Shown piece after piece: positions 1 to 41,409 of a stretch of DNA of 41,409 bases. The stretch is from positions 1 through 41,409 of the forward strand of contig CAXXSM010000117.1 of NCBI GenBank assembly GCA_963663405.2, given 5' to 3'. A program made the translations under genes and the position numbers. Within the stretch, counting starts at the first letter, position 1; the number at the start of each line of letters is the position of its first letter. Source of the DNA: a bacterium (GTDB lineage: Bacteria > Hinthialibacterota > Hinthialibacteria > Hinthialibacterales > Hinthialibacteraceae). Under the pieces are notes generated by a model. It worked only from the letters and a program-made list of their open reading frames with translations. It did not search any database and was not told the origin of the DNA.

Positions 1-73
1 TCCAAACGGCGGACTCGTAAACCTGCTCGGCATAGCGTATATCAATCGTACAATACATTCCAGACAAGTATTG

Positions 74-104
74 TGGGCTGCGCTTCGCTTTTAGCCCATC
101 CTGC
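74..104 (-). repeat. REP-like extragenic palindrome (GCAGGA-TGGGCT...AGCCCA)
   Basis: Minus strand reads GCAGGATGGGCTAAAAGCGAAGCGCAGCCCA, a 6-bp stem with a GCAG foot resembling GTAG-type REP elements. Confidence 0.5.
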
Positions 105-233
105 AATATTCTCTGAACCTTGATTTAAAAGCCAGTCCGCTGGCGCGGCCTTTTCATGATTCGCTTGATTTTCTTGATTTTTTAATCATGGTAATCCTAT
201 AATCCTTTGAATATTACTTGATAAACCAAAACA

Positions 234-863
234 ATGAGTCAAACAATGAAAAAAACAGTTTACAAAGAATCGGCGTCTCAATATGATGAAGAAGCGAAAG
301 CGTATGACTGTTACGTTCATAATGTGATCTTTGGTATGAGTTTTGAATATGTTAGCGTAAATGATAAATTACTTGATATCGGAATTGGGACGGGATTGGC
401 CTCAATACAATTTGCCAAGCTTGGTTTGAAGGTTTATGGACTGGATATCTCTGAAGATATGATGAAGGTTTGCCAGTCAAAATCATTTGCGGAAGAATTG
501 ATACGGTATGATATGACCCAAGATACAATCCCTTATCAAAATAAGTTTTTTGACCATGCCGTCTGCTGTGGAGTTCTGCATTTTATGAGCGATTTAAGTG
601 GATTGTTTTCAGAAGTGAAACGAGTAGTAAAAAGCGGAGGCATATTCGCCTTCACAATTTCTCCACAAGAGACGGCTGCCAATTTTATTGAGGAGCCGAC
701 TGCGTGGGGCGTATCAATATACAAACATTCCCCACATTATCTTGTAGAACTATTGAAAAAAAACAACATGGAGTTATTGAAAGAGCAAAGACTGTTGATC
801 AAAGACGCGGATAAGGAAAAATACGATATGGTATTCTCCGCGCTAATCTGCAGGCGCCGGTAA
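234..863 (+). CDS. Class I SAM-dependent methyltransferase
   Basis: Motif I LLDIGIGTG, post-I GLDISEDM, motif II FDHAVC..LH, and EVKRVVKSGGIF. Confidence 0.9.
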   Translation: MSQTMKKTVYKESASQYDEEAKAYDCYVHNVIFGMSFEYVSVNDKLLDIGIGTGLASIQFAKLGLKVYGLDISEDMMKVCQSKSFAEELIRYDMTQDTIPYQNKFFDHAVCCGVLHFMSDLSGLFSEVKRVVKSGGIFAFTISPQETAANFIEEPTAWGVSIYKHSPHYLVELLKKNNMELLKEQRLLIKDADKEKYDMVFSALICRRR

Positions 864-959
864 AGGGCCGCAAGGAAAAACCGATCACAAATTATCGATT
901 TCCATTTCATCACAAAAACCGTGTCCACTAAATAACACGTTAAACTGCAAATCAAAACC

Positions 960-1493
960 ATGCGCTACTGTTTCATGAATCTACGTAAAGCAAAGGACGA
1001 CCCAGGGTGGGAGCCGGACTTTCCTGAAGGAATTAGTTACGGTCTTCTAGCCGATCTGACGAAGATTGGATGGGGGATATACGAGTATACCCTCGATGAT
1101 GCCAATGAAAATTGGAAACCAGCAAAACCTGTCAGTGAAGAACTGGAGGCTTTGATCGATTCCGGCAGACGATATCCTCCAGCATTGGCGATCGCCCGCG
1201 ATCAAATGAATCATCTATTTCACGGCCAGCGGCCAAGCCAAGATGAGTTCGCGGAAGCGTACGCCAAAGAAATCCAAAGCCGTCTTGCAAATCAACACAA
1301 AGCGCCGTATCTATTGGCGCAGGTAACGCGGACTGAATTGGGTTATCTATATTCCCCAGAATGGTATTGGGCGCTGCGGATCAAAGGCGATCCACCGATG
1401 GTCTACTGGGTATCGGATGACTATTTTGTGTATCGAAATCCTCTAAGTGATTTCGATCTGACAGACGAACAAATTGAGCGGCTTCAATATTAG
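960..1493 (+). CDS. Hypothetical protein (177 aa, Trp/Tyr-rich)
   Basis: Long ORF with protein-like composition; no motif recognised. Confidence 0.7.
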   Translation: MRYCFMNLRKAKDDPGWEPDFPEGISYGLLADLTKIGWGIYEYTLDDANENWKPAKPVSEELEALIDSGRRYPPALAIARDQMNHLFHGQRPSQDEFAEAYAKEIQSRLANQHKAPYLLAQVTRTELGYLYSPEWYWALRIKGDPPMVYWVSDDYFVYRNPLSDFDLTDEQIERLQY

Positions 1494-1852
1494 TTCGGTG
1501 AAACAAGGGCGCCCTACGCTTTGTTTTTAGCCCACCTTACAAAACTAAGGCGGCGATGGTGAGATGTATTGGGTAAATGCGAAAGTTCTGGATCGATACC
1601 GCCCAAACGATTAAAAAAATTGATTTTAATGTGATGGGCGCCAACTTCTCTCGTTCATAACCTACATCATCCATGCTACAATGCAAGAATAAAAATTGGT
1701 TGAAAAGTGGCATAAAAAATATGTTTGCCATCGGTTTCCGGCCTATTAGAGCCATTGACGAACGGGAAAGACTTGGGCATCCTAGTAGGGATAGAATTCT
1801 GTTAATTGTCTCTTAAACGAGAATGGAGTTTTCACAGAAGGATAAAGAGCGA

Positions 1853-2188
1853 ATGAAAATTACAGAACGCAGGGAATCCGATATTGCGATCATCAAGCCG
1901 GAAGGCCGCATTGATTGGAATACCATGCCCATCTTTAGCGATTGCCTGAACCGGCTGATTCAAGACGGCAATAAAAAGATATTAATCGATTTCTCCGATT
2001 TGGAATATATGGCGAGTTCGGGAATGCGATCTTTAATCACCTCCCTAAAAAAGATCGAAGAAGCCGGCGGAACGATGGCGATTTGTTCGCTGAGCAGTCA
2101 AATGGAAGAACTCTTTAATGTGGTGCAATTCGATAAAATAATTAAAATTTACAAAACAGATTTCGAGGCGTTTGAAGATTTGCTATAA
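1853..2188 (+). CDS. STAS-domain anti-sigma factor antagonist (SpoIIAA/RsbV-like)
   Basis: GRID...ILIDFSDLEYMASSG motif with phospho-acceptor Ser; start placed at MKITERR (ORF track starts at 1823). Confidence 0.9.
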   Translation: MKITERRESDIAIIKPEGRIDWNTMPIFSDCLNRLIQDGNKKILIDFSDLEYMASSGMRSLITSLKKIEEAGGTMAICSLSSQMEELFNVVQFDKIIKIYKTDFEAFEDLL

Positions 2189-2220
2189 ACCATATCCCCT
2201 CTACAAAACAATTCAAAACA

Positions 2221-2255
2221 AACCGGGGCGGTTTCGGCCGTCCCGGTTCTTTTCT
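2221..2255. terminator. Intrinsic terminator between convergent genes
   Basis: AACCGGGGCGG-tttcgg-CCGTCCCGGTT stem, T-rich downstream and A-rich upstream. Confidence 0.8.
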
Positions 2256-2277
2256 CTCTAAAGCGAATTGTTCAAGC

Positions 2278-4674
2278 TTATTTTCCATACAATAATTGAT
2301 AGAGCGGCAGATCCTTTTCGGGGATTGTGTACACTTCAAGACGGTCGAAGAAGACGGAAACCACCTGTTCCCCCGGAATATTGGCCACCTGAATGACTGG
2401 AGTGATAGAAGTTCCCGGCGGATCGTACACCAATAATTGATAGTTATAGCTACCTTGGAAAACGGAACTGTCAACAGGAATATTCGTTGCGATGGAGCCA
2501 TCCATTGAACCATCCAAAACCGCCAGCGCCACTTGCGCCCCCGGTCCATTCGATTGAACCGATACCCGTACGAGCGCGAGGTTTTCACCGACATCAACGG
2601 TTGGGAGTTGGAGTAATTCAACTTGTCCCGGCAGTGTGGTGACTGTGACTCCCGTTCCATCGGTGTATTTTTCGTTCACATCCGTTGGGATTTTTCCCGT
2701 GCTGATAAAGCCTGCATCCGCGCTGATATATCCCCCATCGACGGGGGTGAATTCATCGGCGGAATTGAATTCGAACACCTTAGTCAGGGGGATCACTTCA
2801 TCGGTGGGATTCGCCGATACGTCAATTCCATACAGGAGGGCGCTGAGATAACTTCCATCCTTTGGGATAGGGAAAATTTCCAGATTATCGACATAAATCC
2901 GTTCCTGATCCGCTCCCGTGAGACCCGCGGCCTGAACGACGGGAACGATGGAATTTCCAGGAGGATCGTAGACCAAAACCTGCCGGGTGTATTTCGCTTC
3001 AAATGGAGCGCTGTTCGCGGGGATATTTGTCGCGATCGATCCGTCCATAGAACCATCCAGCGTCACCAAAGCGAATTGCGCGTTCGGACCGGCGGATCGA
3101 ACCGACGCGCGCAGCGCAATCGTGTTCATTCCAGTGGAGACTGGTGGAAATTGAAGCAGTGAGACTTGTCCTTCACTGACAGTTAATTTGGCGCCCTGTC
3201 CATCCGTATAGGCGGCCGCCCAAGGAATCTCACCGATCGCCGCTTCTCCGCTGGGGAATATGGGATTCACACTGTATCCACCTCCGACATGTGTGTACTC
3301 ATCAACCGAATCAAAGGGGAAAACCTTGAGGGCGGTCAGACTGCCATCGCCGGTTCTGGCTTTATTAAAGTATATGATGACCTCACCATTTACCGCAACG
3401 TTTTCATTTTCCGCATCAGCGATAAAGCATAAAATGGCGAGATCGATATCCCCATCACCATCGAAATCCCCCGTTACAGCATATTGGGGTTCAAAATCTA
3501 AAGGAAATTTAGGCTTTTCCTCATCTGAGTCTTCATCATATATGATTTCCGTAAAATGATTTTTTCCATCGTTTTCATAGAGAGCAAGTTCTGGTTTCAA
3601 TCCCGCATCAGAGCCGCTCTCAACAATTTCCTGAATGGTTACTGCCAGATCGATTATCGTTATCCAGATCGAAATCCTCCGCCATGACCGCATACGTCAT
3701 ACCCGGCGTGGGATGCTGGTCATCAAATTGAAGCGTCCCCCTTCATTGCGAAAGAGATCCACGGATGTGTTCGTTCCTAAGTATGAGATAAAATCCATGT
3801 CCCCGAGGAAGGAAACGGCGATATCTATCTGCTGATCCCCATCTAAGTCAACGGAATCCAGAGCATGTGGCTGGAGATTCAATACTTTGTTGTTGGCGTA
3901 ATAAAGCCCATTTTCACTATTCAAGAAGCATGATATATCGAAATTGGTCATCTCCCAAGCAAGAATATTTAACTCGCCTTGATTTACACCTACAACATCG
4001 ATAGTTCCATCTTGATCAGCGTCGAAAGTCTCAATGTCCACAATACTGCCGACATTTGCAAAAACCTCATCTTCTTCCTCGAAGATTTGGTATCCCTTAT
4101 TGATATACGGATAAACACCCCCGGGGAAAAAATAACCTTGGTTAAAGTCTATTACACCATTGTTACCCACCACGATATCGTTAAGATTGTCATTGTTGAT
4201 GTCAGCGATTTCAATGGAAGAGGGAATACCGTCGATAGTATGATACTTTTTATAGTAAGTACCATCCTGCTCCGAGAAAAATATTATAATACCAGCTTCT
4301 TGCTGCAAATTGAAATCCTGGATATTGGCAACGACCAAGTCTAAGTTCCCTTTCCCATCCAAATCCCCAATCTTCAAAGCAACCGGGTATTTCAATCCCT
4401 CTTCTAAAGGTATTTCTTCCAGTTCAGAAAAACGCCCGGTTCCGTCATTCCATGCGATCGTGATGGAATGGCCAAAAATATTGGCGGTGGCCAGATCGAG
4501 ATCGCCGTCTCCATCCAGATCGCCCGCGTCAATGGTGGACGCGCGTTTGCCAACAGCAAATGTTTGTCCGAATTCAAAATCCAACGCAGCCCAAACCGTC
4601 CCCACTTGAAAAAGTAACGCGAGGCCAACGAATAATCCTAAAGGCGCATAACTACGATTACATTTCATTCTCAT
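2278..4674 (-). CDS. Secreted FG-GAP/VCBS repeat protein with two tandem C-terminal domains; interrupted at 3654-3712 by two compensating frameshifts (assembly error or pseudogene)
   Basis: Signal peptide; repeated GDLDGDGDLDLA-type motifs in both ORF halves; the alternative frame across the junction restores TPGMTYAVMAEDFDLDND-IDLAV. Confidence 0.8.
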
Positions 4675-4854
4675 AACCTCTTTATGTTTTGATGTTCCTT
4701 CTTCGATGATAAAGGAACGCTTTCATTATTACAGTATCTGAATTGTAACAAATTGTCACTTCATATTGTTTTGCTATTCCATTCGGCTTACACTATAGTG
4801 AACGTGAGAAGAAAATCACGGTCAATCAATTGGAAAGTTAAATGCGGTGTAATC

Positions 4855-5415
4855 ATGAAGCGGAAAGCATTTACATTAATCGAACTCCTTATCGTCGTCG
4901 CGATCATCGCAATTCTCGCGGCGATTGCGATTCCAAACTTCTTAAACGCGCAGATCCGGGCGAAAGTTGCGCGCAGCCAGGCGGATATCAATTCCATCAC
5001 CGGTGCGGTGTTAGCTTACCGGGTGGATAATAACAAAATACCTTACGTCGATCCAGGAAGCGGTACAACTCTAATGATTAAGTATATCCACCTTTCCACG
5101 ATTCGCAGCCTGACCACACCGGTTTCGTATATCAACACCGGCCAGTTGTTCAGCCCATTTTCCGCCTATAAAGGATATTACTATCACAATTGGGAATATC
5201 TAATTGAAAATCCGATCGCCATCACCATGTCATATAACAATAGGGAGACACTCGAACAACCCGCTTGGATGCTTTCCACCATCGGTCCAAACAATGAAAA
5301 TCCGTACGACGCGCTCGACGCGGGGAATCAAGGCGGAAAACACATCCTCTGGCACGATTACAACCCATCCAACGGCGTCACCAGCCGCGGCTTGATCCAA
5401 CAACATGGGAAATAA
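4855..5415 (+). CDS. Prepilin-type N-terminal cleavage/methylation domain protein (pilin/pseudopilin-like)
   Basis: MKRKA|FTLIELLIVVAIIAILAAIAIPNF class III signal peptide with F1 and E5. Confidence 0.92.
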   Translation: MKRKAFTLIELLIVVAIIAILAAIAIPNFLNAQIRAKVARSQADINSITGAVLAYRVDNNKIPYVDPGSGTTLMIKYIHLSTIRSLTTPVSYINTGQLFSPFSAYKGYYYHNWEYLIENPIAITMSYNNRETLEQPAWMLSTIGPNNENPYDALDAGNQGGKHILWHDYNPSNGVTSRGLIQQHGK

Positions 5416-5522
5416 ATAACCAGTCCTTCACGTTAACCACTCATCCTTTTCTATAATCTTCCATTGACATTACATCAATATTTCATTTATTTATACGTAG
5501 AGAATTATATATGGAGTTTTAA

Positions 5523-6434
5523 ATGAAAACTTATTTCAATCGCAGGAATTTTCTTGGAACGGCTGGTATGGCGGTATTGGGAACCGCTTTGGCTGAATCT
5601 AAAGGAAATGAAGCAATGGCTTCGGAGAGTGAACCAGCGGATTCTTTTAAAACAAAATTGAAAAAAGCGTTCTGTTTTAGGATGTTTCCTGGGGAAATGC
5701 CGTTGGAAGACCGGTTTAAACTGGCGCGGGATATCGGTCTCGATGGGGTGGAAGTCAAAGCTGTAGATGATCCGAAGCAAGTGGAACGAATCAAAACCGC
5801 AGCGGAGAACGCTTCCATCGAGATTCACTCGGTGATGAATATCGCGAATTGGAAATACCCTTTCTCTAGTGACAATCCAAGCGATATCTCCAAAGGAATC
5901 AAAGGGATGGAAACATCGCTCCAGACCGCCAAGGTTTGGGGTGCGGATACCGTTCTTCTTGTGCCCGCCGTGGTTAATCCCAAGACCTCATACAGAGACG
6001 CCTACATGCGTTCGCAGACGCATATCCATAAATTGCTTCCCTTGGCGAAGGAAATGGGAATCGTTATCGCAATTGAAAATGTATGGAATAAATTTCTACT
6101 AAGCCCTCTTGAATTTGCGCGGTATGTGGATGAATTTGATTCGCCTTATCTGCAGGCTTATTTTGACGTGGGGAATATCGCGTTGTATGGTTATCCGCAG
6201 GATTGGATTCGAACGCTGAAAGACCGTATCCGGAAATTTCATATCAAAGGCTTCGACGCCGAACGAAAACAGTTCGTCAATATCCGCGATGGCAGTATCG
6301 ATTGGCCCGAAGTGCGGCGCGCAATCGATGAAATTGGATACAGCGGGTATATCACAGCTGAACTAAGTCAAGGCAACGAGTCTTATCTCCGGGATGTTAG
6401 TAAGCGAATAGATTTAATAATTAGTGGAAATTAG
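5523..6434 (+). CDS. Tat-exported sugar phosphate isomerase/epimerase (xylose isomerase-like TIM barrel)
   Basis: NRRNFL Tat motif; metal ligands in IENVW, FDVGN, HIK and TAEL; RBS GGAG. Confidence 0.9.
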   Translation: MKTYFNRRNFLGTAGMAVLGTALAESKGNEAMASESEPADSFKTKLKKAFCFRMFPGEMPLEDRFKLARDIGLDGVEVKAVDDPKQVERIKTAAENASIEIHSVMNIANWKYPFSSDNPSDISKGIKGMETSLQTAKVWGADTVLLVPAVVNPKTSYRDAYMRSQTHIHKLLPLAKEMGIVIAIENVWNKFLLSPLEFARYVDEFDSPYLQAYFDVGNIALYGYPQDWIRTLKDRIRKFHIKGFDAERKQFVNIRDGSIDWPEVRRAIDEIGYSGYITAELSQGNESYLRDVSKRIDLIISGN

Positions 6435-6506
6435 CGAATAATCGATTGATGTAAAATCAAGAATTCTCCTTATTATTCGATGGATTCAATTCTTTTTTGT
6501 TTGTTC

Positions 6507-6528
6507 ATATAGGAGAATTCTCCTATAT
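6507..6528. promoter_or_regulatory. Perfect 22-bp palindrome, candidate operator
   Basis: ATATAGGAGAATTCTCCTATAT equals its own reverse complement; partial copy AGAATTCTCCT at 6460-6470. Confidence 0.45.
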
Positions 6529-6883
6529 TCGCAAAAAATGATTAAGAAAATAATAAGATTTCCGATCTTTATTATTGCCGTTTTAGTTTTAAGCAATTAT
6601 AATATACAGTGATGATCGATCAGAAGAAGATGATCGAACGATTCAGAGTCTGGATTCCTTAGCATTACCCGGATTCTAAACAAACACGCACCCCCTGAGG
6701 AGGAGTCGCTTCCCCCCAACGCCGAACTGGCGGCTCCTCCTCTCCCCCTACACTCCTTATATACCTTCAAGATTGAGATCACAACTGCAAATGAAAATGA
6801 GTTGTAGGAGTAATCGTGAGCGAGAAGGTCAATGAAACTCATTTTTATATATATAACTCACGAAGAGTATTTTTGGTTTAATT

Positions 6884-8005
6884 TTAAGAGAATTCTTCCG
6901 CCAATCGGTTTAGAATCTTAATACCCCGGTCGATTGTTTCATCTTCCGCCGCGTAAGAGATGCGGATGTGGGTTTTCCGTTCGGAGAAGACGCTGCCGGG
7001 GACAATGAGAAGGTTATTTTCAATCGCCTTACGGACGAAGGCGTCACCGTCTCCATTGGGTGATTCTGGAAAGATATAGAACGCGCCTTCCGGTTTGACG
7101 ACCCGGTACCGGTCTTTGATTCCTTCGTATATACGATCCCGTTTTTGTTTATACTCTTCGCGAGCCGGCGCCGAATCACGGTCGAAAGCCGCCAGTCCGG
7201 CTGTTTGAGCGAAGCTGGGCGCGCAGACGAAGGAATACATCTGAATGTTGATCATCGCGGCGATGATCTCTTTCGGGCCATACGTGTAACCCAACCGCCA
7301 GCCTGTCATCGCGGCGGATTTCGAAAATCCATTGAGGATGACCGTATATGGATAGAATTCAGCGGGTGACATGGGCTCTGATTCATAGAGAAAACAGTCG
7401 TAGATTTCATCCGAGATCAACAGCAATCCATGTTTTTCGGCGATCCGCGCGATTTCTTTCAAAGCGTCAGGCGTGAAGACTACTCCGGTGGGATTGCAGG
7501 GGCTATTGACGAGGATCGCTTTTGTACGGGGGGTGATAAGATTCTCGATTTTCTCTGGATCGGCCTGGAAATTAGGATAGGTGTCTAAAAAGACAGGTTT
7601 TGCGCCGATGAAGTTCACCAAGTGTTTATACATGACAAAATAGGGATCAGGGATGATGATCTCATCCCCCTCGTCTAAAATCGCCATCAAGGTCAGTAAA
7701 ATCCCTCCCGATACACCGGATACAATCATGAGATCGCCCAAGTCCAAACCACGATTGAGATATGATTGTTTGATTTTCTCGCGCAGTTCTGTTAATCCCG
7801 CGGTCTGTGTATAGCTGTTATTCCCATTCTGGATGGCGTTGATGGCGGCTTGTTTGACATCATCGGGGACATCGAAGTGAGGTTGTCCAATAGAGAGATT
7901 GACGGGATCTTTCATATTCGCCGCCAGGGCGAAAACCTTTCGAATGCCGGATGAGTCGATACGAGTGGTGCGTTTGGCCAATTTTATCATACTGTTCCTC
8001 GTCAT
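6884..8005 (-). CDS. PLP-dependent aminotransferase class I/II (aspartate aminotransferase-like)
   Basis: NLSIGQPHF, NSPCNPTG, SDEIY and GFSKSAAMTGWRLG (PLP lysine). Confidence 0.95.
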   Translation of the reverse strand: MTRNSMIKLAKRTTRIDSSGIRKVFALAANMKDPVNLSIGQPHFDVPDDVKQAAINAIQNGNNSYTQTAGLTELREKIKQSYLNRGLDLGDLMIVSGVSGGILLTLMAILDEGDEIIIPDPYFVMYKHLVNFIGAKPVFLDTYPNFQADPEKIENLITPRTKAILVNSPCNPTGVVFTPDALKEIARIAEKHGLLLISDEIYDCFLYESEPMSPAEFYPYTVILNGFSKSAAMTGWRLGYTYGPKEIIAAMINIQMYSFVCAPSFAQTAGLAAFDRDSAPAREEYKQKRDRIYEGIKDRYRVVKPEGAFYIFPESPNGDGDAFVRKAIENNLLIVPGSVFSERKTHIRISYAAEDETIDRGIKILNRLAEEFS

Positions 8006-8117
8006 ACGGTTTCATGGATTCCCAAAGGGATTAATCTTTAAGCCTATCACAAGAATGGAGAATGAAAAATCCTTCCAAGCGCAAAAAAACTCTATGATTG
8101 AGTTAGCAACACGCAAA

Positions 8118-8152
8118 TGAAAAGGCGCGCTTTCAAATGAACGCGCGCCTTT
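8118..8152 (-). terminator. Intrinsic terminator of the YHS gene
   Basis: AAAGGCGCGC...GCGCGCCTTT stem, followed by a T-rich tract on the minus strand, just past the stop at 8174. Confidence 0.7.
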
Positions 8153-8173
8153 CGAGAGGTTATAAACGACTGA

Positions 8174-8848
8174 TTATCCAGCGTTTTCCAAGACAACACC
8201 TTCATCGGAAAGGGATTGTATGAATTTCTCAGGATTTTTCTTAAATTCCGGTTTACATTCCTCACAACAGAAATAAATTTTCTTTCCCTTGTGTTCAATA
8301 AAAATCTTTTTTGAGATTGGATTTCCTGAAACCGGGCATTGCGATTGGGTGAGAGTGAGGAGGACGGGAGCCTGTCCCTTTTCAAGCATTGCTTTGACTG
8401 TGCCGCTTGGATCATTCTTGAATTTTGCATCACAGCCAGGACAGCAATATTTTACGAGTATATTATTTTTAATTCCATATACTGTGTCCTTCGCGGGACT
8501 TCCCATGATAGGGCAAGTTGTTTGATGCGTCACGCCTTTTGCTAACGCCGGTTCTTCATTATTCTGACGGATTTTTAAAACCGCGCTGAGAGGATCCTTT
8601 TTTACTTTTTCGGCGCATTTTTCGCAACAGGTTTTAATTTGGTATCCCAAGTACGTAAATCCAGCGCCCTCAGTGACGGGGGCGCCGCTGATGGGGCATT
8701 TCGTCTGTGGTTTCCGCTCTTTCATGGCTTTGAGTTCAGCGGTGATTTGTTCCTTCATTTTCTCCGAGTCCGCTTTCTCAGAAGCGCTGGCGGGAATGAG
8801 TAAACATAGACAGAAAATGAGAATCCAGAACTGTCTCTTCATTGTCAT
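8174..8848 (-). CDS. Secreted YHS/TRASH-like repeat protein (three Cys-rich repeats)
   Basis: Signal peptide; three CP(I/V)xG...CCxxC...F/VKxDP-like repeats. Confidence 0.85.
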   Translation of the reverse strand: MTMKRQFWILIFCLCLLIPASASEKADSEKMKEQITAELKAMKERKPQTKCPISGAPVTEGAGFTYLGYQIKTCCEKCAEKVKKDPLSAVLKIRQNNEEPALAKGVTHQTTCPIMGSPAKDTVYGIKNNILVKYCCPGCDAKFKNDPSGTVKAMLEKGQAPVLLTLTQSQCPVSGNPISKKIFIEHKGKKIYFCCEECKPEFKKNPEKFIQSLSDEGVVLENAG

Positions 8849-9112
8849 ATCCTTCCGTTGTTCTATATTTCACACCATAACGGCGCGTGAGTGATGATAG
8901 GGAGAAGTATAGCCATCTGAAATACAAGACCCAAATTTTTTTGAGGGCTTTTTAGGTTGTGTTCAGAAGACTGCGCAAGAGGAATCTCGGGGGAATGCGT
9001 GGTTAAAAATCAAGAATAAACACAATAGGCAAAAAATCATTTAATTAATTTGATGAGAAAATAGTAGTGGAGTTACCATATGATATCTGAAAACGATCCT
9101 GGCCAATATCGA

Positions 9113-9379
9113 TTAAAACAAGATTGTTTCGGATTCTTCATCAGCTTCCTCATCGGGCGCATCCGGTTCGTCATCCGGGAAATCCTCCTCCTCATCCAAA
9201 AAATCTTCGTCGAAATAATCTTCATCGTCATCATCCGGATAATACGATTGGCATTCCATGTCCCGGAGGCGAATGTACATTTCTTCGACGGCTTTAATCA
9301 GTTCCCCTGTTTCAGCTGGATCGTCTTTTTGAATTTTGATTTCTCTGCCATCACAGTCTTTGATTTGGATTTCAACCAT
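9113..9379 (-). CDS. Small protein with a highly acidic C-terminal tail
   Basis: RBS GAAGGAG before ATG; 25 of the last 40 residues are D or E. Confidence 0.75.
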   Translation of the reverse strand: MVEIQIKDCDGREIKIQKDDPAETGELIKAVEEMYIRLRDMECQSYYPDDDDEDYFDEDFLDEEEDFPDDEPDAPDEEADEESETILF

Positions 9380-9882
9380 TGTATCACTCCTTCAGCCGTT
9401 TTGGGAACTCGGTGAATTCCGGCCAACAAGGCGCCGGTCTATTGATAGCCATGAAACGAAATGGGCCAAGTATAAACTGATATTATATCACCTTTCTAGA
9501 TGTTGATTGGTTTACTATAAACAGTATACAGATAAGTTTCGTTTACCAACCGAAAGTATGACCATGAAGCCTGCTTTAACCGGTCTCAGCGGCTTTATGA
9601 CCGCTTCATTCATGTAGAAGTATACATCCTTTCCTCATTCTCACTTATAACCGATAAAAAAAAAGAATAGCAAGAAGTTTTTTTTATTGACTTATTGGAA
9701 ATTTCCCTAATAATAATATAGATTATACAGCGGCCAAATGGCGGTTAGAAAACGTTAGTCATGAATCCGTTTACCCGAATAATATTCTTACCCTTGCTCT
9801 TGGGTGAAAGAGATCGTTAGCGGCGTATGAATAGGTTTTCTTTCATGACTCCGTCACATGTTGTTACTGAATAAGAGGCGCA

Positions 9883-10896
9883 ATGACCACAGATAATATT
9901 CATCTCCTCAATGAGGAAAATATCACCAAAGCGTTTCAGAAGTTCGAGGCGCTTTTATCAACGCGAAAGGCCCGTGAGTGTTTACAAAACGCGCAAGCGG
10001 AGCTCGCATTTGATACAGAAGTTTTTTTACAGCCTTTACGCAACGATCTCGCGGAATGTATTGATGTGATCGCCAGTCTCACCCGCGAACGGGGAACGAC
10101 AGGAAAGGAATTGGAAAAAGCGATTCCCATTCTTTCTAAATACCTTGATCCCGGCGCGGATTTTTCTCAAGACGTCGCGCGATTGGAAAAGTTGATCGCG
10201 GATAAAAAACGCAGGCACCCGGATTTTATCCTCGCGGTGAAATTGCAAATGCTGGTGAGAAACTTTGAAGAGAAGTTGAATCTAACCAATCCCCTGAGCG
10301 CGGACTACACGAGAATCAAAGAGAATTACGAGAATGTCAAAGCGACTCTCGCGGGCCATATGAAAACCAAGATGCGCATCGCCCAGCACGCCCTGGCCCC
10401 CGATATGCTGGAATTGGCGCAGGCGCAGATTCAATTGATGCGGCACCATGAGAAAATTCTCTATCTGAAGAAAGAAATTCTTGACGCCGGCCGCACCCAT
10501 ACGGAACATACGCTCAAGAATTTCGCCTCGGTCTTCAAAGATGTTGAACCGGAGTTGGCGGATACGATTCTCCTGCAAACCCAAAGCCTGATCGCCACAG
10601 GGGATTTGCCAACGTATCCCGCTTTGAATGATGTTCCGAAGTCGTTGGATGAATATAAAGAGAACCTCGCGAAACAAGGGGAACGTCTGAAACTGTTCGA
10701 TAAAAGGCTGCATGAGTGCATGGAAAAATTGACAGAGCTGATGGAATTTGAAGAGACGATTTTCAATATGTACAGCGATCAATTACGAGAGAAGGGAGTT
10801 CAATTCAAGAAAAAAGCGAAAGTGGATAAAACCGGTACTGGGATGGGAATCAAATACAAGAAATCCAGCCGGATGGTTTCCCGCCGCTCGGAATAA
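9883..10896 (+). CDS. Hypothetical helical/coiled-coil protein with a basic C-terminus
   Basis: 337-aa ORF, RBS GAGG, rich in E/K/L. Confidence 0.8.
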   Translation: MTTDNIHLLNEENITKAFQKFEALLSTRKARECLQNAQAELAFDTEVFLQPLRNDLAECIDVIASLTRERGTTGKELEKAIPILSKYLDPGADFSQDVARLEKLIADKKRRHPDFILAVKLQMLVRNFEEKLNLTNPLSADYTRIKENYENVKATLAGHMKTKMRIAQHALAPDMLELAQAQIQLMRHHEKILYLKKEILDAGRTHTEHTLKNFASVFKDVEPELADTILLQTQSLIATGDLPTYPALNDVPKSLDEYKENLAKQGERLKLFDKRLHECMEKLTELMEFEETIFNMYSDQLREKGVQFKKKAKVDKTGTGMGIKYKKSSRMVSRRSE

Positions 10897-11196
10897 TTAA
10901 ATCAATACAGTTCTATTGAATCGTTCAATGTAAACCTTTGTAAAGCCTGTGTTCCAACGAGAAGAATAAGATTTCTCTCCACTCTCGGTTTTTTGTTTTT
11001 TTTACTATAAATGCAAATGGATCCGATTGACGTATTTCATAACGTTTTGGATTGATAAAAGCGGTTACGGCGCAATGCCGGAAAATAAAGACGTCGAATC
11101 GAAGAAGACAGTCACGGTAATTGGAGTCTGTCTTTTCGGCAAGAGGAACTGTCGAAAGGAACGTTTGTTGTACGCAATTGCCAGAAAAGAGAAACT

Positions 11197-12054
11197 ATGT
11201 CTTGGATCCATGCGCTGCTCGAAGTCATTAAAGCCGATATCACGCAAGAATATATGAGAGTAAATTCCTGCCGGAACTATCATGAATTATTCGATCGATC
11301 ACCAAGCGGTCAACTGGTCTTAGAGAATGTCGAAATGAGCGTTCGGGGACTTTCAAACCTCGGCGATTTCCCCAAAAAGTTAAGTGAAAAATACGAAGAT
11401 CTGGACGAAATTATTGAGTCCTATTGCGCGACCGGTGACGATCAATTTTTTCAAGACTCGGTGAAATCATCGAGCTGCTGCAAACGGTTAAACTATTTCC
11501 TCTTTACCAATCAGGCGAAGAATTTTGGCCTGGAACAACGGAACCGCTTTGCGGAAATCGTTCGTAAAAACGAAAATCTCGCGCAAGAGAAAATGGATGC
11601 CATTCGTGAAAGCAAACGGATCTTTTATCTTCAGATTGAAGATAAACTGTTGAGTTCCTCCAAGGTTCATACTCAACTCGGACAATATTTAGCTTTAATT
11701 GGAGCGCTCCTGCAAGCGCAAAACGAAATTTATTCCTGTGAAGAGAGCCTTGGCAATGTATTTCTTAAATACGTGAATCAAAACATGGTTTACGAAATGA
11801 AAGACGGACAGAAAGTGAAAAGCGAGACGGTCTCATCGTTTCTCGCGACAGTAAAATCGATCGAAAAGCGGGGCGTCGAAATCACGGCGGTCCATGCCCC
11901 CATCAAACAAGAACAACTGAAGACTTTTATTGAAGAGTACAAAGAGCATTTGGGAATCGTAAAAGATGAGGTAGGGCGGTTGGAGGATTTTACGAATTTA
12001 ATGCATAAAATCGCGCGACAAATACGCGCTCCGGATTTGTTGGTTGATGAATGA
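11197..12054 (+). CDS. Hypothetical helical protein (true start possibly 11075 via a one-base indel)
   Basis: 285-aa ORF; the frame stays open upstream to 11089. Confidence 0.8.
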   Translation: MSWIHALLEVIKADITQEYMRVNSCRNYHELFDRSPSGQLVLENVEMSVRGLSNLGDFPKKLSEKYEDLDEIIESYCATGDDQFFQDSVKSSSCCKRLNYFLFTNQAKNFGLEQRNRFAEIVRKNENLAQEKMDAIRESKRIFYLQIEDKLLSSSKVHTQLGQYLALIGALLQAQNEIYSCEESLGNVFLKYVNQNMVYEMKDGQKVKSETVSSFLATVKSIEKRGVEITAVHAPIKQEQLKTFIEEYKEHLGIVKDEVGRLEDFTNLMHKIARQIRAPDLLVDE

Positions 12055-12126
12055 TTTGACGAAAAGGACCTGACCAATACTTATTAGATCTTATTACTTT
12101 GCCAACCTATCATAAAACCGCGTGAA

Positions 12127-13308
12127 TCACCACGATTTCCACCCAGAGACCTGACGGTGGGGGTCTTTTGGTCCGACGATTTCCAACGGCAATGAGAACG
12201 TCTTTTGAGTGGGGGGATAACAGATAGTATCATTGCAGGCCTGATAATGAACAATGATTTCCACTTTCACTTTGCCTACGGGCAGTTTTTCCCCTGCTTT
12301 GAGTTGAATGGCGGATAGAGGAATGTCTTTTTCGTATTGCGCGACTTGAATCTCAAGAATCGGATCGCTTTTAAATATTGGTTTTGGATATTCAATTGGC
12401 TTGGATAGTTGAATCTCTTCTGGAAGTTTAAGTTCGATGTTTAAAGGAAACATCTTTGTTTCGGTATTCGCATACACATGAAATCCTTCCGCGAGGACGG
12501 GCAGAAACGCCAGTTTAAATTCATCACCAGGAGCGATTCGGTCGTGTGACCACATCCATTGGGCGTTCAGGACATCAGCCGGATCAATGGTTGGTGAGGA
12601 GGAACCACTTTCTCTCTTTTCTTCGCTGCTATCGCTGATGGAAGAAGCGCTTTCCAACTTCGGGGTATCCACGCCTTCTATCTTGGCCAGTTCCTTCAAA
12701 ATCATGGACAATGGAGGACGGGCGTTAATTGATCCTGGAACTTGTGTTTGAATAATTCCTTTTTTATCGATCAGATATGCGCTGAAAAGTGGATACGGCT
12801 TGCGGGATACTTGTTCGGGATCGCAGACAATGGGGAATTCATTCCTGACGAAACCAGAGATCCGCGTCAGCATGGAGGGATCCCGCTCCAGCTGCGCGAT
12901 GAAGATGACTTCTGTATTTAATTGTTTGAATAATTCGTAATGGGCTTGCAACTCCCTGAGTTGCCTAAGACAGTACAGTCACCACCAAGCGCGGCCGGTG
13001 ATCATCGCAACGTTTTTTGAGCCGATAAAATCACGCGGGCTTATCTTTTTTCCCGAAGCGTCTGGAAGTTGTATATCCTCTACCGGTTTTCCCACGGTGA
13101 TAGGTATGATCTTGCCCGATTGGATTTCCTGGTTTTGCTTCACTTCCGCTTCCAAGGTTTGAAATTTGCCCGTTTTCATGAAGAATTCATAATAACCGGG
13201 AAGCGTCTGTTCAGCCTTTGTTTCTCCAGACCAAACCAGAGGGGAAGCGATGAGATAGATGAGCGCCACTATCAGAGATGAGTACGTAATATATTTCATC
13301 ATGGTCAA
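12127..13308 (-). CDS. Exported selenoprotein: redoxin (AhpC-TSA/TlpA-like, UxxC) fused to a DsbD N-terminal-type domain, 393 aa with Sec at TGA 12979-12981
   Basis: One frame reads GKPVEDIQLPDASGKKISPRDF...GRAWW-TGA-LYCLRQLRELQ...FPIVCDP; C-terminal GFHVYA and YQACNDTICYPP; hairpin 14 nt after the TGA. Confidence 0.88.
12948..12964 (-). promoter_or_regulatory. Putative bacterial SECIS element
   Basis: GCAACTC-AGG-GAGTTGC perfect 7-bp stem with G-containing loop, 14 nt 3' of the in-frame UGA; extendable by CUU/AAG with an AG bulge. Confidence 0.8.
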
Positions 13309-13496
13309 CCGATCGTACCAATGTGATTACGTAAGAATGCAAGTACCATCATGTTAGCAGGAGAAGCGATTAATGCAATACGGTTTTTTTGGTTTTGGGA
13401 GGGGGAAATTCCTTAGGAATGGAAGGGGTGGGGATCAAGGTTTTCTTCTATCCGTTCTTAGTATCAATGACAGACGAAAAAATACGATTATCTAAT

Positions 13497-13841
13497 TCAC
13501 GTATTTCCCGTCTTTTCCCTCTTCCCTTGATCGTAGAGTTTCAATGTGTCCGGCTTAATTAACAGTATGGATACCGCAATGATGGCTGTTAATCCAATAT
13601 CCGTTAATCCTTTTTCACCTGAAATAATGCTAGGGATATACAAAATCAGATAGAAAACAATTGAAATCTTGCAAATCGCGCTGAAGAGGAGATGAAAATT
13701 AATCGTCAGCCAAGATGGTACATATTCCCGTCCATAAAAGGAATAATAACCTCGTACGATGCTTTCAACGAAAATCCATAAAAGAGAGATGAGAAGGCTG
13801 GAGATACATACTATACAAAGGATAATAAATAAATTTTCCAT
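13497..13841 (-). CDS. Small AT-rich membrane protein (about 3 TM)
   Basis: Three hydrophobic stretches; RBS GAGGA. Confidence 0.7.
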   Translation of the reverse strand: MENLFIILCIVCISSLLISLLWIFVESIVRGYYSFYGREYVPSWLTINFHLLFSAICKISIVFYLILYIPSIISGEKGLTDIGLTAIIAVSILLIKPDTLKLYDQGKREKTGNT

Positions 13842-13960
13842 TTATGATTCCTCTTCATTTGCTTAGGACGCAATGGAGAAATTATGTACTGTGAGTGTTT
13901 ATAGATCTGATTTTATCACAAATATAGAGAATTGGTCGCAATTTGTGCAATGAATTTTAC

Positions 13961-13989
13961 TTGACAATTATCCCTGCTTATTTCATACT
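13961..13989 (+). promoter_or_regulatory. Sigma70-type promoter
   Basis: TTGACA (13961-13966), 17-nt spacer, CATACT (13984-13989). Confidence 0.65.
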
Positions 13990-13994
13990 TTCAA

Positions 13995-14068
13995 TAATAT
14001 AACAGCGCTAGGGAGAGTATCCCTAGTCCGGCGCCCGATCATTTCCATGACCGGGTGTTTCTTTTTTA
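13995..14068 (+). ncRNA. Candidate small RNA (two hairpins, the second a terminator)
   Basis: CTAGGGA-gagta-TCCCTAG hairpin, then a 14031-14058 stem with TTCTTTTTT; no plus-strand CDS nearby. Confidence 0.5.
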
Positions 14069-14116
14069 TCGGTGAATAGATATAAGGTTCTAACACAGAA
14101 GGGTAACATCAAACTT

Positions 14117-15118
14117 TTACAATACTTCCTCCAACAACGGTAAATCATCCACCCACGGATTTCTTCTCCAGGCGAATTGTTTTAAATCGTGGAGTTGTTC
14201 TGGAGTGAGGTGTTGGCCATCGGATGGGGCGGTGTTGAGTTCCGCTTGTTTGAGGTTTCGGATGCCGGGGATGACGGTATCGGTTTCCGGGTGGCTTAAC
14301 ACCCATCGCAGGGCGAGTTCGGCTAGAGACATTCCTGGCGCGTTCGTTTCCGCCCATTCGCGGATCTTTTCGACCCGCTGTACGGTTGCTTTTAGGTTTT
14401 GATCCCGGAAATATATGCTGCGGAAATCGTCTTCGGGGAAGGTCTCATCCCCTTTGTATTTGCCGGTTAACGCTCCTTCATCATAGGCGACGCGGATGAT
14501 TGTGGCGACGTCATATTGTTTGCAGATGGGGAGTAAAGTTTCCCGTGGATGCTGTTCGAAGAGGTTGAAGATCAGTTGCAGGGAATCGATCACGCCGGTT
14601 TGCAGCGCGGGGATCACACATTCTGGAAAACTCTCCGTTGTCGAGATTCCAAATGCGCGGATTTTACCTTCCTTTTTCAGTTTTTCACCGGTTTCAAAAA
14701 TCTCATCCACTGTATTCCAGGTTTCGCACCAAGTGTGAAGCTGGTAGATATCAATGCAGTCGGTTTGCAGGTTCGCAAGGCTGGTTTCCACGCCATTGAC
14801 GATGTAATCAATGGGGAAGGTTTTTGAGTAAGGAGTCCAGGATGGAGGAGACCAGACCCGGTTTATCGGCGGCAGTTTCGTCGCGACATAGATCCGTTCT
14901 CTTCGTTCTTTTAGAACTTGTCCGATTAGTTTTTCACTGCGCCCTTCTCCATACGCTTGCGCGGTGTCGATAAAATTCCCACCTAGATCCAAATATCGAT
15001 GTAGGGCCTTGAGGGATTCATCGTCATCCTGATCGCCCCACCATCCTCCAATGGCCCAGGCGCCGAATCCAATTTCTGACAATTCCCATCCCATACGTCC
15101 AAACCGGCGGGTTTTCAT
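14117..15118 (-). CDS. Aldo/keto reductase
   Basis: IGFGAWAIGG, IDTAQAYG, VATK, DIYQLH, LALRW and VIPG. Confidence 0.95.
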   Translation of the reverse strand: MKTRRFGRMGWELSEIGFGAWAIGGWWGDQDDDESLKALHRYLDLGGNFIDTAQAYGEGRSEKLIGQVLKERRERIYVATKLPPINRVWSPPSWTPYSKTFPIDYIVNGVETSLANLQTDCIDIYQLHTWCETWNTVDEIFETGEKLKKEGKIRAFGISTTESFPECVIPALQTGVIDSLQLIFNLFEQHPRETLLPICKQYDVATIIRVAYDEGALTGKYKGDETFPEDDFRSIYFRDQNLKATVQRVEKIREWAETNAPGMSLAELALRWVLSHPETDTVIPGIRNLKQAELNTAPSDGQHLTPEQLHDLKQFAWRRNPWVDDLPLLEEVL

Positions 15119-15136
15119 AATTAGTATCCTTTCTTC

Positions 15137-15721
15137 CTATGTGGCGCTGCCTATTTCTTCGGAAGAAACGTCCGGTGTATCCGGATTTTCATCCGCGTCC
15201 AATAGATCGTCTGTATGGATTGCGGCGCTTGCTTCGGGGATTGCTTCGGCGGAGATGGATGGTTCACGGACGAATTCGCTTCGCTCTTCCGGGGTGAACA
15301 CCACGCGATCCGTCAGGATGGATTTCTGTATCCAGCCTTCGTTCGTTCCCCATGCGTTAACTTTGATCCATTCGCTGTCTTTAGGTGTTTCTTTGATAAT
15401 CACTTCGATCCCACGGGATAGATTGATTATTGGTTTCGCGTCTTCGGATGGTTCACTCAAGAGGAGCGTGCGAACGCCGACCAGAACGTTCTCCGTGGCG
15501 GTAACCATTTCCACATCCCGCGCGTAGAATTGAAAGAGGTGTTTCTCGGCTGTTATGGTCACAACGAAACGCTGTTCGAATTCACGCACAATCACACGTC
15601 CCTCGCGAGGGCCATGAATGGTGACGGCGGTTCCCGCGTCAGAAGAAGCGGCGCCGGCCTCCAGGAGAAGCACACAAGTCAAAAGAGAGTAGACAAGAGA
15701 TTTTACGTATCGGTTCATCAT
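15137..15721 (-). CDS. Secreted protein with a bacterial SH3-like domain and acidic tail
   Basis: Signal peptide after MMNRYV; LLSEPSEDAKPII.LSRG..V...EWIKV....EGWIQKSIL pattern; ORF track starts at 15760. Confidence 0.75.
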   Translation of the reverse strand: MMNRYVKSLVYSLLTCVLLLEAGAASSDAGTAVTIHGPREGRVIVREFEQRFVVTITAEKHLFQFYARDVEMVTATENVLVGVRTLLLSEPSEDAKPIINLSRGIEVIIKETPKDSEWIKVNAWGTNEGWIQKSILTDRVVFTPEERSEFVREPSISAEAIPEASAAIHTDDLLDADENPDTPDVSSEEIGSAT

Positions 15722-15780
15722 GCCGCCTTTCTCAAAAACGATAGAATCATAGTATAACAAAAAAAGAAGGAATCTCGATC

Positions 15781-15975
15781 GTGAACAAATGGATTTTGAA
15801 AGGATTGCTTATTTGCTTGATCGTACCGGCCGTCTCATGCGGTTCCGTCAAACGCCGTGAGATGACAGTGGCTCCGGACGATTCGTCTTCCCAGGCCATC
15901 GTAAAGGATGAAGAGGCGCCCACACTCGAAGACTTGTCCGGTTTTTTATATCCCGTTCATAAATCGCGGAAATAA
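15781..15975 (+). CDS. Small putative lipoprotein
   Basis: Hydrophobic signal peptide ending AVS|C; AAGGA upstream. Confidence 0.6.
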   Translation: MNKWILKGLLICLIVPAVSCGSVKRREMTVAPDDSSSQAIVKDEEAPTLEDLSGFLYPVHKSRK

Positions 15976-15994
15976 TCTACGACAACATGCGCGA

Positions 15995-16921
15995 TCAAGA
16001 AAACGCGTTTCTCAAGAGTTCGACGCTTTTGGGTACGCCGGTGTCCGCATTTTCTTTTCCTTCAAACTCGATTGAGACGTATCCGCTGTAATTCGTATCC
16101 GCGAGAATCTTTGCGACGCGGTCATAGTCGAGATCCAATGTATACCACTCTCCACCGCCATAGTATGTTTTCGCTTGGACGAAAACCGTTTTTGGAGCGA
16201 TCCTCTTTAATTTCTCATAGGGATCTTCCAAGAAATTGCCAGTGTCCATCAACACGCCCAACCAGGGTGAATCGATGGCGTTGACGATGCGCAGAAGCCC
16301 TTCCGGCGTTCTTGAAAGTCCCCAATGATTTTCCAGAGCAAGGAGCACACCGCATTTTTCCGCTAAGGGTATACATTTCTCGATTGAATCAATGCACCAT
16401 TTGAACGCGTCATCGAGTGTATAGCCTTCCAGCGGCGGTTCCTCTCCGCGTAGTTCCATTAAGCGGTCGAATGACTGGATGGTTCCCCAGCGGCCTGAAT
16501 TTAAACGAATGCATGGGATTCCCATCTCATACGCCAGCTCGATGCAGTGTTCTGTATGTTGGATGTGTTTCTGCCGGCTTTCTTCATCGGGTGAGACGAA
16601 ATCTTGGTGAATGGAGAGGGCGATTAAATCAATTCCATTGACAAAAGCCCGGCGTTTCAGACTCTGGAGATAAGGGCGGTCTTCTCCACTCATTTGCCGG
16701 TGGAGAATATCGACACCTTCCACGCCTAGTGCGCTGGCTTTATCGATGACGGTTTCAATGGACACTTTGGGATCGCGGAAATGCCAATAGGAGTAGGATG
16801 ATATGCCTAGTTTAATCCGTTTCTTCACAGGCGCCGCGCTAGCTGTTATAGGAGCGAGCGCGCAGGCGGCGGTTCCCAAAGCCGCGCTGGTTAATAAGGA
16901 ACGGCGTGATATGTTCATCAT
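15995..16921 (-). CDS. Tat-exported sugar phosphate isomerase/epimerase (xylose isomerase-like TIM barrel)
   Basis: SRRSLL Tat motif; LENHWG, MDTGNF, QAK and SIEFEG. Confidence 0.92.
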   Translation of the reverse strand: MMNISRRSLLTSAALGTAACALAPITASAAPVKKRIKLGISSYSYWHFRDPKVSIETVIDKASALGVEGVDILHRQMSGEDRPYLQSLKRRAFVNGIDLIALSIHQDFVSPDEESRQKHIQHTEHCIELAYEMGIPCIRLNSGRWGTIQSFDRLMELRGEEPPLEGYTLDDAFKWCIDSIEKCIPLAEKCGVLLALENHWGLSRTPEGLLRIVNAIDSPWLGVLMDTGNFLEDPYEKLKRIAPKTVFVQAKTYYGGGEWYTLDLDYDRVAKILADTNYSGYVSIEFEGKENADTGVPKSVELLRNAFS

Positions 16922-17000
16922 GAATCCTTTCTATCGTAAAGTTTCATGGCATGAAGAATAGTAAAGTTTCTCTGATGGGAAATTATAGTTTCTTACGGTT

Positions 17001-20000
17001 TCAATTCATGGGTTGGGACGAATATTTTGTCTTAATCCGGTAACTTCCCGCTTTTGCGGAAAAGACGAGACAACCATCCCGGCGATCTTTGAGTTCCGGC
17101 AGGGAACCTGCGCCAACGATCTCGTAAAACTCCAAATCGGAGCTGGGCGCGAACACCGTCGCGGCGCTGTTGGGGGGGATCGTGAGATCCAGCGTCAATT
17201 CATCATTCTCAATTGACCAGGAAACTTTGATGGTTCCATAAAGTGTTTCCAGCGAGCCTTTCGCGTAGGTCAATCCACCGCCTGGACGTGGATGGAGAAT
17301 GAAATGCTTGAAACCTGGATTCATCGGATCTGGATTGATTCCGATGATATGGCGGTACATCCATTCTCCTACCGCCCCGATCGCATAGTGGTTGAATGAA
17401 TTCATACCAGGATTTTGGAAACCACGTCCTTCAACCCATCCATCCCAGCGCTCCCAAATCGTGGTCGCGCCGTGATCGATCGTATAGCCCCATGAAGGGA
17501 TTGTCCGGTTGGCTAGAAGTTTGTACGCGGTTTCGGTGTGTCCGTTGCGCGCGAGTTCCAGCATTAGCCGGTTGGTTCCTTGGATACCGGTGGAGAGATG
17601 CCCATTGTATCGTTCGATCCCTTCAAGAAGGTATTTCACGGCGGATTGGCGCGCCTTTTCTGGAAGCAAGTTAAAATGGAGCGCGAGCGCGTAGGCGGTT
17701 TGTGTCTCACTGGTGATGCGGCCATCCGGTTGCAGGAAATGTTCGCAGAACGAGGCTTTGATATCTTTCGCTAACCGCAAATATCCTGTCGCTTCCGAGT
17801 CCCGGCCCAAGATCGCCGCCATTTTTGAAAGCAGTTCGGTGGAATGCGCGAAGAATGCAGTGGCGAAAACATCCGCTGGAGTATTCCCGCCTTGTTTCGG
17901 CCAGTTTTCAAGGATCAGCGTATCAGCGTTCAGCCAATCCCCATAATTGTTTCCCCGCCCATTAACCCAGATCAAGTCTTCGCTCTGGCTGCGAACGTAT
18001 TCCACCCATCGTTTGGCGGCTTCATAATGGCGTTGGAGAATGCGTGTATCCGCGTAGTTTTCATAGACGCGCCACGGGACGATCACACCCGCGTCAGCCC
18101 ATGCCGGCGCGGCGAGAAATTGATTTTTCGGCATTAATGGATTCGGTGAAAAATCGGAGAACCGCCCATCCTCCGCCTGCGCTTCTTCGATATCCCGGCG
18201 CCATTTCGTAAAGAACGCGGCCATGTTCATGTTGAAGCAGGCCGCTTGGGAAAAGAGCTGGGCGTCTCCCATCCAACCGAGCCGCTCGTCCCGCTGCGGA
18301 CAATCCGTGGGTGTGCTGTGCATATTCCCGCGCTGGGTCCAAGCGATGTTTTTCATCAGCTGATTCCACAGGGGATTGGAACATTCAAACGATCCGCATA
18401 AGGGCGCCGCAGAATGGATGACACATCCTGTCAAGTCATCCAATGAGGGACGTTCGGGAAGGCCGGTGACTTCCACATAACGGAAACCATGATAGGTGAA
18501 ATGAGGCTCGAAGATTTCCTCTCCATCTCCCCGGCAAATGTATATATCCTTTTGATAATCCACTGGATCGCGCCGATTGTTATCCCGCAGGTTTTTTGTG
18601 TAGACGCTGCCATCCGGATTCAGGACTTCCGCGAATCGCATCGTAATCCGCTGACCGGATGGGGCGTGTATTTTTAAGCGAATCCAACCCACCATATTTT
18701 GGCTCAGATCGAACACAAAACAGTTCGGTTTTGGTTCGGTGACTTGGACCGGTTGTATTTCCTGGGTGATTTGAATTGGTTCATTGGGTTGCGTAGTCCG
18801 CTTCGCCCCGTTGTCATCCAGTCTCTCCGCAGAGAGCCATTCACTGTCGTCAAATCCAGGCGCAGACCAACCGGGCATTTCCAAGCGTCCATCATGCTCT
18901 TCGCCTCGGATGATATCCGCAGCGCGGATTGGGCCTTTGTTCGTGGCTTTCCAACTTTCATCCGTTACGAGAATCTGTTTGCTTCCATCCTCATATTCAA
19001 TCTCCAATTGGGCTAGGAATCCCAGTTGATCGCCGTAGAGTCTCGGACCGATTAAACCGACCAGCCCCGCGTACCATCCTTCTCCGAGTATCGCGCCAAT
19101 CGTGTTCGCGCCCGGTTGTAATAACGAAGTTATATCGTAGGTTTGATACTGGATTCGTTGCGTATAATCAGTCCACTCCGGAGCGAGGATGTTTTCCCCT
19201 GCCCGCTTCCCGTTGAGACACAATTCATATAATCCCCGCGCTGTGACATACACCATCGCCCTTCGCAGGCCCGGCTTCAGTTCGAATTCTTTGCGCAGCA
19301 TCGGCGCCGGATCCGGTAGAGCGAAACGTTCTGTCTGCGTGACGATGATTCCATCGTTTAGATGCTTCAACGACCATTGATTGGATTCAATATGATCCAA
19401 CGCGTTGACCGATTTCCCTTCCGATAGAACGCGCCCTTTATTAAGAATCTGCATTTCCGCCAACGCGAATCCATAGTTATCCTCATCCCGATGCGTGAGC
19501 CGGTTTACGATAAAGCGAACGTATCGATACGTTCGTGGAGAGAAGCGGTATGTTTGCGCGGCGGCGCCTGGATGGGGAACGTCTTCTGTGGAATTGTCCC
19601 ATACGATTTCAAATTCGGTGAATGTTGGATCGTTGGACACGTCGATGCGAAAGCGGATGGGGAACAGAAACCCTGGATCTTTTGAATAATCAAACGGTTG
19701 GACGGGGATGAGCCGCAGGGCGTCAAATTCCGTGGGCTCTCCCAGATCGATTTGAATCCATTTTTTTCGTTCAGCGGATTTTTCAATCGCACTGTGATAT
19801 CCGACATGAGCTTGGACGCCTTTCGTCATTTTCCCTGGATACCCAATCCAATCCGCTTTCCAATCCGCTGGATGGAGTAATCCCATATGCCAACAGGCGG
19901 GTTGACTGTATGCGCTGATTTCCCCTTTTTCGTTCCAAGCTCGCACTTTCCAATAATAACGATTTCCAGATTGCAGTGGCGCGCCCTCATATTCGATATG

Positions 20001-20291
20001 GATCGAATGGTCAGACGCGACTTTCCCACTATCCCAAATGGCGCCATCCCCGTGAGCCAAACGGTTCAAATCGGTTGAAACCAGGATCTGATAGGCGGTC
20101 TGTTCTTGGAATGCGTCATTTAATTTCCAAAACAGCCTGGGCGCGGGCTCATCGATCCCCATCGGATCCGTTAAATATTCACATTGGAGATGATAAGGCG
20201 CTGGAAGAAGCGCCGTGTTCTCCTCACAGGATGGATTCAGAGCAATGAATCCACCGATCAAGTACAATACGATACAAGTGGTCTTTGACAT
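17001..20291 (-). CDS. Alpha-L-rhamnosidase (GH78) with an inserted F5/8-type (discoidin-like) module
   Basis: CEYLTDPMGID, PTDCPQRDERLGWMGD, TTIWERWD and MNSFNHY; insert WIQIDLGEP...RYVRF...ALAEMQ. Confidence 0.93.
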   Translation of the reverse strand: MSKTTCIVLYLIGGFIALNPSCEENTALLPAPYHLQCEYLTDPMGIDEPAPRLFWKLNDAFQEQTAYQILVSTDLNRLAHGDGAIWDSGKVASDHSIHIEYEGAPLQSGNRYYWKVRAWNEKGEISAYSQPACWHMGLLHPADWKADWIGYPGKMTKGVQAHVGYHSAIEKSAERKKWIQIDLGEPTEFDALRLIPVQPFDYSKDPGFLFPIRFRIDVSNDPTFTEFEIVWDNSTEDVPHPGAAAQTYRFSPRTYRYVRFIVNRLTHRDEDNYGFALAEMQILNKGRVLSEGKSVNALDHIESNQWSLKHLNDGIIVTQTERFALPDPAPMLRKEFELKPGLRRAMVYVTARGLYELCLNGKRAGENILAPEWTDYTQRIQYQTYDITSLLQPGANTIGAILGEGWYAGLVGLIGPRLYGDQLGFLAQLEIEYEDGSKQILVTDESWKATNKGPIRAADIIRGEEHDGRLEMPGWSAPGFDDSEWLSAERLDDNGAKRTTQPNEPIQITQEIQPVQVTEPKPNCFVFDLSQNMVGWIRLKIHAPSGQRITMRFAEVLNPDGSVYTKNLRDNNRRDPVDYQKDIYICRGDGEEIFEPHFTYHGFRYVEVTGLPERPSLDDLTGCVIHSAAPLCGSFECSNPLWNQLMKNIAWTQRGNMHSTPTDCPQRDERLGWMGDAQLFSQAACFNMNMAAFFTKWRRDIEEAQAEDGRFSDFSPNPLMPKNQFLAAPAWADAGVIVPWRVYENYADTRILQRHYEAAKRWVEYVRSQSEDLIWVNGRGNNYGDWLNADTLILENWPKQGGNTPADVFATAFFAHSTELLSKMAAILGRDSEATGYLRLAKDIKASFCEHFLQPDGRITSETQTAYALALHFNLLPEKARQSAVKYLLEGIERYNGHLSTGIQGTNRLMLELARNGHTETAYKLLANRTIPSWGYTIDHGATTIWERWDGWVEGRGFQNPGMNSFNHYAIGAVGEWMYRHIIGINPDPMNPGFKHFILHPRPGGGLTYAKGSLETLYGTIKVSWSIENDELTLDLTIPPNSAATVFAPSSDLEFYEIVGAGSLPELKDRRDGCLVFSAKAGSYRIKTKYSSQPMN

Positions 20292-20629
20292 TCTCTCCAC
20301 TCCTTTTGTTAGATTGGGCTCTATACGTTTATTGGTCTAAGGCTTGTGGTTGCGCCTTACGCCGGTTTATCTGATTCATCATACAACCGGATTGAGATGA
20401 AATCATGATGGAGATAGCAGGAATCTCGTTGATTAAAGCGCTATTTTTTTTAGTGTGGGAAATATGATATTAACGAGTACTTCTTAAATCGATTTGGATA
20501 GGATTGGGGAAATTGTTGGGGAATATAATAAGGATTAATTTGGGATGAAATAATATAACTATTTCTCACGGCTGATTCGCCGTGTTCTTCTTAATTGAAT
20601 CACTATTTCTATCTAGCGTGTGTATTCGA

Positions 20630-20881
20630 TTACGCTTCGGATACGGTGTAGATATCCATACCACGCCGGTTGACGATAGCGTCATCTATTTTCACTGTTA
20701 CAACAACTCCTTGGGGAGCGCCTTGGTATTCTTCAACCAATCGCGCTTCTGAAATAATACGGATGGTTTCTATGGAACCTCTTGCGCTATCAACATCATC
20801 AACCGTTACACGGTCACCAATACGAAAAGAAACTTCTTTCGCGACATCAATCATTACCGTCTCCTTTTTAAAATTTTTCAT
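20630..20881 (-). CDS. Small hypothetical beta-rich protein (83 aa)
   Basis: Purine-rich RBS and a consensus promoter upstream; FRIGDRVTV..GSIETI pattern. Confidence 0.7.
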   Translation of the reverse strand: MKNFKKETVMIDVAKEVSFRIGDRVTVDDVDSARGSIETIRIISEARLVEEYQGAPQGVVVTVKIDDAIVNRRGMDIYTVSEA

Positions 20882-20911
20882 CCTTATATCCCCGTTTTTA
20901 AATGTAATTCA

Positions 20912-20939
20912 TTGACAGAACATGACAACTACGTATAAT
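20912..20939 (+). promoter_or_regulatory. Sigma70-type promoter
   Basis: TTGACA-N16-TATAAT. Confidence 0.55.
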
Positions 20940-20966
20940 GATAGACTTTAAGAGTCTGGTTGTCAA
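20938..20966 (-). promoter_or_regulatory. Sigma70-type promoter of the 83-aa gene
   Basis: TTGACA-N17-TATCAT on the minus strand, 56 nt upstream of the ATG. Confidence 0.65.
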
Positions 20967-21277
20967 GAGTATTTATATATAAGTATTATTATTTGATTAA
21001 TATTTTTTATGTAAATATACATTACATTTGACATTGAAAAGGGTAGAATAAATGTGCTATCGCTTCCCCCAATCCATCCAAGGGGAAGAGAATGACCAGA
21101 TAAATGTAACAAGCGGTATGGCGGAGTAGAGTTTCTTGTAGACGGAACGTTATATTTTCGTTTTAGAGCCTCTAGGAATCTCCTTGTTGTATACTCTATA
21201 ATGACATTTCAATTTTTTACCGCTTCAACAATAGAGATAAGTGATTGGTTGATTAAAACGTATTGATAGATGGAAGA

Positions 21278-21961
21278 ATGACGGTCGATAAATTTCTAAC
21301 CATAAGAGAAGTTGGAGACATTCTTCAGGTCAACGAACGGACGATTCTGCGGTTGATCCAGGCGAATAAAATCCCTGCGCTCAAAGTCGGCAATCAATGG
21401 CGCTTTTATCCCATTCAACTGGAGAACTGGGTTCTTAACGGAGGGAAAGTCGATTCCTCTGAAATGAGCCAAGAAGAGAACTGGGAATCGGATCAAGAGT
21501 TTCGAGTCTTTTCCACGAACCGGACGTTGTTGGATTTGAACGTGTCTTCCAGTGAAGAGGCCATTGAGGCAATGGTCGGCGTGTTGGCGGATACGGGCCA
21601 TTTGCTTCAGCGGGAGCTCTATTATGAAGCGGTGCTCAAACGGGAACGGACATCGACGACAGGGATCGGGAATGGAGTGGCGCTGCCTCACGCGTGGCAT
21701 CCAATCAACGATCTCTTTCGGGTTCCTTTGATCGTAAGCGCCCGGCTGAGCGATCCCGTTGATTTCGATTCTATCGATGGAAAACCGGTCGATTTAATCT
21801 TCTTGCTTTGCGCGCCCCGCAGCCGCGCGCATTTAAAATTGATTTCTTCCATGTCCATCCTGCCGAATAGTCCCCGGATCCTCGGCGAGTTGCGCGCTGT
21901 GCGGAAGGCGGGCGATTTCGTGGAAATTCTCGATGAGGTGACCCAAGGCAAACTCGTCTAA
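21278..21961 (+). CDS. ptsN: Excisionase-type HTH fused to PTS IIA (Ntr/fructose-type) domain
   Basis: FLTIREVGDILQV..TILRL...IPALKVGNQWRF; RERTSTTGIGNGVALPH with phospho-His; FDSIDGKPVDLIFLL. Confidence 0.9.
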   Translation: MTVDKFLTIREVGDILQVNERTILRLIQANKIPALKVGNQWRFYPIQLENWVLNGGKVDSSEMSQEENWESDQEFRVFSTNRTLLDLNVSSSEEAIEAMVGVLADTGHLLQRELYYEAVLKRERTSTTGIGNGVALPHAWHPINDLFRVPLIVSARLSDPVDFDSIDGKPVDLIFLLCAPRSRAHLKLISSMSILPNSPRILGELRAVRKAGDFVEILDEVTQGKLV

Positions 21962-22128
21962 AGCCTGCGCGTCTCTTATTAAGAGACTGATAGGAACGAT
22001 TCCCACAAAACAGTTTCTATATTATTTCAAAGAAAGCCACTCTTCACGCTTGCCTATTGGGTTTATAATTCAATGGGCAACTAAGACGGTTTTTTGAATC
22101 CGCAATCAATCTATTTCGTCCATTAATA

Positions 22129-23388
22129 ATGAAAACGATTCGGCAATACCAGATTTTAATATACCTCGGTCCACTTATCCTCGGCCTCTTGTTTGTCTGG
22201 CACTACCGGGAAAGCAAGCGCGCGTGGATGAAGAGCATGGTTCAATCCGGCGCGATCTTGGTCTTCGATGGAGGCACGGTGACTCGCGATGACATTCGTG
22301 ATTATTTTCAAATTCCACCCATCGAAGAAAGTCCGATTTTACGCGCGTTGGAGATCCCCCTGGAGGATGTGACGGGTCTCGACCGGGAAGAGCGGGAATG
22401 GTTCAACAATCCCGCTGGTCAATTGCTGCTGAACCGGATTATCAAGCATATCGCGCTGGTGACCTATCTGAACATACAGTTTGACGCGGATCGTTTTGAA
22501 GAAGTGGAATCGGAAGTCAAAGAGTTTCAAGAAACATTGATGGCCAAATATATGGAAAACGAGCTGTCAGAATTCATTCCCACCGTGACGAAAGAGGAGA
22601 CGCTGGCGTATTATCTAAAGCGCCGGGACCGATATTATCAGGAAGGCTCACGGTTGGCGCGGCATATCATGTTGGTCAAAGACACGTCCACCGAACAAAC
22701 CATAAATCCTTACGTCATTACACCGGAGATCTTAATGAAACGGCTGCGGAATGGAGACGATTTCCAGAATATGGTTACATTTTCCCGTTCCGACAGCAAA
22801 GCCAATTCGGGGGAACTGGGGTGGTTGCCAAGAGGCGCTCTCGCCCCGTCATTCGACCGGGCGCTCCGGTCTCTAACGATTGGAGAGATTACAGGGCCCA
22901 TTCAAGTTGGGGAAACCATCCATTTCATCCAGCTCTTGAACGAGCAGCCCGAAGGCATGCTTGCATTTGAGGATTGCGCCGATTCCATTGAGAAGGAACT
23001 AGAAGAGGAGAAACGGAAATGTCAACGGTATAAATTATTAAACCTTTCCGATGCTTTGATCGAGGCGGGAACGCCCCGTTCCGAGCGGGAATACCGCGAA
23101 GCGTTGATGAAAGCGGCGTACGAAAAAAAATGGGATCAAGACAGCCGCGTCGTCAAGCGAACCAACGCCTTTGCGCGATACCGCCGGGCGGATACTCAGT
23201 TCAGCTATCTCATGAAGCAGCGCGCGAAGATACAATCGTATGCGCGCAGCGCTGATGAATCCTGGACACTCGAATTCGAAACCGCCCGGTCTCTCTTGAA
23301 ACAAATGAACTGCCGCTTCCTCGTCAAACTCGATTTGCCTTCAAGTCCAGGACGGGGAAATGAATTGGATATGGAACACGACGGTTGA
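22129..23388 (+). CDS. Membrane-anchored parvulin-type peptidyl-prolyl isomerase (PrsA/PpiD-like)
   Basis: N-terminal TM; ARHIMLV, GELGWL, FDRAL..L.IGEITGPI and HFIQL. Confidence 0.85.
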   Translation: MKTIRQYQILIYLGPLILGLLFVWHYRESKRAWMKSMVQSGAILVFDGGTVTRDDIRDYFQIPPIEESPILRALEIPLEDVTGLDREEREWFNNPAGQLLLNRIIKHIALVTYLNIQFDADRFEEVESEVKEFQETLMAKYMENELSEFIPTVTKEETLAYYLKRRDRYYQEGSRLARHIMLVKDTSTEQTINPYVITPEILMKRLRNGDDFQNMVTFSRSDSKANSGELGWLPRGALAPSFDRALRSLTIGEITGPIQVGETIHFIQLLNEQPEGMLAFEDCADSIEKELEEEKRKCQRYKLLNLSDALIEAGTPRSEREYREALMKAAYEKKWDQDSRVVKRTNAFARYRRADTQFSYLMKQRAKIQSYARSADESWTLEFETARSLLKQMNCRFLVKLDLPSSPGRGNELDMEHDG

Positions 23389-23444
23389 AACGTTTATCGT
23401 TCCTTATCCCTCACCGATTTCACTTACTAAACGAGGTCAATGAA

Positions 23445-24146
23445 ATGCGTTATTTGATTCTATCGATCTGTCTGATCCCTTTCGCAATCAACGGCCAGGG
23501 AATGGAACCGGAGCGGCTGCCGCATTTACTTGGCAGTTGCAGCACGCCTCTTGCGGATAGTACCTATGAGAGGAAGCAGAATATCCGTCTGGCCGTCGAG
23601 ACAATTTCCGGAACAGTGTTGGTTCCCGGTGAGAAATTTTCATTTAATAAAACCGTGGGGAAACGGGAATTGAAAACCGGGTTTCTTCCCGCGCCCGCCA
23701 TCGTACACGAACATCTGAGACCGGTTGTGGGCGGTGGGATTTGTCAGGTTTCTTCGACTTTATTCAACGCGGTTCTTCTATCCGACCTTAAAATAGTAAA
23801 ACGATACCGTCATTACACGCCGGTCAATTATCTTCCTTTGGGGATGGATGCGACGGTCAGCTGGGGAGCGAAGGATTTCTCATTCCAAAACACCTCCAAT
23901 AGCCGAATCCAAATTATCGGCCGCGTGACGGATGAGACGATTACGTTTGAATTGTATGGCGATTCCCCTTTGGATGACGAACTCCGGCTTGAGACCACGA
24001 TTCAAGAATCTCCCAGCCCCCATGACGGCCAAGAATCCGAACCGGCGTTGGAAATCACACTGTACCGTATCCGCAACCGGGAGGGAAAACTCATCGAACG
24101 TGAATATATCCACCGGGATTTTTATCCGGCGAGAATCGTTAATTAG
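23445..24146 (+). CDS. Secreted VanW-family protein
   Basis: NIRLA..ISGTVLVPGEKFSFNKTVG, GGGICQVSSTLFNA, RYRH and YLPLGMDATV; signal peptide from MRYLIL (ORF track starts at 23385). Confidence 0.92.
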   Translation: MRYLILSICLIPFAINGQGMEPERLPHLLGSCSTPLADSTYERKQNIRLAVETISGTVLVPGEKFSFNKTVGKRELKTGFLPAPAIVHEHLRPVVGGGICQVSSTLFNAVLLSDLKIVKRYRHYTPVNYLPLGMDATVSWGAKDFSFQNTSNSRIQIIGRVTDETITFELYGDSPLDDELRLETTIQESPSPHDGQESEPALEITLYRIRNREGKLIEREYIHRDFYPARIVN

Positions 24147-24194
24147 GTAGAAGGTTGAAGGCTGAAGACTGAAGGGAAAGGCAATTTTGTTTGT

Positions 24195-24860
24195 GTGATG
24201 AGAAGGTATCTTTTTTATTTATTTATTCCAGTGAGTTGCGCTTGTCTTGCGCTTCAGGTGTTTGCGGCGCGGGGCGCCAGTGATGGTGATTTCAGTCCAC
24301 TTCGGGCGTATGAGGAATGGGTGGAAGACCGGGAGGCGCAGAGTCTTCCTCTCTTTGCCCGGCGGATCGTCACAGAACTACTCAATGGACAGAAATTGGA
24401 TCTGGATAGTGACCATGTTCCCTGGCGGCGGACGCGAGTGGGTGTATTTGTCACCGCCATGAAAGGACGGCGCGTGCGGGCCTGCGTGGGAACTTTCCAA
24501 CCTAGGCAGACTAGTCTCTCCGGCGCGATTATACGCCAATGCAAACGATTAACGGCGTCGGATCCCCGGCGCCGGCCGTTAGAAATTAATGAATTATCCG
24601 ATTTACGGTTCGTCATATCTTTGGCGGGACTTCCCCAGCCGGTGAACGATCCTCATGATGTGGATATATACCGTGAAGGATTGGTCATGGAATGGCAGGG
24701 ACGTGAAGCGGCGTTGCTGCCGGGTGAGGCCAAGACACTTGAATGGGGAATCCAGTTTTTAAAAAAACAGATTCATGTCCCAGAGGGTGAAATTCCACGC
24801 TACGCGTCGTTCCCGGTTCTCGTGTTGGAGGAATCCCGGAAATTGGATGAGATATACTGA
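24195..24860 (+). CDS. AMMECR1-domain protein with an N-terminal signal peptide
   Basis: GVFVT...VRACVGT, DPR..PL...EL and ALLPG. Confidence 0.88.
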   Translation: MMRRYLFYLFIPVSCACLALQVFAARGASDGDFSPLRAYEEWVEDREAQSLPLFARRIVTELLNGQKLDLDSDHVPWRRTRVGVFVTAMKGRRVRACVGTFQPRQTSLSGAIIRQCKRLTASDPRRRPLEINELSDLRFVISLAGLPQPVNDPHDVDIYREGLVMEWQGREAALLPGEAKTLEWGIQFLKKQIHVPEGEIPRYASFPVLVLEESRKLDEIY

Positions 24861-25077
24861 GCGCGGGCATAATCTGAGCTTTTCAATCCATATTTCGCTT
24901 TCAATGGGCTTGTTTCTGGTAATGAGAAACGAAGATTACGATCGCCCAGAGTATATATCAATCAGCTGGGTAGCAAGGGGAAGGCTTTTTTCTCCCCTTG
25001 CATAATTTCTGGAACTTAGCCAGGGCAGAAAAAAGCCTTGCCCTGGGTGCCCGCGTCGTTTCCGGTTCTCGTGTTGG
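24803..25077 (+). repeat. 26-bp direct repeat (24803-24828 and 25052-25077, one mismatch)
   Basis: CGCGTCGTT(C/T)CCGGTTCTCGTGTTGG occurs twice, 249 bp apart. Confidence 0.85.
24970..25046. repeat. Inverted pair of REP-like hairpins (REPIN-like)
   Basis: GCAAGGGGA-aggcttttttc-TCCCCTTGC (GTAG at its foot) and CCAGGGCA-gaaaaaagcct-TGCCCTGG; the loops are exact reverse complements. Confidence 0.6.
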
Positions 25078-25153
25078 GGTGAAGAAAAGTAGGGTAAGTC
25101 GCACTTTATCGGCCCACCGGGAATGATTAACATTTTCAGATCGTGTAGTTAGA

Positions 25154-25199
25154 TGTCCCAAAGGGACAAAAGAGAATTGCCCAGGATTTTAGTCCTGGG
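25154..25199. repeat. Double-hairpin REP-like element
   Basis: TGTCCC-aaa-GGGACA and CCCAGGA-ttttag-TCCTGGG. Confidence 0.55.
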
Positions 25200-25265
25200 T
25201 AAGGGGGAATGGAAATAGAATCTTATTCCAACGAGACATTTATATCCTTCCTAGGAGAAAAAATT

Positions 25266-28200
25266 ATGCGTCCTCATGCCACGATTCGTTTTCTCACTGT
25301 CATTGGATTACTCGTTTGTTGTTCCCTGCCGGTCTTCTCGGAGGCTGTCACTGTGTCGGGGACTGTTATTGATGAAAAGAACGAAACGCCGATCCCAAAC
25401 GCGAAAGTGGAACTGACCAACGCCAACGCTGGGACAGGATATTTCATCGGTTATACAAATACTGACGGCCGGTTCTCCTTCAGCGATGTCCGGACAAACC
25501 TTCCCTACGATCTAGCGGTTTTCGCGGAGGGTTTTTGTCCGTATGAGATGGAATCTTGGAGGATCCCAACCAATCAGCAGGTTGTAGATTTAAAAATACC
25601 GTTGATTCGTGGAGCGGCCGTGAGTGGAACGGTGACGCGCAGCGATGGCGAAACGCCTATCGCCAATACGAAAGTTGAACTGCGGTACCAGCGCGGAGAT
25701 TTTCGAATGCTGGATACAACACAAACGCTGTTCACTGACGCGAAAGGAACATTTAAATTTACGAAACTTCCCCCCAATGTCTATTCACTCTCTATCGACG
25801 CGAGCGGTTTTTTATCGGAACGCCTTGTGGGTGTGCGGCCCCAGCCGGGGGAGGAAAAAGATTATTCGATCAAACTGTACCGGCCTGCGAGCATCAGCGG
25901 TCACATTACATTGAAAGATGATGGATCGGCGCTGCCGAATATCGAAGTCGCGGCGCGGGGCGCGTCGCAGGGGGTGGGAACATCCGACGGGAATGGTTTT
26001 TTCGCTATTGAACAACTGCGTCCTGGATCGTACAAACTGGTGAGTAATCCATCGGGATTTCACGAATATGAAAGCGCGGATGTGATCCAGCTCGATGAAG
26101 GGTGGAATCTGGAAAACGTCGATTTCTCGCTCAGCCCGCTTCCCCCTTCGATGTCTCTGAGTTTAACGCGGGATGTTTTTCTGCCTGATCAAGATGTGCA
26201 ATTCCAAGCGCGCACGTTCCGGATCGCGCAATATGAGAGCCGGATTTATCAATTGCCCGCTTCGGCGTTCTACAGCGGGGAACACGATGTGGAGGCGTTG
26301 TTGGAAGATGCGGATCTATCCTCTTTAACCGTGGCGCTCCAATGGACGGTGGACGTGGACTATTTCCAGCCGTATATCTGGTGTGACCGGGATTTAAAAG
26401 CGCCGAAAAAGTTGGAGCCGGGCGCCTATATCATCCAAATCGTCAATGAAGCAGACAAACTCGAACACCGCCTTCTCTTTTTCGTGACGGAATTGGGAAT
26501 CGTGACTAAGCGCGGAAAGAATCAAATCCTTGTGTACGCGACCAATCTCCGGACCAGCATGCCCGTTCCGGAGACAAAGATTCTGATCCGTGACATAACC
26601 GATCGAGGCCGTATTTACCCGAATTGGATCGCGAAGATGAGGGAGATGGCGGGTGAAGAAGTGAACTGGAGCGGGAAGACGGACAAGCAGGGTGTATTTG
26701 TCTCTATTGGTGACTATCCAAAAAATTCGGATGTAATCGCGATCTCTCCGGAAGGGCACATCGCTGTTTCCTCCATGCATAAGAGTTACTTGATCGAACG
26801 GCAATCCGCCACGATCTTTGTCTATACGGATCGTCCGATCTACCGGCCAGAACAGACGATTTTTTACAAAGCCATCATTCGCCAAAATGAGGCGGAAGGA
26901 TACCGGCTTCCCCCAGCCGAATCGATTGCGGTCAAGATTCAGGATCCCCAGGGGAAAGACATCCAGACGGAAACATTGACGATGAATGATTGGGGATCGA
27001 TCAATTCTTCGTTCTCTCTTCCAAAAAGCGCGCCGTTGGGGCGTTATTCCATTAACATAAAATATGGGAAAGCGGAGAATTCCATTCATTTTTATTTAGA
27101 AGAATATCGCAAACCGGAATTCAAAGTGACTATCACGCCGGAGAAACCATTTTATATCAACGGCGAGACGATGAATTTTCTCGTCCGGTCTGAATATTAC
27201 TTTGGCGCGCCCGTCGTGAACGCCAATGCGCGGTACCGGATCTATGAATCCGTGGCTTCGGGTGGATACCAGCGTTCGTTTCCTTCTTCCTACAACCGTT
27301 ATTTGTCCGGCGGGGAAGTGACAACGGACGCGGAAGGGATCGCGCGGATTGAATTTACACCCCGGCGGAGTTCCGTGGACCGGCAAATTTCAGTGGAGGT
27401 GGAAGTGACCGAAGCGTCGGGCCGCAGTGTGACCTCACAGGGATCCGCGCCGGTGGGAGTCGGAGAGTTTTACATCACCGCCCGGCCGAAAAAACATGTG
27501 TATGGTCCAGAAGATCAACTGGCGATTGAGATTCAAACCCGGAACCATGAAGACAAACCGGTCAGCGTTGAGTTGACCGTTGAGTATACCCAAGATGTTT
27601 GGAATCCCGTGCGGCAGCGCTATGTAAGACCCTCCCGCCCCTTCGCCAGCGTAACCGTGAAGACCGATGAAAAAGGAAAAGCGCTGGCGGAATGGCTTCC
27701 CGACACAAAAGAAGTCAACGGGAGTGTGGAAGTCGTTATCATCGGCAAAGATGAACGGGGGAACACGATCACGGGCTCCAGTTCGTGTTGGCGGATGATG
27801 AGCCGGTCCGGATCGTTTCACTATCAGTATCCCACGTTGGAAGGGATTTTTGACAAAGATTCCTATCAACCGGGAGAGGAAGCGGCGCTGTTGATTCAGA
27901 CCCAGTATCCCGAAAATCCCGTCATCTTGACGATTGAAGGGCGGGATATCCACTCGTATCAAGTGATCTGGCCCGCGGGAAAATCTACGCAAGTCAATAT
28001 TCCGATCTTGGAATCGTATTCACCCAATGTCTATGTCGGTTTGTTCATGCCGAGAGGGATTTATCTCTCCAATCGAATCTATACCCTATCTGTCCCCATC
28101 GAGCGCGGCGCCATGAACATTGAGTTGACGGCGGATAAAGAAAAGTACAAACCGGGGGAGACAGGGACGGTGAAAATCAAGACGACACTGCCCGATGGCG

Positions 28201-30473
28201 CGCCTACGCCGGCGGAGGTGAGTTTAGCCGTTGTGGATGAAGCTATCTTCGCGCTGCGCCACGATCATACCCCAGCCATTCATAGTGTCTTTTACGGCAA
28301 TCAAGCGAACTGGGTAACCACAAGTTATTCGTTTCCCATGCAGTATTACGGCGGCGCGAACAAAGGAGTGAAACCCGATATTCGCAAAGATTTTCGAGAT
28401 ACGGCTGAATGGATCGCCAATGTGTATACGGATGAAAACGGTGAGAGCACAGTCAAGGTGCGATACCCGGACAACCTGACGACGTGGCGCCTAACCTCCC
28501 GTGGACACACGAAAAACACGGAAGTGGGGTGGACCAAGAGCACGACGCTGGTTAATAAGGAATTGGCGGCCCGGTTATCGCTTCCGCGCTTCTTTGTGGA
28601 GAATGATGAGTTGAAACTGCCCACGCTGGTCAACAACCTGACGGAAAAGAACCTGCCTGAGATCAAAACGAAATTGCATATCACCGGCGGTGTGGAATTG
28701 ATGGAAGATGACGAAAAAGTCACACGGGCCGCCGCGGGCGCACTGGCGCGGGAATTGTGGAATTTGAAAGTGAACGCGGCTTCCCCAGAGGCGGTATTTG
28801 TCTTCGAAGCCATAGGGGAAGAAGACGCCGACGCGCTGCAATTGAGCGCGCCCGTGTTGGCGGAGGGGTATCGGGAGGAGAAACGGTTGTCCCAGCGGCT
28901 TTCCGAAACATCCGCCACCCTTCAATTGAATCTTGAGGATAACGTTCTACTGGATCGATCACAATTTTCGGTTACGATCACGCCATCTCTGGCCGCCGTG
29001 GCGATGGGCGCGATTCCATACTTGGACCGGTTTCCTTATGGGTGCTGCGAGCAGACATTGAATGGATTTCTTCCTTCCATTGTGTTGATGGATGCGCTTG
29101 AAGAATGCGGGCTTAAAAAATTTACCTCCAATGAAAAAGAACAGATTCAACAAAAGGCCAAAGCGGGAATCGCGCGGCTCAGCATGATGCAGAATGGTGA
29201 TGGGGGATGGGGATGGTTTTATGGGGATAGCCGGCCCTATCCATCCGCGCTCGTTTTGAATGGATTGGTGATCGCGGATAATTTAGGCTATCCCGTGCAG
29301 GATTGGCGCATCGAACAGGGAACACGGTATCTGAAACGCGCCGCGCACGAAACACGGGATTGGGATACCCAAGCCTATATCCTCTATGTGCTGAGTACAA
29401 TTGAAGAAGAACGTCATGAGCTCCTGCCTGAATTGCATGCGAATATGAACGAACTCTTCGATTTTGGATTGGCGGTTGGAAGCGCAGTCACGTTCCGCGC
29501 GGGTGAACTCGAAAAAGCGAAAGAGATGAAAGAACGGCTTCTCTCGCGCCTGGTCTCGATTAATGAATCCGAAGCGGCGTGGGAAGTGGAACCGTCCCGT
29601 TTTTGGACGTGGAATGGATCCGCGCAGGAGACCACAGCGTGGGGTTTGATCTCGCTGATCGAACAGGACGGCCCTTCACCACTCACGGATCGAATCGCCC
29701 AATGGCTCGTCAGGCAGCGGGACGGCAGCCGCTGGCGTTCAACACGCGCGACGGGATTGATTGTTCAAGCGCTGGGAAGCGTGATCCGCGCGGAAAAAGA
29801 ATTACAGCAGCTGGGACCTCTGGATTATACCATTCGCGTGAATGATGAGGTTCTGCAAAGCGGAACAATGAAACCGGAGGAACTGTCACAACCGCTGACG
29901 GTTTCCATCGATCCCCAAAAAATGAAACATGGGGAGAACACATTCACGCTGGAAGCGAACCGGGTGGGCGGTTTCTGGTCGCTGGACTCGTCACTTTTCC
30001 ATCATGGCGAGATCGTTGTTCCCATTCCACACGAATCCATCTCGCTGAACCGCGTCTACGAGCGGGCTATCCATACCAAGGATTACCGGGGACGCCCCAA
30101 AATTTTAACAGAAGGTTTTTCTCCTACAGAAGAATTGGACGTGGGACAGGAAATTCTTGTTACGCTGGTCTTGGAAGCGAAACAGGATCTGCCCTATATG
30201 ATCGTTGAAGAGCCATTACCGAGTGGATGCGAAGTTGTCGAGTCGTTTTTGAAACAAGTCACGCAGGGCTGGAGCCCCTATACGCATTACGAGCGCCGCG
30301 ATGAGAAAATGGTCTTCTTCTTGGAACAGGTTCCTAAAGGAGAAACACGGATCGAGTATCTAATCCGCACAGAACTCAGCGGCTCGTTCCGGGCCAATCC
30401 CGCATACGCTTGGTGTATGTACTATCCCGAATACTCCGCCCGGAGCGCGACGACGAAATTAAGTGTGAAATAA
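25266..30473 (+). CDS. Bacterial alpha-2-macroglobulin with three N-terminal carboxypeptidase-regulatory-like domains
   Basis: YTDRPIYRP, EEYRKPEF, LAVVDEAI, PDNLTTW, thioester YGCCEQ (CxEQ at 29043-29054), QNGDGGWGW and MYYPE; RBS AGGAG before MRPH. Confidence 0.95.
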   Translation: MRPHATIRFLTVIGLLVCCSLPVFSEAVTVSGTVIDEKNETPIPNAKVELTNANAGTGYFIGYTNTDGRFSFSDVRTNLPYDLAVFAEGFCPYEMESWRIPTNQQVVDLKIPLIRGAAVSGTVTRSDGETPIANTKVELRYQRGDFRMLDTTQTLFTDAKGTFKFTKLPPNVYSLSIDASGFLSERLVGVRPQPGEEKDYSIKLYRPASISGHITLKDDGSALPNIEVAARGASQGVGTSDGNGFFAIEQLRPGSYKLVSNPSGFHEYESADVIQLDEGWNLENVDFSLSPLPPSMSLSLTRDVFLPDQDVQFQARTFRIAQYESRIYQLPASAFYSGEHDVEALLEDADLSSLTVALQWTVDVDYFQPYIWCDRDLKAPKKLEPGAYIIQIVNEADKLEHRLLFFVTELGIVTKRGKNQILVYATNLRTSMPVPETKILIRDITDRGRIYPNWIAKMREMAGEEVNWSGKTDKQGVFVSIGDYPKNSDVIAISPEGHIAVSSMHKSYLIERQSATIFVYTDRPIYRPEQTIFYKAIIRQNEAEGYRLPPAESIAVKIQDPQGKDIQTETLTMNDWGSINSSFSLPKSAPLGRYSINIKYGKAENSIHFYLEEYRKPEFKVTITPEKPFYINGETMNFLVRSEYYFGAPVVNANARYRIYESVASGGYQRSFPSSYNRYLSGGEVTTDAEGIARIEFTPRRSSVDRQISVEVEVTEASGRSVTSQGSAPVGVGEFYITARPKKHVYGPEDQLAIEIQTRNHEDKPVSVELTVEYTQDVWNPVRQRYVRPSRPFASVTVKTDEKGKALAEWLPDTKEVNGSVEVVIIGKDERGNTITGSSSCWRMMSRSGSFHYQYPTLEGIFDKDSYQPGEEAALLIQTQYPENPVILTIEGRDIHSYQVIWPAGKSTQVNIPILESYSPNVYVGLFMPRGIYLSNRIYTLSVPIERGAMNIELTADKEKYKPGETGTVKIKTTLPDGAPTPAEVSLAVVDEAIFALRHDHTPAIHSVFYGNQANWVTTSYSFPMQYYGGANKGVKPDIRKDFRDTAEWIANVYTDENGESTVKVRYPDNLTTWRLTSRGHTKNTEVGWTKSTTLVNKELAARLSLPRFFVENDELKLPTLVNNLTEKNLPEIKTKLHITGGVELMEDDEKVTRAAAGALARELWNLKVNAASPEAVFVFEAIGEEDADALQLSAPVLAEGYREEKRLSQRLSETSATLQLNLEDNVLLDRSQFSVTITPSLAAVAMGAIPYLDRFPYGCCEQTLNGFLPSIVLMDALEECGLKKFTSNEKEQIQQKAKAGIARLSMMQNGDGGWGWFYGDSRPYPSALVLNGLVIADNLGYPVQDWRIEQGTRYLKRAAHETRDWDTQAYILYVLSTIEEERHELLPELHANMNELFDFGLAVGSAVTFRAGELEKAKEMKERLLSRLVSINESEAAWEVEPSRFWTWNGSAQETTAWGLISLIEQDGPSPLTDRIAQWLVRQRDGSRWRSTRATGLIVQALGSVIRAEKELQQLGPLDYTIRVNDEVLQSGTMKPEELSQPLTVSIDPQKMKHGENTFTLEANRVGGFWSLDSSLFHHGEIVVPIPHESISLNRVYERAIHTKDYRGRPKILTEGFSPTEELDVGQEILVTLVLEAKQDLPYMIVEEPLPSGCEVVESFLKQVTQGWSPYTHYERRDEKMVFFLEQVPKGETRIEYLIRTELSGSFRANPAYAWCMYYPEYSARSATTKLSVK

Positions 30474-30584
30474 ACACGTGATGAAGATCGTGACGCCTCT
30501 CTATAAAGCATCGGTAACCGTTACTTCAATTTTTTCACGCCGTAAACCTAATTGATCCATAATTCGTTGATGATAAGAGATGCC

Positions 30585-30667
30585 ATAGGACTGTATTTCG
30601 TGTACAATACAGCCTATACAATCCGTATGTGATTTCCCTGAGGAACTTCAATCTGGAGGGAAATCAC
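30585..30667 (+). promoter_or_regulatory. Two stem-loops in the leader of the 30685 operon
   Basis: ATAGGaCTGTATT...AATACAGCCTAT, and GTGATTTCCCT...AGGGAAATCAC (11-bp perfect) just before RBS AGGAGG. Confidence 0.4.
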
Positions 30668-30684
30668 TCGTTGCAGGAGGCGTA

Positions 30685-32349
30685 GTGATGGCGGACGCGC
30701 AAGCCTATCATGATTTACTCAGAAAAGTAAAACGAGCGTATTGGCGATACAATTGTGTCTCCTTTTATACCTATTTCGTTCAAACTCTTTTTTTTACATT
30801 GATCCTTACATGTTTGATCGTCTTAAGTTTGAAATTTACGCCTTGGCAAGTGGATAATTTTCTTATTACCTTTATTTTGACCGGTCTGTCTCTTCCGATG
30901 GCTTTTATTCTATTTTATATCAAAACCAGAGGGCTTGATGAAACGGCCATTTTAGTCGATAAGGAATTGCACCTGAAAGAAAAAATCTCATCCGCGCTCG
31001 AGATTTCGGATCTGAGCGCGATTCCGGTGGAAGAGCGGGAATGGAGGGAAATACTTCTTCATGACGCTTTGCGTTCCGCCAGCCGGTTGGATTTGCGCCG
31101 GGCGTTTCCTTGGAAGAATCCTTGGGCGGCGCAGTGGCTATGGGCGCCTCTCTTCATACTATTCCTCACGGTCGTCGCGTTGCCGCAATGGGATCTAATC
31201 ACGGGGCAAGGCAAAGCGGAGGCGAAAGCCGAGGAGAAGAAAGCGATCGAGCGGCAAATTGAAAAAATGAAAATCCGGCAGTTGACCCTGGAGAAGCGGG
31301 CGCAGGAAAAAAAGATGGAAACCGCCGCCAAGTTGGCGGAAGAAATCAAAGAATTGGCGAATGATCTATCCAAAGGCAAAATCGAAAAACGCGACGCTCT
31401 CGCGAAAATGTCCTCCTTAGAGCAAGAATGGGAAAAACGCAAGGAGGAATTAGAGAAACTGCAACCTCAGATGAAAGAGATGTCGATGCCGAAAATGAAG
31501 CAGAAAATGACCGGCGATCTGGCGTCGAATCTCCAAAAGGGCGATTATAAAAAAGCGGCGGAGGAAATGCAGAAACTCCAGAAAAAGATGAAAATGGGGG
31601 ATTTCTCCCCCGAAGACATGGAACGGCTCTCGTCCGAATTGAAAAACCTCGCCGAAAACCTTGATCCTGAATCCCCCCTGGCCAAAGCTTTGAAAAACGC
31701 AGCGAAAAATATGAAAATGGGTGAAAAAGGGGATAAAAAAAATAATAAAAGCAATCCCTTGGATCCCAGTGATATGCAGGACGCGTTGAAATCGCTGGAA
31801 TTGGCCGAAATGGGGCTTATGGATATGGAGGATATGCTCAATCAGATGAATACGCTCGACGCGGCTCTGTGCGATCTGAAAGATTCAAAATACGCTCTCG
31901 CTGGAAAATTTGGTGAAGGAAAGATCGCTAGCCTTCCCGGAGGAAATGAAGGTGAAGGCGAAGGTCAAGGGAGCGGTATGGGGCCCGAAGGAACGCGGCC
32001 TTGGAAAGCGGGTACCAACCAACAGCCGGGCAATGGTATGGGAGGCCCCGGCCAAGGGCGGGGCGGGAATGCGCCTTTCGCGCAGACCAATGTCGGGTAC
32101 GAAAAATCGAAAGTCAATGGGAAACTCGGAAAAGGGAAAATTCTTGGTACTCTTTTAGTCGATGGTCCTCCATTGAAAGGCGAATCGATTATAGAATTAA
32201 GTGAAGCGTTTATCGAGTATCGACAAGCCGAAGAGGATGCGTTGACGAAGGAGCGTGTGCCGGTTACACTCCGCAATCAAGTGCGCGCGTACTTTGACAC
32301 ACTGCAGCAATCCTCGGCTCAATCCAATCAAGAATCATCAGGGGAGTAA
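30685..32349 (+). CDS. Membrane protein with long coiled coil, Gly-rich linker and C-terminal P..R..VR.YF motif (DUF4175-like)
   Basis: Three TM segments, LKEKISSALE, K/E/M-rich coil, ERVPVTLRNQVRAYF. Confidence 0.8.
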   Translation: MMADAQAYHDLLRKVKRAYWRYNCVSFYTYFVQTLFFTLILTCLIVLSLKFTPWQVDNFLITFILTGLSLPMAFILFYIKTRGLDETAILVDKELHLKEKISSALEISDLSAIPVEEREWREILLHDALRSASRLDLRRAFPWKNPWAAQWLWAPLFILFLTVVALPQWDLITGQGKAEAKAEEKKAIERQIEKMKIRQLTLEKRAQEKKMETAAKLAEEIKELANDLSKGKIEKRDALAKMSSLEQEWEKRKEELEKLQPQMKEMSMPKMKQKMTGDLASNLQKGDYKKAAEEMQKLQKKMKMGDFSPEDMERLSSELKNLAENLDPESPLAKALKNAAKNMKMGEKGDKKNNKSNPLDPSDMQDALKSLELAEMGLMDMEDMLNQMNTLDAALCDLKDSKYALAGKFGEGKIASLPGGNEGEGEGQGSGMGPEGTRPWKAGTNQQPGNGMGGPGQGRGGNAPFAQTNVGYEKSKVNGKLGKGKILGTLLVDGPPLKGESIIELSEAFIEYRQAEEDALTKERVPVTLRNQVRAYFDTLQQSSAQSNQESSGE

Positions 32350-32355
32350 AAGCTC

Positions 32356-33369
32356 GTGCGACATTCAATAGGTATCGTTAGTCTTCTTCTTTGTGTGGGA
32401 ATCGGTCTTCTTTTTATGACTGGCTGTGGTGAGAAGCCGAACGCGGTGACGATTTATACCTCCGTGGATCAAGATTACGCCGAACCGATTATCGAGGCAT
32501 TCAAAACCCAGAATCCCGAAATGGAAGTCAATACGGTGTATGATTCGGAACTCACGAAAACCACGGGATTGTATACCCGCATCCGCAAAGAAAAAAGCAA
32601 TCCGCAGGCTGACGTGTTTTGGAATTCTGAAATTGTCCGGACCGTGCAGCTCAAGAAACTGGGGCTTTTGGAAACCTACCGTTCTCCATCGGCGGAGGAT
32701 ATTCCAGACCATTATAAAGACTCAGACGGTCAATGGACGGGCTTTTCCGCCCGTGCCCGTGTAATGGTGATTAACAATAATTTAGTGCCGCCATCAGAGA
32801 CTCCATCAAGCCTTCCCTCCCTGCAGAATACTAAATATCGTGGAAAAGTGGGTATGGCGAATCCGGAGTTCGGCACAACGGCCGCACATATGACCGCGCT
32901 CTACATTCTGTGGGATCAAGCCAAGTTTCAATTGATATACAATCAAATTAAGAAGAACCAGCTGCAACTCTTGCCCGGAAATTCCACCGTGCGGGATCAG
33001 GTCGCCGCGGGTCAGCTGGCGTATGGTTTGACGGATACGGATGATGTTTTCGCCGCTCTGGATGAGAACAAGCCGGTTCGATGGGCGTTCCTGAATCAGG
33101 ATTCAATCGGAACCTTGGTGATTCCTAACACTGTCTCGTTAATCAAGAATGGGCCCAATCCAGAGAACGGTAAAAAGTTCATTGATTATCTGCTTTCCCC
33201 GGAAGTGGAGGCGAAACTCGCGAAAACGAGGGCCAGACAAATGCCGGTGCGGCCGAGTGTGGAACGGCCCGAGGGCGTGCCCGACCTGAGTAAGATTAAA
33301 GTGATGGCCGTCGATTATGAACAGCTGGCCGAAAAAATGGAAACTTGCCTCGATCTATTCCGAAAATAA
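32356..33369 (+). CDS. Fe3+/AfuA-family ABC transporter substrate-binding lipoprotein
   Basis: Lipobox MTG|C; IYTSVDQ, NPQADVFW, LTDTDD and KKFIDYLLS. Confidence 0.9.
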   Translation: MRHSIGIVSLLLCVGIGLLFMTGCGEKPNAVTIYTSVDQDYAEPIIEAFKTQNPEMEVNTVYDSELTKTTGLYTRIRKEKSNPQADVFWNSEIVRTVQLKKLGLLETYRSPSAEDIPDHYKDSDGQWTGFSARARVMVINNNLVPPSETPSSLPSLQNTKYRGKVGMANPEFGTTAAHMTALYILWDQAKFQLIYNQIKKNQLQLLPGNSTVRDQVAAGQLAYGLTDTDDVFAALDENKPVRWAFLNQDSIGTLVIPNTVSLIKNGPNPENGKKFIDYLLSPEVEAKLAKTRARQMPVRPSVERPEGVPDLSKIKVMAVDYEQLAEKMETCLDLFRK

Positions 33370-34961
33370 GTAGAATCCTTAAAATTCTTTCTTCCGGCCG
33401 CGTGGTTCAGACTGCGATTGTTGTTTGTCTGACTCTGCCTCTGATCGCCACGTGCCTTTCGATCGCGCCAGCCGGTGGGGATGAATTTTGGGACTCGCTT
33501 AATCGATTCAACCACGTCACACTCCAGCTGTTTTTAAACAGCGTCATCATTGGCGCCGGCGCCGCAGCCGTGTCTATTTGTTTCGCTTTACCAGCGGTTT
33601 TCGTTTACTTTCATCTACCGACAGCGTATCGCCGTTTTCTACTGCCGGCCGCGTTGCTGCCATTATCGTATCCACCCTTTGGCGCAGCTTCCGCATGGAT
33701 GACGCTTGTGGCGAGTATCGAAGGAGGCTGGCAGGGACGGATGGTTTGGGGGGGCGAAAGCGCGCTTTCCAGCATACTTTACAATTATTTTGGAGTCAGT
33801 TGGGTTTTGGGGCTCTGCTATTGGCCTGTGGTCTTTTTTATGTTGACCATGATCACTCGTCTTTCTCAAGCGCAAGTGGACGCCGCATATCTACACATGC
33901 GGTTTTGGTCACGTCTTCGATACGTTTTCTGGCCCGCATGGAGAGAATCACTGTTTGCTTCGGCGGCGATTGTTTTCTGCATGGGAATCGTCCAGTTCGA
34001 GGTTCCTTCCTTTTTACAGGTTCAAGTCTATCCACTGGAAATTTTCACTCGCTTCTCCGCATTGATGAATGAGCGGGACGCTGTGTTTTTATGCGTCCCC
34101 TATGGATTGATTCTCCTGTCAATCACGTGGTGTATTGCGCGGTATTGCCGTTCTCTTCCCTTGGAAGGAGGAGAGGAGATTGTTCTCCGGCCACGAGCCT
34201 GGTTTAAAACGTTCTCGCGCGCGGCTCTTTGTCTTGTTCTGTTTCTTTCGGTGATGATTCCTTTGTTGGGATTGCTCAGCCGGGCAGGCTCGTTGGGGTT
34301 CATGTTGGATACTCTCTGGCAGCAGAAAGAGCGCATGGCGCGGAGTCTGATGTATTGTGGATTGGGGGCTGGAGCGATTGTTTTTTTGGGGCTTGTTTTT
34401 ACAGCGCGTCACAATCCTGGCAAAGCGCCATACGCGGGCACATTCTTTTTGTTTCTTTTTGTATTTCCAGGAATCATGTTCGCCTCCGGCTGGTTACAGA
34501 TCCGCTCGTTCTGGCCGGGCGTATTGCCAAAAAATATCGCTGTCTTTTCATTGATTCTAGCCTATGTGACCCATTTCTTCGTCCTGGGCTATTTCACAGG
34601 ATTACTGATTTGGAACTACTATGGCGCGCCGCAGCGGGAGTATGATTCTCTGCTGCGAATGGGAACGCTAACCAAAATCTTCCGTCTCTACGTTCCTAAT
34701 ATGAAAGCGCCCGTCCTGCAAGGAATCGCTTTAATCGCGCTCTTTCTATGGGGGGAGGTTGCCATGACCATTCTTCTTCATCCAGCGGGAGGGGATACAA
34801 TGGCGTTGCATTATTACAATCTTCTCCACTATGGCAGCGAAAAACGAACGGTAGCGATTGGACTGCTGATGATGGGAACGCCTGCGTTCGTGTTGTTCCT
34901 TGCTCTTTTATCCCAGTGGTTGAATATCCGGCGGCGCCGAGGATCAGTGAATTGTCAATAG
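33345..34961 (+). CDS. Fe3+/AfuB-family ABC transporter permease
   Basis: Many TM segments in two halves, degenerate EAA loop (VDAA), FEVP...YPLEIF; start uncertain. Confidence 0.85.
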   Translation: MPRSIPKISRILKILSSGRVVQTAIVVCLTLPLIATCLSIAPAGGDEFWDSLNRFNHVTLQLFLNSVIIGAGAAAVSICFALPAVFVYFHLPTAYRRFLLPAALLPLSYPPFGAASAWMTLVASIEGGWQGRMVWGGESALSSILYNYFGVSWVLGLCYWPVVFFMLTMITRLSQAQVDAAYLHMRFWSRLRYVFWPAWRESLFASAAIVFCMGIVQFEVPSFLQVQVYPLEIFTRFSALMNERDAVFLCVPYGLILLSITWCIARYCRSLPLEGGEEIVLRPRAWFKTFSRAALCLVLFLSVMIPLLGLLSRAGSLGFMLDTLWQQKERMARSLMYCGLGAGAIVFLGLVFTARHNPGKAPYAGTFFLFLFVFPGIMFASGWLQIRSFWPGVLPKNIAVFSLILAYVTHFFVLGYFTGLLIWNYYGAPQREYDSLLRMGTLTKIFRLYVPNMKAPVLQGIALIALFLWGEVAMTILLHPAGGDTMALHYYNLLHYGSEKRTVAIGLLMMGTPAFVLFLALLSQWLNIRRRRGSVNCQ

Positions 34962-35995
34962 AAAGTGTTCTCTCTCCAACCGGGATCCAGTTTGATGGGA
35001 TTAATCTATCCTACGGCGGCGCGTCTGTTTTGCGTGGGATTGATTTCACTGCGCCCGCGGGGAAGATTACGGTTCTCTTCGGGCCGTCAGGAGCCGGAAA
35101 GACCAGTTGTCTCCGCTTGGCCGCTGGTTTCGAGCGGCCCTCTAAAGGAATCATTAAACTCGGTGAAAATACCATCTCTTCTTCAACGTTCCAGCTGGAA
35201 CCGGAACGGCGGGGGATAGGATATTGTTTTCAGGAACCAGCGCTCTGGCCGGCTTTGAGTGTCAAGAAACATTTGGCGATACCATTATCGAGAAACAAGA
35301 GCGTCCGCGAATCGCGTGCACAGCGTGTTCGGGAATTGCTCCACACCTTCTCCTTGGAACGCCTAAAAGACCGTCTCCCGTCTCAACTCTCCGGCGGAGA
35401 GAAGAAACGGTTGGCGTTCGCGCGGGCGATCGCGGCAAAACCAGCCGCTCTTTTGTTGGATGAACCGCTGGCGAGTCTAGAGGAACCTCTCCGGGAAGAA
35501 TTGCGGCGGACAATCGACGGCTGCCTGAGCTATGGAGGAACGATTCTTTTGGTCACCCATTTACGGAACGAAGCCCTCGCCCTGGCGGACCGGTTGATTA
35601 TCCTAGCCGGGGGGCGAATCCTGCGCGACGCGCCGCCTGAAGAGACATTCCGCAATCCTCGATCGCGTCTGGCCGCGGAACTGATGGGGTACCGGAATTT
35701 TTTCCCCTCTTCAAACCATGAGACCGGCGCCGTCTCTCCTTTCCAAAAATGGATGAAAAATGGGGATTCGGATTCCGGCGTCTTTTACGCATGTCTACCG
35801 GAACACTTGATCGCGCGGGGGGATGAAACCGGTAGAGGCCGGGTGCAATCATGTCAATTCGCCGGTACACGGTATCGCCTGCGCGTCCGCCTGGATGAAC
35901 ATGATTTCGAAGCGGTTTCCAATACGTCTTTACCAAAAAACGCCCTAGTCACCCTTGAAGCGATACAACCGCCGGTTGAAATTCAGGAGCCATAA
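34952..35995 (+). CDS. ABC transporter ATP-binding protein (AfuC/PotA-like, with TOBE-like tail)
   Basis: GPSGAGKT, FQE, LSGGE, LLLDEP and VTH; start placed at TTG 34952 (ORF track starts at 34748, inside the permease). Confidence 0.9.
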   Translation: MSIESVLSPTGIQFDGINLSYGGASVLRGIDFTAPAGKITVLFGPSGAGKTSCLRLAAGFERPSKGIIKLGENTISSSTFQLEPERRGIGYCFQEPALWPALSVKKHLAIPLSRNKSVRESRAQRVRELLHTFSLERLKDRLPSQLSGGEKKRLAFARAIAAKPAALLLDEPLASLEEPLREELRRTIDGCLSYGGTILLVTHLRNEALALADRLIILAGGRILRDAPPEETFRNPRSRLAAELMGYRNFFPSSNHETGAVSPFQKWMKNGDSDSGVFYACLPEHLIARGDETGRGRVQSCQFAGTRYRLRVRLDEHDFEAVSNTSLPKNALVTLEAIQPPVEIQEP

Positions 35996-35996
35996 C

Positions 35997-36962
35997 ATGA
36001 TGTCCATCAACCCGAATCAAAGAATACTTCCCTCTATCCCATTGCCGCGTTTTTGTTTATGGATACTTTTCTTTCTCACCGTCATGACTGGCTGCGGGGG
36101 AAACGAGGCGACGGAAGGAATAACCGTATGGGGTTTCCGCGGTGGTGTGCCGGGCCGCTTTTCATGGCCGCGAGCGATTGCGGTATACAACGAATTTGTC
36201 TATGTCATCGACCGGTCGGGCCGTCTCCAGAAATTCACCCAGGATGGAACTTTCGTTCTCCAATGGCAGTTCGAGAATCCCCAATTCGGCACACCGACAG
36301 GGATCACCGTCGATGAGTCGGGAAACCTCTGGATTCCCGACACGCACAATTCCCGCATTTTTCATTTCAACGGAGAGGGTGTTCTTCTCTCCCAGTTCGG
36401 GGAAGGAGGAAAGGAACCGGGAAAATTTATCCTGCCCACCGATCTTGTGATCGGAGATCAGGGAGAACTCTTCATCGCGGAATATGGGAACTATGACCGT
36501 ATCCAAGTATTCACTCAAGAGGGCGTCTATTTACGGGGATGGGGTGAATTCGGTGAGGTGATTGATAATTACGATACACCGGATAATTATTTCAATCGTC
36601 CCATGGCGATTGCGAAAGGGATCGATGGCAATCTCTATATCGCCGATTCCGCCAATCACCGGATTAAAGTTTATACGCAAAGCGGGGAACTTGTGAAAAT
36701 CTTCGGCCGTAAAGGAACCGAGCCGGGAGAATTTCAATTTCCGTATGATATCGGTGTCGATGACAAGGGTAATCTTTATATCTGTGAATTTGGAAATCAC
36801 CGGGTGCAGGTTTTTTCACCGGATGGGACCGTCCTTCGTGTAATCGGAGAATTAGGTGAAGGAATCGGCCAGTTATACGAGCCTTGGGGGATCGACGTCA
36901 ACAAAGAACATATTTTTGTCGCGGACACACATAACCACCGGATTCAGATTTTTCCGTTGTGA
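35997..36962 (+). CDS. NHL-repeat six-bladed beta-propeller, putative lipoprotein
   Basis: Six repeats of the G.F..P.GI.VD..GNLYI.D..NHRIQ.F type; MTG|C lipobox. Confidence 0.92.
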   Translation: MMSINPNQRILPSIPLPRFCLWILFFLTVMTGCGGNEATEGITVWGFRGGVPGRFSWPRAIAVYNEFVYVIDRSGRLQKFTQDGTFVLQWQFENPQFGTPTGITVDESGNLWIPDTHNSRIFHFNGEGVLLSQFGEGGKEPGKFILPTDLVIGDQGELFIAEYGNYDRIQVFTQEGVYLRGWGEFGEVIDNYDTPDNYFNRPMAIAKGIDGNLYIADSANHRIKVYTQSGELVKIFGRKGTEPGEFQFPYDIGVDDKGNLYICEFGNHRVQVFSPDGTVLRVIGELGEGIGQLYEPWGIDVNKEHIFVADTHNHRIQIFPL

Positions 36963-37000
36963 CAAAATCGTTTTATTCCGGATGTTATTACGTGATCGAG

Positions 37001-38698
37001 CTAAAATGTAGCCTTTTCGAGTTGTTTGAGTCCATAGATATTGGGGAGCAGTATGACGAGGGTTTGAATAATCAAGAAAATCGTTGAATAAACGATCATC
37101 TCCGGACGCAGCGCCAATTGACCCGCAAAGCTGGCGCCGGGGATATGATCAAGGGCGAAACGGGCAAGAAAAGCGATACTTATCGCGAAATAAAAAAGCG
37201 TAAAGATCATTGTTACCAACGTGCCTGTATCCGACGTGACGTCGGCGATGCTTGTGGCCTCAAATTTATGGAACGCCGCGCCCAATCCCATACACCAACT
37301 TGTAAATCCAAACGAAAAAAGAAAAAGAAAGAACAGACTAATTAGATTCAATGTTGGATCGACGTCTAAAATATGATTGAGCAGGTATCCCATTCCCAAG
37401 CCGATACAAAGCAAGACTCCCGCGTGCAAATAGTATTTAATGAAATAAATCCGGTAAAAACCGATGCCTGAACTAGCGACGACCCAGAAGGAACGGCCTT
37501 CCATGCTGATCGATGGAAACGTATAGCGGAGAGAGAGTGTCGCCTGGATAAATCCAAGCAGCATGACATTGAAAAACGCCAGATTGTTTCGGGCGTTTGA
37601 GGCGGGATCGTCAAACACAAAATTCTTTGTATGAGCCACATAAAACAAAACGAGAGCGAGAATGAGCACTAGCTGACCCCATTGAGAGAAATCCCGCGCA
37701 AAGAGATGAAATTCTTTAAAAATAATGCTTCCTGCATACCGAGGCCGCAGTTTAATCAAAATGAGCCGTTTCCGGCGGTATCGGGCGTTATCCCGTTTGG
37801 GGGGGAAGAAACCGATGCGTTCCTGCGCCCAGAGCCAAGCGTCCGCATACCAGCGGTTTCCAAATTCCATCGACAATTGTAAGAAGAATAACGCAGTCGA
37901 CCAGATCAACGCTAGATAAAGAAACATCCGGCCCCAATCCCCATTACGGCCCGCGTTCATCAGTTCCGCCATCCAATGACTGGGAAGGTAGGGGACCGAG
38001 GAAAGACGCAGGTTCGCCAGAGATTCTCCGATTTTGACGGCTTCTACTTTTCCCAGAAGATCTTGATTGGTGAAAGCCGTGTAAATGACCAGCGCGATGA
38101 ATGATGTAATAAACAGGAATCCACTCAGGACAGACCGCACTGGCCGGCCAATAATCCAGCGCGCCAGCGCCAGCATAATCATGATTCCGAGAGTTCCCGA
38201 AATTATAAGAAATCCAGCCAATCCGAGTAAAACCGTTGGATAAAAGAACCAATACGCTTCCAATTCCCACCCATAGGCGAGAAGGAAAGGCATGCAAAAC
38301 AATCCCAGCACCCATCCCCCAAGAATCAGAGTTTCAAAACATTGAATCCGATAGATCCGGTCGAGTGGGTAGGGAGACACGAATAGATTGGGGAGTTCAT
38401 GCCCCCGAAAGAGAGACGCGTACGCCGTCAGGATATGCCCCCCCGTGAGAAAGATAAACGCCGCTAGAAAACCGAACGAAAGAATACGTTTGACGATCAG
38501 GGGGCCGGTGACACTGATCGAATAGAGCAATCCCAGCCGGTAGGAAACAACACTAAAGCAAATATACCAAAAACAGCCGAGGAGAAGAAAGAAACAGGTG
38601 GATTGGATTAGCGAATCAAGATTGAGTCTTCTCCACCGGCGCGCGACGCGGAGATATTTGATCCGGAGAAGGCTCCAATCCTGGGAGGTCAACATCAT
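37001..38698 (-). CDS. Putative ABC-2 type exporter permease
   Basis: Many TM segments; LFVSP, YLPSHW, KEFHLFARD and FPSISMEGRSFW. Confidence 0.85.
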   Translation of the reverse strand: MMLTSQDWSLLRIKYLRVARRWRRLNLDSLIQSTCFFLLLGCFWYICFSVVSYRLGLLYSISVTGPLIVKRILSFGFLAAFIFLTGGHILTAYASLFRGHELPNLFVSPYPLDRIYRIQCFETLILGGWVLGLFCMPFLLAYGWELEAYWFFYPTVLLGLAGFLIISGTLGIMIMLALARWIIGRPVRSVLSGFLFITSFIALVIYTAFTNQDLLGKVEAVKIGESLANLRLSSVPYLPSHWMAELMNAGRNGDWGRMFLYLALIWSTALFFLQLSMEFGNRWYADAWLWAQERIGFFPPKRDNARYRRKRLILIKLRPRYAGSIIFKEFHLFARDFSQWGQLVLILALVLFYVAHTKNFVFDDPASNARNNLAFFNVMLLGFIQATLSLRYTFPSISMEGRSFWVVASSGIGFYRIYFIKYYLHAGVLLCIGLGMGYLLNHILDVDPTLNLISLFFLFLFSFGFTSWCMGLGAAFHKFEATSIADVTSDTGTLVTMIFTLFYFAISIAFLARFALDHIPGASFAGQLALRPEMIVYSTIFLIIQTLVILLPNIYGLKQLEKATF

Positions 38699-38743
38699 CC
38701 ATTTCCTGCCGAGCGCTGGAAAAATGAATGCGGCGCGGTTTGG

Positions 38744-39478
38744 TTAAAGCGTATCCAGCCGGTCTTCTTCCAGCGAAGCGTCCCAATAAAGAAACCGGGC
38801 GCAGCCTTCACAAAAGACAATGTCCTGTCCGCGTTTCGTGAGTTGGATGAGACGGGGTGTGAGACGAATGTTGCAGACTCCGCAATGCCCGCCATTGGCG
38901 GTGGCGATGGCGATTCCTCCTTTACTCTCAAAGACTCGCACAAAACGCTGGTAGAGATCGGGGGGAACCAGTTCGCCGACTTCATCCGCTTTCACCTTCG
39001 CTTCATTTAACTGAGCCGTGGAGGCTTTTTCTTGTTTGTCCAGTTCATCCAATTCTTGCTGAAATCCGGATTCTTTGTCTTTCAGTTCTTGCTTTTTTTC
39101 GGCGAGGATCTTGCGTTCTTTTTCCACAAGATCCATCAATTCAATCAGTTTTTCTTCGGCCCGGCTGTTTTTCCGGTCCAGCGCCTCGATTTCCGAAAGC
39201 GTCGCCTGATATTCTTTGTTGTTTTTGATCGAAAGAAGCTGAGCTTCTTTTTTAACACGGGTCTCTTGTCCCTGTTGTAACTCCAACTCGAAATTTTTTT
39301 GTTCGATTTCGTGTTTTATAAACCGTTCTTCCGCTGCGTTGGCTTCTTCTTTCAAATTTTGGATATAGGAAAGGATTTGATCGCGCCGTTTCGGAATTTT
39401 TTCGTATTCGAGTTGGGTGTCCCGCTGGACGCTGAGCACGCGCTGAAGTTCAAGCACCTTCGAAAGTCTTGGATCCAT
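38744..39478 (-). CDS. Coiled-coil protein with C4 zinc ribbon (CT398/HP0958, DUF164 family)
   Basis: KNNKEYQA...EI, long coiled coil, CGVC...CEGCARFL. Confidence 0.92.
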   Translation of the reverse strand: MDPRLSKVLELQRVLSVQRDTQLEYEKIPKRRDQILSYIQNLKEEANAAEERFIKHEIEQKNFELELQQGQETRVKKEAQLLSIKNNKEYQATLSEIEALDRKNSRAEEKLIELMDLVEKERKILAEKKQELKDKESGFQQELDELDKQEKASTAQLNEAKVKADEVGELVPPDLYQRFVRVFESKGGIAIATANGGHCGVCNIRLTPRLIQLTKRGQDIVFCEGCARFLYWDASLEEDRLDTL

Positions 39479-39529
39479 TCACTCTTACCTTTTTTATCGC
39501 TGATACAATGAAGTGGGTGAGAATCTGGC

Positions 39530-39706
39530 TCAATCTTCCGGACGCGGATATTTTTTATCCATCATCTCTGTGATCTGCTCAATAAAGCGCTCGATAGTGA
39601 TGGCGTCAGGGGGCCGCATATCCGGACCATTGAATGCGCTAATGTACGAAGAAGTAATCATGGCGACTAATTCCATGCGCCGTTCGTCAGAGACACGTTC
39701 CGCCAT
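39530..39706 (-). CDS. Small 58-aa protein, possibly MucR/Ros N-terminal-like
   Basis: RBS GGAGG before MAERV; MELVAMITSSYISA...IERFIEQI pattern. Confidence 0.65.
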   Translation of the reverse strand: MAERVSDERRMELVAMITSSYISAFNGPDMRPPDAITIERFIEQITEMMDKKYPRPED

Positions 39707-39968
39707 TACGTAATCCTCCAAAATAAAATTTTCATAGATCAAGTTCCAAATAATAAAGGATAGAGAGACCAAGTCAAACACGCAAGGGTCTTCAAGATAA
39801 GATTTAAGAAATGATGGAATTCCTTTCTCGTTCGGATGCGCTGGGCTTTGCGTTTCTTTCATTTTTCATCAATATACAGTGGAATACAAAAATCGAGATC
39901 ATAATGAGATCAAGCCGGAAAGGCCCACTAAGAAAATGCTTCCGGGCAACGCATTGGATTCATTGCCA

Positions 39969-41409
39969 ATGAAAAAACGAATCGTTCTACATGCGCCGTA
40001 TTTATTATTCCTATTTCTCCCTATTGGGTTGTTTCATTGGAAGATCGTGTTCGCGGGAGAATTGATCTGCGGGGGCGATCTAATCAACCAGTTTATTCCT
40101 TGGCGGAAATTCGCCTTGGGCGAACTGAGCGCGGGCCGATTTCCATTATGGAATCCCTATGTGTTCTGTGGCGCTCCTTTTCTCGCGAATATCCAAACCT
40201 CCCTTTTTTATCCCTGGAATCTATTCCATGTTTTTTTCTCAGTGGAACGAGTGTTTTCACTCTCTCTTGTTTTTCATCATCTTCTCGCCGCCGGATCCAT
40301 GTATCTATTTCTCCATCATTTATGGCGTTCAAAGGGAGGGGCGGCGTTTGGCGCTGTTGTATACGCATGGTCAGGCTTTTTGATTACGCATGGACATGAT
40401 GGTCATCTCATTCATGTGCGGGCTTACGCGTTGATCCCCCTGGCGCTCTATTTTCAAACCCGCTGGAGAGAGAACGATTCGTTTGGGCGTCTGTTTGTGT
40501 TCGCGCTGGTTTTGGCGGGGATGTTCTACGCCGGGCATACACAAATTCCACTCTATATTTTTTATCTGCTTCTCGCGCGGGGGTGTTGGTGGTTCCTGCT
40601 GGAATGGCAAGGAACACACAATCTTAAATCCGCGTTACTTCTTCCCGCTGGAACCCTGGCGGGAATCATCCTTTCCCTTCTTCTTTCCGCGGCGGTTCTT
40701 TTTCCCTTGTATGAACTCTCCCAACATACAGCGGGACGCGCGGGAGGCGCGGATTATGAATTCGCGACGCACGACTCACTACCTCCCTCGCACTTGATTA
40801 CGTTTTTCGCTCCTTTTTTCTATGGCGATCCAACCAGCTCGTCTCGTGAAGGCTTGTTCTGGGAAACTCGGACCGGCTATCACGAGATTTGCGGATATGT
40901 GGGACTGGCGCCCCTTTTGTTGCTTTTTTTTCTCTTCTTGAATTCCAACAAACAGGGAGCGCGCTCGCGGTTTGAGCGATTTGAATCGATCTTTTTCTTA
41001 TTCATCACTCTCGCGGCGTTATTTTTTCCTTAGGGCGGTATAACCCTCTCTATCCGCTCCTTTATTATGGGCTTCCCGGGTGGTCTTATTTCCGGGTTCC
41101 CGGACGGTTGACACTTCTTTTTATTCTCGGCGTGTCGGTCTGTTCCGCTCGTGGATTGACCGCTTTATTCGAAACGGATTGGCGAACGATCAAAGAGAAG
41201 AAAGGGATTCAAACCGCGATTGTTTTGACGGGTTTGTTTGTCACATTCGTTTGCATTCTCGCATTATCGAAACCCGCGCTTCTTACCTGGCTTCGAGAAA
41301 ATGAAATCACGCGAACTCTTCGAGAAATGGGATGGGGTCCGGAAAACCGCCTGGCTGTGAGTCAACAGCTGCCGGACTATCTCTTCACGACACGGTACTC
41401 TTGGATGAT
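39969..41409 (+). CDS. YfhO-family GT-C membrane glycosyltransferase-like protein; frameshift at T-run 41022-41027; runs off the window end
   Basis: GRFPLWNPYVFCGAPFLANIQTSLFYP, AGHTQ and YVG; after adding one T it continues SLGRYNPLY..LPGWSYFRVPGR with no stop to the end. Confidence 0.88.

Follow-up and report, generated by a model that had tools for sequence, protein, structure and literature searches.

In the window, the whole 41,409-nucleotide stretch of DNA analysed here, the minus strand carries a reading frame that extends from a first possible TTG start at 13308 to a TGA stop at 12129-12127 and contains a single internal stop, TGA 12981-12979 (local reading ...ITGRAWW-U-LYCLRQLRELQ...). 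Under genetic code table 11, the frame is called as a 109-aa ORF at 12979..13308 and a 274-aa ORF at 12127..12951. A preliminary description of this DNA had proposed that these two ORFs are one frame broken by the TGA alone (RAWW-U-LYC), and translation bore this out. A genome-wide search recovered the gene as one match spanning residues 1-391, with one TGA within it. The whole gene (12127..13308, minus strand), with the candidate selenocysteine (Sec) codon inside and its true stop at TGA 12129-12127, would encode 391 aa from ATG 13302 (MMKY...), which is a likelier start than TTG 13308. The AF2 model of the read-through protein had a mean pLDDT of 89.9 and a pTM of 0.84.

The protein begins with a predicted Sec-type signal peptide (MMKYITYSSLIVALIYLIASPLVWSG; 13225..13302, minus strand), recognised by eye from the hydrophobic N-terminus and with an approximate end. 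The earlier claim of such a peptide agrees with the hydrophobic, signal-peptide-like starts seen by eye in 7/7 full-length relatives (e.g., L020, ...SVPVFSAQA/EAE); residues 1-30 had AF2 pLDDT values of 43-57. A family-specific N-terminal extension (LPGYYEFFxKTG...E..R....I..G; 13108..13206, minus strand) follows, defined by alignment A2 and the AF2 model. It contains two helices (residues 36-41 and 51-61; pLDDT 85-98) and a P35 that is invariant in A2, and it has no Pfam match. The next domain (12748..13095, minus strand; genome search C117:12748-13095, one TGA) is a thioredoxin-fold redoxin of the AhpC-TSA or ResA-TlpA-like type, as indicated by a Pfam match of the read-through protein to AhpC-TSA (PF00578) at residues 72-187 (6e-11, 42.8 bits, cut-off 26). 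Profile searches of the PDB with this domain retrieved ResA (4e-12), TlpA (1.6e-8), and DsbE (8.6e-6), with the thioredoxin domain of the MsrA/B fusion protein (2h30, 2fy6, 2jzr) also among the sequence matches, and Foldseek matched it to Bcp4 and ResA (TMt ~0.8). The alignment of U108 with the first cysteine of the ResA WCxxC motif, together with the Pfam assignment, upheld the view of this domain as a UxxC thioredoxin-fold redoxin. No NCBIfam family scored above its cut-off (SelL-related NF040769, 33.7 bits vs 120; ResA NF002854, 33.5 vs 170). Assignment as a true peroxiredoxin (TxxC/TxxU) was rejected, given the motif U-L-Y-C and the lack of the threonine; peroxidase activity is not implied.

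A flexible Ser/Glu-rich linker (12589..12663, minus strand; delimited from the sequence, ends approximate) separates the redoxin from a C-terminal DsbD_N-type (nDsbD-like) immunoglobulin-fold domain (12190..12531, minus strand; genome search C117:12190-12531). Both the Ser-rich linker (ESASSISDSSEEKRESGSSSPT) and the C-terminal stretch YQACNDTICYPP were found as first described. The linker had pLDDT values of 53 (residues 221-230) and 73 (residues 231-240), and its length and sequence vary among relatives. Residues 260-373 matched DsbD_N (PF11412) in Pfam (4.5e-11, 43.3 bits, cut-off 25; read-through protein), and Foldseek aligned the domain with the nDsbD chains 6dps, 3pfu, 1l6p, 1vrs_A, and 1z5y_D at a probability of 1.0 (TMt 0.56-0.69). 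The domain contains a cysteine pair, C356-x4-C361 (QACNDTIC; 12220..12237, minus strand), that aligned with both E. coli nDsbD cysteines; the likeness to the E. coli DsbD motif noted earlier is thereby substantiated, with 3pfu, 1jpe, and 1l6p reading VTYQGCADAgFCYPP. The protein ends in a conserved G-W-x-x-W tail (12130..12144, minus strand), in which G270 and W274 are invariant in alignment A1. Classification of the whole protein as DsbD (NF001419) was rejected: it scored 14.9 bits vs 330, and the gene lacks DsbD_TM, the only DsbD_TM of the genome lying on contig C94. Collectively, these features make it likely that the locus is a single gene for an exported Sec redoxin fused to a DsbD_N-type domain.

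We found no redox-related neighbours within ~8 kb in the window, and no neighbour genes were shared across L019-L023, L099, and L101 that would point to a partner or substrate. A scan for promoters and terminators returned consensus-level matches only. A weak hairpin at 12134-12121 overlaps the stop codon. The gene would be monocistronic, with a product of ~391 aa that contains selenocysteine and is exported by its signal peptide.

Conservation and decoding of the in-frame TGA

The internal TGA (12979..12981, minus strand; U108 of the 391-aa protein) lies in the redox motif U-L-Y-C (UxxC; 12970..12981, minus strand) identified by active-site alignment. The codon was TGA in 7/7 fusion-clade loci with DNA over the site (the window, L019, L020, L021, L022, L023, and L099; 38-57% identity), L100 being left out since it is cut 5' of the site, and all seven read WW-U-[LF][YF]-C. 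The distant loci L101 and L102 also carry TGA at this position, and whole-genome searches found one TGA inside the match in six genomes (G000, G002, G035-G038). Since the codon is kept in every relative with DNA over the site, the TGA appears to be more than a chance occurrence. In an exhaustive HMMER search, 24/24 N-terminal database fragments ended at ...R[AST]WW, directly before the TGA, whereas none of the 42 C-terminal fragments reached the U position. W107, position 108 (U or C), C111, Q114, L115, and E117 were invariant among 10 sequences. Homologues with cysteine aligned to the TGA, which the preliminary description had suggested looking for, do exist: the motif is WWCLYC in the full-length relative P0041 and YWCPYC in the distant P0118, and the WCxxC of ResA aligns with U. 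A TGC or TGT at this codon had been named there as evidence against selenocysteine; contigs of runs from two studies (X1 and X2) were identical at the TGA site.

A SECIS-like hairpin (GCAACUC-AGG-GAGUUGC; 12948..12964, minus strand) has a 7-bp stem that begins 14 nt past the UGA. In a gap-free alignment of 19 sequences with fixed spacing, 97.7% of the hairpin cells were paired, compared with 10-44% in a control with the partner slid. Three pairs were altered on both sides in a compensatory manner; at stem pair 4, the A-U/G-C swap is achieved through synonymous CAA/CAG (Gln) and TTG/CTG (Leu) codons. The hairpin energy ranged from -7.1 to -11.6 kcal/mol, and a G was present in 19/19 loops. The fold of the 81-nt stretch was not unusually stable overall (z = 0.09), and an Rfam search of 12700-13200 at E up to 10 returned no SECIS family, with four sub-threshold snoRNA matches attributable to chance; the evidence for the hairpin comes from the comparison across sequences, not from energy. 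The hairpin sits within the codons of the invariant Q-L-x-E-L-Q, a clear case in which the same bases would be constrained both as RNA signal and as protein motif. We propose that SelB and tRNA-Sec, recruited by this putative SECIS hairpin 14 nt downstream, would decode UGA 12979-12981 as selenocysteine.

The Sec machinery that the preliminary description had proposed checking (selA, selB, selC, and selD) was found in the genome, all four components scoring above their cut-offs on contig C22 (tRNA-Sec, 69.2 bits; selA, 530.6; selD, 342; selB, 250.2), with the reservation that selB runs over two frames (C22:49539-49676 and 49687-51420). The break, near C22:49676, stems either from an indel in the assembly or from a true frameshift, which would abolish Sec insertion in this organism. 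The DsbD gene of the same assembly (C94:71-1887) is broken over three frames, and the Logan contigs have a word depth of only ~2-3; because a second gene is also broken and the depth is low, we suspect that the selB and DsbD breaks are indel errors.

The apparent selB frameshift, along with the splitting of the locus by gene callers everywhere, would suit a reading in which the TGA truly terminates translation, or arose by nonsense mutation, and the locus consists of two genes or a pseudogene without read-through. Such a stop would, however, sever the thioredoxin fold at its active site and leave the downstream piece without a signal peptide. Moreover, the 9 codons from the TGA to the next possible start are kept in frame in 7/7 loci (L[YF]C[LI]RQLxE), the TGA is kept across genomes of widely differing base composition, and a cysteine form exists, all of which makes a genuine stop extremely improbable. 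Decoding of the UGA as tryptophan, cysteine, or glycine by near-cognate or recoded read-through is a separate matter, as the inserted residue cannot be told from sequence alone. This, too, is very unlikely: TGA is an ordinary stop elsewhere in the genome, where it closes 818 of the 2246 open frames that reach 400 codons or more, the covarying hairpin is conserved at SECIS distance, the genome has the Sec gene set, homologues have a redox cysteine at this position, and PF00578 UxxC redoxins are an established kind of selenoprotein. The conserved TGA, the SECIS-like hairpin, the Sec machinery in the genome, and the cysteine homologue together indicate that the protein is very probably a selenoprotein, with selenocysteine at the CxxC position as originally proposed.

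Distribution and annotation of the family

The fusion gene is rare, occurring in 2/35 genomes of its own phylum and 1/401 in the sampled class, and a scan of 185,579 species genomes yielded five full-length loci. The expectation that standard annotation would split the gene was confirmed in a 5.8-billion-cluster search, in which 28/28 non-self relatives were C-terminal fragments beginning right after the TGA; one of these 28 bears the NCBI name "hypothetical protein". The fusion belongs to a known selenoprotein type, of which it is a rare and unannotated form, and it is routinely split in databases. Such split gene calls would be mended by a family model that places U in the active site, and the repair would reach 28 C-terminal clusters at 90% identity, as well as 24 N-terminal and further C-terminal clusters at 50% identity.

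Sec-type clusters in the fusion family number dozens, against a single cysteine form (P0041), and this form has also lost the cysteines of its Ig-like domain. On the still doubtful reading of the protein as a Sec-dependent branch of the DsbD pathway (below), the near-fixed selenocysteine and the doubly altered cysteine form would suggest that a cis relay between the two domains works, or is needed, only with selenium chemistry.

The nDsbD-like domain and a possible electron relay

The preliminary description regarded the protein as a single-chain relay between selenocysteine and a dithiol, which our sequence comparisons leave plausible. The U-x-x-C active site would form the selenenylsulfide/selenol-thiol couple of a ResA/TlpA-type redoxin. 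The protein may then act as a periplasmic thiol-disulfide reductase fed by the DsbD pathway: the thioredoxin-like domain of membrane DsbD would reduce the fused nDsbD-like pair in trans, this pair would reduce the Se-S bond of the adjoining redoxin in cis, and the selenolate would attack the final oxidised substrate, whether a protein disulfide, a sulfenate, or a peroxide. That electrons pass from domain to domain in cis at all has, in our estimation, a little under an even chance.

The cysteine pair lies exactly at the nDsbD redox pair site and is invariant in the main clade (29/29 rows of A1). It is present in 38/42 C-terminal fragments and 7/8 full-length rows of A3, and the distant fusions L101, P0118, P0059, and P0126 keep it. 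Both cysteines are missing from the cysteine-form P0041 and from 4/42 C-terminal fragments (P0044, P0047, P0049, and P0051; P0041 and P0044 are 55% identical), and these five relatives still keep the redoxin motif. Because of these five, a redox relay through the Ig-like domain cannot hold for the whole family. They also lend weight to a different arrangement, in which the DsbD_N domain is a docking, capping, or substrate-binding module and the nDsbD of membrane DsbD (or CcdA) reduces the UxxC redoxin directly, in the manner of free-standing CcmG, TlpA, and ResA. Sec redoxins that stand alone, sharing the WUxxC...QLxxLQ core but having no DsbD_N-type domain, occur in 9/401 sampled genomes, which fits this arrangement, as does the presence of membrane DsbD in 6/6 genomes carrying the fusion gene (DsbD_N and DsbD_TM both present in G000; in one open frame in G002, G035, G036, G037, and G038), along with additional short, CcdA-like DsbD_TM-only frames in G035 and G038. 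The invariance of the pair in the main clade and its retention in the distant fusions weigh against it, and we regard direct reduction without a relay as a reasonable possibility that falls short of an even chance. A role as a trans alpha-domain for a CcdA-only host was rejected, since DsbD in each of the six host genomes brings its own DsbD_N, which leaves no gap for the fused copy to fill.

If a relay in cis does operate, its direction is a further question. Characterised nDsbD domains are electron donors to redoxins of the CcmG/TlpA/ResA class, and for this reason flow from membrane DsbD through the nDsbD-like pair into the redoxin is the preferred direction, albeit a tentative one. A selenenylsulfide is expected to be thermodynamically harder to reduce than a disulfide, which would favour the opposite electron flow. 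In such a reversed relay, the Sec redoxin would take the part of the thioredoxin-like domain of DsbD and reduce the fused nDsbD-like domain, which in turn would serve several periplasmic clients, the protein being a soluble "gamma-alpha" half of DsbD. The expectation that a selenol-thiol couple is more reducing than a dithiol counts in its favour, as do the reduction of nDsbD by the thioredoxin-fold domain within DsbD (title of 1vrs) and the CcdA-like short DsbD_TM frames in G035 and G038. As precedents, structures of nDsbD bound to the C-terminal domain of DsbD and to a partner have been solved (titles of 1vrs and 1z5y). On the other hand, the redoxin belongs by sequence to the client class (the ResA, TlpA, and DsbE/CcmG matches in the PDB), the thioredoxin parts of DsbD relatives from the 5.8-billion-cluster search fall into Pfam families other than AhpC-TSA, and an nDsbD is already supplied by the DsbD of each of the six host genomes, so that the reversed relay is rather unlikely.

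The protein could be a self-contained, soluble, two-centre periplasmic reductase, in which a free-standing nDsbD-type dithiol is wired in cis to a selenenylsulfide redoxin as a hitherto unrecognised Sec-dependent branch of the DsbD pathway; we put this forward as a possibility that is still doubtful. If true, it might provide, for example, very fast reduction of hard envelope substrates such as peroxides, sulfenates, and polysulfides.

Relation to known systems

UxxC redoxins had been cited in the preliminary description as known bacterial selenoproteins, and this agrees with the "Prx-like thiol:disulfide oxidoreductase" or "Prx-like 1" type (UxxC, PF00578) in the portions of PMC13188914 and PMC2398784 that treat selenoprotein families. 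The selenoprotein list in the former gives Sec-Prx as TxxU and Prx-like as UxxC (PF00578), and cites Kryukov & Gladyshev 2004 for Prx-like UxxC selenoproteins. The descriptions of Prx-like selenoproteins in these portions of the two papers do not mention a DsbD-type domain, and "DsbD" is absent from the main text of PMC2398784. Nevertheless, the "#Prx-like 1" entries in Dataset S1 of that marine study (Zhang & Gladyshev 2008, PMC2398784) hold distant sequences of the same layout, unremarked; one example reads ...HRSADWUPYCKAQLVELQ...MHVYAPG...YQACDDAICY, and a signal peptide as well as a DsbD_N-like C-terminal region can be recognised in these entries. No description of a Sec-redoxin/DsbD_N fusion was found in the open-access papers considered. 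The window protein and the Prx-like 1 selenoproteins have in common the AhpC-TSA thioredoxin fold, with selenocysteine first in UxxC and a WU..C..QL.EL.. core. In contrast, the window clade is marked by WWU[LF][YF]C and by an LPGYY extension of its own at the N-terminus, is only ~23-25% identical to the distant Prx-like 1 fusion type (represented by L101), and belongs to a family in which Sec forms far outnumber cysteine forms.

The C-terminal domain shares with the alpha domain of E. coli and Neisseria DsbD an Ig-like fold, a ...YQ[AG]C....C.PP pair, and a G[FWY]H[VI]Y-type strand motif. Unlike the alpha domain, it is unattached to the DsbD membrane domain, and hence soluble, and is fused C-terminally to a client-type redoxin. 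The cysteine spacing is C-x4-C in the window family and C-x5-C in E. coli nDsbD, and the solved nDsbD chains resemble the domain only weakly in sequence (E 0.002-0.06). Among proteins of known structure, the closest to the redoxin in sequence are ResA, TlpA, and CcmG (DsbE), which are likewise extracytoplasmic and have their CxxC at the UxxC position. Unlike the window protein, however, they rely on cysteine and on CcdA or DsbD as electron donors in trans, and each is a single-domain protein, either free or anchored in the membrane. The protein would extend the list of envelope reductive systems by a Sec redoxin that is exported with a DsbD-type partner domain in its own chain. Having both domains naturally on one chain, it could be used to study how electrons pass from nDsbD to a redoxin and what selenium adds to that step. 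A precedent for a fused or chained periplasmic relay, and for antioxidant or reductive chains of the envelope, is the Caulobacter pathway from ScsB through TlpA to PprX and PrxL, as outlined in part of PMC3322552. In both cases, judging from that outline, a DsbD-family alpha domain feeds, or in our protein would feed, periplasmic thioredoxin- or peroxiredoxin-like proteins; in the Caulobacter pathway these are separate cysteine proteins and the alpha domain resides in a membrane protein, whereas in the window an alpha-type domain and a putative Sec redoxin are joined in one soluble chain.

Reading frame and conservation of the in-frame TGA

The fusion gene at 13308..12127 on the minus strand is very probably a real selenoprotein gene that has been mis-annotated. 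The preliminary description had proposed that two separately called ORFs form one frame broken only by TGA. Under table 11, an upstream ORF (12979..13308, 109 aa) and a downstream ORF (12127..12951, 274 aa) do share a frame on this strand, and translation of 13308..12127 with TGA read as selenocysteine (U) was uninterrupted. The sole internal stop, the TGA at 12981-12979, falls within ITGRAWW-U-LYCLRQLRELQ, and the terminating stop was likewise TGA. The single correction to that description concerned the start, for which ATG 13302 is likelier than TTG 13308. Both proposed domains were recovered by Pfam: the redoxin as AhpC-TSA (residues 72-187; 42.8 bits, cut-off 26) and the DsbD N-terminal-type domain as DsbD_N (residues 260-373; 43.3 bits, cut-off 25). 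No NCBIfam family matched the read-through protein above its cut-off, the top sub-threshold matches being a SelL-related redox protein (33.7 against 120) and ResA (33.5 against 170).

Database proteins were broken at the same place. A word-indexed search across 5.8 billion clusters yielded 31 proteins: 29 fragments of 234-281 aa covering only the post-TGA part, one of them the window's own ORF, and two true DsbD proteins with weak matches. The aligned fragments all started at or past the residue following ...LYCLRQLRE. An HMMER search run exhaustively against 1.84 billion representatives gave 1036 matches at E up to 0.001, the best 150 of which were considered. Short proteins with alignments stopping at query residue 107 numbered 24 among the matches listed, and each of them had ...R[AST]WW as its own C-terminus; P0102 (110 aa, match ending at residue 81) was kept out of this set. 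The U position was reached by none of 42 C-terminal fragments (28 from the word-indexed search and 14 from HMMER, with P0043, P0045, P0048 and P0052 among the shorter pieces excluded). The sole full-length fusion-clade protein called by gene finders, among the HMMER matches listed, was P0041 (427 aa, 30% identical), which reads WWCLYC and supplied the Cys-aligned homologue that had been sought.

Scanning of a genome collection identified five loci (L019-L023) whose match covered the 274-aa query completely or almost so (L022 over residues 1-256), with 36-57% identity in the C-terminal part; a metagenome scan added L099, together with L100, which ends 5′ of the TGA site, and the distant pair L101/L102 (25% identical, without a signal peptide, motif AAW-U-PFC). 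Read upstream in frame, L019-L023 and L099 all carried WW-U-[LF][YF]-C-[LI]-R-Q-L; their N-terminal part was conserved (LPGYYxFF...) and their N-terminus hydrophobic. With the window included, TGA occupied this codon in seven of seven genes. Stop-tolerant whole-genome searches found exactly one TGA within the match in the window's own genome (G000) and in G002 and G035-G038, the other genomes with the gene. The TGA was also checked in other sequencing: contigs of runs X1 and X2 (two studies; X1 may be the source run) were identical across it, and for X5, a ~92% identical relative, no change at 12979-12981 was among the differences listed, a list that leaves out 15 of them.

Downstream hairpin and Sec machinery

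A hairpin with a 7-bp stem, GCAACUC-AGG-GAGUUGC, lies 14 nt past the TGA. In a gap-free alignment of 19 sequences (seven fusion genes, L101 and 11 stand-alone Sec redoxins from other genomes), the stem paired in 97.7% of cells, against 10-44% with the 3′ partner slid by 1-3 columns. Changes on both sides occurred at three stem pairs, and the covariation score was matched by 0 of 500 shuffles, although the rows are related and such values are hence not probabilities. Stem pair 4 was G-C in 10 sequences, A-U in eight and G-U in one, swapped via synonymous codons (Gln CAG/CAA and Leu CUG/UUG), and pair 7 swapped between C-G and G-C, which exchanges Glu and Gln (GAG/CAG) and is synonymous for Leu; both pair types were found in each of the two clades. 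The loop G was present in 19/19, and hairpin energies ranged from -7.1 to -11.6 kcal/mol. The same bases are constrained twice, by the invariant protein motif Q-L-x-E-L-Q and by the RNA stem. The 81-nt stretch overall had no unusual stability (z = 0.09), and an Rfam search gave no family match in the hairpin region. TTG 12951, taken by gene callers as the "start" of the 274-aa ORF, sits within the 3′ arm (GAG-TTG-CAA) of the hairpin (12948-12964).

On contig C22 of G000, tRNA-Sec (69.2 bits), selA (530.6), selD (342) and selB (250.2) each scored above cut-off, and TGA was an ordinary terminator in this genome, closing 818 of the 2246 open frames that were 400 codons or longer. The selB gene lay in two frames, with the switch near C22:49676 and the junction near a CCCC run. 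We suspect indel errors of a low-coverage assembly, because the only DsbD gene of this genome (C94:71-1887) was likewise broken, into three overlapping frames (71-349, 294-944 and 619-1887), and the Logan word depth was ~2-3; either this or real pseudogenes would account for both split genes. The Sec cluster (C22:30979-51420) runs from tRNA-Sec through a 676-aa unknown, selA, a 2-hydroxyglutaryl-CoA dehydratase D-like (HGD-D) gene and a 550-aa fusion of selD with a CMD/AhpD-like domain to three paralogues of 636-701 aa, each with an AhpC-TSA/thioredoxin-like domain and two with a T2SS-G-like domain, followed by further unknowns and selB, which places redoxins between selD and selB.

A second candidate exported selenoprotein of G000 (L146, C76:129959-131815, plus strand, TGA 130967) begins like a signal peptide (MMKCIVVVLLLFSVAG...) and continues through a long N-terminal part to an AhpC-TSA/TlpA-like domain (74.6 bits, one TGA), after which come ~200 more residues; its TGA lies in FRAG-U-PAC, with a GGAGA...UCUCC inverted repeat 3′ of it. 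The genome of L023 holds a further Sec redoxin candidate (L131, G038:C11:408523-412029, minus strand), reading YRRAT-U-GRC, with a hairpin GCAGCUC-GGA-GAGCUGC, within a 769-aa open frame carrying two TGA codons.

Domain identity, distribution and proposed electron path

AF2 modelling (74-row alignment) gave a mean pLDDT of 89.9 and a pTM of 0.84, with low confidence only at residues 1-30 and the linker 221-240; the high pTM suggests that the two domains pack in a defined way in the model. Foldseek searches against the PDB matched the first domain to Bcp, peroxiredoxins and ResA (TMt ~0.8) and the second to nDsbD chains 6dps, 3pfu, 1l6p, 1vrs_A and 1z5y_D (probability 1.0, TMt 0.56-0.69). A 10-sequence full-length profile matched ResA (4e-12), TlpA (1.6e-8), AhpE, DsbE/CcmG and several "thioredoxin family proteins", with the first Cys of WCxxC aligned to U. 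The C-terminal-fragment profile (...VsYQaCnds.lCYPPttk...) matched both cysteines of E. coli nDsbD (...VTYQGCADAgFCYPPETK...; E 0.002-0.06). By these profile matches, the redoxin is assigned at sequence level to the extracytoplasmic CcmG/TlpA/ResA client class. A true peroxiredoxin was ruled out, since TxxC is absent; Sec-Prx is listed as TxxU and Prx-like as UxxC (PMC13188914).

The fusion gene stands alone. The genes around it in the window have no relation to it (aldo-keto reductase, rhamnosidase, aminotransferase, a YHS protein and unknowns), and each related locus is flanked by different ones. At 8174-8848 (minus strand), ~3.3 kb away, the window encodes a protein of 224 aa that carries a YHS/TRASH metal-binding domain at its C-terminus. 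Of 35 genomes from the window's phylum, two had the gene, and among 401 genomes sampled from the class to which G035 belongs, one had the complete fusion; records of relatives were mostly labelled Planctomycetota MAGs. In nine further genomes of that class, the hairpin recurred with Sec redoxins that read WU[P]xC and either stood alone or were fused in another way. In these proteins (L132-L141, ~320-340 aa), an N-terminal part of 200-240 aa precedes a C-terminal redoxin reading TYRA[FH]W-U-P[FY]C..QL.[QE]L[QH]; all have the in-frame TGA and the hairpin, gene callers would split all, and the open frame of L132 extends ~550 codons upstream.

Characterised nDsbD takes electrons from a thioredoxin-fold domain and gives them to CcmG/DsbC-type clients (cf. 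the titles of 1vrs and 1z5y). Transfer in cis, between the Cys pair of the fused domain and the UxxC centre, would therefore be the natural reading, an electron path that we infer from the observed anatomy. Electrons would pass from DsbD to the Ig-domain Cys pair, then to the Se-S centre of the redoxin and on to substrate, an order that we prefer since sequence places the redoxin among the clients; flow in the opposite direction is a live rival. Membrane DsbD was present in all six fusion-bearing genomes (DsbD_N and DsbD_TM in one frame in five), so these hosts have an electron source available, and the Ig domain of the fusion is no substitute for a missing DsbD_N. The pairing of redoxin and DsbD_N is recurrent, as indicated by further Cys-type fusions (P0118, and P0059 with TPR repeats) and by P0126, a duplicated fusion with Ser at the U position. 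The absence of Ig-domain cysteines from P0041 and 4 of 42 fragments (P0044, P0047, P0049 and P0051) counts against a relay; P0041 and P0044 are 55% identical, so the Cys-less members form one subclade. The relay is a reasonable but unproven mechanism, to which we give slightly less than an even chance.

Relation to known selenoproteins

Searches of the open-access literature found no printed account of the WWULYC clade, of its N-terminal extension or of DsbD_N being recognised in it; the kind of protein is already known. A "Prx-like thiol:disulfide oxidoreductase, PF00578, UxxC/UxxU" appears among the high-confidence prokaryotic selenoproteins listed in a 2026 review (PMC13188914), along with several TlpA-like and thiol-disulfide-isomerase-like families, and the Prx-like family was counted in eight genomes in PMC1794560. 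Several domain fusions of Trx-fold selenoproteins are described in the text of PMC2398784, none of them with DsbD, a word with no occurrence in that text. Reads under "#Prx-like 1" in its Dataset S1 have a signal peptide, ADW-U-PYC and a C-terminal ...MHVYAPG...YQACDDAICY..., a distant, L101-like form of the architecture found here. In most selenoprotein families, according to the same GOS paper (PMC2398784), Cys members far outnumber Sec members, whereas in the fusion family the ratio is reversed, which is unusual. The fusion gene differs from the known kind by its fusion and its clade.
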